From a virus (lineage: Duplodnaviria; Caudoviricetes), in IMG/VR virus record IMGVR_UViG_3300020120_000082, positions 64,001 through 128,000 of that record: a stretch of 64,000 bases of DNA. The stretch is one strand, 5' to 3'. The notes beneath the pieces were generated by a model. It saw nothing but the letters and a program-made list of their open reading frames with translations. It made no database searches and was not told the origin of the DNA. The position numbers and the translations under genes were made by a program. How positions within the stretch are numbered: position 1 is the first letter of the stretch; every line of letters begins with the position of its first letter. Positions 1 through 64,000 of the stretch are shown here, piece after piece.

Positions 1-27
1 CAGGTCTTTTCGCTGCCATAGAGTCTC

Positions 28-1335
28 CTAGAAATCAAAGCCGATATCGTCATACGCCTTCAAGCGCTTGATCTCTAATATTCGCCGCTTGATATCAATA
101 GGGGTTTCTTCGTGAACCGTATCCAGTCTTCCGAAGAAACGATCAAGTTGAACACGGAAGTAAGCATGCGGTGGATCCTTCTTCTTGGGATGGCGTTTCA
201 AAAAGATGAATTCATCCGCAGCCATTCCGACTCTGGCCGTTCCATAGAGAATAACGGGATCTCCTGTGTCCTTGCGCATCAACTTGGCGGACATATCGTT
301 GGAAATTTGACCAGCCGTTCCAAGCCAGATCCCCTCTTTGTGTGAAAACGTCAAGAGCCAGTCAGCAAAGTCTCCGATTTCATCTTGCGTATTCGTTCGC
401 TTCGATAGAAGATTTGGGATCTTCTTCAGATAGTCAAGAATTACAGCATTTGGCTTGTTCCACTTGACCAATCGCTTGAGCGCCTCGTCATTGCAATAGC
501 TGATTGGATAAACCTTGATGTATTCATCAAGATATTGGAGAGTTTTCTTATACCTAACCTTGCGTTCTTCTGGACTCTCGCGATCAGTCCCAATGAATAC
601 CCCTGGAACAACCTCCTTCATAAAGTCAATTCCTGAGAGCGCGGATGCTAATTGCGCCGACACAATTGCCGGGTCATTTTCGGTGGTTACAAATGTAACC
701 TTGAATTTTTGCAAAGCAAGATCAATCGCCTGACTTTGCAATGTCATTGATTTTCCGTGCTTGGTGATGCCAGCTAGAATTACGAAATATGCATATCGAT
801 AACCACCTCTCAGGATGTCGTCCATGCCGGTAATAAGAGATTTGGCGAACAGAGTCGGCAGTTGTCCTTCGGCCAGAACAGATGGGCGCGGATCATAGCT
901 GTCGCCATCTCTGACCAGGGAGCCGATCTTGGATGCCTGCGTCACCAGCCATTGACGGGCATTGCGCGGATCCATTTGGGACAGGCGCTTCATCTCGTCA
1001 GCAATCATCTCGGCCTGGTGATTGATATAGATCTGATAGCTGTGGTCGATGGCGTCTTTCAGGTCAGCCTGGCCAAAGCCATTGTTGCAGATGTAGATCA
1101 TCTCCGGCAGCAATCCGGGAACGGATAGCTTGGCCCTGGAGATAATCGAGACGGCATTGATTTGCTTGCCATCGCGTGCCAGGGAGATGGTGGCATCCAG
1201 CAGGTTCCGACTCAGGTCGGTTTCCATCCATTCTTTCTTGTAGATTGATTTGTCAATTGCCTCGGCCTGCCCATGAATAGCCAGGCCCAACATTGTCCGA
1301 TCCGATTCCGGTATGAGTTTAGGGGTGAATGTCAT
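28..1335 (-). CDS. Replicative DNA helicase, DnaB/SF4-like
   Basis: 435 aa. Walker A-like AGITKHGKS, then FVTTEN, Walker B VILDYL and C-terminal AGQIS/ADEFIFLKR motifs of the DnaB/RecA-fold helicase family. N-terminal domain has DnaB-like size. Confidence 0.85.
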   Translation of the reverse strand: MTFTPKLIPESDRTMLGLAIHGQAEAIDKSIYKKEWMETDLSRNLLDATISLARDGKQINAVSIISRAKLSVPGLLPEMIYICNNGFGQADLKDAIDHSYQIYINHQAEMIADEMKRLSQMDPRNARQWLVTQASKIGSLVRDGDSYDPRPSVLAEGQLPTLFAKSLITGMDDILRGGYRYAYFVILAGITKHGKSMTLQSQAIDLALQKFKVTFVTTENDPAIVSAQLASALSGIDFMKEVVPGVFIGTDRESPEERKVRYKKTLQYLDEYIKVYPISYCNDEALKRLVKWNKPNAVILDYLKKIPNLLSKRTNTQDEIGDFADWLLTFSHKEGIWLGTAGQISNDMSAKLMRKDTGDPVILYGTARVGMAADEFIFLKRHPKKKDPPHAYFRVQLDRFFGRLDTVHEETPIDIKRRILEIKRLKAYDDIGFDF

Positions 1336-1381
1336 GTCTTTCCAAGAGCGCCATTTGCCTAAAATCTCCTATGGCGCATTT

Positions 1382-1657
1382 CTAGTTTTTCCAGGTTGGT
1401 TTCCAGGGTTGCATACTGCCCGACTCGTCCCCCACCAGCATGTATCTCAGGTAGGCTTCCACGGCTTCACGCCGGTTATCAAATTTAGATCGCTCAGCTT
1501 TCTGTAGATCCAGAAACGGACTGCCCTTGATATAGTTCTGGAAACGGCTGGGCAGTTGCATCCTTTCGACGTCGAGGTCGTCTAGCTTTTTGCCCGCCAG
1601 CAGGTAGCATGTCTGCCGGTTGCACAGACAACTCGGGATCAGCTTCAAGTTCGTCAT
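1382..1657 (-). CDS. Hypothetical protein, possible helicase-loader-like fragment
   Basis: 91 aa with CxC...C and a LPSRF motif, directly upstream of the helicase. Overlaps the tail of the upstream ORF by 164 nt. Confidence 0.45.
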   Translation of the reverse strand: MTNLKLIPSCLCNRQTCYLLAGKKLDDLDVERMQLPSRFQNYIKGSPFLDLQKAERSKFDNRREAVEAYLRYMLVGDESGSMQPWKPTWKN

Positions 1658-2354
1658 AGTGCTTATTTTTCCGCTCTAACCATTGTTGATACTCGCTTTC
1701 GTAGAAGACTGGTGGTTCATTAGCACAGTATTCCTTCCACTGTGAAATCATAGGTGGTTCGCCCACCGACTCGATGGTTGAAATGTAGTGAATTTCAAAA
1801 CCATCTCCGATAACGCCATCCCGGATAGCTTCCAGGCATCCAGCAATCTCATCAGCGGTGTAACGCTGTAACAATTGGCTGGCGTGTTTCTTGACCGCCC
1901 CCCGATCGTCATCTGGAGATTTCCAATCACGCTTGAATATCTCACGCACCACCCATTTGGCCAGCTTCTCGGTTTGGCTTGCTTTACGAGCCACGTCTAG
2001 ACCCTTCCAATATTGGGATTCCAGGATCTCGATTTGATACACCGGGTAGGGCGACCAGTTGCCAACGGGATCATAAGCGCCCTGGTCAATATCCCGGCAG
2101 ATACGAATCCAGGCGTCGAACTCGGATGACTTGCCAACGCCGACGAACTTGGCTTCCGGGAATGATGCCAGGTAGGCGATGTCTTCCATGGACGCATTGT
2201 GAATCCACTCCTGGTTGTAGGCATGGCAACAGTCGCAGAAGAAACCGATCTTGATGTCCCAGATGCGCCAGCCCAGGTAGCGGTATTCCACAATCGACCA
2301 CTCAGCCAGCCGCTTCCGGGATTCCAGATCTGGAATTTCTTTCTCATCAGGCAT
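1494..2354 (-). CDS. Hypothetical protein, possible replication initiator
   Basis: Start reassigned to ATG 2354 (MPDEKE), overlapping the upstream stop. CDCCH motif. Lies in the replication module. Confidence 0.65.
   Translation of the reverse strand: MPDEKEIPDLESRKRLAEWSIVEYRYLGWRIWDIKIGFFCDCCHAYNQEWIHNASMEDIAYLASFPEAKFVGVGKSSEFDAWIRICRDIDQGAYDPVGNWSPYPVYQIEILESQYWKGLDVARKASQTEKLAKWVVREIFKRDWKSPDDDRGAVKKHASQLLQRYTADEIAGCLEAIRDGVIGDGFEIHYISTIESVGEPPMISQWKEYCANEPPVFYESEYQQWLERKNKHYDELEADPELSVQPADMLPAGGQKARRPRRRKDATAQPFPELYQGQSVSGSTES
2321..2336. repeat. 16-bp palindrome ATTCCAGATCTGGAAT, copy 1
   Basis: Exact copy, near the 5' end of a CDS, 10 nt from the upstream stop. Confidence 0.9.
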
Positions 2355-3057
2355 GTTCCAATTCAAGCTGTTGATCTTCTTCGGCCCGATGCACCCGGAC
2401 CAGGGTGACGTTCTGGCTGGCCAGTTGCTCCAGATACTCTTCCGGCTCTTCACCGCCGACCACATATTCAATGCGCTGCGGCAGGAACACGCAGATGATG
2501 GCCGGGATGTCTTTGGCTACCATGCGCCCAGTCGTCAACGCATGCCCCTGGATCATCGGCAAGCCTTTCTGGGGAGCGTCTTCGTCAATCTCCGGCACCG
2601 GAACTTCAATCGAATCTTCCGGGACCAGTTCGGTGAAAACCTTGGGATGCCCCAGCAGAACAACGCTCTCCCCAACTTTGAAATGCCGGGGCAGCGGGAA
2701 TGCAATGCGCTTGGAAATACCCAATTCGATGGCTTCACGGCGGAAGTCATCCCGAGACTTGTAATGCTTGGCCCCTACCCCAATCAGATAGCCTTCCCCG
2801 GTGCGATTGATCAGGCAGGCACGGCAGGCTTCCCGTGGATCCTTGCAATTGGCATGCGCGAATAGATTCTTGACATTGACTTTCTGCAACCCGCGAGTCA
2901 GCTTGACTTGAAGACCGCAGCACTCGCAGGGCTCCAATCTCAGCGGCAACATCCCACATTCCGTCATCCGGGCCGGATCAGTCCGGAGATAGAATCCGGT
3001 ATGACGCCATCCGCAACCTCGTTTGTGATCAGTTACATCTTGAATCTGAACAGTCAT
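2347..3057 (-). CDS. Cys-rich phage hypothetical protein
   Basis: 236 aa, RGCGWR...CECCG...CxxC...GISKRI. Tight gene packing. Confidence 0.75.
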   Translation of the reverse strand: MTVQIQDVTDHKRGCGWRHTGFYLRTDPARMTECGMLPLRLEPCECCGLQVKLTRGLQKVNVKNLFAHANCKDPREACRACLINRTGEGYLIGVGAKHYKSRDDFRREAIELGISKRIAFPLPRHFKVGESVVLLGHPKVFTELVPEDSIEVPVPEIDEDAPQKGLPMIQGHALTTGRMVAKDIPAIICVFLPQRIEYVVGGEEPEEYLEQLASQNVTLVRVHRAEEDQQLELEHA

Positions 3058-3422
3058 TGATCAATCTCCTGTGTGAGCTTGTTGATGAATTCGATATAAG
3101 ACGACATCTCGGACTCGCGCTTTTTCAACTTGTCTTCGTAGATTTTCTTTAACGCAACGAAAGCCATCTTCTTGTTTGGAAATATCTGGTTTGGATCGGA
3201 ATAGCTATTGACAGTAGTTGTGCCATCCTTCATCTCGAATAACAGCCTGATCACATTGTTGCTAAATTCCCGGACAACACCCTGAACAACCACATATTCA
3301 GTGCTGTGCTCTCCAGAGTATTCGCCTCTAATAATGACCTCAAAAAAGCTTTCGCTCTGCGCAATGACGTAAACCCGATCTCCAATCGATACGGGTTTAT
3401 CATCTGCGATCAAGACTTTCAT
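3054..3422 (-). CDS. Hypothetical protein
   Basis: ATGA overlaps at both ends. Confidence 0.7.
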   Translation of the reverse strand: MKVLIADDKPVSIGDRVYVIAQSESFFEVIIRGEYSGEHSTEYVVVQGVVREFSNNVIRLLFEMKDGTTTVNSYSDPNQIFPNKKMAFVALKKIYEDKLKKRESEMSSYIEFINKLTQEIDQ

Positions 3423-3907
3423 GCAGACTTCTCCATTGATCTCCAATACGAAACCCAGGCTTCTTGCTCAGCAAGCTCATCACACAGAACGTTGTATTCC
3501 TGAAAGGCCGAACGATTATTTTCTTTTGAATGCCCACGGATCCAGTTACCATGGATTTGGTGGATCTTTCTAAAATTGTCGATCTCGGTCCACATATCCA
3601 CATGCGCAACTTTCTTCCACTTGCGAGCAATCCACTTGTCTAACCATTCATTGACGCCTTTGACGACATACTGAGCGTCACAATAAAACTCAACCCGGCA
3701 GGGAATAGTCAGTTCCCGCAAACCACCAATCAGGCCCATCAGTTCCATGGTGCTGTTGGTCTCTGGATAGGAATGCCCACTACAGGTCTTCTCCAGAGAT
3801 CCATAGCGCAGAATGGCGCACCAGCCGCCATGATTGGCCCTGGTGCCGTACAAAGAACAAGAACCATCGCAAAATAGCTGTACCAACGGTAATTCCTGCC
3901 GCGTCAT
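3419..3907 (-). CDS. rnhA: Ribonuclease HI
   Basis: Motifs FCDGSC, GGWCAIL, TNSTMEL, YCDAQYV, WIRGH and NVLCDELA match the RNase HI catalytic D/E/D/D pattern. Confidence 0.93.
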   Translation of the reverse strand: MTRQELPLVQLFCDGSCSLYGTRANHGGWCAILRYGSLEKTCSGHSYPETNSTMELMGLIGGLRELTIPCRVEFYCDAQYVVKGVNEWLDKWIARKWKKVAHVDMWTEIDNFRKIHQIHGNWIRGHSKENNRSAFQEYNVLCDELAEQEAWVSYWRSMEKSA

Positions 3908-4143
3908 TCGTCGTCAAACGGCAGTTCGTTGGCGAACTGGACTAAATTGGGACGCTTGATCACCTTGAAATTGGTCTTATCCGTCAGTCCAATCTCCTGA
4001 CATCGAATACAACCTTTTTCGTGACGCCGGATGCTGGCCGGTGTCCAGCCGGTGCCATAACTGTTGCTGCGCTTGCCGCAGATGGGATACACCGGTTGCT
4101 TACTGGGCTTCCTGCGACTCCGAGAGCGCTTGTACGTTGTCAT
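3904..4143 (-). CDS. Small basic Zn-binding hypothetical protein
   Basis: PICG...HEKGCIRC. Tight packing. Confidence 0.55.
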   Translation of the reverse strand: MTTYKRSRSRRKPSKQPVYPICGKRSNSYGTGWTPASIRRHEKGCIRCQEIGLTDKTNFKVIKRPNLVQFANELPFDDE

Positions 4144-4330
4144 CGGATACCTCCTGGGACGGTTCGAATATCAAATAGATCGCCCCACTTTGTTGGCTGC
4201 TGACTGCGCCAATACCCCACCAGCCGCGGGACTTGAAGTCATCCACGACATTTCGGATGACATCGTTGATGTTGAGCGATTCATGATCATTGTGTATTTG
4301 CACCACTTCGAAATCAGGTAAATCTTTCAT
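4100..4330 (-). CDS. Hypothetical protein
   Basis: ATGA-coupled start. Confidence 0.55.
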   Translation of the reverse strand: MKDLPDFEVVQIHNDHESLNINDVIRNVVDDFKSRGWWGIGAVSSQQSGAIYLIFEPSQEVSDDNVQALSESQEAQ

Positions 4331-4599
4331 CGCATCGATCTCTCAAACGGGTTCTTTCCAAGAAAGCACTTGCCCAGCTTACCGATATAGTTCAATTGGG
4401 TATTAGCCAGCAGGAAAGCATTTCTGGGATCGCCATCCACCGGGCCAATGGCCATCAGGCTGTTCAAATCCACCAGGCTTGGGCTGGGCAGGTAGCTGTA
4501 GATCCGGCCCGCAAAAGCACCGCTAGGAAGTTTCATCACATCGATTCCGTAAACGTGGCCCTTGTGAGCCGAGTAGTGCTTATTTGGGGTTTTGCTCAT
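4327..4599 (-). CDS. Hypothetical protein
   Basis: Start at ATG 4599 (MSKTPNK) after AGGAGA. Confidence 0.6.
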   Translation of the reverse strand: MSKTPNKHYSAHKGHVYGIDVMKLPSGAFAGRIYSYLPSPSLVDLNSLMAIGPVDGDPRNAFLLANTQLNYIGKLGKCFLGKNPFERSMR

Positions 4600-4846
4600 G
4601 GATCTCCTGTATGCCCAGCTTGTCCATAGTGCGCTGCACATGGTCTTCGCGGTACATGACTCGCCAGCCCGTAAATCCAGACCGGGCTTGCGACCAGCCA
4701 TACTCGTAGGCATACGCGTGGATCTGGGCGCTGGTAAGCCCATAGCGCCGGGCAATTTCCGGCCCATTGATGCGCTTGTACTTCCCGCTCTTGGTTTCTG
4801 CGGGTGCGATACCTTCGTTGTTGTCTTCCGGCTCTTCCAAGATCAT
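4580..4846 (-). CDS. MerR/excisionase-type HTH DNA-binding protein
   Basis: GPEIARRYGLTSAQI helix-turn-helix and RVMYREDHV wing. Confidence 0.6.
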   Translation of the reverse strand: MILEEPEDNNEGIAPAETKSGKYKRINGPEIARRYGLTSAQIHAYAYEYGWSQARSGFTGWRVMYREDHVQRTMDKLGIQEIHEQNPK

Positions 4847-5043
4847 TTTCTTGCTCCTAGAAACCTATGTTTGAGTTCGCCAATTTCCATGTCTGCCATC
4901 CAGCGGTCAAAGTCTGTCGGGAAATCCTGATCCAGGTAGACCGCTATGAAACATTGCAACAAGTCTGCGTTTCCCATCTGCCGTAAATCTTTTTGGTATT
5001 CCTGCTTGCGCTCTTTGGATTGATCGTATTGTCCGTGCTGCAT
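4843..5043 (-). CDS. Hypothetical protein
   Basis: Tight packing after the helicase. Confidence 0.6.
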   Translation of the reverse strand: MQHGQYDQSKERKQEYQKDLRQMGNADLLQCFIAVYLDQDFPTDFDRWMADMEIGELKHRFLGARK

Positions 5044-5045
5044 GC

Positions 5046-6923
5046 CTAGTCCTTGACGAAGTAGAGTGCGTTGCGCGATCTCGTATATGCGACATAAATT
5101 ATGTTGCGCTCTTGTTGGACTTCCCAGGGCTGCTTGGCTTTAGCGAAGGGCATTAGATCTGGGCGCAAAATCCAAACTGTATTTGATTCCAGGCCCTTGG
5201 CCCGGTGGACACTCGACAATACAATTTCTCCGTTCTCGTCGCTGAAGATCGAGTCGATCCGTGGAACGATTTGATCGGGCTGATCGCATTCCTGAGCGAC
5301 TGCTTCCAGGGTGTCGATCTTGTCCTGCAAGGCCTGGATTTGAGTCTCGCTGGCGCGTCGGTTTTCCATGCGCGTCATTTCGCGGTTGGAGTAATCTCCC
5401 AGGCGGAAGAAGAACGACTCCATGTCCACGCAACCTGCTGACAGGTTCGCCGCCAGATCGGACAGGTTCTTGCCAATATCCTTGCCACGAATAACCGCCT
5501 TGATGCCCTTGCGGATCAAGCCAAAAGCGACCGGCACCAATGGTGCATTGGTGCGGCAGATCACCATGTCGCCACGCGTAATCAGCCCCTGCATCTTGGA
5601 GATGGTAGTGTCTTCGATGATGCCTTCGGGCGCATTCTCCCTGGCCTCGATCTGGGGGACGATTTCTTTGGCCAGCTTGACATGGCTGGTTGGACAGCGA
5701 TAGGTGATGCTCAGGGGGAGCGTCTGAGCATTGAGCGTGGCTACCAATTTTTGCATGGAGTCAACGCCTGCGCCACGAAAGCCATACAGTGACTGGAACG
5801 TGTCGCCCACTGCCACAATGCGTCCATTGGGTTTGACCGAACGCAGCACAAACTCAGCCTGGTTGTCGCTCAGATCCTGGCTTTCGTCGACGAATAGATA
5901 GTCGAACTGCTTCATGGGCAGTCCCAGGACTATCGGCAACCATTGCATATCGTCGTAATCGATCAGATTGGTGTGATCTTTGGCCGAATCCAAAACTCGC
6001 GGCAGGATCTGCAAGAAATAGTCTTGGTTTTCTTCCAGGTCCAGCCCATAGTGAGCAATCAAGGCCAGCACCTGGCTACGATTGTTGGCATCCGTCAGGG
6101 TGGCCTTGGATAGAGCCGCAAGATTCTTGAATGTGCGGCGGCGGTTATAGAGCTTGGCCCGCTCTTCTTTGGGGAGACGACGCGTCTCTTCAGTGACACA
6201 CAGATCAGAATATGGGCCGAACAGGAATTCCCAACGCCGATCTTCGTCGACGTCAACCTTTCCCAGGGCATCCCGAAGATCTTTGTAACCCAGTGAATGT
6301 AGGGTAGCGCTGTAGCACCACTTGGGCAGGCGCGTCTTCAACTCCGCCGCGATGTGCTTGTTGAAAGCAAAGAAACCGACGTCCAGGCCCTCCATCAGAT
6401 AATCAAACGACTTGAGCCGGACGGGATCACTGGCTTCAAAGATGGCCCGTGCCTCTTTCTCTCCGATCTCTTTCTTGTGAAATGCTACAGACAGCGGAAG
6501 ATACCGAACTGCCTGAACGCTGGTGGATGTTTTCCCGCTGCCCGCACAGGCCTCAACAACCGCATGCCCATCACCAAAAACGATCCACTCGAAGATTGCC
6601 TGTTGATATTTGCTGGGCGTGAACGGCTTGATTTCCTGGACAGGCTCCGGTTCTTTTTGCGCTATGGGAGCGTGCTGAATAGCGACTTCGCTGTCCATGA
6701 CAATGGTGCCGCCCTGGAGAGCAGTCGACTTGCTATTCTTTACTGCTCCAGCGTAAACCGTATGGGTATCTTGATCGTTCGGACATCGGCTATGTCCCCA
6801 TTTGCCGTTATCAAACTTAGTTACCTGCGTTCCGACTGGATATGACTGGCCACACTTAGAACACCGGCCTGGCCACTTACTTGATACTGAAAAAGCCATA
6901 GAGTCCTTTCTAATTTCGATCAC
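5046..6923 (-). CDS. UvrD/Rep-family (SF1) DNA helicase with N-terminal Zn-finger
   Basis: ACAGSGKT, FVDESQD, VGDTFQSLYGFRGA, TYRCP, CRTNA, SVHRAKGLE, YVAYTR. N-terminal CxxC...HxxC. Confidence 0.93.
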   Translation of the reverse strand: MIEIRKDSMAFSVSSKWPGRCSKCGQSYPVGTQVTKFDNGKWGHSRCPNDQDTHTVYAGAVKNSKSTALQGGTIVMDSEVAIQHAPIAQKEPEPVQEIKPFTPSKYQQAIFEWIVFGDGHAVVEACAGSGKTSTSVQAVRYLPLSVAFHKKEIGEKEARAIFEASDPVRLKSFDYLMEGLDVGFFAFNKHIAAELKTRLPKWCYSATLHSLGYKDLRDALGKVDVDEDRRWEFLFGPYSDLCVTEETRRLPKEERAKLYNRRRTFKNLAALSKATLTDANNRSQVLALIAHYGLDLEENQDYFLQILPRVLDSAKDHTNLIDYDDMQWLPIVLGLPMKQFDYLFVDESQDLSDNQAEFVLRSVKPNGRIVAVGDTFQSLYGFRGAGVDSMQKLVATLNAQTLPLSITYRCPTSHVKLAKEIVPQIEARENAPEGIIEDTTISKMQGLITRGDMVICRTNAPLVPVAFGLIRKGIKAVIRGKDIGKNLSDLAANLSAGCVDMESFFFRLGDYSNREMTRMENRRASETQIQALQDKIDTLEAVAQECDQPDQIVPRIDSIFSDENGEIVLSSVHRAKGLESNTVWILRPDLMPFAKAKQPWEVQQERNIIYVAYTRSRNALYFVKD

Positions 6924-7194
6924 AGGGAATATGAATCCACGGTCCCCTGTTTTACGAAATATTCGATTGCCTTACCAACGTGCTGGTCACCTAATTGCGT
7001 GGTTCACTGCCAAGCGGGGAATAGAAAAGAGTCCCATTCGGCGCTGGCTGGTTGGGTTCGTTGCACGCAACGAGGTGGGGTGATTAAGTCCACCGACCAA
7101 GCCAGTCCCGAATAGGACTCTTTGGTTAGTGCGTGCATTTTACCCGATAAAGCTCGCCAAGAAAACAAGGGTAATCAGCCCTACTCGGCAATCC

Positions 7195-7223
7195 TATTCT
7201 ATAGAATCTCTCCGCTTCGTCAA
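7195..7223 (-). promoter_or_regulatory. Sigma70-like promoter upstream of the helicase leader
   Basis: Minus strand TTGACG-16nt-TAGAAT in an AT-rich intergenic context. Confidence 0.5.
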
Positions 7224-7477
7224 TAGAAAAAATGTTTGTCGGTGTTTGTCCTACAGGCTGTCATCATAAATCTCATTGGTATAGACGTCAATCACCATAT
7301 CTTGACAAATTTGATACCGAAGGCCACAGGTAGCCTATCAAGATGCTGGCGATGCAGATCGTCAGGCCAGCCACAAAAACAATCCAGGCCAGGCCGACAT
7401 AATCGATCTCATTCTTCAGGATTGGAAAGCCGGGGACGTGTCCGTTGGGTTTAATCTTGGTTAGCATATGCGCTCCG

Positions 7478-7493
7478 ATTCCAGATCTGGAAT
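7478..7493. repeat. 16-bp palindrome, copy 2
   Basis: Exact copy between a TAG stop and a GGAG RBS. Confidence 0.9.
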
Positions 7494-7494
7494 T

Positions 7495-7926
7495 CTATGG
7501 CAGCTTACAGATATAGCTGGCCGGGAAATAGTACTCCAACAGTTCTTGCACAATGTCCCAATCGCCACCACCCAGTCCGCAGCCGATTTTGTATGGGAAG
7601 AAAGTGTCTAAGCCATTAAATTCTCGGCCATCCAAAGTCTGTCTAAGCTGGAACAGGGCGCTTGAAAGAGCCCCGTAATTTGTCTGGCGACTCATATTCC
7701 CATATCCCAATTGGCCAACCAGAAATGCCAGGACCGGCCCACTGGCTTGTTGAAAGATCATGCAGCTTCCAAACGCTGGCCTTGCTTGCCGATAAGCGTA
7801 GATCGCACCGGGATATTGTTTGAAAGTCAGTTTGGCAAGACCAGCCCCGGCAATACCCAGAGAGTTCATTTGTTGAGCGATTACACCACGTTTAACGAGC
7901 AGAATGTCCTGGGTAATGTAATTCAT
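7495..7926 (-). CDS. Macro-domain (ADP-ribose binding/hydrolase, Appr-1-p-like) protein
   Basis: IAQQMNSLGIAGAGLA and FPYKIGCGLGGGDW signature. Start at MNYITQDI. Confidence 0.85.
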   Translation of the reverse strand: MNYITQDILLVKRGVIAQQMNSLGIAGAGLAKLTFKQYPGAIYAYRQARPAFGSCMIFQQASGPVLAFLVGQLGYGNMSRQTNYGALSSALFQLRQTLDGREFNGLDTFFPYKIGCGLGGGDWDIVQELLEYYFPASYICKLP

Positions 7927-8333
7927 TCCAGCAAGCTTTCGTCGAATTCGGCAATCGTAATCTTGGCTGGCGCTATTTGAACCTTCCCGCCCAGGTAGTA
8001 TTCTTTCCAAATGTCATGGTTCTCTTCCCCTTCCCCAGAAAGAATGAATAGAAAGCCTGGATACTTTTCGCTGATGGCTTGCATATCTTCCCGGTGTTCG
8101 TACCACTTGCATTGATCAAGATTGCCGTCGACCAATTCGGACAGATCGTAATCGTTTCCGAAGTAACTCAGATGCTCCGCCATGATATCATCCAGGATTG
8201 GTAGCTGCTCGATCTTTTTCCCGCAGGCCGAGCAGAACTTACCATCGCCAGGAACATTGTGCAGACAGCTTGGCCGAGTTTCTGGACCAGAATGATGCTT
8301 GATTTCCAGTAAGTAGTTTGTGTAATAGCCCAT
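7923..8333 (-). CDS. Phage hypothetical protein with zinc-ribbon insert
   Basis: MGYYT...FCSACG...KWYEHREDM...SGEGEE pattern. Confidence 0.75.
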   Translation of the reverse strand: MGYYTNYLLEIKHHSGPETRPSCLHNVPGDGKFCSACGKKIEQLPILDDIMAEHLSYFGNDYDLSELVDGNLDQCKWYEHREDMQAISEKYPGFLFILSGEGEENHDIWKEYYLGGKVQIAPAKITIAEFDESLLE

Positions 8334-8500
8334 TTTATTTTCCCTGTTGACAGATTAAATTTGAGTGCGCTATTATGAAAGCGCACCCTCCTTTCGCCCC
8401 CGGAGATGGTTTTTCTGGAGAGAAATCATCTCCGGGCCGTTCTTATAATCATGATCGATGCATCCCCTTCGGCCACTCGCCCCAACCAGGGAATTCTAGA

Positions 8501-8908
8501 TTAACCTGGCTGGGACGTTTGGTTTTTATCCCCTGTCCAGACGTAAACTCCCCGACTCTTTTTGAGCATCTTTGCGTCAATCAGACGATGGAATGCCAAC
8601 CCCCATGGCACCTGGAATTGAACAGCAATCACGGATACGCGAAGTAAAATCTCCGGCAGAACAATCGCAGCGTACTTCTCCTGCCATTCTAAGCCTGCAC
8701 CATGCACCCTGTTCTTCTTCTCCAAGGCATAGCCCTTCTCGAATTCATACCAGTCCGTGTAATTCATATAGCAGGCGATTTCATAAGCGTCATTGGCGAT
8801 TGGCTTCCACTTGACCGTGTGCGCCACCAGCTTGGCCAGACTATCGCATTGATTTAGTTCCGAGATGTATTCCTTGTCGCACTCGGATAGATAAGTGACA
8901 GCTTTCAC
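8501..8908 (-). CDS. Hypothetical protein
   Basis: 135 aa, GTGA-coupled. Confidence 0.7.
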   Translation of the reverse strand: MKAVTYLSECDKEYISELNQCDSLAKLVAHTVKWKPIANDAYEIACYMNYTDWYEFEKGYALEKKNRVHGAGLEWQEKYAAIVLPEILLRVSVIAVQFQVPWGLAFHRLIDAKMLKKSRGVYVWTGDKNQTSQPG

Positions 8909-9159
8909 TCGAAGAACCCCATAGTCAGGCGGAATGCCAGATCGTCATACAGATCTACCAATAGCTGGCGTTCGCTTTTCGTAAGCTTCCTAAATGTTAT
9001 CCCCTTCTTTGCCTTCTCGTCATTGATCGCTTGCTCAACTAGCGGCACATACTCCAGGATGTCATAGAGAATTCTGGCAGTTTCAACAGGGACGTTCATA
9101 GTAAGAGATTGCTTCTTTTTTATGGACATCGTGTGTATTTTCCTGTTTGTATCTTTCAA
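8905..9159 (-). CDS. Hypothetical protein
   Basis: 84 aa, overlapped by the HNH gene tail. Confidence 0.55.
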   Translation of the reverse strand: MKDTNRKIHTMSIKKKQSLTMNVPVETARILYDILEYVPLVEQAINDEKAKKGITFRKLTKSERQLLVDLYDDLAFRLTMGFFE

Positions 9160-9589
9160 TATATTCTAATCTCCAGGATCCTTGTTCTTTGAATGTTTTT
9201 AGTCTATGGCACTTAACGCATCGTATCTCACATTTTTCCATTTCCTTAATGAACCTATCAATCGGACACCCATGTTGTATTGCTCTAGATATATTGAATT
9301 TCTTATCTTTGATGTGGTCAAAATCCAGAAAGACTATGTCACTTTCTCCACAATCTAAACATGGATGAGAAACAAGGTGGTTGAATGCTATTTCCCTTAG
9401 CCTTTTAACTAGATTGGCGTGCGAGGTTGCTACATTCGATCTGTAATCTGGGTGATCTTCATAAAACTTTTTTGACCTGGCTTGCATACATTTACAGCAA
9501 TTAGATTGATGCCCGTCGGATCTATTTTTGTCCTTGTAAAATTTAGATATATCTTTTGTTTCTCCGCAGTGACCACATCTCTTTTTCAT
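9083..9589 (-). CDS. HNH homing endonuclease
   Basis: N-terminal CxxC...CxxC, then CLDCGE..LDFDH...CEIRCVKCH. AT-richer than its neighbours. Confidence 0.85.
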   Translation of the reverse strand: MKKRCGHCGETKDISKFYKDKNRSDGHQSNCCKCMQARSKKFYEDHPDYRSNVATSHANLVKRLREIAFNHLVSHPCLDCGESDIVFLDFDHIKDKKFNISRAIQHGCPIDRFIKEMEKCEIRCVKCHRLKTFKEQGSWRLEYIERYKQENTHDVHKKEAISYYERPC

Positions 9590-9600
9590 GGGCACCCCTT

Positions 9601-9636
9601 AAAAATGCAGGGAGGCACTACCCTGTGCCTCCCTGC
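9601..9636 (-). terminator. Rho-independent terminator
   Basis: 12-bp stem GCAGGGAGGCAC/GTGCCTCCCTGC followed by ATTTTT on the minus strand. Confidence 0.8.
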
Positions 9637-9941
9637 GGTATGCAGATTTCAAGTCTGCGTTGTATTGGCCTATTAGCTCAACAAGCTGGTTTTGACGTGA
9701 TTTGGGGCAATGTTTTATCACTAAACTACAGGGTCATGCGTTTTACTTCACCACCAGAGACCCCGCGAGGATTTAAACCTCGGATCTTTGCCCGCTGACA
9801 AAAGTCAACTTGTTTTTACCCAGGCCCTGAACTTGTTGGAGCAATAAGCTGAGTGTCAGCAACGTCCCGATTTGGGACCGTTGCTATTGTGACCTGACAC
9901 TGACACTGACGCTGACGCTGACAACAAGACTGCTCCCAAAG
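9601..9941 (-). ncRNA. Putative structured ncRNA with circularly permuted tRNA-like domain
   Basis: T-arm CGAGG-TTTAAAT-CCTCG, looped acceptor-like stem CGGGGTC/GACCCTG, D-arm TA-GTTT-AGTGATA-AAAC, closing GGGCAA/TTGCCC. 5' (GTCAGN)x5 repeats and a 3' terminator. Confidence 0.7.
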
Positions 9942-10691
9942 TTATTCGCCGTCGATATACTTGAAGATCTTTTCGGACAGCTTCAAATCGACAGCCTGGA
10001 TATCGTTACCGCGCTGGCGAGCCTGCTTGACTGCCGCCAGCAATTCATTCAACCGCTCCATGCGATCCGCCTTGTCCTTCGGAGACAGCATGCCGGAAGT
10101 CTTGACGGTCGTCCAGATTCCATCGCGCACATCCACATCGATCAGATTGACCTGGGCTGGATGCCGATCAGTGGCATCGGCCAGGACAATGCGCTCCTTC
10201 ACCTTCTTCGTGCGATAGGTGATCGACGGCGCAGTCTTGAAAATGTCGTTATCCGCATCCTTGGTCCATTCGTCCGTGATGCTGTTGGTGGGAATGGCTG
10301 CGTACACGCTGCGCAGATCTTCCAGGCGGCTCTCCAGATTCAGCAGCGCCGTCACGGTCATGCCCTGGAAAAGCACCGTCCCGCCATTCAGGATGACGTC
10401 AGCAGATGCACCCGGCAGGGAATTGGACGTTTCCTTGGACAAAACCAGGTCCAGGTAGCGGCCATATTCCTTCTGGAGTGTCCCCAGAACGTCCTTCACC
10501 TCGGCGCTGAGCGGCTTGACTTCAGCCGGAAACTTATCGCCCTTCTCTTCGTCCAGAGTCTGATAGGTCTTGACCTGGCCGACAAACAGCGCCTCGCCGG
10601 TTTCGAAAAGCTTCTTGGTTTCAGCCAGGACTTTCTTGCCCCTGATCTTCAGATCGTCTTCAACTGCCAGCAGTTCGTGGATCTTGCCCAT
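9942..10691 (-). CDS. Conserved coiled-coil protein (resembles the DUF7873-type family, from recall)
   Basis: 249 aa, KIHELLAVE...KTYQTLDEE...ALLNLE...TKKV...ATDRHPAQV...SGML...AVKQARQRGN. Own promoter and AGGAGA RBS. Confidence 0.8.
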   Translation of the reverse strand: MGKIHELLAVEDDLKIRGKKVLAETKKLFETGEALFVGQVKTYQTLDEEKGDKFPAEVKPLSAEVKDVLGTLQKEYGRYLDLVLSKETSNSLPGASADVILNGGTVLFQGMTVTALLNLESRLEDLRSVYAAIPTNSITDEWTKDADNDIFKTAPSITYRTKKVKERIVLADATDRHPAQVNLIDVDVRDGIWTTVKTSGMLSPKDKADRMERLNELLAAVKQARQRGNDIQAVDLKLSEKIFKYIDGE

Positions 10692-10731
10692 GTGCGCCTG
10701 ATCTCCTGATTTCCCGTTCGCTATGTTGGTC

Positions 10732-10764
10732 GTAATATTACACCCGGAATGCTTTATCTGTCAA
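10732..10764 (-). promoter_or_regulatory. Sigma70-like promoter with palindromic -10 (GTAATATTAC)
   Basis: TTGACA-18nt-TAATAT upstream of the 249-aa gene. Confidence 0.7.
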
Positions 10765-10767
10765 CCG

Positions 10768-11235
10768 CTATTTGGGATGGTTGCGCCGATAATATTTCCT
10801 GGCATTTTGGATGGCACATTGTTTGCAAGTCCTGGCATATCCATCCCGGATCACATTCGAATGCCCAAATTCAAACAGGGATTTATTCTCGTGACAACGG
10901 TTGCAGTGCCGCAAGCCTAGTTTGATCAAGTCTGCGTTTCGATTGGGACGATGAGCGCCCAGATTATGAGACAGTGACGCAATTGAGTTTATGCTGTATC
11001 CAGTCTGATCGGCTATCTTGTCAATGCCGACTCCGTCTGAATAAAGACGAGCTACGACTTTCCTGATCGGCAATTTCCTGGCCACATTCAGTGCCCTGCT
11101 ATTGCCGATGCGAAGTCGAACCGCTTCCCCGGTAATGCCATAAATATCTGCGATTTGTTTGTTATTCTTGCCCTGGCGGCGAAGTTCAAGCATCTCTTCA
11201 TCACGCTGCAAGTAATAATCTCTATCTGGTCTCAT
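10768..11235 (-). CDS. HTH DNA-binding protein with C-terminal Zn-finger
   Basis: NNKQIADIYGITGEAVR and IDKIADQTGYS HTH motifs; CNRC...CKQC. Confidence 0.7.
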   Translation of the reverse strand: MRPDRDYYLQRDEEMLELRRQGKNNKQIADIYGITGEAVRLRIGNSRALNVARKLPIRKVVARLYSDGVGIDKIADQTGYSINSIASLSHNLGAHRPNRNADLIKLGLRHCNRCHENKSLFEFGHSNVIRDGYARTCKQCAIQNARKYYRRNHPK

Positions 11236-11486
11236 TACCACTCGTTATTGAACCAGCTAAGCGTGGCGTGATAAACACCATCCGACTCGTCGGACATATC
11301 CAGGTCCAGGAACGGGTGGCTGTCGTAAGAGTCGTCTGTTTCGCGCCGACGCAGATGAATACAATCCGGACAGTTCGACAGATGGTCTTTCAGGGTTTGC
11401 TCGGTGAATGCCTTGCCACGTTGGCTGCGATAGCGCCCACAGGGAGAACGCAGCGCCGGATTAGTGGTTGTCTTCAGTTTCGGCAT
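11235..11486 (-). CDS. Hypothetical protein
   Basis: HxxxCxxC, acidic tail. Confidence 0.55.
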   Translation of the reverse strand: MPKLKTTTNPALRSPCGRYRSQRGKAFTEQTLKDHLSNCPDCIHLRRRETDDSYDSHPFLDLDMSDESDGVYHATLSWFNNEW

Positions 11487-11652
11487 CGTCTTTTACCACG
11501 GCTTGGGCATAGCGGTATTCGATATCATCATACTCATCTTTAAAACAAGTCACGCTGACTCCGCCCTGCAATTTCCAGCCATTATCAAGAAATTCCTGTA
11601 CATCTCTCAATACTTCCGAATAGTTTCCCATGGCCAGATTGTATTGCATCAT
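11461..11652 (-). CDS. DUF1737-like small protein
   Basis: VQEFLDNGWKLQGGVSV...YAQAVVK pattern. Confidence 0.6.
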   Translation of the reverse strand: MMQYNLAMGNYSEVLRDVQEFLDNGWKLQGGVSVTCFKDEYDDIEYRYAQAVVKDDAETEDNH

Positions 11653-12293
11653 TTCCAACTCCATGAATGCCAGTAGGAATGTGTCTGATTATCATTGATC
11701 CAAATGCCCAGTATGTAGTTGTCAGTATTAGCTTTCCCCAGGCTCTCACCTTTAGGGCCTGAGAATTGGGGGCGCTCAGCCAAAGAGACTATGTGCCGCG
11801 GCGGATATTCCTGGAATAGCCCCCTGGATCTTCCCTGGGTGTGAGCAAAGTCAGTGGGCAACAGGAAACAGATGATCCCGTTTGGTGCTAGAAAGCTGAA
11901 CGACTTCCGGATGAAAGCTTCGGCCCACACAAACGGCGGATTGCCAATCACCAGGTCGGGAGCCATCATGGTTGGCATCCACTTTAGATAGTCGGTGCGC
12001 GGGTGCCAGAAATTGTAGTCAGCAGGCTGGACTTTCTTGCGTAACTCTACGCCAGTCAGAACAAGCCCCTGCTGAAAAGATGGCCCAAAGTGATCACGCA
12101 CCGCCCCACCCCAAACGCCACTTCCGGCTCCTGGATCCAGAACGTACTGGATATAAGTGTGTGGGAAGTGCGTGTGAGTTGTCAGCCAGTTGACAGTTGC
12201 CTTGGCCAATGATAGGGGTGTCAGATAGGTGTCGTGAGATATACGAGGTCTAAGTTTTCCGATAACGCTTGAGTCTCTAAATATTACTGGCAT
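11649..12293 (-). CDS. DNA amino-methyltransferase (N6-adenine type)
   Basis: SAM-binding VLDPGAGSG and catalytic IGNPPF; DTYLTP N-terminal motif. Confidence 0.88.
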   Translation of the reverse strand: MPVIFRDSSVIGKLRPRISHDTYLTPLSLAKATVNWLTTHTHFPHTYIQYVLDPGAGSGVWGGAVRDHFGPSFQQGLVLTGVELRKKVQPADYNFWHPRTDYLKWMPTMMAPDLVIGNPPFVWAEAFIRKSFSFLAPNGIICFLLPTDFAHTQGRSRGLFQEYPPRHIVSLAERPQFSGPKGESLGKANTDNYILGIWINDNQTHSYWHSWSWK

Positions 12294-12489
12294 GTTATAT
12301 TTTAGTGGTTCTCGTTGTCGAAATAGTACACCCTGGCAGTCCAGAAATTCTCATCATCCAGAGTGAGCACGACATCGTTGACATGAATAAAGCGACGATA
12401 GAGATCGTCTAGAAATGGACGCATTTCGTTGAATAGATCGCTGACTTTCAGGTGTCCTGCTGAAAAGTATTCGACTTCTAATTTCATCA

Positions 12490-12963
12490 TTAGCCTTTCT
12501 TGATCTTGACCTCTTTGGGATGTATCGCTCTGCCCTTCTTGGGCTTGCCCTTCTTTTTGCCCTCGCCGGTTTGAGACTTAGTGTCCTTGCTCATCTCGGC
12601 TTGAACCTTGCGTGGAAAGTTGATCTTGTCTTGCTCCCATTGTTCATGCCAGCCCTCCGGCATGACAGGGTGTCGCCAGATATAGGGATCCGGAATTGGC
12701 AGGCCCTTGGCATGCAACATCAGCCCAATAGATGACTGACGGCGCTTGAGTAAGTCGATCTTGTCCTGGTATTCCAGATCTGGAATCCAACCATGCTCGT
12801 TATTCTGTCGGATGATGCTAATCTCCGAGTCCAACCCAAGCCAACGGCATTGTAATGGGTGCAGATCGCCTGGGCGAGCCGCTACCATCACGCTGCCGCT
12901 GGTTGGGTTTAGCATGGGCTCGGAGAAGTATCGATTAAGCGCGTCGATCTTCCCCTGATCCAT
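12490..12963 (-). CDS. Hypothetical protein
   Basis: 157 aa, basic tail; contains a palindrome copy. Confidence 0.65.
   Translation of the reverse strand: MDQGKIDALNRYFSEPMLNPTSGSVMVAARPGDLHPLQCRWLGLDSEISIIRQNNEHGWIPDLEYQDKIDLLKRRQSSIGLMLHAKGLPIPDPYIWRHPVMPEGWHEQWEQDKINFPRKVQAEMSKDTKSQTGEGKKKGKPKKGRAIHPKEVKIKKG
12771..12786. repeat. 16-bp palindrome, copy 3
   Basis: Exact copy, intragenic. Confidence 0.9.
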
Positions 12964-13460
12964 TACAGTTCCCAGGAAATGCCTTCCAGAATCGCAACGA
13001 CTTCATCATGCCAGTCTTCGTTTTCATCCAGGTTGCTGATCTCATTGGCAGCTTCTTCGATTGTCTGAACAGTCGACTCGCACATATCGGCCCGCTCCTG
13101 CAACATCTCGCCAGTCGGCCCTTCCTGCAAGCCCTGCGGCATGTTGTCCCGCTTTTCGGTTTGCTCTGCTCCAAGCTGCCTGACTTCATCTGCCAGGGCT
13201 TGCAGATCTCCCTGAATATCATCGATGAAAGTTATCTTTTTCCGCACATCATCGACTAGCGCAATCAGTGTATCTTCCAGGTCATAAGCCTGGGCCTGGA
13301 AGTCGCTGCTGGTGGTTTGGGAGCGCTTGGGCTGCGTCTTGAAATACTGTTTGACAAACCGACCACCCACCTGGTGCGACCATATCCAGTACTGATCGCC
13401 AACTTTTATACCTGCGGCCTTATTCTCTTTGCGTGCCTTCTTGACGTGAATGACTGTCAC
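12963..13460 (-). CDS. Phage hypothetical protein (helical, acidic)
   Basis: VKKARK...KVGDQYW...KRDNMPQGLQEGPTGEMLQER. Confidence 0.75.
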   Translation of the reverse strand: MTVIHVKKARKENKAAGIKVGDQYWIWSHQVGGRFVKQYFKTQPKRSQTTSSDFQAQAYDLEDTLIALVDDVRKKITFIDDIQGDLQALADEVRQLGAEQTEKRDNMPQGLQEGPTGEMLQERADMCESTVQTIEEAANEISNLDENEDWHDEVVAILEGISWEL

Positions 13461-13609
13461 TCGACCACTCCTGTTGGGTAATTTCTAGTGTATGTTTCCA
13501 GTCTCGAATTGCCGCACCACCCCCGGTTTGGGAACTGAACCGCCAGCAAGACACCCTGGCATCGACAATTTTGTTTTCCCAGGATTTCTCCAGTGTGTCT
13601 TTCTCGTCC

Positions 13610-13975
13610 TCATCCATCGATGATATCCTCTGCTGGGCCAGAAACTTGAGCCGGTTGTGGCTTGAAAAACGCCTCCGAGATCAGCGGCAGATCCGCCTTT
13701 CTGTAGTGCATGGCCACTTTCTTGGCCAGCTTGCGATCCGGCAATAGGCTGATGTACTTCAGCGTGATCGGCAATGGCGCTCCGCTCAGGAATTCAACCA
13801 GTTCGTTGACGCTGCACTTCCTGAGCCGCTGATCCAGGCTGGGATCCACTTTCACATGCTTGGTGTCTGGATCCTCCCAGAAACCCATGGCCAAGTCCCA
13901 TTTCACTCTGGTTTTAGGGTCTTCGATCTTGGCTCGTATACCCCAGTATTCAGCATAAGTCAGAGTCGCTGGCAT
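13610..13975 (-). CDS. Hypothetical protein
   Basis: 121 aa. Promoter-like GTAAGATTAC sits immediately upstream, so possibly leaderless. Confidence 0.65.
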   Translation of the reverse strand: MPATLTYAEYWGIRAKIEDPKTRVKWDLAMGFWEDPDTKHVKVDPSLDQRLRKCSVNELVEFLSGAPLPITLKYISLLPDRKLAKKVAMHYRKADLPLISEAFFKPQPAQVSGPAEDIIDG

Positions 13976-13984
13976 GTTGTAATC

Positions 13985-14317
13985 TTACACCAATCCGCTC
14001 CTTGCAGCAAACTGATCCATGGCCAATTCATTCTCTTCCAGTGGAACATAATCATCGGGAACATCCTCCCATTCCCACTCATCAATGTCGTCTACCGTTG
14101 GAAAACCTTCCCAATTGAAATACACCTCGACATATTCCGGTCCAAGTGGCTCTCGAAACTGATTGTCGCCAAAGACATTATGCGACTCGGGCAAAATCTT
14201 GGAAAGCTTTTCGACAGCCTCTTCTTTGCTCATGGCCAGCACTCTGGCGCAATAGCCCACTGGCCCATTCGTCGAATTGCCAAGCGAAAAGTGATACGAC
14301 TTCATGCGCCTAGTCAT
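13985..14317 (-). CDS. Acidic hypothetical protein
   Basis: Tight packing, D/E-rich C-terminus. Confidence 0.7.
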   Translation of the reverse strand: MTRRMKSYHFSLGNSTNGPVGYCARVLAMSKEEAVEKLSKILPESHNVFGDNQFREPLGPEYVEVYFNWEGFPTVDDIDEWEWEDVPDDYVPLEENELAMDQFAARSGLV

Positions 14318-14867
14318 TGATTAGATCCTTTCCCTTGAATGACCACTGATTGAATTTGACATTCCGCGGCTTATGCTTTTTGGCGTATTCATTCCAGAAG
14401 ATCCTGAATTCCTTATCGATTTCATTCATCTTTCGACTATGCAAACTCCAATCCCAATTGAGTTTCTCGCAAGCATCTGACCAGAGCTTGATCCTTGCTT
14501 TCAATTCATCTGGGCCGACTAATACAACGCAGACGCCCACGTTTCCATCCGGATACATCACCAGGACATCTTTCTTAAGATCGAAAGTCTCTACAAACTT
14601 ATCAACGCCATGCTGGATAGTCTCTTCTTCGGTCAGCCAGCCAAAACAAGTTTCCCCGGCTTTGTGCTTTTCCGAATCCCAACCTAACTTGTTGAGAGTG
14701 GCAGCATCTTTTTTGGAAAGCTTGCCGTACACACTTCTGGTTTCTCTTGCTTGATAATCCTGCTCTCCCTTGCGTTTTGGCCGTTCCCACTTCAGTTCCG
14801 CATAATAATGTTTGGCACCAATAGCTGATGTGCCAATATAGGACCTGATTTCAAGTTCGACAATCAT
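14310..14867 (-). CDS. Hypothetical protein
   Basis: 185 aa, GAKHYYAEL motif. Confidence 0.75.
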   Translation of the reverse strand: MIVELEIRSYIGTSAIGAKHYYAELKWERPKRKGEQDYQARETRSVYGKLSKKDAATLNKLGWDSEKHKAGETCFGWLTEEETIQHGVDKFVETFDLKKDVLVMYPDGNVGVCVVLVGPDELKARIKLWSDACEKLNWDWSLHSRKMNEIDKEFRIFWNEYAKKHKPRNVKFNQWSFKGKDLIND

Positions 14868-14870
14868 TGA

Positions 14871-15212
14871 TTACTTGCCCTTTACTAATTTGAACCGACG
14901 AAATTGTTCTCTGGCATCAGCCTCCAGGGCCTTCGTCCAGGTTTCTCCGCGATGTTTCATCTTGCTCCAGACCAGGTAATCCGTTTCTCTATTTTCTCGA
15001 ACCAGAGTTTCGACGTAGTTCCAATCATCTGACACCTGTTCCCGTATTCGCAGGGCTCCGTGATATTCTTCCAGCGCGAATTTCAAAACGGTTTCTGGAA
15101 ACATGCCAGAATTTGATCTAGCGTCGGCCATGCGTAGAATTGCACCAAACCAGTGCGCTTCATAAGCCATCAGCGCGAATTCTTTTTCAGTGGTTGTCTT
15201 CTGAATTGGCAT
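14871..15212 (-). CDS. Hypothetical protein
   Basis: Start at MPIQK. Confidence 0.65.
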   Translation of the reverse strand: MPIQKTTTEKEFALMAYEAHWFGAILRMADARSNSGMFPETVLKFALEEYHGALRIREQVSDDWNYVETLVRENRETDYLVWSKMKHRGETWTKALEADAREQFRRFKLVKGK

Positions 15213-15219
15213 GTTTGGC

Positions 15220-15600
15220 CTACGCGCACCACTCAACGCTGACAATACTGGTAATGTCCAGCGGCTCTATTTCAATCCACATGGTTTTATTCTTTAGTCT
15301 CTTCAGATATTCGATAGAGCGATGCTGTAAGTATGGATTTCCATCGCTCTCGTGGTAATCATGCCCAGCGCACCAACGTAAGCCTGCCAAAAGTCTCTCC
15401 TTGGCTTCGTTTTCGTCAGCCCCATAGACTAATTCGTTCACCGGGATGTAGTGTTCGCCTCGTATCCGGACAATGAATGGTTTCGAATTGCCTGGATCTT
15501 TCAGGTCCGGAAAAACATCTATCCTGGTACTGCCATTGCGCCAGTATGTGATGCTGTGATCTCCAAGATCCTGGATATGCTCACGCTCGGTTATTTTCAT
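15220..15600 (-). CDS. Hypothetical protein
   Basis: Start at MKITE. Confidence 0.65.
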   Translation of the reverse strand: MKITEREHIQDLGDHSITYWRNGSTRIDVFPDLKDPGNSKPFIVRIRGEHYIPVNELVYGADENEAKERLLAGLRWCAGHDYHESDGNPYLQHRSIEYLKRLKNKTMWIEIEPLDITSIVSVEWCA

Positions 15601-16025
15601 TGAACACCCAGTCGTTATCAGCAATCAGATCCGGCCTAAATTCTTTCAGAACCAACGCCAGAATACGTTTGCCCATATCTATGCACTCTTCCTCGGATGG
15701 CCATAAGGCTGGTGTGAACCCATCCGGTTCCTGGCTGTCATACAGAAAGATCAGGGAAGCGATCTGCTCTTCAACTGAAACCTGATGATCTGGATCAAGC
15801 CAGTCTTTGTAGCTCATGGTTTCCTCATACTTTCTGCTCTGATTTGGAGCACTTCACGCTCAGTAAATCCAGCCCGCTCATTGCGCTCGTCGCACAAACG
15901 CCTGGCTAGTTCCCAGTCTTTGCCCCAGCGCCAATCTGTTTTCCAGTAGCCTGTCTCTCCGCGCTTGGCAATGCAGGGAATGATCTGGCCATCTTCATCA
16001 ACTGCCGTTTCCATCACAAAAACAA

Positions 16026-16643
16026 CTAGATCGTTACTTGATGCGTTGTCCATATCTTGATCGCCTTTCTTGCTGACTCGCGGATCTGATTTTTTGTTGG
16101 CTCAATGGTTATCCAGCGCCCAATAACGCAGGACAGCAGGTAGAACCCAACCAGGTGTGGCCAGGGCTTGATGGTGTCCGGTGGTTTGAGAATAGATTTC
16201 AGTTCTCCATAATCTTTGGCCACGGTCAGCAGATGATCTAGTGGTTTATCAGGATCAAGCTCCAAATACTCCATAACATGCTTAGGCAGTTTCTCAGCCG
16301 GTAAGTTGGCATCTCCGTACTTGCGACCGGTGTTAACAATCAGTCCAGATTTGCTCTCGAAAATCTGGAATGTCCACTTCTCAAAGACTTGCTTGTTTTC
16401 TGAGCGACTGAAATCTTCAAGCGGATCCTTGCCATTCTCGTAAACCCATTCGGCATATTCCAGCCAGGCCCTATCTTGCTCCTGATCAGTCGGCAAGCTA
16501 TCCGATAAAGAAAGCTCCCAATTGCCGTCAGCGTCACATTCCCAGATTTCCCCTTCGGACTCGTCGTAAAGAGACTTGTGCCAGGTATGGCAGTCATCAC
16601 AGTAGTACGGGAGTTCAATGTATTCAGATAGTCCCATTCTCAT
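16026..16643 (-). CDS. Hypothetical protein
   Basis: 205 aa, CDDCH motif. Confidence 0.7.
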   Translation of the reverse strand: MRMGLSEYIELPYYCDDCHTWHKSLYDESEGEIWECDADGNWELSLSDSLPTDQEQDRAWLEYAEWVYENGKDPLEDFSRSENKQVFEKWTFQIFESKSGLIVNTGRKYGDANLPAEKLPKHVMEYLELDPDKPLDHLLTVAKDYGELKSILKPPDTIKPWPHLVGFYLLSCVIGRWITIEPTKNQIRESARKAIKIWTTHQVTI

Positions 16644-16897
16644 GCCTCGATTTCTCTGCGCTCAACCGGCCTACCATCCGAGAATGCTACGATCTGTCCA
16701 GTCTTTTTGCTGACCAATGCGAACTGGGATGTGGAATAGGGTTGCCAGTGGTACAGTTCGTAAAACCTGGCTGCACCCCGCTTGCCTAGCTCAACAAAGT
16801 AATCTCTGCCCTTGAGTTCGAACAGTTTTCTACCGCCTGCGCTGCCCATAGGCCATCTCGAACATTTTCTGTTGATAACTTCCTTCCCAATACGCAT
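16640..16897 (-). CDS. KGG/GsiB-like repeat small protein
   Basis: GSAGGRK...GRDYFVELGKRG resembles the KGG stress-protein motif. Confidence 0.45.
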   Translation of the reverse strand: MRIGKEVINRKCSRWPMGSAGGRKLFELKGRDYFVELGKRGAARFYELYHWQPYSTSQFALVSKKTGQIVAFSDGRPVERREIEA

Positions 16898-17114
16898 CTA
16901 CATCCTGAACCAAACGCTTTTTACAGATATGACAGTGATACATCTCGTCCTCGTCATAATCCGGATGATCATCATCCCAGGAAAAACAATTACCTCTCCC
17001 GTCCGGACCGTCACCTAGATAGCCATACCACCCGAATGCATCCGCTTCCGTCTTTGGAAAATCGTCGATGCAAAAATCGAGTGGATCAGACTGGCTGGTG
17101 TAAATACGTGGCAT
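16830..17114 (-). CDS. Acidic hypothetical protein
   Basis: GGAGG RBS; HPDY...CHIC. Confidence 0.65.
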   Translation of the reverse strand: MPRIYTSQSDPLDFCIDDFPKTEADAFGWYGYLGDGPDGRGNCFSWDDDHPDYDEDEMYHCHICKKRLVQDVDAYWEGSYQQKMFEMAYGQRRR

Positions 17115-17141
17115 TAGTCAGACACCTCCAGGCGCTTGCGG

Positions 17142-18256
17142 CTAATCATCTGGTCTCTCGTACTGCCTGATAACCATCTCTCCGCCCTTGATCTCATTTT
17201 CCAAGAGCAAATCCATCATAAAAACATCACGGCCTAGACTGGCCAGATCAATATCACAAATCAAATCATTGACCAATTTCTTGAGAAGCTCTGCTAACTC
17301 ATCGTCGTCCACAACGTCGATTTCAATTTCCACACGCAACCTACTCATCTATCCTTCTCCATCCAGATTGTCCATGGCACTCTCAATATCCTTGCGCCAG
17401 GCACTTACATCTTCGATGACTTCCAGCAGCTTATCCAGAGTATCGACCATTGCTGGTGTAGGGCTGGCCCAAAATGCGTTCGAGAGCTTCTCGTACTCCG
17501 CTCTCAATACGGTTTCAGACTCGATTGCCACGGCAATCGTTTCGTGCCCGCTCTCGCTGATGCTGTCTATAATGCTCATGTTCTACCTCCATGGAATTGC
17601 GTATCCAGCGGAATAACTCGCACCTACCAAGAGTTCCTGCACTTCTTTCCCCCGCTCGAATGTTGAGTACTGGCCAATCTCAACGCTATTGTAGAAATTG
17701 CCGTTGTTGTCCCAGATGTCCATCTTCAAGCGATAGCGATGGCCATTATCAGAATATGGGTGCAGGTTATATTCAACGCGAAACCGATCTGCCATTCTTA
17801 CTTACCTCCGCTTCCAGCATGTCGATGATCTCGTCCAGTGGAGCAATGATCCAGGTATTGCGCCAGTTACGTGTGCCCTCGCGAACTTCTTGCGTAAATT
17901 TCTCGTTTTCCTTAGAGAATACGCTGTAACCTGGCCTAGTAAAAGATGCCTTCTTCATTTCCGAATGTTCGCGTATCTGCTTCAACTCATCAAGAATGTG
18001 TTTAGTTCTCACGATTGTCTCTCTCTAAATTCTCCGGGTGAACCGGGATAGTGGACACGTATAGCTGCTGGTTTTCAAAGTCCTCGCCATTTTCAAGCTG
18101 AACCAGATAGCCGGAGATCATCGCCTGTCTCCATCCACCCTTGGGGCTTCGAACATCTCCTAGCCATCGACCATATCCACAAATTGTTCCGCGGATCCTT
18201 CTATTCACTATTACTGGTGTATTCAATGGTAGTTTACCGGCTGGGAACGCTTTCAT
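17142..18256 (-). other. Run of five small hypothetical genes (17142-17348, 17349-17579, 17583-17795, 17773-18012, 18002-18256)
   Basis: Contiguous 68-84 aa ORFs, most with purine-rich RBS-like sequences. Confidence 0.6.
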
Positions 18257-19154
18257 TGTAGTTTTTCATCCTGTCTTCTAGTTCGCGCTCGGCGTCATCT
18301 GTCCCGTAGAATCCGTAGCACGAGTCTTCATTGAGCAGATCGCCATTGAAATCATGCTCCTGAATGACAACGCCATAGACGCTGCCATTCATGTATTCGT
18401 TATATACTTTCACGGCTTGCTTGGCCCATTCGACCATCTTCTCCCGGCGTTTCTTACCAGTCAGGCCATTGGCTTCATCCACCCGCAGCACTTTATCCGG
18501 CACCCATACGGCTGCACCCCAACTCCAGTCGAACATGGCATCGACGCGATAGTCCAATGTGCCGGGAACTTCGTACATCTTGCCGCCATGCTCATAGATG
18601 TTTAGGAATACAGCATCGGGATCCCCAAAATCACCCCAGGCCTTGTGCTGCTCGATAATCTTGTCCCACTTGCCGCGGTAAGGACGCTTGATATTGCTGC
18701 GCTCCGCCTTGGCCTTGGGATCAATCAAGAGATCTGGCCAGTCTTTATAAGTCTGATTGGGCCAGACCCATTCCACCAGTTCTTGCAGGGCATTGTCGAT
18801 ATCAAACTTCTGATCGCCATAACGATCTAGTCCAGCCGCTTCGCGGTAAATATCCTGGATATCATTCCGAACTCGACTACCGCGTTCACCAAACTTTCCG
18901 AACCCGTCGCAGTCGCTGGTGGGATCCAGCGGATCTTCGTCGTTTACCAGATATCCGACACGATAGCCAGTGCTTGTTCTGGCTATCTTGATCCCCCCGC
19001 CATAATACTCACTGGGCTCGTGCGCCAACTCAATTCTGATGGAGTCGCTACTTGGATCACCCGACGCGATGCTTACAAAGTTGTCGATGGTATCCACTTC
19101 CCCCTCAATTTCGACATAGCGACTAACTCGCTTGTGAACTTTAGAGATTTTCAT
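18234..19154 (-). CDS. Phage hypothetical protein (YEHGG motif)
   Basis: 306 aa, FLNIYEHGG...YNEYMNGSVYG...DSCYGFYG. Confidence 0.8.
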   Translation of the reverse strand: MKISKVHKRVSRYVEIEGEVDTIDNFVSIASGDPSSDSIRIELAHEPSEYYGGGIKIARTSTGYRVGYLVNDEDPLDPTSDCDGFGKFGERGSRVRNDIQDIYREAAGLDRYGDQKFDIDNALQELVEWVWPNQTYKDWPDLLIDPKAKAERSNIKRPYRGKWDKIIEQHKAWGDFGDPDAVFLNIYEHGGKMYEVPGTLDYRVDAMFDWSWGAAVWVPDKVLRVDEANGLTGKKRREKMVEWAKQAVKVYNEYMNGSVYGVVIQEHDFNGDLLNEDSCYGFYGTDDAERELEDRMKNYNESVPSR

Positions 19155-19177
19155 TTACATTCTCCGTGAAGAAACTT

Positions 19178-21022
19178 CTAGACAAGATCCAGGTCAAACG
19201 ATCCGTCATCGTTATTCCAGACTGTCAAAAGATAATCCGCTGGATATTCTTCTTGGGATGAAAACTTGATGCTTTCGACACTAAATCTTCCAGCCGGTAA
19301 ACCGTACATGTCTTGTGCTTCTTGAATCTCTTTGACAAGTTGGATGATCAGGCCCTTGTCGAACCTTACGGGATGTCTTTTGGAATGATCCCAATCTTCA
19401 CTCAGGTATCTGGTGAATTGAACTGTAATGCAATATTCATCTTGCAATCTGCTTGCAATAAAATCGTACTGCTCATCAGAAATTGTCATTTGGTCTCCGT
19501 TTCTGGCTTGTACGCATCTTCAATAACCTGCGCAATTTCTTCATCGAATTCAACATCCGCTCTTGGATGTTCCCAATGAGCAGCAAATTCAGGAATGGAG
19601 TCGTCATCGTGATCGATAATCAAAACATCGATCAAGCGACCGGCTCCACGCGCTGTCCATTGCACCACGCCACCGTCGATGTAGATAACAACGGTATTCT
19701 CTGGCAATTCTTTTGCAGTTATCATTTAGTAAGCCTGTTCTCCCCAAACAACCCTGCCCCACTGCACCCCATCTTCTTCGAAATATGTAATCTCGGCGTC
19801 GGGATGAACATCCAGGTCCAAAATCAGTGGCTCAATGCCGTTTGGCGACTGAGTATCCTGAACCACTCCGCCCTTGACTTCGATAATGACAGTCACATTC
19901 GGATCAAATACGTATTCGCTATCGTCGTCTTCGATCTCTTCTGGTTCCATTTTCTATTCTTCCTCGGTCTCTTTCAGAATTTGGATCAAGTAATCGGGGT
20001 GAATTTCCTCGATCACTGCTTCTAATTCCACGATGTAAAACCTTTCGTCTTCGCCCTCGAAAACAACTCGGCCAAACACGTTGCTGCCGAATAGTTCTGG
20101 AGAGTCCATCAATCCACCAGCCCATTCCATAAGCCTGTCTGTGTTGGTAATAATCAGACGGTCACCCGCTGTCAAAAAACCGTGATCAATCCAGCGCTTG
20201 ATCTTCATTCATGGTCCTCGAAATCATCCTCATCTTCCTGGTTGTACACAAACACCCAGGCCATTACATATGCGCCATATTCTGCGCCCTTGGAAACCAT
20301 GGCGTTATCGTCAATTTCGACATGGCCGTAGTCCATAATTTCATCTCTGGCTCTATTCACATACAGCAAATCATCCTGGTCAGCGTACTCAGACTCGACC
20401 TGGATGGCAAACTCAATGTCTTCGCGAACCTTCGGCGGTAGATAGGCATTGGGTAGCTGCTCAGCCATCCACCGAATCGTTTCTCGGTTCAGATGTGTCC
20501 AGATCACGCATTCCTGGCGATCTTTGATCTTCACATCAAATGGCATCTTCTTCCTCCACCCCCGTACCATCGTCGCGTAGTTGGAAGAACTCCGGTTGAC
20601 TGCCCGCAGCGTACAACGCATTAGCCATTTCCTTGCCGGTCAGAATTTCATCTTTGCTAATGTCCCAGGTTCCAACATACCCACCCTCCATACACTCTCG
20701 CCAAATATCATCCAGATCTGCTCCAAAATAAAACTGCTCTTCTGTCAAAACGGTCATAGTGATTGTATAACGGTGAAGCTCAGCCATTGACTTCACTCTC
20801 TTTCTTGATCTGCTCTACCAGGAACGTTTCCAGCCTGCCCCGGATTCCATTCTCTCGGCCTGGATCTAGCCACCAGAAAGATGACGGAACTAATAAGCTA
20901 TGTAAATCTTCCAAAAATTCACACAGCAAAGCAATCTGGGACTCCTCGTTCCAACCCGCATTCCAAGCAGCATCTCGAATGATATCTTCTACCCATTGCA
21001 CATCAGAAGAACGATCGTTCAT
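19178..21022 (-). other. Run of small highly acidic hypothetical genes
   Basis: ORFs 19178-19489, 19486-19725, 19726-19950, 19954-20208, 20205-~20546, 20536-~20787, 20780-21022. The second and third share V-I-x-x-GGVVQ...LIxDxD. Confidence 0.65.
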
Positions 21023-21402
21023 TTGTCATCTCCGTTATTCGCGACCACTTCCGGATCGACATCTTCTTCGGTCTCTTCTTCTTCCGACTCTTCTTCCTCG
21101 TCAATCTCATCCTGGATTTCATTCCAGGCTTCGCGCAATGCTTCTTCAACTGCTTCCCTGACAACAGCCTGCAACACACCATGGGCTGTGCCATCTGTCT
21201 CAAAATCTGGGACAGTAGTAGCCAGCCAATAGTTATCGACTGCCAGTTGCATCAGATCGCTGACATAGTTCGGAACAGATGAGTCGGCAATCTCGGAAAT
21301 CTGATCACCAGGTGCATAACCTGGATTATCTTTGGCCCACTCCTTGAGTTCAGCAATGGCGTCTTCGACAATGGTGTACATCTCGCCACTGTAGCTGGTC
21401 AT
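21019..21402 (-). CDS. ocr: Ocr-like (T7 gp0.3) DNA-mimic anti-restriction protein
   Basis: ISEIADSSVPNYVSDL aligns by eye with T7 Ocr IHMAADNAVPHYYADI, and GVLQAVVRE with RILQARIYE. Very acidic C-tail and similar length. Confidence 0.7.
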   Translation of the reverse strand: MTSYSGEMYTIVEDAIAELKEWAKDNPGYAPGDQISEIADSSVPNYVSDLMQLAVDNYWLATTVPDFETDGTAHGVLQAVVREAVEEALREAWNEIQDEIDEEEESEEEETEEDVDPEVVANNGDDK

Positions 21403-21538
21403 TCCGCGGCCCATCCTTTCACTATGAACATGTCGTATCCCTGTTCGATCAGTGCAACCAGAATGCGCTCGACCAGCTTGGCATCTTCAACTTCCAGCGT
21501 GATCTTGCGATTGTTCGCATTGCTCGCAGTAATGTAGA

Positions 21539-21826
21539 TCATTTCTTTTCCTCCAGATGGTGCCGCTTGAGCATGGCGGATACTTTCTTTTCAAACTCAT
21601 CCTGTTTCAACCGTCCGAATTTGTTGCCACCATCTATATAATTCAAATGCTTGCCGGTAGTAGTGGACCAATGGTTTTCGCTAACCACCAGCCCATCATG
21701 GAAATCTTGATAGGCAATCAGCGTTTTGTAGCTGAAGAATAGGGAGAGATCTCCAATGCCAACCTCGACTGCGTTATTGGTTGCACCGAATTGATCGACA
21801 AAGACCTTGCCTGCGCCACTTGTCAT
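21539..21826 (-). CDS. Phage hypothetical protein
   Basis: FFSYKTLIA...WSTTTGKHLNYI motif. Confidence 0.75.
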   Translation of the reverse strand: MTSGAGKVFVDQFGATNNAVEVGIGDLSLFFSYKTLIAYQDFHDGLVVSENHWSTTTGKHLNYIDGGNKFGRLKQDEFEKKVSAMLKRHHLEEKK

Positions 21827-22062
21827 TTATTTTCTCCATGTTCGACCATGTCCGAAAATGGACCTTCAGACATCTCAATTAATCCAACTAATCTGTAACT
21901 GTCTTGCCATTGCATGTGACAGTTGTTGCAATCAACTACGCACCAAACGTAATCACCATCTGCATCCATTGTTCCCCCTTCAATCTCCCTTGAGCCACAA
22001 TAGGGACAGATTGTTCCGCCTTGACGAACATAATCCTTGATTTGTTCACCGGATAGAGTCAT
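21823..22062 (-). CDS. Zinc-ribbon protein
   Basis: CPYCGS...CNNC. Confidence 0.7.
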   Translation of the reverse strand: MTLSGEQIKDYVRQGGTICPYCGSREIEGGTMDADGDYVWCVVDCNNCHMQWQDSYRLVGLIEMSEGPFSDMVEHGENK

Positions 22063-22318
22063 GGTCTGGCATACTCGCTTTCTTCAAAGAAGATGGTGAC
22101 TTCAAACAAAAGGTGATCCCATTCTTTAGGATCTCCAAAGAGATTGATGTCACTGGAGATGGCGATCATGCCTTTGGTTTCTTCTGGGTATCGCCCAGCA
22201 ATCTCCTCCTCAGCCAGATCTGAAAGCTTTTCGTTCAGACTGTCGTTGTTAAGCCTCCAGTCCATAGCGTCTCGAAACAGGAAAATAGCAACGGATTTGA
22301 ATCTTCGCGGTTCCATGT

Positions 22319-23041
22319 TTATTTCTTGCTGGCATTCCGAATAGCATTGAGCAGAGCCAGTGTATTAAGGCCCTTGCTCAAACCCTGCATCTCTAGATGC
22401 TCGAAGTTGGGATGATCCAGGATTGGAGCAGCGATGTTCCCATCTCCAAATCCATCCTTCAATGCCCCGGCAAATGCAGCAATCATGCTCAAATCATCTC
22501 CATGCGTTGCCGCCAGGGCCTGGATATCGCGATCTTCCCAGTAATCCCCTTCGTCAGAAACGTGCTCGATCAAGCCATGATCGTCGAACCAATCCAGCAT
22601 GGCCACTACCATCAGGTGGCACTTGACGAATTCATTGGCATAGGTGGTTTTGCAGAACGACGACCAGCGCCAGCCAGATAGCCGAGTCTTGATGCGCTGA
22701 CCATTGAATTCAGTCGTCGCCGGGTAGGAACACAAACCGAAGTTGGCCTCTTCGCACCCCTCGCCTGGCCACATGCGAAACAGATAGGCTTCTTTGGGAT
22801 AAACGGGAATGGACGATCTATCGCCAATATCGATGTATTCACCAGACTGAATTACTGACCAACGCCAGTCTGAATTGACATCATCTTGGTGTTGCTTAAT
22901 TTGTTTCCCGGTGAAGTGCTTGACCTGGGAAAGTTCCTTTGGCTTGATCTGCTGAGCAGCAAACTGCTGCGCTGCCAGCATCAGGGCCAGCTTGTCATCC
23001 GTCTTGCTCGCTTTCAAACTGTAGTGAATTGTGAGTCCCAT
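22319..23041 (-). CDS. Phage hypothetical protein
   Basis: MGLTIHY...PGEGCE...SFCKTTYA...VSDEGDYW. Confidence 0.8.
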   Translation of the reverse strand: MGLTIHYSLKASKTDDKLALMLAAQQFAAQQIKPKELSQVKHFTGKQIKQHQDDVNSDWRWSVIQSGEYIDIGDRSSIPVYPKEAYLFRMWPGEGCEEANFGLCSYPATTEFNGQRIKTRLSGWRWSSFCKTTYANEFVKCHLMVVAMLDWFDDHGLIEHVSDEGDYWEDRDIQALAATHGDDLSMIAAFAGALKDGFGDGNIAAPILDHPNFEHLEMQGLSKGLNTLALLNAIRNASKK

Positions 23042-23051
23042 GGTTTTCTCC

Positions 23052-23717
23052 TTAGCTCGACCAATGTAGATAAAAGATAGTTGGATCCGGTTGCGCCAGA
23101 ACGTACTCAATGGTTTCTTGCGCGATTTCCAATGCCTGGTGATAGAACTCCCATTGATTATCGGTCTTGAAAACGACATACGAACACGGCTGTTTGCCAA
23201 GAATGCGGGTATAGCCGGGAATCACTGCCACTACTGGGATCGTATCCAGGAAGAAGTCGCCAATATGGTTGCCATAGCTGTTTCCAAAGGGCGGCGCTTC
23301 TTCTTTCCTGGCAAGCTCTTCTGCGAAAGCCTGAAGAGCCTGTTCGTCCGAATTTATTTGCGGTTCAGAGAACATATTGAACGACACGGTCATGACGTCG
23401 TATTTTGAAATCGGCTGCTTCAGGTAATTGTCAAGCTGCTCGATGGCATCCTTGGCATTCTCCAGACACACCGACCAATCAGGACAAACCTCATACTCAT
23501 CGCCAGGCTGGACAATGTCGTATAGATTTGGCAAGCGTGCCCGATCCAAGACGCTATTGATCCCGCCATCGTTGTAGGATGATCGCCAATAGCCAATCTT
23601 AAATAGGTGTTGGGGGTACTTGACACTATCGATCTCGATTTTATTCTTCCCCCAGTCTTCCCGGTTATCGCTGTCGTAGCCATCTGGCCCATTGAAAAGA
23701 GTGACATCCAGTCCCAT
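23052..23717 (-). CDS. Phage hypothetical protein
   Basis: 221 aa, MGLDV...GYWRSSYN; AGGAG RBS. Confidence 0.8.
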   Translation of the reverse strand: MGLDVTLFNGPDGYDSDNREDWGKNKIEIDSVKYPQHLFKIGYWRSSYNDGGINSVLDRARLPNLYDIVQPGDEYEVCPDWSVCLENAKDAIEQLDNYLKQPISKYDVMTVSFNMFSEPQINSDEQALQAFAEELARKEEAPPFGNSYGNHIGDFFLDTIPVVAVIPGYTRILGKQPCSYVVFKTDNQWEFYHQALEIAQETIEYVLAQPDPTIFYLHWSS

Positions 23718-23726
23718 GATTTGCTC

Positions 23727-24407
23727 CTAGATATGCAGATCGCAAACAACAGCCATGCAATTGGCGTACTCATTCAGAATGGAAATGGCTGTGTCTTTCC
23801 AATCATCTTTCTCGCCATGCGCAAATCCAAACCAACCCATGCTGCCCTTCTCAAGCCACTGCCCTTCCGGCGTGACAATGGCGAATGGAATGTTGTCCAG
23901 GAATTCATTGGCCAAACGCTGCCGCGGAGAAATATCGCCCCAACGACCACCCATGACCCACCAGTCCCACTTGGAGTTCGGGTTGTATGTGGAACGATAG
24001 GTGCCGGTGCCATGACACTCACTGCAATCTGGATCGGGCTGATCTTTCAGCGGGTTCTGGCTGATAAGCTCTTCGATACGCTGGCTGCGCGGGCCACCAA
24101 ATTCTTTCTCCCAGATCTTGTCTAGCTCATCGCGATGCGCCCAGAATGCATCTGAGCCAACTTCCATGCCTTCTGGCAGGGGATGATCGGCATGGAACTG
24201 ATTGCGAATATCGTTGATATTTCCCATTTCCCGTGTGACCTGTTCCATGGCTTCCGCGCTGGCAATCTGCCCAATGCAATAACACTTGCGATCGTATTCG
24301 GGAACTTCCAGGTGTTCGCTATATGGAGCCAGCAACGGCTCAATGTCGTCTTCGGTAATCCGGCCAGACTCTTTATCGACAATGACCAGCGTGTAAAAGT
24401 GTGACAT
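23727..24407 (-). CDS. Phage hypothetical protein
   Basis: MSHF...LAPY...CSECHGTG..STYNPNSKWDWWVMGGRW...MGWFG...VCDLHI. Confidence 0.82.
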   Translation of the reverse strand: MSHFYTLVIVDKESGRITEDDIEPLLAPYSEHLEVPEYDRKCYCIGQIASAEAMEQVTREMGNINDIRNQFHADHPLPEGMEVGSDAFWAHRDELDKIWEKEFGGPRSQRIEELISQNPLKDQPDPDCSECHGTGTYRSTYNPNSKWDWWVMGGRWGDISPRQRLANEFLDNIPFAIVTPEGQWLEKGSMGWFGFAHGEKDDWKDTAISILNEYANCMAVVCDLHI

Positions 24408-24528
24408 GTTTTATCCTAATGAATAAGAACCGGGATCCACAACCGAAACGCTGCTTCCATAGAAGCAGTGGCTGCGCCTGCCAGCATAATCAAAACAAAA
24501 ACTTGGAATAGCGTAAATTGTTTCTTGT

Positions 24529-24795
24529 TCACTCCATCTCCGTGTCTTTGCAAACCAGGATGTTGCCGACCAGGAAGTCTCCTGGCAGATAGCGTGAGAA
24601 TTCAGCCGTCGCGTTCGCGTTGTATGGCAAGCCATTCAACTTGCCTTCTTCATTGCAAACAATGAGTCGGCCAGGGATGTACACAACCTCGATATAGCCT
24701 CCAACGATCTTGGAAAGCTGCTCTAGCTCAAACGTCTTGCCGTTCTCGGGCTGCACTTCTTCGGTGGAACCATCGGGGTGATAAATCGTAGCCAT
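24529..24795 (-). CDS. DUF3846-like protein
   Basis: LEQLSKIVGGYIE...NEEGKLNGLPYNANAT...LVGN. Confidence 0.75.
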   Translation of the reverse strand: MATIYHPDGSTEEVQPENGKTFELEQLSKIVGGYIEVVYIPGRLIVCNEEGKLNGLPYNANATAEFSRYLPGDFLVGNILVCKDTEME

Positions 24796-25035
24796 GCGCC
24801 TAATCTCCTGTGTGTAAATCGCGAAAAACAAGTTAAGTGTTCAAATCTGAACGACTTCACATAAAATAGTTCCGAGTTGTCTAGCGAGTTTTTATCTCCC
24901 GAAAATGATGCAGAAAATGCCGTGTTTTATAATTACATAAACAACAGAATCAAGCCATGCGGGCTCAGGATTTTCCGCGGATCAAAAACTGTACTAAGCC
25001 ACGCTTGTTTAACCTGGGCCATCGTAGGGGCATTT

Positions 25036-26389
25036 TTAGGGATGATCCAGTTGGGCCTCTGTAAAAACAACCTTGGGATTTTTTCTACCAACCAGGCGTG
25101 ACCAGATAGAAGACGGTGCTGGAACATCTCCGTTCTGCATCCAGAGCAGGGCGTCTTCGGCTGCGCCGTGACAGTCGCCATCTGAACGATCGGTTTTGTC
25201 TGGCCACCAATGATCGATCTGATCCAGGGTGTATTCCCACTTGAGAGTCTGGATCTGGGCGGTAATCATCTCCCAGTTGTCTTCGCCCAGGTGGGTGAAG
25301 TGCGGCACCTGCTTTTTCAACTTCTCAAGCGCCAGGTACTCTGCCTGGATCTCTTTCTTTGGCTTGGAGCGGGTGATGAGTTCCTGCTTCTTGGATTTCT
25401 TTTTCATATGACTTACTTATCCAGTTCGATGTGCCAATTGTTGTCCGTAGTGATCCACAGCCCTGAATTAGTCTCAACATAGCAGCCGCCAAACGTTTTG
25501 AATTGAAAATGTCGCGACGGATTAAGCGTTGCCAATTCATGGCATTGCGCTTCGTTGAATCTCAGAATGATGTATCCAGCACCAGCAGTCAATCCCCCGG
25601 ACAAAACAATAACCAGGAGAATAGTGATAATCAGTTCCTTGTTCCGTCTCAAAATTTTCATAACCCCATCTCCCCGTCATCAATGACGTGCTGCATAGCA
25701 TTCTCGAAATTGTTCAGGTCTCGCCGCATGGATTGGATCAGGTTCACAATGTTCATGATGGTCTCTTCGCCATCACCATCCACAAAGCAGCTATCACAGC
25801 CAACTTCAAGCTCTGCCATCATGCCGTCGACGCGGTTGGGATCCCCGGCACGCATCCAGACGTTTTCCATGAAGTTCTGGAATTGCTCTATATCCATCTC
25901 AACTCCCTATCTGCAATTCAACTTGATCGCCATTCACAACTGCGCCTTCAAGAAACAGATCGTCCAGCCCATGCCCCCAAACGCCATACTTTTCCGGATG
26001 CTCATAGATAGTTTGGTAGCCATCCAGAATGCACATGAACAGACTCAGGCGGGTAAACCCAGACGGATTTCTGTACGGAAATTCGGCATCGATGTCTAGT
26101 GGATAGTCGTAGTGAATGACGATCTTGGGATAGTTAATAACCAGATCATTGGGATAAGCCAAATCATCTGGATCATCCAGGACGAGCATGGTTGTCTTGT
26201 CGATCCGATCCTGGAATTGAATGCTCTTGCTCATTTCAATCTCTTTCTCATAATAGCAATCTCATATATGTCGGCAGCAAGGCATAAAGCGAAACCGATT
26301 GCGAAGAAAAACGCAGCGGTATGATCAAAGTCGGTTCGCAATAACCACTTAATAAACAGCGCCAAAGCTATAGCGATGACGGTTCTCAT
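25036..26389 (-). other. Run of small hypothetical genes including two membrane proteins (25413-25661, 26231-26389)
   Basis: Contiguous ORFs 25036-25407, 25413-25661, 25658-25897, 25899-26234, 26231-26389. Confidence 0.6.
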
Positions 26390-26428
26390 TTTGTCAGCCC
26401 CAAAAGATATTTCATTTATGTCTCCCTG

Positions 26429-26444
26429 ATTCCAGATCTGGAAT
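26429..26444. repeat. 16-bp palindrome, copy 4
   Basis: Exact copy between stop and RBS. Confidence 0.9.
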
Positions 26445-26447
26445 TTT

Positions 26448-26963
26448 CTAATTCTCGTCGCCTTCATCCAGGACCAGTTCGTTGTACAGTTTCTGGCCCA
26501 GAAGATTTCTGAACTGCTTGGCCTGATCGCCCAGTGTTCGATACTGCGTCTCCGCGGATCGGCTGTCACTGTCATAGCCCATATCCCTGGCCCAATCTTC
26601 GAAACTGCCAGCCGAAATGTAGCTATTGGAGTCGCTTGCCAGACATTCCAGGATGTCTTCAATTCCAGGAGCCAGAATTGCATATTTACGTTGAGCTTCG
26701 GTAAACTGCCACTGAAGACGAGCATTGTCGGGAACAACCATTTTGCGTTGACTATCCCAGTGATAACCCTGGGCTCGTTCGCCAGTCTTGATGTTCTTAA
26801 TCCAACCAATGCCAGTTGAGAACTGGAATCGCATGACTTCTGTCCCATGCATCAACGTGACGTTGTAATGAATTCCTTCACCTGTCCAGTCAGAGCGAAA
26901 TCCGGTTCGTTCCAACTCCATCTTGATGCCATTCTTCTCGGTCCACTCAACCAGAGTTGTCAT
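26448..26963 (-). CDS. Phage hypothetical protein
   Basis: 171 aa, DILECLASD...FEDWARDMGYDSDSR. Confidence 0.8.
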   Translation of the reverse strand: MTTLVEWTEKNGIKMELERTGFRSDWTGEGIHYNVTLMHGTEVMRFQFSTGIGWIKNIKTGERAQGYHWDSQRKMVVPDNARLQWQFTEAQRKYAILAPGIEDILECLASDSNSYISAGSFEDWARDMGYDSDSRSAETQYRTLGDQAKQFRNLLGQKLYNELVLDEGDEN

Positions 26964-27415
26964 TCCATCTCCTGTTCAAACTCGACGTCCAGTAGCTCGG
27001 CCATGTCATGACGAAACAATTCTTGCAGCTTAGACAGGCGCTCGATCAGATACGCCTTGACATCCGCATTGGTTTCCAGCGTCTGATATTCGTCATCTTC
27101 CAGCGCACCCCAGACGGCGGTGCTTCTGAAGTATTCGATCTGGCCATTCTCCAGGTGATACATGCTGTTAGCCAGGTAATGCATCGGTCCGCTGGCGCTG
27201 CACAGATGCCAGCGCACATACTTCTTGAGCATCGGGAATTCTTCTTCAATCAGTTCCGAATTGGATCCGCCTGACACAAACAAGCCCGCCCTGGAATACT
27301 CGGTATAGGTGATCGAGAAGTACGGCTCCTGGTTGTGAAACTCTTGCATCTGGGCAATGACAATAAGCTCATGCCCATACGCAATCGGCTTCCTAAAAAC
27401 TTGGCTCTTCGTCAT
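26960..27415 (-). CDS. Phage hypothetical protein
   Basis: PYFSIT...RWHLCSASGPMHYLANSMYH. Confidence 0.78.
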   Translation of the reverse strand: MTKSQVFRKPIAYGHELIVIAQMQEFHNQEPYFSITYTEYSRAGLFVSGGSNSELIEEEFPMLKKYVRWHLCSASGPMHYLANSMYHLENGQIEYFRSTAVWGALEDDEYQTLETNADVKAYLIERLSKLQELFRHDMAELLDVEFEQEME

Positions 27416-29319
27416 CGCCTTCTCCATTCCCTTCTAGTGGATCGATAAATTCTTGCTTGTTTTCGTCCCAGGTATTGGCAAAGAACCCATCCTGGTCCAT
27501 GTCTTCCTGGAAATAGTCCTGGATGTCGTCGCTGTCGCAGTTGGCTTTTATGAAATTCAGAAGATCTGCGGTAGTTATGCCACTCAAAGAATTACTGGTG
27601 CGCACCTCTGTTGCCCAGTCCAGCCATTCAAATGCATTAGCCCAGCGATAGCTCATTTCTTTGCCTCATCTTCCAGGTCCATCATCCAGTTGTACAGATT
27701 GTGGTAGTAGCCGTCATCGGGGCCGACAAAGTTAATAATTGGGCCGATTACATCTTCGCGAATTTTTATGCCGCGCTCTCCGTCTTCATTAGCGACTTTC
27801 TCAAGTTGAGATAGAGCCATATTGATAGTGTTGATAGCTACTGTAACGTTATGGAGTTTCGTTCCAGCGTTCATTTGATCCCCAGTGCGCTGGCAATAAG
27901 CGCCAATCCGATAACCAGGACAGCCCCCAGCGTGAAGCATACGCCCCAGTACGCCAACGCTCCCTTCCAGCCGAGATCGCGAATGGTATAACCGATAACG
28001 GCAACAAAGAACGCTGCCGCCAAGACTATTCCGGCTATCAATTCAAATTGTTTTGTCATTTGTAACCAATCGCCTTTTTGTATTCTTCAAGCTGGGATCC
28101 GAATAAAGCACCTTCGTAATACTGCGTGGTTGCTACATCTACTGTAAATTCTTTCCAATCATATGACTCGCCGTTCAGCAACCTACTTAGCCATTCAACC
28201 AGCAACGGCACTTCATCCCGGCAATTTGGCACCTCAAAATGGTCGTCTACTTTGCCGAAGTGATCCAGCATCATGCGGATATTAGCTAACTTCTGTGCGT
28301 CGGAAACCATTCAAAAACTCCTTTTGGTCTGCTCTTCAAGCAGGATGGCCATTTCAAGCTGCCATTCGTCCCAGGTAACGCCCATCGATTTGTTGAGATC
28401 ATGGCAATGTCCGCAGAACCAGTTCCGATCATCCGGGAACTGATCGTATCCCTTCCAGTTATCACAGCCATCGCAGCCATGAATACGGTGTTTGATCTGG
28501 CAATAAACGCAAACGTCCCGAAGTACCCCATCGTGATCGTTGTAGTAATTGATATCGAATCCTGACTGGAAATTGCGGTGACATACATCACAGATAATTA
28601 TGTCTTCGTCGAACGGATGAATCATTACTCCCGCTCCCACCTGGTTCTCAGGATATAGTGCCTGCGTTGGACATTCGAGTAGGGAAACTCCGGGCTCCCG
28701 GAACAGGTTGGCATTCCATCGGAATACCAGCAGGGAACCAGCCAGATTTGCTCGACGCATTGCTTTCTCCAGTAAGCCAGTTCTCTATCAATCTCTAATT
28801 GTGGAACATCGGCCCAGGTTGTATCTAACATTAGTCATTTCCTGTTACTGGACAATTCAGCGCCACCGCATCGCCAAAAATATCAATCTCATTTGGCATG
28901 GGGTTAGTGATTACCATAACTTGAGCTGGACAATCCAAGCACTTGGCTATGGCATGAGTCTTGGAACTCCAAAATTCAATGCGGCGAAAGCGTCCCATAC
29001 GATGTCCGCGAAATTCGCAACTTTCCAGGGCTTCCAGCTTGAGTCGTCTCAGTGTGGTTGGCATCTTCTAATCCTCAAGCACAATGGCGGGATGGATTTC
29101 AAAGACCTCTCCAGATTTGAAGAAGTATTCTTCGATATCCTCGTCCGACAAAATCTCTGGAACTGGCCTGTAATTTGCATCGGTCTCCAGAAATTCTGTG
29201 TCCCACCAATAGCGCACAAACTCCTTCAATTTCTTCTGGGCTACCTCTTCCGCCTTGCAGACAAATGTGTCGACACCATGCTCGTGCTCAATAACTAGAA
29301 CCGAAACTTGATCGCTCAT
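27393..29319 (-). other. Run of small hypothetical genes
   Basis: ORFs 27393-27656, 27653-27874, 27871-28059 (TM), 28056-28310, 28311-28625 (Cys-rich), 28625-28831, 28831-29064, 29068-29319. Confidence 0.6.
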
Positions 29320-29384
29320 CTTTTTATCCTGTATACAGCCAATCAATTGCGCTGGAGCCTGTGACAGCCACAGCGCAGATGCAT

Positions 29385-30503
29385 TCAGTCGGTCGTAACC
29401 GATGCGTTCTGCAATTCCTTGATGCTCATTACAATTCCCAACTGGTTTACGCTGGCAGTCAATCTTTGCCCAATACTCAAACTGTCCCAACGAGCTTCAT
29501 CCAAAGAAACCTGATATTTCTTGCTTTCTTTCTGGTCTATCAGGTAAGCGGTGTATCCTTGAGTCTGCAAACCGACTCTTTGATTAGCACCGATCGAATA
29601 GGCTGGCCAGAATGGCTTGTGATCATTGGCTCCAGCATGCGCTACGTAATCCGGAACCCATTTCTCGATGTTGTAGGTGTACCAGGTGCCATAGACTGGA
29701 TCGTCTCGGTAGACAGGCACCTGTTCGCTATGAGTGTGCTCTTCGTAAGAATAAGTGGGCGTACAGACATCTTCTGAAAATCCATTCCCACTATCTTCTT
29801 CGTGGCAACTTTGGCCAGTCTGAACACGATCATTAGTTGTCCAGGTGCGAGTCTCATAGTGATCCAGCACATGATCGTAGCTTTCGATGCGCTGCTCACT
29901 GCTTACCAAGCGACCGCCAGGCGGGAGCGACCAACCCGACTCGGTGACTGTCCGGTAAGCTTCTATCTGGATATCGCGTGACCAGCTAAAGCCGGTGACG
30001 GATACCTGGATCTCGCGGGTGCTGAAAAACCAGAACCCGCCCAGAACAAGACCCAGGATCAGCAAGACTCCAGCGCCCCACTTCCAGGCGTCAGCCGGTA
30101 TCTCTGGGAATTTGAATGGCTCAGGCCCTAAATTCTCTGGCGGTGGCGGCTCCGGTTGGGGCGTGTATGTCCTGTGAATAGGAACGGGATCTGGAGCTAC
30201 TGGTGGCAGTGGATCTCGATGACTGGCACCACATTGAGCGCACTTTTCATCGCTGGCGATGTTGGCAGCACCGCAGAACTTACAATGCCAATCACGGCCA
30301 GCTTTTGCCAACCTGACCAATCCGGGATCGGAAACCGAGTCCGAACTGTGATGTGGCCCATCAACGGCTTCGCCCTCAAAGCCAGCTTTGAAGAACTTGA
30401 CGCTGTCTTCCCTGGGTTTGCCGCAGTTCTGGCAAACTTTATAGCGCCCCAGTTCTTCAGACTAGCAGTAACGACAGCGCCAGTGAAGTTCGTGGATAGC
30501 CAT
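29385..30503 (-). CDS. Zinc-ribbon membrane protein with an internal in-frame TAG at codon 14 (pseudogene or readthrough)
   Basis: ATG 30503 MAIHELHWRCRYC*SEELGRYKVCQNCG is in frame with the 311-aa ORF (second CxxC-CxxC, Pro linker, TM helix, large extramembrane domain). Confidence 0.7.
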
Positions 30504-30833
30504 CTAGTCTTCAAACTCCGAATAATCAACGTGCGTGTACACTTCCGCGGCCAGCGGAGAATTGCGGTCCATCCACGATTTACCGCAACAGCCGCACGTC
30601 CATTCGTAACCGCTGCACGATGGAATGTGATACACGTTCGGCCAGGAGTTCTTATTCACCCCGTCAATGCCGCAGTAGTAGAACCGCTGGTGCGGCGTAT
30701 TGGGCTGCATGTTCGAGTCTTCCCAAGCATAGGCGTTCCAGGCTCCACAGTCCGGGCATTGTTCTATGTCTGGGTTATCGCTAATGATCAGATCGTAAAA
30801 GTTCTCGGGATAGCCAAAGATGTACTCGGTCAT
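30504..30833 (-). CDS. Cys-rich hypothetical protein
   Basis: CPDCG...CGCCG. Confidence 0.65.
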   Translation of the reverse strand: MTEYIFGYPENFYDLIISDNPDIEQCPDCGAWNAYAWEDSNMQPNTPHQRFYYCGIDGVNKNSWPNVYHIPSCSGYEWTCGCCGKSWMDRNSPLAAEVYTHVDYSEFED

Positions 30834-31291
30834 TTTGCCCCTGCAACTTCCCCGCCGACCGCAAAATCAACAAATGTAGCCACGGCCTCTTCACAAGTCA
30901 GATCGAAATCCCAAACCAGATTTGAAAGCCAGCGAATATCCTTGAAGTCCCAGTAGATATAGTCCCGCTCGGTGCCCTCGTATTCATATGCGCCATGGAG
31001 TTCCAGATGCCCGTTGGTTCTGCCACCAAAGAATATCTTCCCGCCTGGATGTTTCTTCTCAAAATCATCCAGAACATCTTGCACAAATGAGAAGATCAGC
31101 GGATTTTCAAGCTCATCAAAGCAAGCGTTTTCCTCTTTGCGTGTCAACGGAAGATGGGTGATCTTTACCGTCCGAGAATAGTGCGGCTCGCTAAACATTC
31201 TCTCGGAATGGGTTGGATGCTTGAGCAAGAATTCGATCATGTCCTTGCGAGTCTGCGGTCTGCGACCAGAGAGATTGAGATAGTTGCTCAT
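30830..31291 (-). CDS. Phage hypothetical protein
   Basis: FGGRTNGHL motif. Confidence 0.7.
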   Translation of the reverse strand: MSNYLNLSGRRPQTRKDMIEFLLKHPTHSERMFSEPHYSRTVKITHLPLTRKEENACFDELENPLIFSFVQDVLDDFEKKHPGGKIFFGGRTNGHLELHGAYEYEGTERDYIYWDFKDIRWLSNLVWDFDLTCEEAVATFVDFAVGGEVAGAK

Positions 31292-31301
31292 CCTTGCCAT
31301 C

Positions 31302-32084
31302 CTAATCTTCTTGCCTCTTCAGTAGAGCAGCGGCACCGCCAATGAATGCAACGCACCAGGTAACGCTCAGAAATACAGCAATCACTACTGACCAGGTGTA
31401 ATTCCATTCCAGTCGGCCAAATAACTCCATCAGAAGTTGATAGATGACGAGCGGAAGAACAAACGTAACAGCTAGATAGACGCACATTATGATGCCAGCA
31501 ATGGCACCGATTTTCCAATCATCAAACAAACCGGGTTTATTCTTCATTTCGCCCTGATCTCCTTACTCGACATATATGTTCCTTCGGCAACTTCGGTCTT
31601 ATCTTTCTCGTAAGTGACAATGATGTCCTTGATGGTCACCGTATACTCACGTACCCAGCCATTCGGCTTGCAAATTTCTAACGCCCCCTCCACCGTGTTC
31701 CTACGCTCTCCGTCAGGGAAAACCAAATAAACAATCGTGGTTGATTTAGTCACGCGCTTGATCTTCTTCACTTTTTTCCCACTCCAGTTGCAGCATATTT
31801 TTCACTTTCACACCCTGGGACTGAAGAATGAGAACTTCCTTGGCCCTGGCAACGGCCTCGGCATGTGTTGGGTATCTGCCGTACATATCCAGGTCGTACT
31901 GAATGACTAGCGAGTTGGCTTTATATTTCTTCTTCTTGGGAAAATCCAAAACGTTGCAGAAATGACCGGTCGGCAAATGCTGTATAAATGTTTCGTAATC
32001 TGTCGACACGGTGATGCCATACGGCGCATGGCAGCGCTGGTATGGCCGGGAGATCTCAAAATCGCCATCGGATATTCGTGTCAT
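31302..32084 (-). other. Three small hypothetical genes (31302-31547 membrane protein, 31544-31771, 31746-32084)
   Basis: Coupled starts and stops. Confidence 0.6.
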
Positions 32085-32887
32085 GCCTGCTCCAGTCCGG
32101 GGAATTGCAACTGGCCCACGTCTATTTGATCCTGGGTGCTGACACGCTCTTCAATTTCTTGCGACTCTTCACCATCCACTGGCTCCATGTAACCCATGAA
32201 TTCCAATGCCTGCCTGACTTCTTCGTCCCTCGGATAATTCCCACCATCCTCCATGCAGGAAAAGTTGAATTTCTCCTCCATGACCTGCAAGACTTCACCG
32301 GCCAGTTTTCCAAGATCTGTATCATCTGGAAGCCATTCTTGGAATTCCATGCGCAGAACTTCTTCAGTCCACATGGTAGACTGCTCCCAGCAATACTCAC
32401 CCTCATGCTCATCGCACACCCATCCGTCATATTCAACTCCAACCCCGCCGTTGCCGCGATAGCCGGTATCCAGAAATGGATAGTCGTCAGTCAGTTCTCC
32501 GCCATAGCCACATTTCCATTTGAACGAGTAATCCAAATCCTTGACGACCGGTTCGGTGCCATCCACCCAGGAACCGTTGAAGAACTTGACGAACGTTGGA
32601 ATGTAATTGGTCGGCACTTCATCCCAAAGATTGTCATCCAGCGGAAACAGCAAGAACGTGTCGTAATTCCAGGGAATGCTGCTGTCTTCTGGATCGTTCA
32701 CGACCTTCTGAACCATGACCTGGTCCATCTTTGGACCATACCTTGGCTCATAGTGAGCGATGTTCCAGACCTGGTGGACAAACGTGCCATGATTGTTGTG
32801 CGTGGTCCCAACCAAAACATATTCCCACTGCCAGTGACACCCATCATACGGAGCGTGATGCTTGAATTCGAGAACCTTATATTCCAT
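32081..32887 (-). CDS. Acidic hypothetical protein
   Basis: 268 aa, strongly D/E-rich C-half. Confidence 0.75.
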   Translation of the reverse strand: MEYKVLEFKHHAPYDGCHWQWEYVLVGTTHNNHGTFVHQVWNIAHYEPRYGPKMDQVMVQKVVNDPEDSSIPWNYDTFLLFPLDDNLWDEVPTNYIPTFVKFFNGSWVDGTEPVVKDLDYSFKWKCGYGGELTDDYPFLDTGYRGNGGVGVEYDGWVCDEHEGEYCWEQSTMWTEEVLRMEFQEWLPDDTDLGKLAGEVLQVMEEKFNFSCMEDGGNYPRDEEVRQALEFMGYMEPVDGEESQEIEERVSTQDQIDVGQLQFPGLEQA

Positions 32888-33569
32888 TGTTCATCTCCTG
32901 AATGGCACCGCGTAACGCAGATTCTGCCGCTTTGCCTGGATCGAAACCATGCGGATCAATCTTGGGCAGCAGATTCCATTGGGACTTGTGAATCCACAGA
33001 GAGAAGTTGGTATCGAACTGGCCGCGACCATCTACTTTGAACAGGAAACGAGTAATGCCAGCAGCCCGCAGTTGCTTGGCAATCTTCTGCGGATCGTCAT
33101 CCATGCCAATGTGCAACCCAGTTTCAAAGTTGTGCTTGTAGCCGTCTTCCGGATTGTCGTAATGGATATAGCCCCTAGACTTCAAGCCCAGATCGAATGT
33201 CAAGGCATGGCGCGGATTGTTTTCCAGCCAGTCCAGATAATCATCTGGATCCGCCTTCAAGCACTTTTCGCAAACAGCGCTGACATCAAAGATGGCACCT
33301 TGCATGAGATCGCCATGGTAATCCGGAGTAGTCTTGAAGATTTCCTGGCAGCGATCACACTCCACCCATTCGTCGATACATTCGATGGCATATCCCCAGG
33401 ACTTGATCGTCTTTTCTTTCAGATCCATGATGTCCGGGAAGTCATTCCAGTCGGCCAGGAAAATACCGTGCTTGGGATTACCATAGCGCCGACTGTTGGC
33501 ATATCCCGGCGAGTAATTGACTTCGCCTGATGCGTTGATCTGTTCCAGAAACTCCTGCTTAGTAAGCAT
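32877..33569 (-). CDS. Phage hypothetical protein
   Basis: 230 aa, DEWVECDRC...CEKC...FETGLHIGMDDDP...GQFD. Confidence 0.8.
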   Translation of the reverse strand: MLTKQEFLEQINASGEVNYSPGYANSRRYGNPKHGIFLADWNDFPDIMDLKEKTIKSWGYAIECIDEWVECDRCQEIFKTTPDYHGDLMQGAIFDVSAVCEKCLKADPDDYLDWLENNPRHALTFDLGLKSRGYIHYDNPEDGYKHNFETGLHIGMDDDPQKIAKQLRAAGITRFLFKVDGRGQFDTNFSLWIHKSQWNLLPKIDPHGFDPGKAAESALRGAIQEMNNGI

Positions 33570-33576
33570 GATTCTC

Positions 33577-34086
33577 CTATTCCCAAAACAGCTTGACTTC
33601 GATATTCGGAATGGGCTCTAACAGATCCAGTTGCTTTTGAAATGCATCCCACTCAGCATTTGTTGACGGATTGTTGCGCTTGCGGGGCTTCTTACGCCAT
33701 CTGTCTACCCTGACATCATCACAGTCATTCAAGTCCAATGAGCCGCCGAAGAACTTGATCAGTCCCATGCCAATGTTCTGCCAGAATGGGTTGGCATTTG
33801 GAGACAGGCCCTTGGTTTCATAACGTCCAAACAGGGGGTACTCCCACTCGAAGAAGAACAGCGTGTGGTGATAAATCTTGCCGTCATCATCCAGCAAATG
33901 GATTTCGCAGTACGAGTCCATGGTCGGTCGATTAGCAATCTCGACTCGATCAACCTCGATCCAACTGGCTTTCTTATCCTGGGTTACATACCAATGCTTC
34001 GGATGACCAGCCAGAATTCCAATGACACTGGCCACATCCCGAACGCGGGTATCTCCCGGCAGTGTGATCCTGCAATCGACTCCCAT
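33577..34086 (-). CDS. Hypothetical protein
   Basis: Start MGVDC after AGGAGA. Confidence 0.7.
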   Translation of the reverse strand: MGVDCRITLPGDTRVRDVASVIGILAGHPKHWYVTQDKKASWIEVDRVEIANRPTMDSYCEIHLLDDDGKIYHHTLFFFEWEYPLFGRYETKGLSPNANPFWQNIGMGLIKFFGGSLDLNDCDDVRVDRWRKKPRKRNNPSTNAEWDAFQKQLDLLEPIPNIEVKLFWE

Positions 34087-34094
34087 GCTCTCTC

Positions 34095-34556
34095 CTATTG
34101 AAACATCGCGATCACAACAGAGCGAGTTCGCTCCCAATCTCGTTCATTCAACCCGTCTTCCCGAATAGGGCTCTCATCCGGGTAACAGGGAACAGGTGTT
34201 ACATAGGCGTTCAGGATGTAGCCATAGTCTTCGTCGACTATATCCCTAGAACTATCACTGAATGAAATGGCTGGTGCCAAGCCAAACTCAAATCCAGGAG
34301 CGCCGATGCTGCCCATCGTCTCAACGTCGTCAGCATAAATATTGCAATCGTTCTGGAACTTCAGGAATTGTTCTTTGGTCAGCCAGGCGCACATCTTGCG
34401 ATGCTTGCTGCCCTTGGTGAAGATGTCGTCGTAATCTCCACCGCTCATGCCACTGTCATCTTCGGTGATTGTCCAGGGGCGCATATTCTTAGGATAGAAC
34501 TGCTTGATATGCAGGTTCTTTGCACAGTCGATAGAATAGATCACGGAAAATCGCAT
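34095..34556 (-). CDS. Hypothetical protein
   Basis: Start MRFSV. Confidence 0.7.
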   Translation of the reverse strand: MRFSVIYSIDCAKNLHIKQFYPKNMRPWTITEDDSGMSGGDYDDIFTKGSKHRKMCAWLTKEQFLKFQNDCNIYADDVETMGSIGAPGFEFGLAPAISFSDSSRDIVDEDYGYILNAYVTPVPCYPDESPIREDGLNERDWERTRSVVIAMFQ

Positions 34557-35364
34557 CTCATCCTTCCCAACCAGCTTCTTCGTCTTCGTCATCCGGGTTA
34601 GCAACATGAACGAGATTGAGATCTTGTGCAATGCTCCCCAGGATTTCCCAGAAGCCAATCATGATGTAATCATTCTCGCCAAGATCCCTGGCGATGTTTT
34701 CCATCTCGGCATCCGACAGGCCAGAGCCGTCATACCCGATTGACAGAAAATCTTCCCGGCTAACAGACAGGCAGTGGAAAAACTCCGTAACACCTGTCTT
34801 AGTGCTTGGTGTGTCAGTTGTCATTCGCCATTCTCCAAGAGAAAGATCAGATCGTCGGCCTGAACAATCTCAACGTGCCCTATATTGCTGGCATCACCCG
34901 AATAATCCAGCCGCTCGCTGACTACAACAACCTGAGCCAAGCGTGGTGGATTGTTCGGATCGCCCCAAACAACTCCCTGTATCCAAGTCCACGAACGGCG
35001 GTCGTGCGCGTAGTAGATGCGAATGCGCATGCTCGGAACTAAATCCTTGCGCTCAATGGGTTTCATTTGGCCAACTCAACCTTATATTTTCTACACGCTT
35101 TGATTATTTCTTTCTCTGCCCAAATCAAATCGTGCGAGCCAAGACTTTCAATGTCAACCTTGATGGCAAATATCTTTCTGGCACCCCCGCATCCCTCCGG
35201 AGAGACGACCTCTGAAACCCAATCAAAATTTCTAACGAAATCCAGCATATCGTCCAGGCCATTGCGTGCCTGCATATGATCCCAGCCACCATCCGGCGTC
35301 TCGTAATCTGGATAGCCCTCCCAGTCAAAAACCAAAACAGCCTCTTGAAAAGTCCTTGGGTATT

Positions 35365-35985
35365 TCATTCTTCGCTTTCCAATGTCTCAACGGTTTCTTC
35401 GTCATCGTCTTCTTCGTCTTCCGGATTATCAATGGTGATGCAGAAGAATGTGTCCAGCGGATCCCCTTCGCCCTGTTCGATATATCCACCATGAGCGCTG
35501 GCTACATCTTCCAGAGCTTGCCAATATTCCTGATCCTGATAGGCTTCATAAGAGCCCAGGCCACCACACCGCGGACAAGAGAATTCTGGTTGAACTTGCT
35601 GCTCGATCTTGCGTTGAGCATCGATCTGGCCGATAAGTTCACTGGGCCATGCGGTATATTGCGGAAAGTTGGCCATTCCATATTCACGGAGCATCTGTAT
35701 GGCGGCTGTCACATCGGCATACTTCGCCGGATCGCTATGCTTATTCTTGACCTTGGTTTTCCCATGGCACATAGGACACAGATCAACGTTGCTGTTGGCC
35801 CAGGGCGTGTAATACTTACCGCTTGGGCTCAGACTCAGAATGCTGCCGATATACTCCGAGCCATAAGTCCCACCATCGCCCATGAAATCGTCAGCCTCTT
35901 GCGGATTTTCCTGGGCACTGGCGATGATGTTTTCCCAGTCCCACTTATTGATCTCGGCCCGATACTTCTCGTACAAAGTGCCCAT
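35365..35985 (-). CDS. Phage hypothetical protein with CxxCxG motifs
   Basis: LSPSGKYYTPWANSN, CPMCHG, CPRCGG; acidic tail. Confidence 0.78.
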   Translation of the reverse strand: MGTLYEKYRAEINKWDWENIIASAQENPQEADDFMGDGGTYGSEYIGSILSLSPSGKYYTPWANSNVDLCPMCHGKTKVKNKHSDPAKYADVTAAIQMLREYGMANFPQYTAWPSELIGQIDAQRKIEQQVQPEFSCPRCGGLGSYEAYQDQEYWQALEDVASAHGGYIEQGEGDPLDTFFCITIDNPEDEEDDDEETVETLESEE

Positions 35986-36204
35986 TTCTATCTCCCTTAG
36001 TCCAATGCGGAAATTTCGTCTGTAAGCTCTTTGAAGTCGTAGCGCGGATCGATCTCAACCTGGTATTTGCTGTTGCCAAGCCAATCGACCTGAACCACAC
36101 CGGGAATTGCCTTGAGAGCAACGGCGTTTCGGTTGTCTGTCCAAACATACAGCTTGTGAGGTGCAGACATTTCCCAGGTGGTTGCCTCTTTTTTGGTAGC
36201 CATC

Positions 36205-36471
36205 TCATTTTTCCTTTTTGATATAGCGCTTGTAAATATCTTCCAGCCGATCACTGAATGCTTCCAGGCGTTCCAATGTCTGCTCCTCAACCAACTCCCT
36301 GGCTACAAATTCGTGCTGAAAGTTAGTCTGGCAGGCCATGACCAGCAAACGCTTGGCCTCTTCCTCAGTGTCAACACTAAAGACTTGCAAGAAACCCGGC
36401 TCAACGCTTCGACCGAAGCGCACTACAACTGCTCAGAAAATCAGAATCGGGCGATCTAATTGGAAGCTCAT
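36205..36471 (-). CDS. Hypothetical protein with an internal in-frame TGA at codon 13
   Basis: ATGA-coupled start at 36471: MSFQLDRPILIF*AVVVRFGRSVEPGFLQVFSVDTEEEA... Confidence 0.55.
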
Positions 36472-36734
36472 TGTTTCTCCAGAATGGTGTCAGCGTCAGG
36501 AAATTCTTGCGTGGGGTCTTCGAAACGTGCGTAGGGATCGTCTTCAATCAGGATGGCAATGGGTGTGGGGAAATAGTCTTCCCCGTCATAGCCCATCATG
36601 CAGATCACTGGGCGAAAGTGGCCCTCTTCTTTGTCGTACAGCATCATGAGAGCCAAAGCATTCTGGTCAGCCGCCTTGAGCATGGTCTGGAAATTAGCCC
36701 TATGCCCAGCCGGAATAACGGGAATCGGATGCAT
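36468..36734 (-). CDS. DUF6117-like phage protein
   Basis: HRANFQTMLKAADQNALALM...DDPYARF pattern (from recall). Confidence 0.6.
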   Translation of the reverse strand: MHPIPVIPAGHRANFQTMLKAADQNALALMMLYDKEEGHFRPVICMMGYDGEDYFPTPIAILIEDDPYARFEDPTQEFPDADTILEKQ

Positions 36735-36765
36735 TACTTGTATCCTTTCGTATTCGCTTGTAGTT

Positions 36766-36796
36766 GTAATATTACTTCAATTGGAGCCAGAGTCAA
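36766..36796 (-). promoter_or_regulatory. Sigma70-like promoter with palindromic -10
   Basis: TTGACT-16nt-TAATAT within GTAATATTAC. Confidence 0.65.
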
Positions 36797-37528
36797 CGGG
36801 GAATTGCGGGTGAAAACTAGAACTTTTGAGCGCTTACAAACTGGCCCCAGAAGACGACAGCGCCCACTCGATCAGTTTTTCAACATCGAACAGGTTGATC
36901 TCGGCGTTCTGACCGGGGTGGAAGTTGACATAGAAAAAACTAAGTTCGTCGTCTTCGGTCAATTCCGACAGGCTCAGATCCAGGGATGCAGAGCTATCGA
37001 AACCCAATCCTTCGTGGAGCTTCAATTCAAACTCGTCGATGTCAAAGTCCTTGGCAGTGCCAGAGTACATAAACGTGACTTCTTGAACCTTAATCGGGAT
37101 TGCCATTGCATAGCTCCTTGTGAATAGCCATCAGTGCCTTGATGACACCAGACAGTTGCGCGTATCGATCCGTAGATGCGATCTGAATAGACACGCGCTC
37201 TTCCAGGTGTTCTTCAGAGTATTTCACCGCCCATTCGAAATACGCATCTGCGTCGTGCTTCAGGTCCACGTACAGGTGATAGACGATCATGACTGCCGGG
37301 TTGCCCAGGCCATAAAGATCGTTCAGAATCCAGGTTTCAATCTCCATATCGGCTCGCGATCTGATCCAGCTTTTCCAGGAACAGGGACACTTCGTTCAGG
37401 CGCAGCAGGCTCAGGCGAGCTTCAGGATCCAGATCATCCTGGGCATCCATCTCAAAGATCAGGATGTCGCGCACATACTGGGCCAGCCATCTTGAAACTT
37501 CAATGGAATGGGTTTTATTTGTCATGGT

Positions 37529-37828
37529 TTACCACTTCCAAATTTTCTTGAATGCATAGTCGGTTGGCGACCACTCCAGCAAATGCGGCATTGTGTAGAT
37601 TATGCTGAATTTCAGGCTACGCCCATCAGGAGCCACAATGTTGTCAATGTAATCCCAGTCGCCTGCATCATCGAAGATGGATCGGCAGCATTGGATGGTG
37701 ATACGCCAGCCATTCTCGGTAACCCAGACGCGATTGACACCATCACTTTCAAGCTCCGGCAGCAGCTTGATCATGCCGTAGTCGATGGCCTTCAACAGGG
37801 TGAGCGCCTCGTCTTCTTTTATCGTCAT
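37529..37828 (-). CDS. Hypothetical protein
   Basis: ATG 37828 after the palindrome and AGGAGA; GDWDYIDNIVAPDG. Confidence 0.7.
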   Translation of the reverse strand: MTIKEDEALTLLKAIDYGMIKLLPELESDGVNRVWVTENGWRITIQCCRSIFDDAGDWDYIDNIVAPDGRSLKFSIIYTMPHLLEWSPTDYAFKKIWKW

Positions 37829-37840
37829 TATGTCTCCTAG

Positions 37841-37856
37841 ATTCCAGATCTGGAAT
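37841..37856. repeat. 16-bp palindrome, copy 5
   Basis: Exact copy between stop and RBS. Confidence 0.9.
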
Positions 37857-37857
37857 T

Positions 37858-38052
37858 TCAATACGTCAGCACGAAATGGATCGGCAGCATTGGGATGATG
37901 CAAAAGTACAGGTCTAGCCGTGTTTCACCCCACTACTTTTTGCGCGTCCAGTACAACCCAACCCAGATATCCCTGGGCTCGAACAAAAGCCCAACAGACT
38001 GGTTAATCCCGTTCCACCGCCATATGTGAGAAGCTAATAGCTTTGGTGTCAT
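37858..38052 (-). CDS. Small phage protein with an internal in-frame TAG
   Basis: [40 protein letters not shown], ending in TGA immediately before the palindrome. Confidence 0.6.
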
Positions 38053-38677
38053 TTGATAAGCTCTGATCCAAGTTCTTGCGCCAGATACAGCATTAATCCC
38101 TCCAAGGTAAAGACTTCTTGCTCCAAACGGATACACTCGGCAATGATATGACTTCTCGTTCGAGAGAAGATTCTTCGGTTGGATTGATTGCCTGCCAATG
38201 CCAGGTTGTAGTTGTACAGCACCCATTGATAGTGCTTGGCAACCAAACTTAGGGTTTTATCTTCGCCCTGCTCCCACTCTATAGCAGTGGCGGATAGACC
38301 GGGATAGAAACGAAACCTAACCTCGGGGTGATCCATATCTAATCCTTTAGCTCTCCCAGGTTTCCCTGAACACGGTAGGGAATACCGTGCTGGTCAAACC
38401 ACTCAAAATACTGCTCGCGCCACATCAAAAGTCGAACCGAAACATCCCGCCGATCGATCCAGTAGAACATCAACTGGTGAATAGATTCTCGCTCGCCTGC
38501 CGTCAGCAGCCGCTTGGCCCCCCGCTTGGGCAGCGAAAAATCGCTGGCATTATGAGCCGAATGTGCGTTCAAGTGGCAATGAAGTATCTCATCCTTGATC
38601 GCGTCGATATCCGGAATTTGACCCACCATCAGATAGGTAAAGTTCTCGTATTCTTGCTCCGGCCATATCTTGGGCAT
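38049..38677 (-). other. Two hypothetical genes (38049-38336, 38339-38677)
   Basis: Contiguous; AGGAGA RBS on 38677. Confidence 0.6.
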
Positions 38678-39365
38678 AGTTTCTCCTGTGTCCTATTGGT
38701 AGGTATTGACATGATGTGGTATCATTCTCTCGTTGTTTGAGTGCCTGCACGCACAGTCGCTCAAAAAGCCCATTTAGTCTGGGCATCAGTGACCGTGCGT
38801 GCGGCTCTGGTGCTCATACTAAATGGGCTTTTTGTTTCTCAATCGCATAGTAATTGAGCACATTGCTCCCCTTTCGACCCGCTTGCTGGCAGGATAGAAC
38901 CGGAAGTCCAGCGACGTACAATAAATCCGCCAACTTCCAAAATATTCAACCGTTAAGACACTCCCACAGGTAAACGCGAGAGCGTAGGGTGCTATCAAGA
39001 GCGGGGCAGCCTGGCCCACGGCGCAATGACTGATAGTAAGCGGCGGCTAAAAGCGTGATGCAGAAACGATACTGCATGCCTCGGGTGAGTAGCCTGTAAA
39101 TTACTCCTGCGGTCGGTAAAATCACGGACTCCTCTTGCAAATGGCAAGCCCAATTGCAGGGAGAGTCCGCCTACACCAGCAATCGGTATATGTCCGGGTA
39201 ACCCCAGGCAGCGACTAAACATGAGCTTATGAATGACAAAGTAAAAAAGCAGGTGTTGTTAATTAAAGAGGTGGTGTGCTGAAAGTTTTTCAAATCTGGA
39301 GAGACTCTGATTTCCGAAATCTCTCAATCTGAAAAAACAATTTGAGCCCAAAAATTCGGCGCGGC

Positions 39366-40523
39366 TCATTTCACTTTCAACTCCTGCTCAACCCACAACT
39401 TGTTGTAGCGCTGCATTTCTTCTTCGTTCAGCACCATGTCCCATTCCCAGGCGTCTTCGCATTGTTCGCACACCGGGAAAGTGGTTTCGTCGTACAGATC
39501 CGTGTTCTCAATCAAGCATACTGGGCAAATCCATTTGACTTCGATCATTGATTGGCAATCTCGGCTTTCAACGCTATCCAGGCCTTGAGCGCGAATCGAC
39601 TATCCTGGTCTAACAGAATATTCAAAATGTCGTCGACCAGCTTGCGCGAGATGCTGTAGTAGTTATCAGGATTGCTCTGCTCTTCCAGCAGGATGGCCAT
39701 TTCAAGCTGCCAGTCATCCCAGGTGACACCCATCGACTCCAGGTATATGTTCCAGGCGAGCTTGAATGCGTCCCAATCTTTCCTGGCCCCGCCACGATCC
39801 GTGATGCCATACAGCGGCGCAGTGATGTCGAACTGCTTCTGAATAGCAGCGAATGTTTCAGCAGACATAACATGCGAGTTGTCGGTTTCCATTTTCAGTC
39901 CTCGATCTTCATACCGCCATCAGCGATTATTTTCCTGAATCTCTTGTCGAAATAGATCAGGTCTTCAAAGCGCTGCACTTCGTTAATGTTCAAGTCGATC
40001 TCAAATACCGGCGAATGCATTTTGTTCCATTCTGCGCTGTTTACGCATGGCAGTCCGTCTAAGACGTGTACGATCCACTCGGCCTTTAATCTTAGATTCT
40101 CGTCGTATATGCCGCGGACATCGCACCAGTAGCCCATCTTGATTTGAAACACGGATCTTGGAAGTTGTGGCATGTTTTTCCTTAGCTGAACTGAGCGAAT
40201 TGATAGTTCTTGATCAAATCATCGAACCCAAACGGAGCTTCTGACCGCAGATGCTGAAAAACGTAGTCCCGATCCCAGGTATTTTCAAACAGCCGGAACA
40301 ATATTCCGTCGTCGTTGTCTTCGGCCAGAATCATTGGGCCATCATCATTGCTGTCGCTACTAATCATAAAGAAAAAACCGCCTGGCAATCCACCATGCCA
40401 GCATGATCCGCGAACCATGAATACCTGGTCCCGTCGTTTTCGACTGACATAGGCTTTACGCCACATTTCCCCATCAGGGAAATCTGCTACGTAAGCGTCG
40501 AACGTTTTGTAGTAATTCTTCAC
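39366..40523 (-). other. Four hypothetical genes (39366-39548, 39545-39892, 39895-40173, 40182-40523)
   Basis: Contiguous ORFs with RBS-like sequences. Confidence 0.65.
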
Positions 40524-40549
40524 GCCTGATCTCCTATAGTGTTTCCCAG

Positions 40550-40573
40550 TACGCCTGGCTGGATTCGAACCAG
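40550..40573 (-). pseudogene. tRNA 3' fragment (T-arm plus acceptor strand)
   Basis: CTGG-TTCGAAT-CCAG-C-CAGGCGT-A; the acceptor strand is complementary to the 5' fragment at 41149. Confidence 0.7.
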
Positions 40574-40580
40574 ATTAAAG

Positions 40581-40653
40581 TGCCCCAGACAGGGATTGAA
40601 CCTGCATCCTTGGAATTAGAAGTTCCACGCTCATCCAATTGAGCTACTGGGGC
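40581..40653 (-). tRNA. tRNA-Arg(TCT)
   Basis: GCCCCAG acceptor/CTGGGGC, D-arm GCTC..GAGC, anticodon arm TGGAA-CTTCTAA-TTCCA, T-arm GCAGG-TTCAATC-CCTGT; no encoded CCA. Confidence 0.93.
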
Positions 40654-40661
40654 GGATTATT

Positions 40662-41087
40662 TCACTTGGATTTGAAGCCGTTATATTTACCGCTACAATT
40701 TCTAGAGCAAAATGCTCGCTTGTAGCCTTTTGCCTTCGGGGAGTTCTTGGAGCTTCTACTGAATTCATTTCCGCAATTTGCACATACGAGTTTAATCAGA
40801 TCTCCATTTGGGAATCTTATTTTCATATGATACCTTTGGTGCTCACCCCTTGTTTTTATTTCAAGATTCGATGGTCTGTTATCGTGCTTGTTCTCGTTTT
40901 TGTGGTGAACATCCTCATATGGCTCAAGCATTCTTTGAATCTTATTTTCAAGTACGACTCGGTGAGCCAGTACATATCCATGCTCATTTGCTCTTGGATG
41001 TTCGGGAACAACAGCGTATAAATACTTCCCCTTCTTGACAATTTTTCGTATGATCCAGTTATTCCACATAGTATTTGCAACTCCCAT
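40662..41087 (-). CDS. HNH homing endonuclease
   Basis: HPRANEHGYVLAHRVV...VHHKNENKHDNRPSNL; C-terminal CANC...FCSRNC. Confidence 0.9.
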   Translation of the reverse strand: MGVANTMWNNWIIRKIVKKGKYLYAVVPEHPRANEHGYVLAHRVVLENKIQRMLEPYEDVHHKNENKHDNRPSNLEIKTRGEHQRYHMKIRFPNGDLIKLVCANCGNEFSRSSKNSPKAKGYKRAFCSRNCSGKYNGFKSK

Positions 41088-41119
41088 TGCTCTATCCTAC
41101 AACGGGAATTGCAAATACA

Positions 41120-41149
41120 CAACACTCTTTCCAACTGAGTTACAGGCGC
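41120..41149 (-). pseudogene. tRNA 5' fragment (acceptor strand plus D-arm)
   Basis: GCGCCTG-TA-ACTC-AGTTGGAAA-GAGT. Confidence 0.7.
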
Positions 41150-41654
41150 AGATCGGGCTGTTGCCAGCCCGGAATTTCTATTCCCCGACGCTTGGCCGAA
41201 CGGGATCGTGTTCCGGTTCTTTGTCCAAATTTTTCTTCCACCACCACATTCGCTGTTCCCGGTCAGTGCCATCGGCATAGGCGAACCAGGATACAACGCA
41301 GATCTCTTCTTCATTCTCTTCAACTACTCGATAAAACTTGCCTTCGCGCTTGACGTAGTAATCTATTTTCATTCTTGCTCCATATCCAGCTTTCTGTTCC
41401 AAAGCTCATTCCAAGCTTTATCGCATAGATCAGCCGCAAAACCAGCCTGATTTTCATCCAGGCCCAGGCCGCGGAAAAACTCGCTTTGTGTGCTAGAAGA
41501 AACACCGCCTGAAATAAACGCCATCAATACTTTTGCACCCTCTTTGGGATCAACATCGCTTGAGTTTCGGATAATCTCCAGGGTGGTGCCATGACGATAG
41601 GTGTAAAGCGTCAGGCCTAGAGTCAGTCTGTTTGTGTTGTTTTCTTTGCGAACG

Positions 41655-42104
41655 CTATCCATAGATATGCTCCCGGATATAAGCCTGAGCCTTCAAATAG
41701 CGCTCAAGCTGTGATTGTCGTTCCGGAATGCCGCGGCAGTGCATGATGTTGTCATCCAGATCAGCCAGCTTGACTTGGGCCGAGTCGGGGTTGATAACAA
41801 TTCTGGGGATGAAATGTTCCAGGTAATTCTCCCCAGGCAATCTCGTTAGCGTGACAACGCCAGCGGGGATCCGGATACCGAAAAGCTGCATCAAGAGAAT
41901 GCTGTTCACATAGCGCGATTGATCTTCCAGGATGTCATGCAGCAGGCCAATAATTTGCAGAGTTTCATCCTGGAAGTGACAGGCCACGCGAAACAGATGG
42001 TTGATATATGGCTCATCTCCGTTCGGATTGTGATAAATCTGATCGCGATGAACGCGAGATGCGAACTCGTAAGCAAAAACTGCCCCAGGCAAAATATTAG
42101 CCAT
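41655..42104 (-). CDS. HD-domain hydrolase, RelA/SpoT (p)ppGpp-hydrolase/Mesh1-like
   Basis: HRDQ...EPYINHLFRVA...GLLHDILED...LTR...VKLADLDDN. Confidence 0.85.
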   Translation of the reverse strand: MANILPGAVFAYEFASRVHRDQIYHNPNGDEPYINHLFRVACHFQDETLQIIGLLHDILEDQSRYVNSILLMQLFGIRIPAGVVTLTRLPGENYLEHFIPRIVINPDSAQVKLADLDDNIMHCRGIPERQSQLERYLKAQAYIREHIYG

Positions 42105-42444
42105 GTCGTTTCATGTCCCAGTAATAGCCCAGCAAGAAACCGCCAATGCAGCTTAGGCCAAATGACGCCATGGCCAGGGTTGCTACCAGACCACCGCTCA
42201 GATAGAACCCCAGTGCGCCAACCAGAAAACAGGCGATCACAAACATGGCTGCAACCCGTTCGCGCTTGCGTTTATCAGTCTCGATGCTCATGGCTGTTGT
42301 GCTCCAGACTCCGAATGTCATCTCGCAGCCGGTCTAGCTGATCTTCCAGTTCGTAAATATACTCAGCCAGCTTGAGATTGATTTCCAGGCGCTCGGCCAG
42401 TTCAGCAACCAGTTCCGCTTTGGTTTTAAGCCAGCCCGGTGTGC

Positions 42445-43050
42445 TCATTTTCCGTCATTCCAGTGCAGACTCTTGGGATCGAACGATGCAACAAAGTATG
42501 GATAGTAATCACTCCAATTCCCGGTCCCAATGGCCATGATCTCTTTGCCATTCTTGGCATCTGCAAAGCTGGCCATTGCTTCGTCTTTGTCTATGGACAC
42601 CATCACTTTCGTCCGCCTGAACATATTGAGTACCGGCTTGCTCTCGATTTCTATCTCGCCCAGAGATGATCGGTAGCCGTCTTCTTCATTCTCGTAAGCG
42701 GCATAAATGACACCATCCAGCACAAAACGAATGACATCTGCTCCTTTGTGGTTTTCACCGAGATAATCCACACCGCTCAACCAATGGGTTCCAACCAGGT
42801 CTTTCAGTTCGACGGTATTTTTTGGTTCATACTTAACAGCCAACCGGCTCTTGACTAGATCAGCTATCTTGCCTTCAGCCACAATTTCTTGCGAGTCCAG
42901 GCTGACAACCTGATAAGAGTCGTTGGCACTTTGTGAGCCCAGGCCTGTTTGATCCAGTGCGTCCCATGCCGAATCGTAGAAACCGCCCAGATCTCTCCAA
43001 CCGCCGTGGGGATGGCGGCTATTGAATTCGAACAGAATATAGTTGCGCAT
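42445..43050 (-). CDS. Phage hypothetical protein
   Basis: 201 aa, two apparent modules (PHGGWRD; EDGYRS...DYYP). Confidence 0.75.
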   Translation of the reverse strand: MRNYILFEFNSRHPHGGWRDLGGFYDSAWDALDQTGLGSQSANDSYQVVSLDSQEIVAEGKIADLVKSRLAVKYEPKNTVELKDLVGTHWLSGVDYLGENHKGADVIRFVLDGVIYAAYENEEDGYRSSLGEIEIESKPVLNMFRRTKVMVSIDKDEAMASFADAKNGKEIMAIGTGNWSDYYPYFVASFDPKSLHWNDGK

Positions 43051-43058
43051 GGTATCTC

Positions 43059-45414
43059 CTAATCCGGCAGGCCATACTCTTTCTTGGCCTGTCCAAGAAT
43101 AAATATCAGATCGTTCAACTGATTGCGAGAGATATACAGTCTGCTGTCGCCCTGTATGATGACCAGATCATGATTTTCTCCGCGATCTCGCCCAGGAACA
43201 AATACGTCCATGGTCGGCTCAAAATCACCATACGACTCGACTTTATAGTGAATCTGAACAGTTTTCATCTTATTTTGGCCTGATCTTCCCAATATTCCTT
43301 GAGCCCATCAGCCAATTCCGGTAGCGCCATGGGCAGCAGCACATACATGGCCACGAATGATGGCTGCAATAGATCGAGCGCCTGAATAGGCGTATATTCT
43401 CCAGAGAACACTTTTTCTATAGTCGACACCAGGTTTGGCATGGATTCGCGTAACTGCTGCTTGTGAGTCGAGTCAGCATGCGCAACCATGGTTTCTAGAT
43501 TTTGGTAAATTTCGCCGTCATTCAATTCGGCTCCCCGGACGACAATATCCAGGGCGGCTGAGAAGAAATGCCCAGCCGGATAGCCTTCCTGGCCATTCGA
43601 GACTACGTAAGCGACGTTGTTTTTGTCCATCAGATCTCCCTGAGAATAGTTCTGGCCCAATCGGGCAATAGCATCCAGCGCAATTGAACAGCCTCGTTAT
43701 TGATGCGCTCAGCCATTGTGTCAAGATTACGGGTAGCTTGCCGTCGCATGCTCAGATAATAGACATATTCCGACATGATCTTGAAACACTCTTGAATTTC
43801 TCGAAGCTCACCTGGCGAACGTCCCAGGATGATGCTTTCTGGTTTTGGCAGGATCATAGCTGGTCCACCAGGTCTTTCGCCCACTGCGGCATGCTGTCTC
43901 TCCACTCTTCCATCAATTGGCTGTATGTAATCTCTTTATTCTTGGACTCCTGGTTTCTTGGACCTGCTTCAGACCGGATTTTGAGCATTCGGAAAGCGCA
44001 CCACTGTCCGATTAGGTGAAAAGCGCCCTCCAGAGCTTCTAGATCATCAACCGTATTTGGTATTGGAATGTCAACCGTCAGATCCATTACAGGTTCTCCA
44101 ATTCTTTGATTTCGCCACGGAGCCACACAAGGCATTGAAACAGGTTATTTCGCGTGTCGTTATCAACCTGGGCGTGTGCTAGTTCGCACTGCTCCAGCAG
44201 GAATTCTAGATTCTCTTTGTACTTCACAATCATGGTGTGTCGAATCTCACCCAGTTGTTCGGCTTTTGGATCATCGTGGATCATCATCAACCAGTTATGT
44301 CCATCCCGAATACCGTAGCGATGGGCTGCTTGAATCAGATCGGCAATCATGATTGCCCCCATGATTTCTCGTCCCACTGGACAAATTCGCGATAGCGATT
44401 AGTGTCCATCCGTCGTAATGTGTACCAGCATTTCTCCCCAGTCCTAATCCAGCCTGTAATTTTTATGCACTGACTGGGATAATCTATCTCGATGGCCTGA
44501 TCTTCAAACGCAGAATAAGTTCCGGATGAGTCGCTCCAACGAATGACTGCATGTCCCGGATCAGAAGCGATTTCATAGCAAATGGCGTGACCAAATCTTT
44601 CGATGTGGATCTCAATTCCGCCACGGCCCGGATCTTCATATTTCATCGCTACGATGTATGGCTTGTCGTGATCGAACAGTGCATTCAGACAATCAGCGTA
44701 AAACAGGGCAGTAGACGCTTTCATTCGAGATCCTTATGCGAAGAATAGTTCGACATAGCCATCAGGGTTCTTTTCAATGTCTTCCGGCTTGCCAATGTGA
44801 GTTGCCTGGCCGGTAATCAGGGAATATCCAGACGGGCATATCTTTAGGGCATGTTTCTGAGCCGAGAAAGCATCTGTTTCATACAGAAGATACACCACGT
44901 AAGAATAGATATCCTCTGGGCGCTTGGCGTTTGGATCGTATTTGTAATAAGTTGCCACGTACAGATATTTCATTCAAACTCCATTTCGATTTGTTCACCC
45001 TCAGCATACGGCTCCCATTCACTGGCATGCTCCGCACAAACATTGTCCGCGTAGACGTTCTTGTTGCTGTCCTGACGAGTCAGTGTGTATGCAGCCTGTC
45101 GGCGGCACCAGGAACAGCGAATGGGCAGGATGCTGCCGATCGGGTTAACCCAGACATGGGTAAATCTGCCAAAATCAGCCACGTTTCTTGACCGGTTCGT
45201 AGTACTTGATGTCCAGACTATCTGGCCACCAGGTGCCAGACTCACTGACTGATCCCGGATCGTATTCACACTCCGCGTAACTACCATCCGTGAATTTTAT
45301 TTTTCCATCCAGCCTTCCGCTGTCGAGCGAGTCGCTCTCGTAACGCTTGTTGCTTTCCAGGACAAACTTCAGAAACTCGCCTATTTCATGGAATGTCTTG
45401 TCTGGTTTACGCAT
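43059..45414 (-). other. Run of about nine small hypothetical genes
   Basis: Contiguous, coupled 70-125 aa ORFs. Confidence 0.6.
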
Positions 45415-45688
45415 TCTTTCTCCGTGGGTTAGTCTCCCATTCCGGGATGCCATCCTGATCGAAATACTCGTCATTCCATTGTCCGCCCCTATGCCAAATG
45501 CGCTCTTCCAGTTTTTCGGGCTCATCCAGGAATGCGATCAGGTTATCAACCATTTCGCGCTGAGCCTTGAGCAGGATTGGCAATGCGTCCTGGTATGCAT
45601 TTCCCATCGGCCCAAGTTCAGTAAGTCTGGTTATTTCTTCATCTAGGGCCAATTTCTGTTTATCGGCCCACTCGCGAACGTCTTTCAT
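45407..45688 (-). CDS. Hypothetical protein, tandem paralog 1
   Basis: MKDVREWADKQ...QREMVDNLIAFLDEPEKLEER. Confidence 0.7.
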   Translation of the reverse strand: MKDVREWADKQKLALDEEITRLTELGPMGNAYQDALPILLKAQREMVDNLIAFLDEPEKLEERIWHRGGQWNDEYFDQDGIPEWETNPRRKNA

Positions 45689-45882
45689 GGCCGCTCCAAT
45701 TCTTCAGGTTCATCAAGAAATGCAATCAAGCCTTCTACAACTTCACGCTGAATATCAACAATAAGGCGCTGCACAACCATATCGCCAGTTAACGTTCCAT
45801 TTCCGTAATGCTCAGCGAATTCACCAGCTTTTTCTCGAAGAGCCTTTCTTTGCTTATCAGCCCATTCACGAACGTCTTTCAT
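45685..45882 (-). CDS. Hypothetical protein, tandem paralog 2
   Basis: MKDVREWADKQ...QREVVEGLIAFLDEPEELER. Confidence 0.7.
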   Translation of the reverse strand: MKDVREWADKQRKALREKAGEFAEHYGNGTLTGDMVVQRLIVDIQREVVEGLIAFLDEPEELERP

Positions 45883-45976
45883 GGTTGCTCCTGGTTCAAT
45901 CTTTCGGCCCAGTAATAGAACAAGATGCCCAGAATGCCAACGATGATCCAGGTCAGCAAAGTCTTGGCAAGCTCAT

Positions 45977-46414
45977 TCATTCCCGCGACATTTCCCAGGT
46001 GGTTTTGATCCAGTCCACCATCTCCTGGGCATCCATGTCCCACTCGATGTACTTCGAAGCGCTTTTGATGGCTTCTTCCTGGTCCAGGATGTAATCTGGA
46101 TCGACATAGCGCTTGCCAAATTCGGCCAGCTTGGCTTGGGTTAGATCACACACTGGGCAACCAGGAACCGGTCTATCTACCGCATCAAAGTAATATCCGC
46201 CTGGTTCGGCGTGGGTATGGCCTTCGTCGTAGTCATAGTTGAAATTGGCCTGGAATGCATCGCAGCCAGAGCAAGAGCCATAAGAGCCGTTAATCCAACC
46301 GACTCTGCCCTCATACTCAACCAGAGCCCACCACTCACCCTGGTAAGAACCGAATGATTTCATGGCTTTGACGTTTGCCCCTGCGGCAATTAGTGCTGTT
46401 TCGTAGTCGCTCAT
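45977..46414 (-). CDS. Phage hypothetical protein
   Basis: FGSYQGEW...YGSCSGCDAF motif. Confidence 0.8.
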   Translation of the reverse strand: MSDYETALIAAGANVKAMKSFGSYQGEWWALVEYEGRVGWINGSYGSCSGCDAFQANFNYDYDEGHTHAEPGGYYFDAVDRPVPGCPVCDLTQAKLAEFGKRYVDPDYILDQEEAIKSASKYIEWDMDAQEMVDWIKTTWEMSRE

Positions 46415-47121
46415 CAGTTCCAATCTCCAATCTCAACCGGCAGGATGTAGTAATTGGTGCCGGTATAGTCGATCTGCATATCCGGATCCAGCGGATTGTC
46501 ACCTTTCTTGGCTCCGCCATAGCGACCATTTCGATCATACGCTTCGCGAGCAAAGGCCGATGCGCCTTCGACATGCTGCTTGGCCTTGTTTTCGTCCATG
46601 TAGGCCATGACTGCCCATTCCCGATTATCGGAATACTCACCGGTTTGTCCCATAACCACGTAGATCATGGGATTGGACTCAAGCTTTTCTGGCGCATTGG
46701 CGATTGTCTCAGCCACGATTTCCGGCGTGGCCATCTTAGGCTGGAACTCCTTGTCTTTCTCGTCCCGCCAAGTGCCATTCTTCTGGCCAGCGCTAATCTG
46801 CTCCATCAGGTTCAGAGTTTCAAAGCTGCCTGCCCTACCAGCAGCATATTCCGGCGATGGGCAGAATTCGGATGTGGCTCCTGATTGGCAGTCCCAGCCT
46901 GTATAATCACACGATCCAGTCAGGTACACGAAACGCCGGTCTTTGAGTTCCAGCACCCAGTGATAGGCTGCACCATCATGCTCACCAGGCTCATAGGCCA
47001 GGACTTTAGCAATGTCATTGACATTGAATCCGTCCTGCGGGTTGTATTCCAGGCAGGCGAACAGATCGTAATCCAGTCCGATCCGATCAATTTCTGACTG
47101 CGGCATATCGTAGAAGCTCAC
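46414..47121 (-). CDS. Two-domain phage hypothetical protein
   Basis: GSCDYTGWDCQ module fused to a IYVVMGQTGEYSD module. Confidence 0.75.
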   Translation of the reverse strand: MSFYDMPQSEIDRIGLDYDLFACLEYNPQDGFNVNDIAKVLAYEPGEHDGAAYHWVLELKDRRFVYLTGSCDYTGWDCQSGATSEFCPSPEYAAGRAGSFETLNLMEQISAGQKNGTWRDEKDKEFQPKMATPEIVAETIANAPEKLESNPMIYVVMGQTGEYSDNREWAVMAYMDENKAKQHVEGASAFAREAYDRNGRYGGAKKGDNPLDPDMQIDYTGTNYYILPVEIGDWN

Positions 47122-48412
47122 TCGATGCCCCTTTCGGCACACTGCTTGTCGAACTCTCTCCAGAAAGAAGACAGATCTCCGGCTGTATGATTACGCCACA
47201 ATTGGCGCAACCCTGCGTTATACGGATCGGTTGGCCCTGTCTGCTTGATTGACACCGACATGCTATCGGCTATTTGGCAAGCCAGGTCAGCTTTGGCTTG
47301 AGAGTAAACCCCAATCGAGATCCACTCTTGATCATAAATTATCAAGTCTTTGAGATGGTCTTTGTCGTGGTCGTTATCTATTTCCATTTTTCGACTCCTG
47401 GATCAAGTAATCCACTTCGGTTTCCATCAGCAGCTTGGTTTCCGGTGAGAGTGAGCTTGTCTGGATAATAGAAATCATGACACGCCTTTTCCCGCCCAAG
47501 CTAATCGTTTCCCTGATGGCCTGGACAAATTTAGGCATGGTGATCGAAAGTGTTTCGTGAATGCCTTCTGATACCGATCGCTCGACTGGATCAGTGCCCA
47601 TATTTAGCCGTAAGCTCCGCATTCTTTTCAGGCTGTTTGCACTGGCAGTTCAAGACATAGATCAGCGCATCTTCGATAGAATATCCAACCTGCCTGAGCG
47701 TGTCGTACAAATCACGCGGCGCTGATCCAGAATTAAGTCCAAGCTGGATAAAGTTTCTGGCCTCTTCGTCAGTCGTTGGCATCTTGAAATGCGTCTCGTC
47801 TTTCATGGCATCACTTTCTTCATGTCGATCTTTTCCAGCTTCTCAATCGGACTGTGCGAATCGATCAAATCCATCTGCGGGTGATTGTGATAGCGATAGG
47901 ACCTGAGTCTCAAAATCTCCCCACTCCATTCTGCGTAGACTTCAAATATCGGAGTGAAAAGACTTTCGTCATCCGACTGCGATCCATACAGGTGACGATA
48001 GACGTAACCGCGGGTAGCCGTGGGCATATCCATCATCCACAACTGGATTGCAGGCCAGAGCGGATCCTGCTCATTGGCAATAGCGCGTTTCAAGACCAGC
48101 AATTCTTCGAATGACGGTTTGTTATTCATCATTCAGGCCTGGGATTTTCTTGAAGCGCGTTAGGCGGCGATCATCCATCCAGGGCTCCCAATGAGTCTGG
48201 ACTTCTTCGTATTCGATGCTGTCAATGGTCAGGCTAAGCATCTCGATGTTCCCCCGAACAGATCCCAGATAGAAAATCGGATCGGTGTCTTCCCGGACTT
48301 CTCCACCATGCGTCAGCGCGAAGATCTCCACATCGATGTCCGGCCATTGCCGCTCAATCTCAACCAGCCTGCCAATGAAGTCGTGAATGTGTGTCATAGA
48401 CTCTCCTGTGTT

Positions 48413-48444
48413 GTAATATTACACTGTTTTCGCCATTTTGTTAA
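48413..48444 (-). promoter_or_regulatory. Sigma70-like promoter with palindromic -10
   Basis: TTAACA-17nt-TAATAT within GTAATATTAC, preceded by the hairpin ATAGGGCGCA/TGCGCCCTAT. Confidence 0.65.
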
Positions 48445-48505
48445 ATGGCTATAGGGCGCATTTCTGCGCCCTATTTGTTCAAAAATAGCCTATTTTTACG
48501 CTATT

Positions 48506-48952
48506 TTAGCGACTGACGCTGACGCTGGCGTTGGGATAGGTTTCGCAGGCGTGGAGATAGTCGGCCACGAAATCAACCAGGCCATCATAATCGCCCCAAC
48601 CATTCTTGGGATTGAACGCCTTGAAGCGTTCTGGATCGGACTCAAGCAATTTCAGGCCTGCTTTCAGCGGCTCAATCAATTGCACAGCCAGTTCGATATC
48701 AATTTCATCTGGTCGCCACAAATGATTGTAGATCCCTGCTTCTTCGGCCATCTTGTTCAAATTGTGGGTGATATTTCTTTCATAAACGCGAGACGATTCT
48801 TCGGCTGGCGCAACGAATGGCTCACGTCCCGGAAAACGCCTGTCCCACTCCCGACGCGTGATTGCCCGCTTGACTCCGTTTTCACGGATATAGATGCGCT
48901 CGGGCTTATCAATCAAATTGTTTTCGATGGATAGATAGACGTCCAGGCTCAT
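48506..48952 (-). CDS. Phage hypothetical protein
   Basis: MSLDV...NITHNLNKMA...FNPKNGWGDYDG. Confidence 0.8.
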   Translation of the reverse strand: MSLDVYLSIENNLIDKPERIYIRENGVKRAITRREWDRRFPGREPFVAPAEESSRVYERNITHNLNKMAEEAGIYNHLWRPDEIDIELAVQLIEPLKAGLKLLESDPERFKAFNPKNGWGDYDGLVDFVADYLHACETYPNASVSVSR

Positions 48953-49647
48953 GATTTACTCCGCGTAAAATGGCTCGGTTGGCACCAGGAGATCACCGTC
49001 GAACACAACCAGTTCATCGTTAAGCAGATAGTCGACGACGAACTGGTTGTACCAGCCTTCGCTATTGGAACCCTTGCCCTGGATGACGGTCACTCCCTGG
49101 GGGAATTCATGATCTCGTTTGACTACGGTGTTTTTGCTGTAGACTGCCAGCAGTAGGGATGCTTTCGCCAACGCAACTTGAACAGTGCGCGGATTGGACA
49201 TTACCAGCCCCACTTGGCTTTCAGCCGAGCAATTTGCGCCTGGATCTGCTCACGCTTTTCAGCAACTTCTTTCTTAGGGCCAGTGATCAGTGACAACTGT
49301 GCTTCCAGGCGATCCAGCACGCCCTGGCGACGGTTGTCGCGGTTCATCAGATGAGCAGCATGGCCACCCTGCCCCTTGGGAAATCTGCGATCCTTATTGA
49401 CTTTGCGACGGACTTTCAATTCGGGTGTTGATGGCATGTTCAGGCTCCCTTGGCGTTACTTGTTTCTGGCGGATATACGCGATGCCAACCGCTGACTGTT
49501 TCAATCCAGGCTTCCTTGGCATCTAATTCTACGACATCGCTCGCGACTGCCTCAGCAATCTTGCTCAGATAGTCACTGTTTTTGAATTCGTTCTGATCAA
49601 CCATAAATATGATTGAGATGCGTCCCCACTGTTCCATGGCTATTCTC

Positions 49648-49935
49648 CTATAGTCCTATCAGTTTGACGAGTGGTTGGATGTGCGGCCAGAAGGTCCACA
49701 ACAAGATAGAGATCATACCAGCCGATCGCATGGTCTTAACCAGCTTGCGCCGGATAGGAAACGGAATATCTCCGGGGTGGATTGCAATTAGGAAGAAGAA
49801 CGTTCCCAGTTTGCAAACAAACTTGTAAATGCGATGGCTACCATTTTGACGAACGACTTCGGCCCCGAAATTCTGTAAGCCGGAGTCCCAATCCTGCGCA
49901 TTCTTCCAGGTCTCGGGATCGTCTTTCTTTCCCAT
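49648..49935 (-). CDS. HicA-like (dsRBD-fold mRNA interferase) protein
   Basis: FGAEVVRQNGSHRIYK...IAIHPGDIP matches the HicA GSH motif; hydrophobic C-tail. Confidence 0.6.
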   Translation of the reverse strand: MGKKDDPETWKNAQDWDSGLQNFGAEVVRQNGSHRIYKFVCKLGTFFFLIAIHPGDIPFPIRRKLVKTMRSAGMISILLWTFWPHIQPLVKLIGL

Positions 49936-50500
49936 GGTTACACCGGATTGGCACCACCAGGCTCGTCAAGGAAGTCGTCGTCCATGTTTTCGTCTTCCCA
50001 TTGATCGGCTGGAAAAATTTCATCAACATCTTCGAATGTGGCATGAACAACCAGGCCAAGCTCTTTGGCATCTGCGGCAATCTTGTCCAAAAGATCAAGC
50101 AGTTTGTCTTCCGAGACAATTTGGTCGTGAAACATAACCGTGATCTGTTTCATTGTTGCTCCTGTCCCAGCGGAATATTTGGCGCAGTGGTAATGGCGTG
50201 CATCTGGCGAATGTTGATGTGCCACTGGCCATAGGCCCAGTATGCCAGATCATGGCTGGTGATCTTGGGCGTATCTGAATTGGTCTTCAGATACTCCTGG
50301 TAAAGCCAGGCCACAAGATCGCTAATTTCATTGTCAGCTTCTTCGTCGGTCATTCGATCTCCATTCTGTGCTATTATTGGCCTGGGAGATCAGTATGCAG
50401 ATGGCGTTGCGTGTTTACTCATCGCGGTTCGTTGCCGTCTGGCTGATCTCCCAAAGACGCCTTGGCAACGAACCGCGGCCTTTTTAACTTGGAGCACAAG

Positions 50501-51748
50501 ATGAAAATAGCGGATATCAAAATCGGCAAGAGACATCGCAAGGATGCGGGTGATATTCAGGGATTGGCCGATAGTATCAAGACAATTGGTCTTTTGCATC
50601 CAATTGTGGTTGATATGAACAAAAACTTGATTGTTGGTTGGCGACGAATTGAAGCATATAAGCTGCTTGGAAAAGATGAAATACCGCATCGCGAAGTCAG
50701 AAACCTGAACGAGTTGTTACCTCTTTTGACGGCAGAGCGCGATGAAAATGTCATGCGTAAAGACTTCAGCCGCAGCGAGGCTGTCGCCATGGGAGAATCG
50801 ATTGAGAAGTTTATAGAGAAACCGGCAGCGGAGAAACGCGAGAAATCCGGAACTAATCAGTATACGGAGCCCTCCGGAAAATTGCCGGAGGGCTCTAAAG
50901 GTGACTCTCGGGATAAAGTTGGCGCTGCGGTTGGCATGAGTGGCAAGACTTACGAAAAGGCCAAGGCGGTTGTTAGTGCGGCCAAGGAAAACCCAAAGAA
51001 GTTCGAGACGGTTCGCCAGGAGATGGACAAGACAGGCAATGTTGATAAAGCCTTCAAAATTGTCAAACGAATTGACGATACAGATAAGCTACCATTTGAG
51101 CCGCAAGCATTCAACATTTGGAATTTCACCGATCGCAATCCCGCATTTGGAATTGAGTATCCTGGAAACATTCCTGGGGATATCATTCAAAATCTCTTGT
51201 GGCTGTACACCGAGAAGAAAGATCTGGTTGTTGATCCGTTTTCCGGTGGCGGTGTAACACATGATGTTTGCCAATGGTGGTCAAAGAAGATGTGGCCAGT
51301 GCGTTGCGTCAGCCTGGATGCCATTCCATCTCGGCCAGAAATAAAGCAGAACGATATCACGGATGGCTTTCCAGCAAGCGCCAGAAATGCCAAGCTTGTT
51401 TTTCTGGATCCGCCATATTGGAAACAAAAGCGCGGAGATTACAAAGGCGGTGACAATCTGGCTGACATGCCACTGGATGAATTTCATCGCAAGCTAGTTG
51501 GCATTGTTGGCGCAAGCGCTGATATATTAGTCAGCGGCGGTTACGTTGCTCTGATCATTGGTGCAACACGCGATCAGAAGCGCTTTGATCACGCTGCTTA
51601 CTTGATGAAACATGTTGAGATGAAACTGGTGGAAAGGATTATTGTTCCATATTCATCTCAGCAGGCCATGGGATATCACATCACTTCGGCTAAGAATGGC
51701 AAGCTTCTATTGAATAGATATCGAGACTTGCTGGTATGGCAGAAGTAA
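50501..51748 (+). CDS. ParB/Srx-domain plus HTH plus DNA amino-methyltransferase fusion
   Basis: LADSIKTIGLLHPIVV...GWRRIEA...ENVMRKD (ParB); VVDPFSGGG and VFLDPPY (MTase); GGAG RBS before ATG 50501. Confidence 0.88.
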   Translation: MKIADIKIGKRHRKDAGDIQGLADSIKTIGLLHPIVVDMNKNLIVGWRRIEAYKLLGKDEIPHREVRNLNELLPLLTAERDENVMRKDFSRSEAVAMGESIEKFIEKPAAEKREKSGTNQYTEPSGKLPEGSKGDSRDKVGAAVGMSGKTYEKAKAVVSAAKENPKKFETVRQEMDKTGNVDKAFKIVKRIDDTDKLPFEPQAFNIWNFTDRNPAFGIEYPGNIPGDIIQNLLWLYTEKKDLVVDPFSGGGVTHDVCQWWSKKMWPVRCVSLDAIPSRPEIKQNDITDGFPASARNAKLVFLDPPYWKQKRGDYKGGDNLADMPLDEFHRKLVGIVGASADILVSGGYVALIIGATRDQKRFDHAAYLMKHVEMKLVERIIVPYSSQQAMGYHITSAKNGKLLLNRYRDLLVWQK

Positions 51749-52305
51749 CCGTTGGCAGTTTTGATGGTCGATTGTCATTTGGGGCCAGCGCCCAAGATGA
51801 ACTGCGTCGGCTGCTCGACGATCGGAGATTTATCATTACTGAAACGGGTCAGGAAAAGTACATTCCTGGTCGCATTCACTCTGATCTGAGAAAGATACAC
51901 AACGACCCAACCGTCAGGGCGATACGTTTTCAGCCAGACTTTATGGCTTATCGCACAGACTTTCCAACTTGTTATTGGGAGTCGAAAGCCTGCACGACTG
52001 ACAAATATATTACACTGGTTATTGAGCAATCGTGCTACGATGAACTTTTTCAGCGCCACAAAAACGGCCAGCGCTGCATTGTGGCTTTCAGGTATTTTTC
52101 TGGAAAATGGGTAGCATCCTGGGTCCAGGAGATCTTGATTGTTGAAAAAGTCTCCGAGGACAATAGGAGACATATGGCACGTGGTTCAATGACTCCGTAC
52201 TACAGAATAAGCCGAAGAAGCTTTCTGTCTCTAGATTTGTTTATATCATGGAATGCGTTGAAGTTTTCAAAATTCAGGTCCCAGCCGGTCATCGATAACC
52301 GGTAA
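51736..52305 (+). CDS. Putative PD-(D/E)xK endonuclease
   Basis: IRFQPDF...YWESK motif; translationally coupled to the MTase. Confidence 0.6.
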   Translation: MAEVTVGSFDGRLSFGASAQDELRRLLDDRRFIITETGQEKYIPGRIHSDLRKIHNDPTVRAIRFQPDFMAYRTDFPTCYWESKACTTDKYITLVIEQSCYDELFQRHKNGQRCIVAFRYFSGKWVASWVQEILIVEKVSEDNRRHMARGSMTPYYRISRRSFLSLDLFISWNALKFSKFRSQPVIDNR

Positions 52306-52335
52306 AGCCGCCATTGGCCTGGGATGCCGTTCTGA

Positions 52336-52755
52336 TTACCAGGAGCGATGACTCTCTTCAATCGTCTCCATGCCATCGTAATCGTCGATGGTCCATTCGA
52401 TATCGTCCGGGATCTCGACGACTTTCAGCTTAGCGAGTTGGCCGCTGACTTCTTCCGGGCCGATCTCTTCGATCAGCGCAATCAGCGTGGGATCGGTACG
52501 AGCCGACTCGTCATGAGAATAGTTGTAGACCATCCCATCTTTGTAAACCGAATTCCCAAAAACGCTATCCTGAAAATAGCCATCGGCTAACTCAACGCGT
52601 TGCTCGCGCCGCATTGCCCAGAATCCAGACTTGTCATTCTTGGGCGGCTCGTCCGGATAGCTGTAGACGCTGGTGCAGCCGCGCTGGATTAGCATTACCA
52701 GCGCACCCTGCGAGATGCCAAACCCGCCATAACAGCGATTGACTACAACTTTCAT
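52336..52755 (-). CDS. Phage hypothetical protein
   Basis: MKVVVNRCYGGFGIS...RTDPTLIALIEEIG...KVVEIPDD..IDDYDGME. Confidence 0.85.
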   Translation of the reverse strand: MKVVVNRCYGGFGISQGALVMLIQRGCTSVYSYPDEPPKNDKSGFWAMRREQRVELADGYFQDSVFGNSVYKDGMVYNYSHDESARTDPTLIALIEEIGPEEVSGQLAKLKVVEIPDDIEWTIDDYDGMETIEESHRSW

Positions 52756-52768
52756 TTATGTCTCCCTG

Positions 52769-52784
52769 ATTCCAGATCTGGAAT
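52769..52784. repeat. 16-bp palindrome, copy 6
   Basis: Exact copy between stop and RBS. Confidence 0.9.
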
Positions 52785-52786
52785 TT

Positions 52787-55700
52787 CTACGGTTGTTCAT
52801 CGCACTGCCAGCTTGGGCGCTGGTGTGTCAAGCACATGCCGTTGACGATATCGCAGGCTGGTGGTGCAACCTGCCACGGTCGGCCATACGGATGCCTGGC
52901 TGGATTGAGCCAGTCTATTTCATCTGGGTCATCGGCTGGATTGCCATACGTGGACTCTTCTTCGGCTTCCTGAGCGCATCCCGGACAGCCATCTTCCCAC
53001 CAGAAATAGCCATGCTTATCGCACAAGATAAACCCAGGTTCTTCATCCATGTTGTTCTTCGTACCCCCAATCTTTGCGCCTGCGATTTAGCTTTATGGCG
53101 ATGTCGATATGCTTTTGCTCGATTTTCAAACCTGGGATCATATCTCGATAACCGCAGTAAAAAAACGCGGCCATCAGAACATCAGCATCTGTCCACTCAT
53201 CCCAATCAGCGGCGACTTGGATAAGAAGCTCGAATTGTTTGTTGACTTCAGCGATGCAGCCAACGTAGTCCGATGGCGAAGAAATAACTTCGTCCCAGTG
53301 TTTCAGGGCTATTTTCCAGACAGGTAGCAGTGGATCACGCATAGGGTTGTTCTCCCCGAGAAATCCGGCGCTGGTTGATTCCAGCGAACAGAATTCGCTT
53401 AGATGTTTCGGCAGCAATTGACAAAAACCCCCTGGGCCAATTCTCTAGATCGCCATCCGGCAAGGCCCTGTAATCAAAACCGTCTACCCGAAACAGAACG
53501 TATTCGCTGCTTATTCGCCCCTCGGCTATGTCCATCCGGATCTGGTTGAAAATGTTCTCAGTCGAATAGATCAGATGTACATCCGAATTGGCATAGGCCG
53601 TTTTGCGTATCATCTCGGACAGTCGCACTAAATTACCATCCGGGATGGCGTTCTCGCTTAGCGGCTTGTATTCCATGATCAGCATATCTTTGCTCCTATT
53701 TTATGACATAGCCGAAATTGTTCGAGATAGTCGTTCACATCTTTGTCCGGAAGTAGATTCCCAATCGCCCCAGGTTAATAACCAGAACACCCCAGTCTTT
53801 CAGCCAAAAATGCGACCAGTCAGCGTCCTTTTTCAGGTCGATAAGAGAAATGCGCCAGAAACGGAAGAAGAACGGATCAGGCCACATCGATATCGTTCTC
53901 CGGCCAGATTTGTGGCGGATTGATCTCTTCGACTCTGTTGCGATCCATCTCGTCAAACCAGACTGGAGTAGCCCATTGGCAGAAATGGTACAGGGCAACG
54001 TCAATCAGGCCCAGATCGTCCGACTTGATCTTTTCTCGGACAGCATGCAAGACCTCGTCGACTCCGCACATGGCCGATGCCAGGGAAAGCGCAAACATTT
54101 GAGCCGCAAAGTGAAGATGTCGTCCTGGGCTGATTTCTTCCAATTCTTCGTCCATAATAATCTCCTTGTTAAATGCCTATAACCCAGCCATTTCTGGCTG
54201 GGCATAGGATACAGCGGGTTTATTTACGCTCTTCCGGCTCATGGCAATGCACGCAGTATTCCGAGTCTGGATCGTCGTAATGGCAAAGATTGTCAGGCGA
54301 CTCTGGACACCACCAGCCCAGATAGTCGTGGCACCATTCGCAGTAAGCCGAATTGTTATCTTTATTGGCTTTGTGCTGTGGGCAATGCAGAGTCAGCGTG
54401 CTGGGTACGCTGGCCAGTTCACCCACGACGAAATAGTCATCAATGCGGCTGATGTAGTCCAGCACGTATGGCGGCGAGTCTGGCAGGGCTGGATGGCGGA
54501 AAACAAACCCGCTCTGGTGATGCAGGTGCATCAGCCAGCCACCGCCTATCTTGATGGGCTGATTTCTAGAATTCATCTTCGTTCTCCGCTTCTTCGAATT
54601 CCACCGAAACAACGTCCCATAATTGCTCCACGATCCTGGCATTCTTGGCCAGATCGCGCTTGCCAGTGGCATCAGCCGTTACGCGCAAGCTGAGCGCCTG
54701 GTCTTTGGTTTCGGGATGATATCCGAAACGCACCAGGTAAGCATAGGCATTGCTGAATGTCTGGCGCAGCTTGGTGATATCAAACCCATCTTCGTCTTGA
54801 TCGCTCATTTTAGCTCCTGATTGCGTGCATGTAGGGCGCGAGTTTCGGCATCACAGGCGTCATCGTAAGCCTTGGCCGCTTGTTGGCGCACCTCGAAAAC
54901 AAACTCGAAATAGACGCGTGCGTTCTTCAGCGCCCAGATTGCGTTTTCGTACTCTTCGACTGGGATCAGGTATTCCTGATATTTTCGCTGAGATATCTTG
55001 AAATGCACCTCTGCCTGATCGCATTGCAGAGACGCTTCTCTGACATTTGCGGATGCAATGCCGTACAACCGAAGCTTTTCGATCCGTTCGGATTTCAGGC
55101 GCTCGAAGTCATCATCGTTGCTCATATTCTCTCCGTTTTCCTAGTGGATCTCTTCGAATGCGAATTGGACTTCCGGCTGCTCTTCCTGGAGCCGAGCGCA
55201 CAAAACGATTGCGTCCAGAACGTTTTCAGCCATGGCAACCAGGATCTTGTAGCCACCCCACAGCAAATTCACAGCGAACATTTTCGGCTCCTTTCAGCAG
55301 GCGTGCCGTCCGAAGATCGTGTACAGCGTGAAGCACACGATGAAAACTATGATGATGTCGCCAATTATTGGATAAAGCGGCTTGGCGTTGGTATTGAACG
55401 TCATGCCTGGCCTTTGCCCAAGAATTGCAGCTTTGGCGGTTTCCGTCAGATACCAGTAGTACGCGAATGTGAGCATCGTTTCTCCTTTTGGGAATATGAA
55501 TTCGCCTGTCTCTTAAACGCAAATGCCCCAGGCTAATTAGCCTGGGGCTGGTATTCAATCTGCGTTTACCACTCGTCGGGTTCGTAGTTTTCTGGCGGAT
55601 CGGCTGGGATCTTGTCCAGCAGTTCGAATGCATCGCCCGTATCCGTCAGGCAGATGCAGGCCGGGAGAACCACGGTGCGGCCATCTTCCAGTTCCATGAA

Positions 55701-58370
55701 TTGGGGCAGAACTTCTGGGAACATGATTACTCCTTGGGCTGCAAGACGCGCAGGCGCTTGTTCTTCTCGCTGGCCTGGGCAGGCTCAATCTTCGGGAAAA
55801 TGAACCGGCTTTGTAGGGAGTCAATGATAGCCGAAACGAATGCAACGGCCACCAAAGCACCAGCGCCAATAAAAGAAACCTTGACAACGTTGATGATTAG
55901 ATCTGGTGCGTTCATTTTGACTCCTCGTTGCTGAATATGGCCTGAATTTGAGAGGCGCGGACGGATTCGAGGACGTATGGCTGGTTATCCATTTCGATCC
56001 CATAAGCCGGTTCATTGGGGTTAATCCATGATCCGGTTATTTGGCGAAATGTTCCCAACACTGATCCGCCAATCGTTCTGGGTCGGAATAAAATTACGCG
56101 CCATCCGGGACGAATGCGATCCATCGAAGAGAGTTCCATTGCTAGTCCTCCACTGGGTAAAATTCGAACATGGATCCGGGGAAATGCTGCTGTATGAAAG
56201 CGTGTTCGTCGTCGCTTATGACGCCTGTCATCCTGCCCCATTCGACAATATCATTGCGGCTGTACCGATAGGGGAAATCTTCCAGAAGAAACAGATCGGC
56301 CACTGCCAGGAACATGCGCTCAGCGATTGTTTCTTTAGATTCGGGCTCATCACTCATTGATTTCTCCGGTGAACATGCCGCTGCCAAACACGGTCAGGAT
56401 GGCAAATAGCACCACAACGCCGATGAAGATCAGGATTCCGACCGGGCTCATGTTTTTGTCTCCTAAAAATGTGAAATAGGTGATTTTTATATGCACGAGT
56501 AATTCAGACCATATTCAGATCGCGTCTGAATAATCCAAAATACTCTTGCCCTTAACTGCAAAAAGGCCTGGTTTTTAGGCCAGGCCTTTTCCAAACAGCC
56601 GTTTGGGGCAGGTGCGCTGAAATTAATCCAGGCGCAGGTTGTCGATTTCAGCAATAATTTTGCGCGGATCCAGGCGTTCCAGCCAGCCGCTTTCCAGGCG
56701 AACGTACAATCCCCAGGGTTGATCGTCATTGTCGTTGATTTCGATTGGCACTGGAAAATTCGGAATGGGCCGCGCCTTCAGATCGGCCACAAGCTCCGGA
56801 TACCACTTCTCAAACCAGTTTGGCATCTGGTAATAGTGCTCATTCCAGGCTTCGCCGCTGGCATTGACCATTACGATTTGACTATCGGAGTAGAAAACAG
56901 CCCGAAGACGATTCAATTCAGGGTAGGTTCGATTATCCAAAGATACGACCATTTGATCTTTCATTGGCATCTCCTTTTAGCGGCCCAGCTTGGCTTGGAC
57001 AGCGCGATTGAACGCCAGGATGTCTTCCTGGTAGGTGGTATCCGGATCGTACCATTCGATGGATGCACCCAGGCATTCTTCGATGATTGGCTTGATGCTG
57101 AAGCCGATGTCGTATTTCGATTCCCAGTCCAGTTCCTGGTCATCGATGGTCTTCTGTAATTCAGCGGCCAGGAACTTGAAGCGTGCCGTTCGACTCTGGT
57201 CGGTGGACGTGATCTTGTAGAAGACGCGATTTAGTGGTTCCAGGATGACAACCGACTCATTGGACTGGAAAACCAGTTCGTCGGTCGAATTGGTTTCGAC
57301 CGACTCGGTTTCCCAGATGCCAGTTACCTGGCCAGCGTGGATGCGTTGCACTTGCAGGCTCATGTTTTTCTCCTAGTTGAAATAGCCATCCAAGCGCAGC
57401 AGCAGATTGACCAAGAATGTCTGCCGCTTGCCGAACGGCATGAAATCTGCCAGTTCGTAGCCATGCTCCGCGGCGATTTCATATTGCAGATCGGCTACGT
57501 CCAGCCATTGCAGCATGAATTCATGCGCGTTTATTTCCTGGCCAGAATTGAAACTAACGCAGCGAACTTGTTCGACTTCCAGTTCAGCGAGCATAGTTAT
57601 ACTCCTATGTGCTTCTGTCACTTAAACGCAAAAGAGCCAGGGAAATCCCTGGCTCTTGGTGTCTTGCGCTTATTCAGTTTTCAGTCCTGGAATTACTTCA
57701 GGTTCACGTAGAAGCCCAGCAGGTTGTACTGGTGGACCAGCAGCGGGAAGACCTGATCATTGGCCTTGAAGAGCATGACGCCACCCTTCTTGTACAGGGC
57801 ATGCCCGCCGTCCTGGCTCCAGAACGTCACGGCTGGCCGAATGGCCTTGCCACCGGGGATGTGGGCGCGGAATTCAACAGCCTTCGGCGTATCGGTCACA
57901 ACCACTTCAGCTTCAGCGATTTGCATGTCCATTTCGACTCCTTTGAATTGGGCCAGGATTGGCCAAAATCCCATGCCGCATCTCGAATGCGGATGGCCTG
58001 CCCGTCAGGCGCATGGGGAATGCTATTAAGTTAGCCCACATTGAAGTGGATCCAAACAAGCAAGAGATTAGCTCTGATGTAGAAACACCTTTTCCCAGGC
58101 AGGGATGTTAATCCGCCCTTGACATTGATCGATCTTTGCTTTGAGCGATAGACGGAAAGCAGAATGGTCATCTTATCCGAATCGCTCTTGTTCGCGTGAA
58201 TCCCAGTAGTCCATCATTTCCTTGGCCGTGGTCACGCAATCCGACTCGGTTTCATGCCAGCCGAAATTGCTTGATCCGTCTATGTGCCAGAAAATCATGC
58301 ACCACATTCCGCGCTCTTCGTCGAAAAACCAGGCAGCACTCATATGTTTTCTCCTTTGGCTTGAATGCAA
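52787..58370 (-). other. Run of about 20 small hypothetical genes punctuated by hairpin elements
   Basis: For example 53335-53685, 53877-54155, 54220-54576, 54805-55125, 56623-56970, 56977-57363, 57373-57594, 57693-57932, 58173-58343, most with AGGAG-type RBS. Confidence 0.6.
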
Positions 58371-58432
58371 AATGGGCTACCTCCGGCAGGTAGCCCATAG
58401 CCCAGATGAATTCTCCGGCTGGGATGGCGAGA

Positions 58433-58843
58433 CTAGGCCAGCTTGTCGAAAACCTGGCTGAGCGTGGAAATGGTGCGCGACTGGATGTAATCCACCCAGC
58501 CGTCATCCATGCAGATGGGGTAATACGTTTCGCCATCGGGCATGGTCCAGGGCTTGGGAATGAAACACACCTGGGGCAGCGACTCGCCCATCCAGCGGTC
58601 CAGGTACAGCTTCCAATAGTCGTTATCGTACCAGTCGATCAGCTTTTCCAGAGTCAGCGGCATGCGGCCCGAGATGGCATGGCCGGAAAAGCGAAACGGT
58701 TCCGGGTCCGGGATTTGCTGGCGATAGCACTCCATGGAGCGATTCCAGTCTTCCTGGTACACCTGATTAGCGTGGTCGATCAACGCCTGCACCTGTCCCC
58801 GATTGAGCAGGATTTCCCCATGCGCGAGCAAAATCTGAGCCAT
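58433..58843 (-). CDS. Hypothetical protein
   Basis: Start MAQILL after AAGGAGA. Confidence 0.7.
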   Translation of the reverse strand: MAQILLAHGEILLNRGQVQALIDHANQVYQEDWNRSMECYRQQIPDPEPFRFSGHAISGRMPLTLEKLIDWYDNDYWKLYLDRWMGESLPQVCFIPKPWTMPDGETYYPICMDDGWVDYIQSRTISTLSQVFDKLA

Positions 58844-58859
58844 TGCAAATTCTCCTTGT

Positions 58860-59060
58860 CTAAGCGGACTCGATCTCGGTCCAGTCCCCAATCTGGAAGT
58901 CGATGCTGGGAATGATGCGCTCAACCAGATGCCCATTGCGATACAGGCCGATTTCGCCATTGGTCCTGGCGCTGGCTTTTTCAGCTTCCCAGGTCTTGAT
59001 GACATCGGGAATGGCCTGGGTATACGGATGATTGTTGCGGACTTGCTTGATGATGACCAT
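58860..59060 (-). CDS. Hypothetical protein
   Basis: AAAGGAGA RBS after the hairpin element. Confidence 0.65.
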   Translation of the reverse strand: MVIIKQVRNNHPYTQAIPDVIKTWEAEKASARTNGEIGLYRNGHLVERIIPSIDFQIGDWTEIESA

Positions 59061-59135
59061 AATGAGTCTCCTTTGCTTAAATGCCAATAGGGCGCTCAAT
59101 TGAGCGCCCTTGGGAATTGCTTTCGATTGCGGGAA

Positions 59136-59315
59136 TTACAGCCAGGCGATGGCGTGTGCGGAGATGAACGCGATGAATTTGTGCTGGCTGTCGGAAAGAT
59201 CATCGAACGTGCCGATGTCCAGCAGATGGCGGAGATTGAGGCTGAGAAACAGACGTGCTTGGCGCAGCAGGGATTGCATCTCCTGTTCGCAGGTAGGCGG
59301 CATCTCGATTTCCAT
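59136..59315 (-). CDS. Hypothetical protein (59 aa, below the ORF-track cutoff)
   Basis: MEIEMPPTCEQ...AIAWL; AAAGGA RBS. Confidence 0.55.
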   Translation of the reverse strand: MEIEMPPTCEQEMQSLLRQARLFLSLNLRHLLDIGTFDDLSDSQHKFIAFISAHAIAWL

Positions 59316-59435
59316 TTCGGTTTTCCTTTCTGGGAATAGTCGCCGGTTATGTTATGCAACCAGGCGGGAGTCTGTTGCTTAAATGCCAATAGGGAGGCGG
59401 ATTCCGTCTCCCTGAATTGGCTTGCCCAGCGGGAA

Positions 59436-59951
59436 TTATTCCCGCCCGCTGCCGATGTTCTTTAGCAGTTCCTTATTGAATGCATCCGTGATTTCGGCAG
59501 TTACTTTGAGGTGGATCATCTCAACGCCACCGGTATTCGACTCGTGCTTGTGGCGAATTGGCGCATCCTTAGAATCGTCCAGAAATATATCCCGCCCGGT
59601 GATAAACGTCATAATCTCTTGGGCTTGTGCTTTCTGATTTTGCAGCAAAAGATTCCCTGCGCGGATTCCCTGGATTGACTCATGCGAGCGAGCGTCCAGT
59701 TTTACATGCCGGTCAATAAATCGGGCCATAGTCCTATAGCCCAATTGGCGCAGCTTGGGAATCAGAATATCCGCCTGTCGGCGGAATTCCTTTCGGATTT
59801 CTTTATCTGTCGTGATACGCCTCACTTGCTTTTCTGGCGTATCGCGATACCGAGTCACCGGGGCTTGATGCTTGGATTTTAGGGTGATACGCCTATCATC
59901 CATTGAATTGCCTTTCATGCCGGGAATTCTAATTTCGTCGTCGAATTGCAT
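59436..59951 (-). CDS. Basic hypothetical protein
   Basis: 171 aa, GGAGG RBS. Confidence 0.7.
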   Translation of the reverse strand: MQFDDEIRIPGMKGNSMDDRRITLKSKHQAPVTRYRDTPEKQVRRITTDKEIRKEFRRQADILIPKLRQLGYRTMARFIDRHVKLDARSHESIQGIRAGNLLLQNQKAQAQEIMTFITGRDIFLDDSKDAPIRHKHESNTGGVEMIHLKVTAEITDAFNKELLKNIGSGRE

Positions 59952-60003
59952 TTTTCGCCTCCCAATGATAAGCGGGGCTTAAAATAAAATGAGCCCCGCT
60001 TGC

Positions 60004-61804
60004 CTCAGCGGGGCTCATTATGTGCGGTTCGCAGCGCGGTATTATGTGCGGGCTCAGCCCCGCTCAGGCTGAGCCCGATTCGGCTGAGCCTCAGCCCGTA
60101 TCATGCGCGGGGCTCAGGCTCAGCCGAACCTTAAACAAAATGAGCCCCGCTCAGCCCGTGTTATGCGGGGCTGAGCGGGGCTCAGGGTATTACAGGCTCA
60201 GACTGTTAGACGTTCGCGGGCTCAGTCTCAGCCCCGACAGACTCAACCTGTGCGGGCTCAGTCTCAGCGGGCTTGCCACTATTGGCCCAAGCCTCAGCCT
60301 CTGGACTCAGCCCATAGCGGTTCGGCCCAGTATCGCGTGTAGTGAATTCAGCCTCAGCCGAACCGAACCGCGCAACGAACCGCAACCCGCCAATTTCGCC
60401 ATTGAGGGCATATGCCCATTTTTCACCCTCAATGGCCCGCTGAAAATTACCGCTCTTGGCGGTATTTTCCGGGATTCGCCATTGATTCGGCCCGTACCTC
60501 AGGCTCAGGGTGACGGTATAGTCTGAGCCCAAAAGGGACGCCTCAGCCTCAGACAAGCTCAGAGTCTCAGCCTTTCCTCGGCTCAGGGTGAAAACCTCAG
60601 CCGAACGGCGTGCCTTGTTTTTCGGGGCCATGAAGCGAACCGAACCGCGAGTCTTGAGACCGGTCTCAGCGGGCCATTTGAGCCCCGCCCCGAACGACAA
60701 GAGCCCCGAACCATCGCGCATATCATCCCGGCCCGTAAACGTCAAGGTTTTTACAACCTTGATGCTAGGGCTCTTGAGGGTGACGAGAACCTCAAGGGGT
60801 TGACTATTGCTCAGGGTGACGGGCTTTTCATCCTTTCCCAACAAAACGAAAACATTTGTGGCCATGCTAGAACCTTTCCGGGCCATATGGCCCTATAAGA
60901 ACGGGGCTCAGCCCCGTTCGGCTTGTCCCCCTCAGGCTGAGCCCGAACCGTATAACCGGGCTCAGGCTCAGCCTGAGAACGACAAGCAAGCAAGAGAGTC
61001 AACCTATACCGCCCCGCTCAGGGTGACGGTACCGCACTACGGCATATTCTCAGCCGAATTTTTCGGGCCAAAAAACGCGGTAAATAATGGCCCTAGTCTT
61101 TGCAAGGGGGAGGTGTAATAACCTCAGGCTCTTGTCAGGCTCAGCCCCAAGAGCGGGCCGAACCTGCGCGGGCCGTTATGCCCCATTCGCCTAGAACGTA
61201 TCTAGGCGATTCGCCATTTTGAGAAGAGCCCCAAAAACTGACTCAACCCTCAGGCTATGCAATAGGTTGTTTTTACCCTCAGCCGAACAAGCCTGAGGGG
61301 GATAGTGCGGGCTTGTCAGAGCCCGGCTGAGCTGTTCGGTTATGGGCCAATAGCCCCGCAAAAAACGCCTAAACGCGGCAACACGGCCCGAACCGCCACT
61401 AACACGGTTCAAGGGTTGCAACGTGCCTAAGCTGAGCGAGAGATAAGCGAACGACATAGCCCGCATTATGCGCGAGGGCTCAGAACCGTTCTAACTTTGT
61501 AACATTCTACGGTTATAACTAAGTTTGAGAGACTGGAAAATAGGCACTATCCGTAAACTTTTGACGCGTGATTGTAACGTTCATTACTAGACATAAGTGT
61601 ACGGTTATACGCATTAAGCGGGCCATTTTGGAAAAACGCGGGGCGTGGCTCAGCCTGAGCGGGGCTTATACTACACTTGTTATAATAGCGTACACTTGTC
61701 AATATACCGCATAGGCGGGGCTCAGCGGGCCGTTATGGGGCGGGGCTGAGCCTGAGCCCATAGCCCGCCATTAACACGCATGGCGGTACCTCAGCGGGGC
61801 TCAG
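60004..61804. repeat. CTCAG/CTGAG-saturated tract at the strand switch
   Basis: About 50 copies by manual count, mostly as GGCTCAG, CTGAGCC or CCTCAG. Confidence 0.9.
60206..60865 (-). CDS. Hypothetical protein embedded in the CTCAG tract
   Basis: Long ORF (alternative start 60886) with GAAAGG upstream; rich in AE/TE/LS dipeptides produced by CTGAG. Confidence 0.6.
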   Translation of the reverse strand: MATNVFVLLGKDEKPVTLSNSQPLEVLVTLKSPSIKVVKTLTFTGRDDMRDGSGLLSFGAGLKWPAETGLKTRGSVRFMAPKNKARRSAEVFTLSRGKAETLSLSEAEASLLGSDYTVTLSLRYGPNQWRIPENTAKSGNFQRAIEGEKWAYALNGEIGGLRFVARFGSAEAEFTTRDTGPNRYGLSPEAEAWANSGKPAETEPAQVESVGAETEPANV

Positions 61805-61979
61805 CGGGCTATTCTAGGGGCGGTTCTAAGGGGTGAAAATGAGCGGATTAGTCCCCCCCTCTTGTTAGCCGACGGAGTCGACATAACGCGGCCTGGGGCC
61901 GTGGTAGTCCCTAAAACAACTTGAGCCTCAAAATTCCCACGTTACATATTCTCCAGCATTTCGCCTGTAAAATAAGCGC

Positions 61980-62603
61980 ATGCGCATTCTGGATCTATTT
62001 TGTGGTGCTGGTGGCTCGGCCTGGGGATTACATCTGGGATTTCCGCTGGCAATAATCGTTGGCGTCGACAAATTCGAGCAGCCGCATTACCCATTCGAGT
62101 TTCACCAGGCGAATGCGATCGATTTTGACCTAAGTGGGTATGATTTCATCTGGTGTTCCCCACCCTGCCAGGCGTATTCACCATTGAAGAGCTTGGCCAG
62201 GAAAGATCATCTGGCGCTGATCGACGTTATGCGGAGCAGGCTGGAAAAGCAGACGACTCCGTATTGCATTGAGAGCGTCTCGGGAGATCCGCTGCATTAC
62301 CCGGTGGTTTTGTGCGGGATGATGTTTGGGCTGGGGACGTACCGGCACCGCTACTTCGAGACCAGCTTCAAAGTAGAACGCTTGAGCCATCCGGGGCATA
62401 AGCGACCGACTCAGGTGCTGGGAAAGCCGCTCAAACCAGACGAGATGATGACCATCGTCGGTCACTTTTCCGGTGCCGCCCAAGCTCGCAAGGCTATGGG
62501 AATTGAGCATTTCATGCCCCAATCCGCTCTTTCCCAGGCCATCCCCCCAGCCTATTCGAAGTACATCGCGGGCTTTATTCCAGTCAAAACCAATTCCAAC
62601 TGA
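61980..62603 (+). CDS. DNA cytosine-5 methyltransferase (short phage type)
   Basis: LDLFCGAGG, FIWCSPPCQ, CIESV (ENV variant), LCGMMFGL..RHRYFE, QAIPPAY. Confidence 0.88.
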   Translation: MRILDLFCGAGGSAWGLHLGFPLAIIVGVDKFEQPHYPFEFHQANAIDFDLSGYDFIWCSPPCQAYSPLKSLARKDHLALIDVMRSRLEKQTTPYCIESVSGDPLHYPVVLCGMMFGLGTYRHRYFETSFKVERLSHPGHKRPTQVLGKPLKPDEMMTIVGHFSGAAQARKAMGIEHFMPQSALSQAIPPAYSKYIAGFIPVKTNSN

Positions 62604-62627
62604 GACGGTTTTCCAAAAAATTATGAG

Positions 62628-62903
62628 GTGTTTCAAATTAGAACGTTGTCACAATTGACATCGCTGTTATTCTCGATTACACTGTCATTCGTGACAACAG
62701 TAAAGCGCAAGTTAGTAATAAAGCTGGTTGATCAAACCAAGAAAGCGGGTGTATCGTTCAGGCAGATTGAGCGAGACACCGGCATTGGCTTGTCGAACCT
62801 GAGCCGGATCAGCCGTGGAAAGCAGCGACCCAGCTTTGAGACGATCCAGGCGCTCTGCAACTACTTCGAATGCACCCCCGGCGATCTACTGAAGATGGAA
62901 TGA
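62628..62903 (+). CDS. XRE/Cro-CI HTH transcriptional regulator
   Basis: SFRQIERDTGIGLSNLSRISRGKQRPSFETIQALCNYFECTPGDLL; the true start may be GTG near 62691. Confidence 0.85.
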   Translation: MFQIRTLSQLTSLLFSITLSFVTTVKRKLVIKLVDQTKKAGVSFRQIERDTGIGLSNLSRISRGKQRPSFETIQALCNYFECTPGDLLKME

Positions 62904-63054
62904 CATGACGCCCATTGTGTTTTTGGTGGCGCTCTTTTTTCTGGCCTGGTCGGCAGGCATGGGAGCGCTGCTGTTTTTGCTGATCAGCAAGTTAGTCGGC
63001 TGGTTTGTGGGTGCTGGTCTGAAGACCAACCGTCTCAAGAAATGGGGCTAAGCT

Positions 63055-63372
63055 ATGCCAGATCAAGCTTTGATTGATAGGACCAGGAAGTACATCCAGG
63101 ACATGCAGGATAGATTCCCAGGTATCCGGTCCTGGTGCGCTTTTACCAGAATGGGCGAGCGTTATTCGCTCGGGATGCTCATCTACGACACGCAGGTTAG
63201 CCTGGATGGGCCAGCTTATGTCTTGGAAGTGGGCTCGAACGAACTGGGCAAAATCATGCTCATGCCAGATAGCCAGGAGTCCATGCAGTTGATGATGACA
63301 GGGGAACAGTACCGGGCCTATATTGACTCGGCGGGCAAGACGGTGCCACCCGGTTTCCAGGCGGTGGAATAG
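63055..63372 (+). CDS. Hypothetical protein
   Basis: 105 aa in the plus-strand operon. Confidence 0.65.
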   Translation: MPDQALIDRTRKYIQDMQDRFPGIRSWCAFTRMGERYSLGMLIYDTQVSLDGPAYVLEVGSNELGKIMLMPDSQESMQLMMTGEQYRAYIDSAGKTVPPGFQAVE

Positions 63373-63374
63373 AC

Positions 63375-63632
63375 ATGACCATGTACTTTCGCAAGCCGGT
63401 GATTGTGGATGCAGCCCAGTGGTTCCCGGAGGTTGGGGATGGGATCCAGGATGTTTATCCGACTCCCACTGGAAAGTACGCGATTATCCATCTGAAGAAC
63501 GGTGGCCAGCGGGTGGTTGGGCCGGGTGATTGGTGTGTGCGTGAGCCGGATTTGAGCATAAGCGTCTACAGTTCAGAAGAGTTCCATGCCATGTACGAGG
63601 AAGTCTTTCCTGGATATAAGGGCAAGAAATGA
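63375..63632 (+). CDS. Phage hypothetical protein
   Basis: YFRKPVIVDAAQW...PGDW...FHAMYE pattern. Confidence 0.75.
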   Translation: MTMYFRKPVIVDAAQWFPEVGDGIQDVYPTPTGKYAIIHLKNGGQRVVGPGDWCVREPDLSISVYSSEEFHAMYEEVFPGYKGKK

Positions 63633-63859
63633 ACAGACGTCAATTCATTAAGTTTATTCTGGCAACGCCGCTCCTGGCAGTTAAATGGCCGGAAACGCAC
63701 CACTCGGATAAGTCAAATGAAGATGCTTTGACTTTCAACGGCATTGAGTGGGTTAGTAGCGATCAATATGACTTGGAAAGATTGCGAGCCGCTATTGCCG
63801 ATGCGCAGAGCAAGCCCCTGGTCTGGCGCAATAACTTGAAAGTTCGGATACTACGGTAG
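63629..63859 (+). CDS. Hypothetical protein with twin-arginine-like N-terminus
   Basis: MNRRQFIK plus a hydrophobic stretch. Confidence 0.55.
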   Translation: MNRRQFIKFILATPLLAVKWPETHHSDKSNEDALTFNGIEWVSSDQYDLERLRAAIADAQSKPLVWRNNLKVRILR

Positions 63860-64000
63860 TGGAAATTCACGAGAGTCCCTATCAGCCAACCGGCTGCGAG
63901 ATGGTTGGACCATTTCAGCACACAGAATATAAAGTCGTCGCAGACGGCTATGTTCTGCCCTACATGACCGCTTATCCACTGAATGCACAGAACACGGAGT

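Follow-up and report, generated by a model that had tools for sequence, protein, structure and literature searches.

A DUF7873 gene and a structured RNA with a YrlA-class tRNA-like head form a proposed two-part module in a phage genome

Here we describe a two-part module of phage DNA in which a single transcript would hold the message for a DUF7873 protein and, 3' of it, a structured non-coding RNA of ~340 nt. The RNA is conserved, is linked to the DUF7873 gene, and carries a circularly permuted tRNA-like head of the YrlA class of Y RNAs. Ro60, the protein partner of YrlA, is not needed for the DUF7873-linked RNA, because it is absent from the phage record and four of the six DUF7873-bearing genomes that lack Ro60 give a strong match to the RNA. 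There is about an even chance, in our estimate, that DUF7873 and the RNA form a particle in which the protein binds the RNA platform and the head is presented to tRNA factors, a Ro60-free parallel to the known Y RNA particles.

All elements named in the original prediction, which had been made from the letters alone, were found by sequence inspection at the positions it gave, on the minus strand of the window (the whole 64,000-nt stretch analysed, to which all coordinates refer). Sequence and scans agree with its view of promoter, 249-aa open reading frame, ~340-nt non-coding part and terminator as one minus-strand unit. A putative sigma-70-like promoter (TTGACA, 18 nt, TAATAT; 10735..10764, read from 10764 to 10735; 10 of 12 matches in a consensus scan) sits within the 76-nt gap after an upstream HTH/HNH-like gene. 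The DUF7873 gene (9942..10691; 249 aa, Pfam PF25283) is followed by the non-coding region (9601..9941), which extends from the stop codon to the T run of the terminator, holds no conserved ORF and has a minimum-free-energy (MFE) fold with z = -4.5 against shuffles; all three of the long nested helices proposed earlier appear in that fold. A small hairpin, GCAGA-CUUGAAA-UCUGC (9642..9658; MFE fold), precedes an intrinsic terminator (9601..9636) with a 12-bp stem containing nine GC pairs, a 6-nt loop and AUUUUU, and the terminator hairpin is equally placed in the five close relatives whose sequence extends that far. The complete architecture of the window RNA is alignable with its six closest relatives, and an ORF-free gap of 300-600 nt lies 3' of the DUF7873 gene in most loci. 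The RNA is presumably produced and stable. The neighbourhood of the locus consists of replication genes (helicases, RNase H, methyltransferase), and a similarity search of the locus DNA against phage records returned no match.

The circularly permuted head (9702..9795) runs through an anticodon-stem-like helix, a 5-nt variable loop, a T arm, an acceptor, a cap and a D arm. The anticodon-stem-like helix GGGCAA/TTGCCC has 6 bp in the MFE fold (9788-9793 with 9705-9710). Sequence and a pattern scan place the T arm CGAGG-UUUAAAU-CCUCG, with U at position 56, at 9766..9782, and UA followed by the D arm GUUU-AGUGAUA-AAAC at 9712..9728 (the arm itself at 9712-9726). Between them (9729..9765) lies a 7-bp acceptor-like stem, CGGGGUC (9759-9765) paired with GACCCUG (9729-9735), capped by a 23-nt loop that begins UCUG, with no CCA, and ends CAU. 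The 6-bp anticodon-like stem ends in no anticodon loop and runs instead into an internal loop and then into helices P3 and P2, so that the head lacks the 7-nt anticodon loop that processing would restore in a functional permuted tRNA. Because of this missing loop, an earlier suggestion that the RNA serves as a tRNA decoy against anticodon nucleases is unlikely.

R1, a covariance model of the head built from relatives, has its sole match in the window at this site (54.8 bits, E 5e-13), and the structure therefore goes beyond chance. Pairing holds in 94.0% of cells across 99 head copies, while shuffled copies reach 60.1% and slid partners 33-50%; two-sided changes in head pairs amount to 718 cells against 209 in shuffles. 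All seven acceptor pairs covary in the 99 family copies, with 99.4% paired. The elbow pair G19:C56 covaries with A19:U56, the form present in the window: T-loop C56 accompanies D-loop GG in 90 rows, and U56 accompanies GA in four rows out of four, that of the window among them. By this covariation the window RNA has D/T-loop tertiary contacts of the tRNA type. R1 and the strong covariation in the head helices thus bear out the permuted order of T arm, capped acceptor and D arm, with an opened anticodon arm, that had been read from the single sequence. NCCA follows the acceptor stem in 63 of the 99 copies; it is absent from the window and from five of six close relatives, where UCUG, UCAG and similar stand in its place. 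Family members commonly carry another tRNA-like head ahead of the terminator; none was found in the window (R1; no second T arm), and the six closest relatives are likewise one-headed. The window copy is a one-headed, CCA-less variant of the DUF7873-linked RNA.

The 5' part of the RNA is organised around P1, a 7-bp helix whose 5' strand GGAGCAG (9930..9936) pairs with the 3' strand UUGCUCC (DNA TTGCTCC; 9838..9844); the latter is followed by AACAAGUUCAGG, and both are invariant in the seven closest relatives. Of 84 loci, 39 have a P1-type helix (5 bp plus AG/UU), where shuffles give 7.3 +/- 1.9, and its strands come in 26 different sequences across loci. The five hexamers GTCAGC GTCAGC GTCAGT GTCAGT GTCAGG (9893..9922) read as (G)UCAG-N, that is, as NAG-N3 in register, and TRF reports a period of 6 with 5.8 copies at 9890-9923. 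In-phase NAG runs are a family trait, with a mean longest run of 2.34 against 1.49 +/- 0.06 in shuffles. Within P1 also lies an inner hairpin, AGCAAC-G-GUCCC / GGGAC-GUUGCU (9858..9885; sequence and MFE fold), at whose position relatives have a hairpin of other sequence. Hexamers, inner hairpin and enclosing helix all lie where they had been predicted. In the subfamily of the window an alternative pairing, CUUGUUG/CAACAAG, rivals P1; RNAalifold favoured it over P1 on a MAFFT alignment of the seven closest RNAs, from which the structure was recovered in part, because the arms are misaligned there.

The MFE fold further contains P2 (GGCCU/AGGCC, DNA GGCCT/AGGCC; 9822-9826 with 9667-9671) and P3 (AACAAGTTG/CAGCTTGTT; as RNA, 5' strand AACAAGUUG at 9806-9814 and 3' strand CAGCUUGUU at 9680-9688). 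Relatives have the P2 variants GGCC/GGCC, GGUC/GACC and GUCC/GGAC, as judged by eye on the alignment. Long-range closure of the head by its flanking strands has moderate support: the head flanks of the window pair better than shuffled flanks (z = -2.4), and the same duplex test across loci gave a mean z of -1.8, with 43% of loci below -2.

R1 matched downstream of the DUF7873 stop codon, on the same strand, in all 80 viral loci, which had been picked by protein similarity alone, and in six of the six closest relatives; conserved structure downstream of the homologs, as had been anticipated, is thus found in 86 of 86 phage-type loci. The head of the window RNA begins 147 nt past the gene end at 9942. 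Among 99 strong R1 matches, which include 20 bacterial loci, the gene is at a median distance of 159 nt, with no match upstream of it. Many large phages, among them cultured Gordonia, Rhizobium, Klebsiella, Vibrio and Ralstonia phages, carry the pair, and so do members of several bacterial phyla; literature searches on YrlA with phage and on permuted tRNA in phage gave no account of it.

At bacterial loci the arrangement is looser. The RNA is not adjacent to the DUF7873 gene in about half of 56 loci (R1), and whole-genome searches of bacteria gave unlinked rather than adjacent copies. In Bernardetia and other Cytophagales genomes, free-standing, multi-copy RNA genes lie at a distance from the DUF7873 gene, and such stand-alone copies have their own upstream regions and terminators, with up to three in tandem. 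DUF7873 is present in 19 of 101 Cytophagales genomes, and a strong R1 match was obtained in 17 of these 19 and in 8 of the remaining 82 (Fisher p 2e-11, uncorrected for shared ancestry), including genomes in which gene and RNA are 75-150 kb apart. These whole-genome counts were taken at E <= 3e-13 and spot-checked, a cut-off used because R1 also scores tandem identical tRNA genes; strong matches outside DUF7873 genomes, where checked, either lay just after Ro60 genes, on RNAs with a different stem, or were themselves tandem tRNA genes.

YrlA (RF02553; Chen et al. 2014, PMC4201824) shares with the window RNA the order of T arm, loop-capped acceptor and D arm, the tRNA-type elbow, and a long closing stem formed by the 5' and 3' parts; it is likewise encoded beside its partner gene on the same strand and found in bacteria and phages. 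The likeness noted in the original prediction is real. Genomes with Ro60 and without DUF7873 yielded five strong R1 matches, four of four examined directly following a TROVE/Ro60 gene, and R1 gives Ro60-adjacent RNAs 59-69 bits; the head of the window RNA is therefore YrlA-class. The Rfam scores also overlap, RF02553 giving relatives of the window RNA 28-40 bits and Ro60-adjacent Cytophagales RNAs 25-46 bits; since the latter also fall short of its gathering threshold of 69 bits, that threshold is strict for distant members. At the locus itself RF02553 matched nothing at E values of up to 10, and TROVE/Ro60 (PF05731) was not found in the 138.8-kb phage record (88% complete) by a search that detected the Deinococcus and Bacteroides controls, so a plain Rfam YrlA match beside a Ro60 gene does not account for the RNA.

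The two kinds of RNA differ in what carries the head. The Ro60-binding stem is characterised by a 5' strand of the GNCGAAN0-1G type (PMC4201824), which by inspection is not in the window; at that position the window reads GGGAGCAGU / UUGCUCC and then the hexamers. By contrast, the Cytophagales RNAs next to Ro60 show GUGUCGUAGAA at the stem (by inspection), and the two that were read (L154, L159) have a GUGUCGUAG-type stem and no hexamers. The platform thus differs according to the upstream gene, with a Ro60-binding stem in YrlA and P1 with a hexamer track in the window RNA, where that gene is DUF7873, whose predicted fold is unrelated to Ro60. Ro60 and DUF7873 tend to share Cytophagales genomes (Ro60 in 13 of 19 DUF7873 genomes, against 13 of 82 others), so that the relation between the two systems may be one of cooperation instead of replacement.

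Residues 1-246 of the 249-aa protein align to positions 1-241 of the 244-position PF25283 (DUF7873) profile at 235.2 bits (E 1.2e-69), a match over the full length that exceeds the curated threshold of 27 bits, and 197 homologs were found. It had been described as a coiled-coil protein; it is helical, but the AlphaFold2 model (pLDDT 87) predicts a helical bundle packed against a beta sheet rather than a plain coiled coil. Foldseek of the model against the PDB gave nothing at E <= 0.001, and its weak Cascade/Cas7 rows (TM about 0.1) were discarded as noise; VIA-align wide reached a best Z of 7.2, to helical bundles only, with no known fold match, and ESM Atlas, searched by shape and features, returned the protein's own family only. 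These three comparisons revealed no recognisable RNA-binding fold. With a pI of 5.5 (family median 5.6) the protein is also acidic, and both properties count against RNA binding. PHROGs holds no family for it, and DUF7873 goes unmentioned in the literature searched. Two copies are predicted to self-associate with a score of 0.47, against 0.00 for the best of three controls, a level attained by 20 of 30 known one-chain pairs and by 1 of 23 proteins solved as single chains; contacts agree by at least 86% between runs, and partner pLDDT is at least 68. The model thus favours two-copy binding, short of proof. Gene-neighbour clustering across DUF7873 loci gave no other conserved partner gene. The top neighbour clusters at these loci are antisense ORFs inside the gene.

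The original prediction had named the upstream protein as partner of the RNA, and synteny, genome co-occurrence and a platform that changes with the upstream gene lend support to this; the binding itself, its site and what the head recruits are steps that we infer. DUF7873, probably as a dimer or higher oligomer, would bind a platform at the 5' end of the RNA made up of the AG/UU-closed P1 and the run of NAG-N3 hexamers. The head would be an L-shaped permuted tRNA mimic, with a tRNA-type elbow, a capped 7-bp acceptor and no anticodon loop, and the particle may present it to readers of elbow and acceptor such as RNase P, the CCA-adding enzyme, modification enzymes and exonucleases, working in parallel to Ro60 with its YrlA Y RNA, without Ro60. 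TRAP binds (G/U)AG repeats and HutP binds UAG repeats, both as oligomers. As an analogy of working, they share with the window RNA a series of regularly spaced NAG triplets, the pattern expected when each repeat takes one subunit, whereas the spacing here is 6 nt and DUF7873 has no sequence or fold likeness to them. More tentatively, and with clear doubt, DUF7873 might be a new kind of RNA-binding protein that oligomerises in register on UNAG hexamers into a Ro60-independent, Ro60-Y-like particle, with which large phages would offer a tRNA-shaped bait or adaptor to host tRNA enzymes or to host defences that sense acceptor and elbow.

Several other explanations have to be weighed against the particle. 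The RNA could be a free-standing tRNA mimic, acting alone or with host proteins, while DUF7873 is only co-transcribed or has another part in its pathway without binding it, for example as an enzyme. An acidic protein with no known RNA-binding fold would suit this, as would the distant multi-copy RNA genes in Cytophagales such as Bernardetia and the adjacent RNA missing at about half of bacterial loci; yet the RNA is directly downstream on the same strand in all phage-type loci, gene and RNA keep company by genome even when unlinked, and the platform switches with the upstream gene, and on balance we think it unlikely. Far less probable is that the structure, lying between stop codon and terminator of one transcript, acts in cis as a 3' UTR element to stabilise or regulate the DUF7873 mRNA, its tRNA-like 3' end blocking exonucleases: bacterial copies stand alone with upstream regions and terminators of their own, and a compensated tRNA elbow pair together with a periodic track exceeds the needs of a stability element. 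That the RNA is an ordinary YrlA Y RNA relying on host Ro60 would agree with its YrlA-class head, with the frequency of Ro60 among DUF7873-bearing Cytophagales and with a phage record just 88% complete; P1 and hexamers in place of the Ro60-type stem, the missing RF02553 match and the four Ro60-less DUF7873 genomes with a strong RNA match make this highly improbable. Direct hexamer repeats amid replication genes might also point to a DNA-level element, either iterons for replication or a tRNA-gene-derived attachment site. Compensatory changes keep the pairing, however, the orientation to the gene is fixed and a terminator follows; moreover, G-U pairs, equivalent to C-A mismatches if read on the opposite strand, are frequent on the minus (coding) strand in head copies, and therefore an RNA fits better. 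The chance of a DNA-level element is minute.

Permuted tRNA-like order also raises the question of processing. Two-piece (circularly permuted) tmRNA genes occur in alpha-proteobacteria and cyanobacteria, with the T arm and 3' acceptor strand preceding the 5' acceptor strand and a segment between, and Cyanidioschyzon merolae has circularly permuted tRNA genes, 3' half before 5' half, which mature to normal tRNAs with an anticodon loop. The window RNA shares the permuted order and intervening segment of the former and the 3'-half-first order of the latter. Unlike two-piece tmRNA, however, it has a true D stem and lacks the alanine identity pair, CCA, a tag reading frame and pseudoknots, and ARAGORN and the Rfam tmRNA models made no call at the locus; unlike the C. 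merolae genes, its anticodon stem opens into long helices, without an anticodon. An RNase P cut 5' of the acceptor strand and 3' trimming to CCA would nevertheless yield a two-piece, possibly chargeable tRNA- or tmRNA-like molecule. The 7-bp acceptor, the NCCA that comes next in most family members and the usual U at position -1 before the 5' acceptor strand speak for it, as does Mycobacterium smegmatis YrlA, whose seven-base-pair acceptor-like stem, common to both RNAs, is cleaved by RNase P and receives CCA (PMC4201824). The window copy differs from the latter in having UCUG where most family members encode NCCA, and most of its close relatives lack CCA too; acceptor sequences vary freely, with no common identity element (G3:U70 is absent in the window, where the third acceptor pair is C:G), and cleavage would be equally possible inside a DUF7873-RNA particle. 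We consider such processing, as the explanation of the RNA, improbable.

Y RNAs with a tRNA-like module have so far been understood solely as Ro60 partners. Here a YrlA-kind head sits on another platform, and an unstudied DUF7873 gene occupies the place of Ro60. Should the two indeed make up a particle, tRNA mimicry would be a module that different proteins reuse, DUF7873 would be assigned a function, and correct annotation would become possible for phage records in which this position is now left empty or given as a stray small CDS or a "suppressor tRNA".

The gene and RNA examined here form a compact unit on the minus strand of the window, in which every element listed by the original prediction was found where it had been placed. 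A sequence scan located a promoter-like site (TTGACA, 18 nt, TAATAT) at 10764-10735, upstream of an ORF of 249 codons (9942-10691), a non-coding stretch of about 340 nt without a conserved ORF, which includes five hexamers at 9922-9893 (TRF: period 6, 5.8 copies), and a GC-rich 12-bp terminator hairpin with a T run (9636-9601). The computed fold of the 350-nt stretch contained the predicted nested helices and scored z = -4.5 against shuffles. The genes on either side both resemble HNH-type endonucleases (HNH/endonuclease VII-like, 9083-9595 and 10768-11241, minus strand, the upstream one also with an HTH domain), and an HNH endonuclease likewise directly follows the RNA copy of Gordonia phage GodonK (locus L161:2814-3257). 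The wider neighbourhood consists of replication genes (UvrD-type helicase, RNase H, DnaB-like helicase, methyltransferase). tRNA-Arg(TCT) at 40580-40653 (minus strand, 67.8 bits) is the window's sole canonical tRNA.

The 249-aa protein is a full-length member of Pfam family DUF7873 (E 1.2e-69), for which no PHROG family was found; its 197 metagenomic homologs are unnamed or "hypothetical" save one, called "chromosome segregation ATPase". Originally described as a coiled-coil protein, it shows no simple coiled coil in a confident AlphaFold2 model (31 sequences, pLDDT 87), but a sheet with a helical bundle packed on top and a long beta hairpin. No convincing fold match outside the family emerged from Foldseek on PDB, an exhaustive VIA-align pass or the ESM Atlas. 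Two-copy modelling supports self-association, as a prediction, with the C-terminal helices as the interface: the score is 0.47 (best of three controls, 0.00), a level attained by 20 of 30 proteins whose solved structures are same-chain pairs and by 1 of 23 whose structures are single chains, and the prediction has contact agreement between runs of at least 86% and partner pLDDT of at least 68.

The RNA is almost certainly a genuine member of a conserved family. Among 80 viral loci gathered on protein similarity alone, most leave 300-600 nt free of ORFs 3' of the gene, and 74 have a T arm within 700 nt of the stop codon, mostly 60-330 nt past it and mostly without an ARAGORN tRNA call on that first arm. 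The parts of this circularly permuted tRNA-like head always come in one order. A variable loop and the T arm lead to the 7-nt 3' acceptor strand, in most cases followed by NCCA; a loop of 3-100 nt then connects to the complementary 5' acceptor strand, after which come UA and a canonical D arm. R1, a covariance model made from 43 head cores, has a plus-strand match 3' of the gene in 80/80 viral loci and in all six closest relatives, which were retrieved separately; its only match in the window is 9702-9795 (54.8 bits, E 5e-13). The conserved downstream structure expected of homologs is thus present, and its pairs covary. Across 99 aligned copies, 94.0% of cells are paired, against 60.1% when shuffled and 33-50% with partners slid, and 718 cells are changed on both sides (209 and 93-241, respectively); fitting the alignment to the model biases the percentage paired towards structure, but not the variety of pair types. 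Two-sided change occurs in at least one copy for 20 of 21 pairs, including all seven of the acceptor.

The six closest relatives (protein identity 50-57%) share the entire RNA, with one head each, a CAU conserved ahead of the 5' acceptor strand, and the terminator wherever the sequence extends far enough. CCA is absent from the window and five of these relatives; of 99 family members, 63 have it. Many other members have a second tRNA-like domain some 160 nt farther along, often an ARAGORN tRNA with an odd anticodon. T-loop position 56 is C in all 90 rows with GG in the D loop and U in exactly the rows with GA there (4/4: the window, L087, L009 and L004). Judged from the aligned sequences, this is the tRNA tertiary pair G19:C56 changed to A19:U56, so the odd UUUAAAU and AGUGAUA loops of the window are accounted for by compensation within the pair, not by decay.

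The arrangement recalls YrlA, the bacterial Y RNA class that partners with Ro60, and the locus might have been a plain YrlA gene served by a Ro60 protein elsewhere. With Rfam 15 the locus had no match, even when E values up to 10 were allowed, and a search of the whole phage record with the YrlA model RF02553 left it untouched. The absence of a Ro60 gene noted for the window extends to the entire record (IMG/VR, 138.8 kb, completeness estimate 88%, the window being its bases 64001-128000), in which no TROVE/Ro60 gene was found. Outside the window, weak YrlA and R1 matches at 132017-132263 of the record suggest tRNA genes there. Among 101 Cytophagales genomes, 19 encode DUF7873, 26 TROVE and 25 have a strong R1 match (E <= 3e-13): 17 with DUF7873, five with TROVE but not DUF7873, and three with neither, of which the two checked were tandem tRNA-Gly genes. 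Of the five genomes with TROVE only, four have their R1 matches immediately 3' of the Ro60 gene, as many as five in a row, and the two arrays read (L154, L159) have a GUGUCGUAG-type stem without hexamers. With permissive filters RF02553 gives these Ro60-adjacent RNAs 25-46 bits and the DUF7873-linked RNAs 28-40 bits, both below its threshold of 69, so the Rfam model under-detects Bacteroidota Y RNAs. Up to five tandem Y RNA-like genes right after TROVE/Ro60 were seen at L153, L154, L158 and L159 (genomes G095, G023, G057 and G101). At L156 (G047:C1:5844900-5850000), in a genome with Ro60 and without DUF7873, the stretch 3' of the TROVE gene contains several permuted tRNA-like modules interspersed with tRNA-Lys genes and one DUF3841 gene. 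On sequence grounds, the head belongs to the YrlA class, whereas the platform near the RNA 5' end and the upstream gene differ and are swapped together between DUF7873-type and Ro60-type RNAs. This joint exchange is our strongest argument for the platform being the part of the RNA recognised by the upstream protein.

The platform begins directly past the stop codon with a helix, P1 (in the window GGAGCAG with UUGCUCC, the last two pairs A-U and G-U). Under strict rules, P1-type helices are found in 39 of the 84 loci (shuffles, 7.3 +/- 1.9), and their strands comprise 26 different sequences. Inside P1, and again 3' of its 3' strand, NAG repeats with a six-base period; the longest in-phase run averages 2.34 (shuffles, 1.49 +/- 0.06), and that of the window is among the longest. 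An inner hairpin varies in sequence between relatives and is always there. In the window's subfamily, CUUGUUG (9923-9929) could instead pair with CAACAAG (9832-9838), which excludes P1. Energy-based folds favour this pairing and its sequence is conserved in the seven-member subfamily, but a single column pair is informative, two of the seven sequences break the pairing, and the substitutions are one in support and two in conflict; it may be an alternative conformer or coincidence.

Whether DUF7873 is the partner, as originally proposed, can be judged from its distribution. The RNA is universal downstream of the gene in phage-type loci, with no other conserved neighbour gene found, and adjacency fails in about half of bacterial loci. 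Genome by genome the two co-occur: strong R1 matches mark 17/19 genomes with DUF7873 and 8/82 others (Fisher p 2e-11, without kinship correction). The association extends to genomes in which they are unlinked. In Bernardetia sp., 135 kb separate the DUF7873 gene from three full RNA copies in tandem (L147/L150, G001:C1:2738599-2739746, minus strand; hexamer-type, with two tRNA-like domains and one terminator per copy), preceded by a 239-aa ORF without a Pfam family (L150:1911-2630), and other genomes carry stand-alone copies with their own terminators. Only one sampled DUF7873 genome lacks an R1 match at E <= 1e-9; at its locus L160 (G094:C67:92000-97000) a weak match (25.8 bits) lies 330 nt past the gene, with a "tRNA-Met" called at 640 nt, and the locus may hold a divergent RNA. 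Ro60 tends to share genomes with DUF7873, being present in 13/19 DUF7873 genomes and 13/82 others (Fisher p 1e-5, without kinship correction), which could reflect cooperation rather than substitution; RNAs of its own, adjacent or stand-alone, accompany each protein. Of the six DUF7873 genomes that lack Ro60, four contain a strong RNA match. Against partnership, DUF7873 is acidic (pI 5.5; family median 5.6) and has no known RNA-binding fold. On balance, a function common to the RNA and DUF7873 is likely.

We found no mention of DUF7873 in the literature searched, nor any description of the pair in work on YrlA or permuted tRNAs in phages. In cultured phages the gene is annotated as a hypothetical protein and the RNA, though matched by R1, is unannotated or overlain by another call. 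GodonK has a small minus-strand CDS, gp205, on top of it (L161:2503-2631) and Klebsiella phage vB_KpM_FBKp24 a "tRNA-Sup-TTA" (L162:2518-2597), both probably mis-annotations.

We propose that a single transcript would yield both protein and RNA, and that DUF7873 dimers or higher oligomers would bind P1 and the hexamer track; for this particle as a whole, the arguments seem to us evenly balanced. The suggested role as a tRNA decoy against anticodon nucleases is unlikely, because the RNA has no anticodon loop. It is more plausible that the targets recognise the elbow or acceptor: the head would mimic the acceptor/T/D half of tRNA and engage factors recognising that half, candidates being RNase P, the CCA-adding enzyme, modification enzymes, exonucleases and defences that attack the acceptor end.

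Follow-up and report, generated by a model that had tools for sequence, protein, structure and literature searches.

Genomes are believed to tolerate homing endonuclease genes either in intergenic positions or within self-splicing introns and inteins. Integrative elements insert into tRNA genes and restore their 3' end, and an intron in the tRNA-fMet gene of Synechocystis encodes the endonuclease I-SspI. Group I introns of tRNA genes occupy the anticodon loop (Williams 2020). In phage T4, the free-standing GIY-YIG homing endonuclease SegB is encoded in the tRNA gene cluster (PMC2330249). Its gene lies between genes, and the enzyme recognises a T-loop motif (PMC2330249). SegB is co-inherited with the neighbouring tRNA genes in mixed infections, and tRNA processing is believed to limit its expression (PMC2330249). 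The ribosome-binding sites of T4 endonuclease genes are sequestered in hairpins (PMC2330249; reviewed in PMC2988022), an arrangement of both intron-encoded and free-standing endonuclease genes for which PMC2330249 cites Gott et al. 1988.

We found an HNH endonuclease gene and a complete tRNA-Arg(UCU) gene lying between the two ends of another tRNA gene. The locus is part of a 64,000-nt stretch of phage DNA (hereafter the window), which comprises bases 64001-128000 of a 138.8-kb IMG/VR record (88% complete, GC 51%). We think that an intron-free homing cassette, made up of a leader hairpin, the HNH gene and a spare tRNA-Arg(UCU), probably occupies a resident Arg-type tRNA gene. On the minus strand, from 41180 to 40520, a GNRA hairpin, the 5' tRNA fragment, a 20-bp hairpin, the HNH_3 gene, tRNA-Arg(UCU), a spacer, the 3' tRNA fragment and a flank follow one another:

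41172-41153, minus strand: GNRA-tetraloop hairpin at the left end of the block common to the relative L010 (from folding)
41149-41118, minus strand: 5' remnant of the resident Arg-type tRNA gene, tRNA positions 1-31 (read from the sequence)
41118-41071, minus strand: leader hairpin of 20 bp, whose 3' arm holds the Shine-Dalgarno sequence of the HNH gene (41085-41081) and ends 1 nt before the AUG
41069-40662, minus strand: HNH_3 homing-endonuclease gene, 135 aa, with a C-terminal four-cysteine zinc ribbon (Pfam, PHROG)
40653-40581, minus strand: intact canonical tRNA-Arg(UCU), the spare copy (ARAGORN Arg(tct); Rfam tRNA 67.8 bits)
40580-40574, minus strand: 7-nt spacer from the spare tRNA to the 3' remnant, the right-hand junction (read from the sequence)
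40573-40550, minus strand: 3' remnant of the resident tRNA gene, with the T arm from position 50, the acceptor strand and the discriminator A
40549-40524, minus strand: resident downstream flank with the ribosome-binding site of the next gene, kept in relatives (from alignment)

The original prediction had placed a 5' tRNA piece at 41149-41124 and a 3' piece at 40573-40550 around an HNH gene and a complete tRNA-Arg(TCT). The 3' piece is present exactly there, the 5' piece extends further, to 41118, and Pfam, PHROG, ARAGORN and Rfam agree on the two genes in between. The 5' remnant consists of the acceptor strand (41149-41143), the dinucleotide TA, the D arm (41140-41124), position 26 and a 5-nt strand of the anticodon stem. 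The 3' remnant consists of a 4-bp T stem with a canonical T loop (40573-40559), an extra stem base (40558), the acceptor strand (40557-40551) and the discriminator A (40550). As claimed, the two acceptor strands (GCGCCTG/CAGGCGT) pair over 7 bp, and all seven pairs form with G1-U72 included. The outer anticodon arm, described as missing, is lost only in part: its 5' stem strand is kept, and positions 35-49 alone are absent, which removes the anticodon loop, the 3' strand of the anticodon stem and the variable loop. Since T-stem position 49 is mismatched, we place the right-hand breakpoint at 49/50. The spacer is similar to that after the spare tRNA of L010, with the same first four bases, and the GNRA hairpin is also kept in L010, where its loop is GAAA rather than GCAA.

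The halves do not cover all tRNA positions and thus differ from archaeal-type split or trans-spliced tRNA genes. The best-supported reading is that, without positions 35-49, they are dead relics that formerly served as homology arms. The annotation of the locus becomes a single functional tRNA-Arg, an HNH gene of 135 aa and a pair of dead tRNA fragments. As with an integrative element, a tRNA gene is occupied by the putative mobile element and the tRNA function is preserved. Unlike an integrative element, it has no integrase and no direct repeat. It brings along a complete, independent tRNA gene, and the two ends of the older gene persist as fragments that do not overlap. Between the halves and next to them, the ORFs encode only the HNH protein and small unknown proteins, which does not fit an integrase-mediated insertion.

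A chance origin of the outer pair was rejected by a deliberately loose, genome-wide scan for split tRNAs (5' piece, T arm and a 7/7 acceptor match). The scan matched the inner tRNA, the outer pair and one other place, and 200 one-strand shuffles gave 14 matches. The 3' piece has an 11-nt T-loop core that is found only once in the 138.8-kb genome. The additional match of the scan, at 132150-132191, falls inside a second tRNA cluster of this genome (131781-132415, outside the window) with Val(UAC), Ser(UGA) and Ser(CGA), and could be another tRNA fragment.

Judged by sequence similarity, the phage has no close cultured relative: a DNA search of 50,697 phage records with the locus gave no match, and the closest isolate-phage helicases are at most 33% identical to its helicase. 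IMG/VR searches with the flank proteins and the helicase found no close relatives either. The HD-protein loci L002-L007 were rejected as relatives, being too distant and without the cassette. The 113-aa neighbour protein has no homologue besides its own copy. A JGI contig of 2.6 kb (L008) carries an identical locus.

In a scan of prokaryote genomes, with one genome for each species, nine tRNAs matched the outer acceptor stem and T loop. All those readable carry a UCU or CCU anticodon loop, that is, they are tRNA-Arg species. The tRNA-Arg(UCU) of a Desulfobacteraceae genome (L084) has a 3' end identical to that of the outer gene, including G1-U72 and the discriminator A. Because all readable tRNAs with the outer acceptor stem are tRNA-Arg, the outer gene is Arg-type, in agreement with the Arg-like identity proposed from its first bases. 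The 7/7 acceptor match and the Arg-only stem also count against the possibility, raised with the prediction, that the halves derive from two different tRNAs, and these sequence features support an origin of both halves from one Arg-type tRNA gene. Exact-pattern scans of viral and metagenome contigs, made with the 5' piece or with a pattern for an intact tRNA that unites both halves, gave no match, and the syntenic contigs likewise contain no intact outer tRNA. Because no relative with an intact outer tRNA was found, the empty site is one that we infer.

The HNH ORF matches Pfam PF13392 (HNH_3) with 35.3 bits (cutoff 24.8; E 9e-9) and 15 PHROG HNH families. It was first listed as 141 aa long, and because its homologues start at the second ATG (41069), we assign it 135 aa. 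The ten residues invariant in 20 homologues (H55, H56, N64, N68, H77, H81, C96, C99, C121 and C125) are all present in the window protein, which thus has both the HNH catalytic motif and the metal-binding cysteines. We did not find a solved structure related to it by sequence. The ORF is a compositional outlier, as is the cassette: its GC content is 39.7% against 46-49% in the neighbour genes, its GC3 is 41% against 51-61%, and six of its 11 arginine codons are AGA. Like segB, this is a selfish nuclease gene among phage tRNA genes, with tRNA-gene DNA as the putative target. Unlike SegB, the enzyme is an HNH_3 protein with a zinc ribbon, encoded inside a destroyed tRNA gene together with an isoacceptor replacement. 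Only HNH families match it, not the GIY-YIG domain of SegB; by analogy, the enzyme may work like SegB without being a member of that family.

The leader hairpin resembles those of the T4 endonuclease genes, in that a stable helix covers the Shine-Dalgarno sequence, ends beside the start codon and is conserved with compensatory changes. Its minimum-free-energy helix is 20 bp long in the window (z = -6.0) and 18 bp in L010 (z = -5.5), and the compensatory changes are between these two. The corresponding hairpins of L017 and L023 cover the Shine-Dalgarno sequence or the start codon, and that of L023 is significant (z = -3.8), whereas that of L017 is not (z = -1.3). By burying the ribosome-binding site, the hairpin would keep the translation of the HNH gene low. 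No promoter was identified at the window locus.

The inner tRNA scores 67.8 bits against an Rfam gathering score of 29, and it is the sole match of both ARAGORN and Rfam at the locus. It is also the only tRNA-Arg that ARAGORN finds in the phage genome. Its orthologue in L010 scores 65.9 bits. Since the anticodon loop of the spare tRNA is uninterrupted, its immunity to the enzyme is an assumption on our part.

We then compared the locus with its relatives. L010 contains the whole block of hairpin, 5' remnant, leader hairpin, HNH gene (72% identical) and canonical tRNA-Arg(UCU) in a different tRNA array. The DNA similarity between the window and L010 starts abruptly at window position 41179, and the genes upstream are unrelated. 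The array of L010 continues after the block with Gly(UCC), a second hairpin, Arg(CCU) and Ile(UAU), and a 3' partner for the 5' remnant is not present in this locus. A fragment of L010 was considered as a second tRNA remnant and rejected, as it is a homologue of the hairpin that precedes tRNA-Arg(CCT) in L087 and L088. L087 is an 80.7-kb contig with synteny to window positions 40167-35078. It carries Arg(CCU)-Met(CAU) without an HNH gene, followed by the same downstream flank, and L088, a syntenic relative as well, carries Arg(CCU)-Ile(UAU) without an HNH gene before this flank. A four-locus alignment shows that the flank is conserved in the window, L010, L087 and L088, and that the 3' fragment of the window is colinear with the 3' end of the last array tRNA in the other three. 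Thus, at a conserved site, the HNH gene is found in the window and L010 and not in L087 or L088, so the cassette is present or absent among relatives. The relatives lacking the HNH gene, which had been suggested as a check, do have a tRNA array at this place, contrary to the outcome that would have spoken against an insertion, but the intact outer tRNA expected there was not found.

The HNH-less contig also shares an ORF-poor island with the window. This island (window 38830-39200), 1.3 kb downstream of the locus, is conserved at L087:5400-5770, with six-frame matches of 70-88% identity in several frames, which suggests by sequence a conserved non-coding element rather than a gene. RNA ligase genes adjoin the tRNA arrays that host the window-type HNH family in L087 (1228-2820) and L011 (4791-8032), beside RlaP in the former and a SpoU methylase in the latter. 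This suggests that tRNA repair or modification modules settle at the same hot spot as the HNH genes.

We surveyed about 60 loci of the HNH family, examining both flanks of the ORF. Its link with tRNA-Arg(UCU) is seen in more than 25 metagenomic loci, and a canonical or re-shaped tRNA-Arg(UCU) adjoins the HNH gene in more than 20. At 13 loci, a 5' tRNA piece upstream and a 3' piece downstream of the HNH gene pair over 7/7 positions, and in at least 10 of these the HNH gene is inside a group I intron at U34|C35. In-silico joining of the exons at U34|C35 gave an ARAGORN tRNA-Arg(tct) in 10 loci, with U at position -1 and G at the omega position. The inserts are 418-651 nt long and end in G, as group I introns do. 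Rfam Intron_gpI detects L035 with 52.8 bits, which reaches the gathering score, and L067 with 32.8 bits (E 1e-4), and the other intron-type loci have the same core motifs. With these two as positive controls, no Rfam group I signal (RF00028) was found in window 39500-42500 even at E <= 10, and none of the window junctions tried gave a tRNA-Arg upon joining of the flanks. A group I intron in the window was thus rejected. In an unrooted tree, the window HNH belongs to a clade of eight loci (support 100/98), none of which has a ribozyme, and all 13 intron-type sequences are in the other major clade (96/89). In five of the other seven loci of the window clade, tRNA-Arg(UCU) is just 3' of the HNH gene. 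The exceptions are L011, which has tRNA-Leu(UAA) there, and L020, whose contig ends at the HNH stop codon. Like the tRNA group I introns, the window element occupies the anticodon loop, and its HNH relatives are in introns at loop position 3 of tRNA-Arg(UCU). Unlike these introns, it has no ribozyme and cannot be spliced to a tRNA, and a second gene compensates.

The occupation of the outer gene can be accounted for by homing. In a mixed infection, the HNH enzyme would cut cassette-free tRNA-Arg DNA near the anticodon region. Repair of the break would use the genome that bears the cassette as template, the tRNA halves and their flanks would provide the homology, and the nuclease gene and the spare tRNA would be copied in together. 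The spare tRNA would compensate for the destroyed gene, so that splicing would not be needed. The cleavage specificity, the homing and the immunity of the spare copy are put forward here by analogy with established homing-endonuclease biology. The insertion of a nuclease into a resident tRNA-Arg gene along with a replacement copy, the core of the original prediction, agrees with the single Arg-type origin of the halves, the tie of the HNH family to tRNA-Arg(UCU), the outlying GC content and the HNH-less relatives L087 and L088; a relative with the intact outer tRNA was looked for in the pattern scans and the syntenic contigs and not found. We also counted it against the cassette that L010 keeps the 5' remnant without a 3' partner.

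This feature of L010 also shows that a 5' remnant can occur without a partner, which speaks for an origin of the two fragments from different genes. A deletion in an L010-like array, from just past the spare tRNA into the T arm of the last tRNA, would leave a 3' remnant exactly where the last array tRNA ends in L010, L087 and L088, as is the case in the window, and the acceptor match would be coincidental. We consider this very unlikely, as the match is 7/7 with G1-U72 and the discriminator A as in the natural tRNA-Arg(UCU) of L084, all readable tRNAs with this stem are tRNA-Arg, and the last tRNAs of the relatives are Ile or Met species with unrelated stems. The conservation of the 5' remnant between the window and L010 could also mean that the outer pieces still function as RNA. 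The prediction had offered the alternative that the halves pair and frame the inner transcript for processing. In our version of it, the outer acceptor strands and T arm would form a tRNA-like minihelix that serves RNase P and 3' processing enzymes as a mark for defining or limiting the HNH mRNA. The minimum-free-energy and centroid folds of the 602-nt RNA are indeed closed by the outer acceptor helix, with the outer T hairpin and the inner cloverleaf, and tRNA processing has been proposed to limit the expression of segB and of the endonuclease genes that phage T5 has in tRNA clusters (PMC2330249). Such a fold is a thermodynamic potential only. The frame is thermodynamically possible, but it is not conserved, as L010 lacks the 3' partner and the remnants differ in extent at other cassette loci, and we regard it as the least likely of the explanations.

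A degenerate group I intron deserves somewhat more weight, though it too is unlikely. On this account, the outer gene would have been a tRNA-Arg(UCU) gene with an intron that carried this HNH gene. Its ribozyme core would later have disappeared in place together with exon positions 35-49, and a tRNA-Arg gene free of introns would have been taken up as a substitute. The same HNH family does reside in a U34|C35 intron at 10 loci, with Intron_gpI scores of 52.8 bits in L035 and 32.8 bits in L067. Moreover, the 5' remnant of the window reaches the intron-insertion position, and the TTGCAA motif after it resembles the first intron bases of L043, L055, L025 and L027. This account is opposed by the lack of any group I signal in the window at E <= 10 and by the placement of its HNH in the ribozyme-free clade (100/98), separate from the intron clade (96/89), although the tree is unrooted. 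The junctions also vary among cassette loci, with the remnant of L038 ending in the D arm.

If the homing cassette is the correct reading, the HNH family appears to use a third solution beside intergenic sites and self-splicing elements, in that it destroys an essential-type gene and delivers the replacement in the same cassette. The cassette would be a second, intron-free way to occupy a tRNA gene, next to the intron form. This would help to explain why the tRNA arrays of phages turn over rapidly and contain many tRNA fragments, and the specificity of an HNH enzyme could be mapped with a natural system in which target and immune tRNA genes are paired. A further link would be to an unusual tRNA-Arg architecture, overlooked by current annotation tools. 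A literature search, incomplete in its coverage, found no description of an HNH-plus-spare-tRNA cassette.

This unusual architecture is a re-wired tRNA-Arg, which adjoins HNH genes of the window's family in eight loci:

L017:4391-4467: re-wired tRNA-Arg
L021:1585-1658: re-wired tRNA-Arg
L022:1006-1082: re-wired tRNA-Arg
L032:1343-1419: re-wired tRNA-Arg
L033:48-124: re-wired tRNA-Arg
L047:1525-1600: re-wired tRNA-Arg
L050:668-743: re-wired tRNA-Arg
L080:275-351, minus strand: re-wired tRNA-Arg

In these tRNAs, the acceptor strand is followed by TA and a strand of 3-4 nt; next come the anticodon hairpin, the complement of that strand, a variable region with a D-loop-like motif that contains GG, and finally the T arm. 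The anticodon arm is here flanked by the strands of the D stem. Compensatory changes occur in 3/3 pairs of the new helix, and in the structure overall 96.6% of the cells are paired, compared with 66% in shuffles. ARAGORN misses all eight, and Rfam scores that of L017 with 39.7 bits. The L080 tRNA is an Arg(ACG) version of the shape in the tRNA array of a MAG. Tentatively, and with more doubt than confidence, we suggest that one HNH lineage may have two interchangeable lifestyles at the anticodon loop of tRNA-Arg(UCU), an intron and a ribozyme-free cassette with a spare tRNA, and that pressure from the nuclease may have diverged the spare tRNAs, up to the re-wired shape.

Some other loci of the survey have features of their own. 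L038 (1066-1578) is a cassette form with a direct duplication: a flank and tRNA positions 1-24 precede the HNH gene, which is followed by the same flank and a complete tRNA-Arg(UCU) with the same acceptor stem and a changed D arm. The closest HNH proteins of cultured phages, 33-46% identical to that of the window, are from phiKZ, Salmonella PHA46, E. coli Bas93 and GX15bay. No split tRNA-Arg was found at these matches; tRNA-like fragments are nearby in phiKZ and GX15bay. In phiKZ (L075; NC_004629.1 267920-270667), the distantly related HNH gene PHIKZ296 is just after an annotated tRNA-Asn, and a fragment like a T arm plus acceptor strand is about 100 nt 3' of it. The best match in the cultured collection (46% identity) is in Caudovirales GX15bay (L009; MK557849.1 11527-11868). 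This HNH gene is unannotated; in its place the annotation has a hypothetical CDS on the other strand. Upstream of the gene is a 5' tRNA fragment that resembles class II, and tRNA-His and tRNA-Trp are downstream. In L035, a stretch of 750 nt contains two group I introns (2254-2495 and 2760-2995), both of which reach the gathering score of Rfam, and a partial tmRNA match is at the end of this locus; L030 has a drum RNA match (3544-3653) within a tRNA array.

Follow-up and report, generated by a model that had tools for sequence, protein, structure and literature searches.

A CTSAG-saturated tract in an orphan soil phage shares the word set of a Sphingomonadaceae dispersed repeat and may give a structured early transcript

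Why would a phage fill almost two kilobases with one five-nucleotide word and carry that word straight through a gene? The question is raised by a 64,000-nt stretch of a caudovirus genome (positions 64,001 to 128,000 of IMG/VR record IMGVR_UViG_3300020120_000082), called the window here; the phage genome used for comparison is 138,808 bp. An exact count gives 53 CTSAG sites at 59970-61900, of which 41 read CTCAG and 12 CTGAG on the plus strand, where 2.6 would be expected from the rate of 1.34/kb in the rest of the genome (Poisson P ~1e-49). The other 2-kb bins of the genome hold at most 7. The preliminary description had counted about 50 sites by hand against about 4 expected, and the saturation it reported is borne out: it is unique in the genome, and it remains in excess when the background is a Markov model of the genome (order 1-4) or of the tract itself (order 1-2).

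The motif tract is a compositional island with sharp borders (59960-61860, unstranded), which is also enriched in GGTTCGG, CGGSCCG and GAGCCCCGC and holds two copies of TACACTTGT, 19 bp apart and found in the tract only. Among all 200-bp windows of the genome, only those that start at 59900-61700 have an order-3 likelihood ratio above zero, and the tetranucleotide signature of the tract correlates with the genome at r = -0.02, against a median of 0.77 for other windows. There are 87 inverted-repeat pairs and 36 direct families (2.1 kb). Outside the tract these words are absent from the 138.8 kb except for one GGCTSAGCC. Twelve CTSAG doublets have a spacing of exactly 6 bp; seven are direct, four inverted and one everted, and four doublets form loop-less 13-bp palindromes, GCTCAG-N-CTGAGC. 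The sites had been described as often forming inverted pairs; inverted doublets do occur, but direct ones are commoner (7/12). Beyond the 6-bp doublets the tract has no periodicity, helical phasing or regular array of CTSAG. A JGI contig is 99.93% identical across 58615-61502, and Logan contigs of four soil runs match pieces of the tract with 0-2 differences. The tract has been independently assembled in other soil samples and is no chimera, an artefact that the preliminary description had named as a ground for refutation.

Inside the island, on the minus strand, lies a 219-aa open reading frame (60206-60865; an in-frame ATG at 60886 is an alternative start). Two homologs, 74% and 32% identical, and a dN/dS of 0.26 indicate a real gene under purifying selection. 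It contains 18 CTSAG sites in two reading phases, whereas synonymous permutation of the same protein gives 6.1 +/- 1.8; in the 74%-identical relative the figures are 18 and 6.9. Two other words are likewise in excess over synonymous permutation in both lineages (GGTTCG 7-8 vs 1.4, CGGSCCG 2-3 vs 0.2). The codon pairs of this gene are arranged so as to create the motif, and the earlier proposal of a specialised element, whose selection as a nucleotide sequence takes precedence over codon choice, holds in both lineages. Synonymous conservation at motif sites is not raised (19/29 vs 78/123). The product is beta-rich, its N-terminal half weakly resembles Big_12 Ig-like repeats, and its tail is an acidic PAETEP repeat. 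An AF2 model reaches a pLDDT of 45; the protein matches no Pfam, PHROG or NCBIfam family, and the ESM Atlas returned nothing usable. The idea that the flanks are decayed paralogues of this gene was dropped, as the shared words are of 19 nt or less.

Relatives of the locus are few. They comprise two Logan contigs, L005 (74% amino acid identity) and L006 (32% identity), and a further copy of the phage itself from JGI (L078). The phage GenBank collection holds no relative at the DNA or protein level, IMG/VR gave no match for the 219-aa protein, its left neighbour, the helicase or the 20-mer considered below, and JGI metagenomes gave none for the protein's profile or a conserved 23-mer. L005 carries 30 CTSAG in 1418 bp, so that a relative retains the motif density even as single sites come and go. 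When L005 is compared with the window, 15 sites are the same, 3 differ by a centre flip, 28 are present in one sequence only and 8 lie in indels. The indels are whole hairpins built of tract words. Divergence is 0.28 in the non-coding leader and 0.52 at synonymous sites; the non-coding part thus changes about half as fast, which again supports selection at the nucleotide level. L006 is without CTSAG and is enriched instead in CGGSCCG, a 7-bp palindrome with a central S. It keeps the divergent pairing of the gene with a methylase (the methylase fragment is 54% identical across 26 aa) over a spacer of 850-1100 bp, and since this pairing is conserved in so distant a lineage, the island is old and has kept its odd signature.

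The vocabulary of the tract has a counterpart in bacteria. Genomes of Novosphingobium and its relatives contain a dispersed palindromic repeat whose arm core is the core word of the tract, GGCTCAG-S-CTGAGC-GGGG, and a second tract word, GCTCAGGGTGA, is another variant of the arm. As a 20-mer the core word is found at 44 places in GTDB, mostly in Sphingomonadaceae or in a small number of further genomes where it carries the flank that belongs to the repeat, TGTCGAAG. As a 17-mer it has 3-88 exact copies per genome in five sphingomonads (reversed control, 0); it is present in 5/40 genomes of the family and in 0/150 other alphaproteobacterial genomes. The bacterial repeat consists of two inverted arms of ~28 nt around a spacer of ~20 nt and forms tandem arrays in sphingomonad intergenic DNA. 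Against Rfam it gives chance matches to miRNA hairpins only, and the literature yielded nothing relevant on the motif or on the bacterial repeat read as peptide. In the phage, about 13 partial copies of the arm core are spread across the tract, one of them inside the gene; there is no intact bacterial unit, and the arm half that bears TCGA is missing. The G+C content is 51% in the phage and 63-72% at the sphingomonad repeat loci. From the shared words we infer that a sphingomonad is the host of the phage or the donor of the vocabulary.

The layout of the locus suggests how these words may be used. An AT-rich patch of 43% GC (61501-61710, unstranded) lies at the point of divergence and contains two tandem TACACTTGT units; by eye, candidate extended -10-like elements are seen on the plus strand at 61678-61686 (TGTTATAAT) and 61697-61705 (TGTCAATAT). 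To its right, on the plus strand, are a putative leader with 5 CTSAG in GC-rich hairpin words (61711-61860), a gene for a 207-aa C5-cytosine methyltransferase-like protein with Pfam and PHROG matches (61980-62603), divergent from the 219-aa gene, and as second rightward gene a 91-aa Cro/CI-type HTH protein (62628-62903). To its left, on the minus strand, is a conserved non-coding leader composed of hairpins, with 16 CTSAG (60866-61500), examined by alignment with L005, consensus folds and held-out covariation. One of its blocks, at 61036-61058 (minus strand), is common to all three lineages: its stem changes from CGGC/GCCG to CCGC/GCGG in the distant lineage while the loop UGAGAAWAU is kept, and it is possibly an extended -10 promoter or an RNA hairpin. 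In another, GGGGCATAACGGCCCGC at 61168-61184 (minus strand), the core GGCATAACGGCCC is kept in all three lineages; a second copy of this core lies across the promoter patch at 61727-61737 in the same DNA orientation. A hairpin with 29-nt arms and five CTSAG words (60921-60987, unstranded) is a lineage-specific insertion that L005 lacks.

Beyond the gene comes the 3' trailer (59952-60205, minus strand), the densest part of the tract with 12 CTSAG (47/kb). It holds a long imperfect inverted repeat (60049-60097 / 60110-60158), a terminator-like hairpin followed by a U-run (60142-60157, minus strand) and a predicted intrinsic terminator with a 13-bp stem and U-run (59988-60019, minus strand), which closes the leftward unit just upstream of the ribosome-binding site of gene 59951-59436. 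An exact copy of the Sphingomonadaceae repeat core, AGCCCCGCTCAGGCTGAGCC, lies at 60056-60075 (plus strand) and forms a perfect 20-nt inverted pair with a right member 1571 bp away, at 61647-61666 (minus strand). The left-edge and right-edge clusters of the tract are mutual inverted repeats in several registers. The tract contains no tRNA, and Rfam 15 has no match at E <= 1 in 58500-63000.

Read as leftward RNA, the enriched words (CUSAG with S flanks, GGUUCGG and CGGSCCG) are complementary to themselves and to each other, and GGUUCGG can pair with CUGAGCC through two G·U pairs. Because of this complementarity the ~1.5-kb RNA is predicted to be unusually base-paired, and the word set probably has this effect on an early transcript. 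The mRNA of the 219-aa gene folds more stably than its synonymous permutations (z = -3.6 in the window, -3.4 in L005, and -2.6 in L006, which is without CTSAG), and neighbouring genes give z of -1.0 and +0.3; the excess in the window and L005 in part restates the word enrichment. The words are also strand-biased, with CUGAG:CUCAG at 37:9 in the leftward sense (P 5e-4) and GGUUCGG at 8:1. The consensus fold has -133 kcal/mol and 126 pairs for the sense strand and -116 kcal/mol and 96 pairs for the antisense.

Covariation was scored with held-out data in the only two informative sequences: pairs were predicted from the sense strand of the window alone and scored in L005. Of 150 pairs that changed on the sense strand, 61 are still paired, where the null is 48.4 +/- 5.1 (P 0.011); of 155 on the antisense strand, 32 are, where the null is 36 (sense vs antisense, Fisher P 2e-4). 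Among pairs that changed on both sides, the sense strand keeps 18 and breaks 14, and the antisense strand keeps 7 and breaks 20. Among non-coding pairs with a probability of at least 0.8, 9/17 are kept against 5.2 expected (P 0.03), and the coding part gives no signal when restricted to high-confidence pairs. Together with the mRNA folding, this modestly supports RNA structure on the sense strand. A CsrB-type sponge, with the motif exposed in loops, was considered and set aside on the folding model, as the predicted pairing of CUGAG is 0.73 and that of all G/C positions 0.77.

Altogether this suggests that the tract is a REP-like hairpin cassette giving a heavily structured early transcript, a tentative reading to which we give a probability of about 40%. 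In this orphan soil phage the tract would be the divergent early control region together with the first unit transcribed leftward, and its vocabulary is that of the Sphingomonadaceae REP-like repeat. It would be transcribed and would act as RNA: the unit would run through a long leader, the 219-aa gene, a hairpin trailer and two terminators, and its stems may insulate and stabilise the early transcript in the way that REP hairpins do in bacterial mRNAs. Since the leader is G-rich and structured, Rho and RNases should get poor access to it. Defined 3' hairpins and terminators would close the unit, and new words would spread as whole hairpins. Counting against this reading are the direct orientation of 7/12 doublets, the loop-less palindromes, a predicted pairing of CUGAG that does not exceed that of G/C positions, the lack of an intact bacterial unit and the lower G+C content of the phage.

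REP, BIME and REPIN elements stabilise mRNA and terminate transcription through their hairpins, and are extragenic by definition (Nunvar 2010, PMC2817692; Bertels and Rainey 2011, PMC3116915; Di Nocera 2013, PMC3733652). Like them, the tract consists of short GC-rich imperfect palindromes of 20-40 nt with one vocabulary, clustered in alternating orientation in DNA that would be transcribed, and a real dispersed repeat has the tract's core word in its arms. Unlike them, it is a single locus, the dispersed high copy number belonging to the bacterial family only, and its words run through a gene, where 18 sites dictate codon pairs. It also lacks an intact unit and the GTAG/CGTC tag, and no GTAG tag is visible in the bacterial arms. 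A search for a RAYT (Y1 transposase, PF01797) scored in control genomes but found none in the phage or in four sphingomonad genomes that bear the repeat, and the term REP is for this reason used here as an analogy.

Two phage systems also resemble the tract in part. Phage early operons carry structured leader RNAs, such as lambda nut and HK022 put, and the tract similarly would have hairpin leaders in both arms, just downstream of divergent early promoters and upstream of terminators, with a boxA-like CGCUCUUG at 61148-61155. It differs in being far longer and more repetitive, in having no Rfam match and in showing no sign of antitermination. Morons are promoter-gene-terminator cassettes of deviant composition in phage genomes. 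The tract shares with them sharp compositional borders, its own terminator and one small gene at a module boundary, but what deviates is word use, enriched 20-fold, and not base composition of a foreign kind, and its pairing with the methylase is old.

The main rival of the RNA-hairpin cassette places the function in double-stranded DNA, with CTSAG or GCTSAGC as protein-binding sites that form a landing pad, a silencer or a decoy at the early promoters. The binder could come from the host, as a factor recognising the core of the repeat, or from the phage, as a regulator of which the HTH protein next to the tract is an example. Several observations fit: the twelve doublets at exactly 6 bp and the four 13-bp palindromes, which are typical of dimer sites and, being loop-less, cannot alone be RNA hairpins; the centre C/G flips, which preserve CTSAG; and the density held through site turnover, as expected if number and not position is selected. 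In addition, GGGCCGTTATG flanks the promoter patch in the same DNA orientation with its core kept in three lineages, and the different palindrome of L006 is what co-evolution of site and binder would give. A symmetric duplex site, however, would not be expected to show the strand biases given above, nor would covariation be limited to the sense strand. Helical phasing and long-range periodicity are not found, a 5-bp core offers little specificity, and no candidate binder was found, the 219-aa product being Ig-like, beta-rich and unlike known DNA binders. Plasmid arrays (the omega-protein heptads of pSM19035, the ParR iterons of R1, pB171) are contiguous, phased, 50-150 bp long and non-coding. 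The tract resembles them in its short words of 5-7 bp, direct and inverted, at promoters, with number outweighing position; it differs in its irregular spacing over 1.9 kb, its strand bias and its lack of a known partner protein. On balance a DNA array is possible, though rather unlikely.

Two further readings start from the bacterial repeat, and both seem doubtful. The tract may be a cis-acting mimic of the host's repeat that recruits or titrates the protein or RNA-processing factor recognising it. Selection for mimicry would then dictate the codon pairs of a phage gene, and the array would be rebuilt as single sites decay. Or the words may be passengers, that is, decayed and functionless copies or fragments of a mobile, hairpin-forming host repeat (REPIN- or MITE-like), or quasi-palindrome template-switch mutations, in the longest intergenic region of the phage. 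Passengers would agree with a vocabulary held in common with sphingomonad intergenic arrays, with indels that are whole hairpins, with mutually inverted edge clusters and with the fast turnover of individual sites. They would not be expected to impose words, in two lineages, on how a gene that is under purifying selection pairs its codons, to evolve at about half the synonymous rate in the non-coding part, or to leave a long spacer and a gene pair in place in the 32%-identity lineage; the lack of an intact unit and of the TCGA-bearing arm half, and the near absence of the words elsewhere in the genome, also count against them.

The preliminary description had itself suggested, among others, a genome end, injection stop, packaging or origin region kept free of restriction sites, which now appears very unlikely. 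The longest gaps in the genome do coincide here (GATC-free at 59514-61992, CCWGG-free at 59669-61892, TCGA-free at 59941-61878), in agreement with the coordinates first read by eye. The tract's own dinucleotides predict 4.9 GATC (P 0.002), but the deficit vanishes at the trinucleotide level, and inside the gene it is not significant once protein and codon usage are taken into account. Palindromic 4-mers have a median observed/expected of 0.65 and other 4-mers one of 0.92 (P 0.18); ACCA, CTGC, CTCC and CTTC are depleted as strongly as TCGA. CTAG, TTAA and TATA, which the genome avoids, are 2-4x commoner in the tract, both GGTACC sites of the genome lie inside it, and many 6-bp palindromes are missing from the rest of the genome. 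GATC and CCWGG are plentiful in that rest and so are not selected against. The tract is not cleared of restriction sites, as a first-injected end was proposed to be; a restricted vocabulary leaves out GATC, CCWGG and TCGA as a by-product. As a separate observation on genome composition, GAWTC are the most under-represented 5-mers, yet GANTC stands at 0.81 of expectation, a weak hint of the host.

An origin or terminus would suit the position of the tract at the divergence of two transcription arms, its many inverted repeats and the nearby minimum of the cumulative GC skew, but the skew tracks gene orientation. The tract has no iterons and no phasing, the window has no DnaA box (TTWTNCACA), and the 219-aa protein matches no Rep family, which leaves the AT-rich patch as the sole origin feature and does not support an origin. 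The contig is without end repeats, and its nearer end is 13 kb away from the tract. In phage T5, a non-coding region rich in repeats marks the boundary of the first-step-transfer DNA, and the tract is likewise a kilobase-scale, gene-poor region with direct and inverted repeats next to early genes; it differs in holding a gene, in being built from one 5-mer and in showing no sign of a terminus nearby.

It is more improbable still that the tract is a methylation hotspot, an epigenetic switch at the early promoters whose CTSAG (or GGSCC) sites are the target of the small C5-methyltransferase. The palindromic core with a free central S is like many methylase sites, and the enzyme keeps its pairing with the cassette in the distant lineage, where a different palindrome is enriched. 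The enzyme has 71 IMG/VR relatives of ~200 aa, but no PDB relative and no named family, and no consistent word-dense tract adjoins it at the 71 phage loci, where the two CTSAG-dense cases are a pentapeptide-repeat gene; the strand bias would also be left unexplained. A Chi-like array of orientation-dependent sites that stop a host RecBCD/AddAB-type nuclease would account for the strong orientation bias, the short G-rich sense-strand word and the clustering, but is scarcely credible given that orientation-reversing centre flips are tolerated, 12/53 sites are in the opposite orientation, no known DNA end is close, such words are absent elsewhere in the phage and the bacterial counterpart is a palindromic hairpin repeat and no oriented octamer.

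The locus is a natural case of a 5-nt word selected at the nucleotide level across non-coding DNA and a functional gene in two diverged lineages, with density held through the gain and loss of individual sites. Shared repeat vocabulary alone ties this orphan soil phage, without relatives in phage databases, to the Sphingomonadaceae, and suggests that phages can adopt the REP-like hairpin words of their hosts for early transcripts. On the bacterial side, it brings out a dispersed Novosphingobium repeat family without a detectable RAYT, which is apparently undescribed. If the tract were a mimic of the host's repeat, phage and host would meet there in a way that is new, and shared repeat vocabulary could serve as a host-prediction signal for orphan phages.

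The tract at about 59960-61860 of the window is real and unusual. Between 59970 and 61900 the + strand carries 41 CTCAG and 12 CTGAG sites (together CTSAG), in keeping with the roughly 50 claimed in the preliminary description. The rest-of-genome rate of 1.34/kb predicts 2.6 (P ~1e-49), and no 2-kb bin elsewhere in the genome holds more than 7. The excess stands against Markov backgrounds trained on the genome up to order 4 and on the tract itself up to order 2. The vocabulary extends beyond the 5-mer to GGCTSAGCC, GAGCCCCGC, CCGAACC/GGTTCGG, CGGSCCG and GCTCAGGGTGACGG. Twelve pairs of sites lie at a distance of exactly 6 bp, and the CTSAG sites of the tract show no periodicity at longer range. 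A JGI contig is a 99.93% match over 58615-61502 and contigs of four soil runs cover pieces of the tract with 0-2 differences, which rules out an assembly artefact such as the chimera considered at the outset.

The genome's longest gaps free of GATC, CCWGG and TCGA all fall at the tract, as had been noticed by eye. The idea that the region was cleared of restriction sites was rejected. The GATC deficit disappears against the tract's own trinucleotide composition, and within the leftward ORF (60206-60865) alone the absence of the three words is not significant. Depletion of the non-palindromic ACCA, CTGC, CTCC and CTTC reaches the level of TCGA, and palindromes do not form a more strongly depleted class (P 0.18). 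CTAG, TTAA and TATA are avoided by the genome, yet are 2-4x commoner in the tract, and the only two GGTACC sites of the genome are both inside it. The lack of these sites is best read as a side effect of the tract vocabulary. The tract has sharp borders, and the correlation of its tetranucleotide signature with the genome is r = -0.02, where other windows have a median of 0.77. Because this signature is uncorrelated with the genome, the depletion is general and avoided words are enriched, the tract is a compositional island that follows rules of its own.

Across the 138.8-kb genome, 6-bp palindromes are avoided to an extreme degree: GAGCTC, GCGCGC, GGCGCC, GCCGGC, CAGCTG, CCTAGG, GCTAGC, CGTACG and GGGCCC do not occur, and CTGCAG, CCCGGG, CGGCCG, CTCGAG, GTGCAC and CACGTG have a single copy each. 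GATC, on the other hand, stands at 2.05x and CCWGG at ~3x expectation genome-wide. Measured by a Markov background, the two 5-mers furthest below expectation are GAATC (90 vs 184 expected) and GATTC (99 vs 194). Outside the tract, CTNAG is at 0.53 and GGNCC at 0.62 of expectation; both classes are enriched within it.

The 219-aa ORF is a real gene with the motif imposed on it. HMMER, run over the whole library, picked out homologues on two Logan contigs, P0001 on L005 (74% identical) and P0003 on L006, from a distant lineage (32%). Between the window and L005 its dN/dS is 0.26, and its protein weakly resembles Big_12 Ig-like repeats. When codons were permuted synonymously, keeping the protein, 18 observed CTSAG sites compared with 6.1 ± 1.8 in the window and 18 with 6.9 in L005, which upholds the earlier claim that the motif overrides coding sequence. 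GGTTCG and CGGSCCG are likewise enriched over the permutations, and codon usage is shifted relative to the genome to GAG, GCT, CTC, CCC and GGG. Upstream, a perfect 14-bp palindrome, GGGCCATATGGCCC, at 60880-60893 overlaps an in-frame ATG (60886); L005 retains this ATG and the frame, so the ORF starts at either 60886 or 60865.

Over 1418 bp, L005 keeps 30 CTSAG sites; GATC and TCGA each occur once there, and CCWGG is absent. In its alignment with the window 15 sites are common, 3 are centre C/G flips that keep CTSAG, 28 occur in a single sequence and 8 lie in indels; density is therefore held while sites change. The indels are entire hairpins made of tract words (e.g. 60921-60987). The non-coding leader (60866-61500) diverges at 0.28 of aligned positions, versus 0.52 at synonymous sites, and two of its blocks are kept even in L006: 61036-61058, with a compensatory stem change, and the core of 61168-61184. 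L006 has no CTSAG excess (5 sites in 1878 bp, 2 of them in the ORF) and an enriched central-S palindrome of its own, CGGSCCG / ACGGCCC, spread through spacer, ORF and trailer. The L006 spacer also has a (CGT)7 run at 268-290.

The divergent upstream gene in L006, ~850 bp from the ORF, is the same small C5-methyltransferase as in the window (61980-62603, +), so the gene pair and its long spacer are old. This family of very small C5-methyltransferase-like proteins (~200 aa), with a minimal target-recognition region, occurs on at least 71 IMG/VR phage contigs. In two high-GC contigs, L022 (5870-6290) and L021 (~6400-7000), a pentapeptide-repeat gene (A[DN]LSxA[DN]L..., 15-nt period) precedes the methylase homologue by 1-2 kb; their CTSAG-dense kilobase arises from that gene and was set aside as coincidence.

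With two informative sequences to go on, the best-supported reading is a REP-like hairpin cassette, to which we give a probability of about 0.4. The tract words are complementary to themselves or one another. GGUUCGG pairs with CUGAGCC via two G·U pairs in the leftward transcript only, the pairing being impossible on the other strand, and both words are strongly biased to the leftward strand (CTSAG word 37:9, GGUUCGG 8:1). The leader folds well whichever strand is taken (z = -6.6 and -7.1); the two-sequence consensus fold reaches -133 kcal/mol in sense versus -116 in antisense. In a held-out test, pairs were predicted from the window alone and scored in L005 against substitution-matched chance: 61/150 were kept on the sense strand versus 48.4 ± 5.1 (P 0.011), and 32/155 on the antisense strand versus 36, which is no excess. 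With high-confidence pairs only, the signal stays in the non-coding part (P 0.03) and is absent from the coding part. In each of the three lineages, L006 with no CTSAG excess among them, the ORF mRNA folds better than synonymous permutations; this is not so for two neighbouring genes. The leftward unit is closed by two intrinsic terminators.

Against the hairpin cassette, direct repeats make up the majority of the 6-bp doublets, another four doublets being palindromes with no loop that resemble dimer sites, and predicted CUGAG pairing is no higher than background. An array bound as duplex DNA, or serving as a decoy, could draw on such dimer-like sites; with the sense-strand excess of kept pairs against it, we consider it the less probable main rival.

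Passive colonisation by a mobile repeat is less probable again. 

The tract shares words with a bacterial repeat. A tract 20-mer forms a perfect inverted pair (60056-60075 and 61647-61666) and, when a single genome for each prokaryotic species was scanned, occurs at 44 places, most of them in Sphingomonadaceae (Novosphingobium, Blastomonas, Qipengyuania) with a few other genomes sharing the flank. The bacterial matches are flanked by TGTCGAAGSCC, with an inverted partner arm ~20 nt off. Five genomes hold 22, 13, 88, 18 and 3 copies of the 17-mer core (reversed control 0), which occurs in 5/40 other genomes of the family and 0/150 of the class. The bacterial unit forms intergenic tandem arrays with periods of 100 and 137 bp. 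It is a dispersed palindromic repeat of Novosphingobium and relatives, ~85 nt long with arms GGCTTCGACAGGCTCAGCCTGAGCGGGG and up to 88 copies per genome; it has no Rfam family, and a literature search found no description of the Novosphingobium repeat. The tract holds ~13 partial arm-core copies (14-22 nt, 85-100% identical), one within the ORF, and a second tract word is a further arm variant. Four genomes that carry the repeat yielded no Y1 transposase. Because the tract has no intact unit, the TCGA-bearing arm half is missing and the phage has 51% G+C, far under the 63-72% at the bacterial loci, a sphingomonad as host or as donor of the vocabulary is no more than a lead that the shared words suggest.

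Little speaks for a terminus, an origin, a methylation target or a Chi-like array. The window is bases 64001-128000 of a single IMG/VR virus record; this 138,808-bp record is linear without end repeats (CheckV completeness 88%). Its genes run rightward at ~0-45 kb and 126-139 kb, and from 45 to 124 kb most run leftward (record coordinates); this switch places the tract where the two arms diverge, in agreement with the preliminary description. Most of the phage proteins lack a PHROG family, and searches of the GenBank phage collection and of IMG/VR turned up no relative; the phage sequence is present in soil metagenomes. A promoter-like site at 61811-61839 (-) lies right of two rightward extended -10 elements at 61678-61705 (+); if all are real, the early promoters would be face-to-face and their transcripts would overlap by ~100 nt. 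As a hairpin cassette, the tract would combine the phage's early control region with its first leftward transcript, in which a host-type palindromic vocabulary may give rise to a heavily structured leftward RNA.
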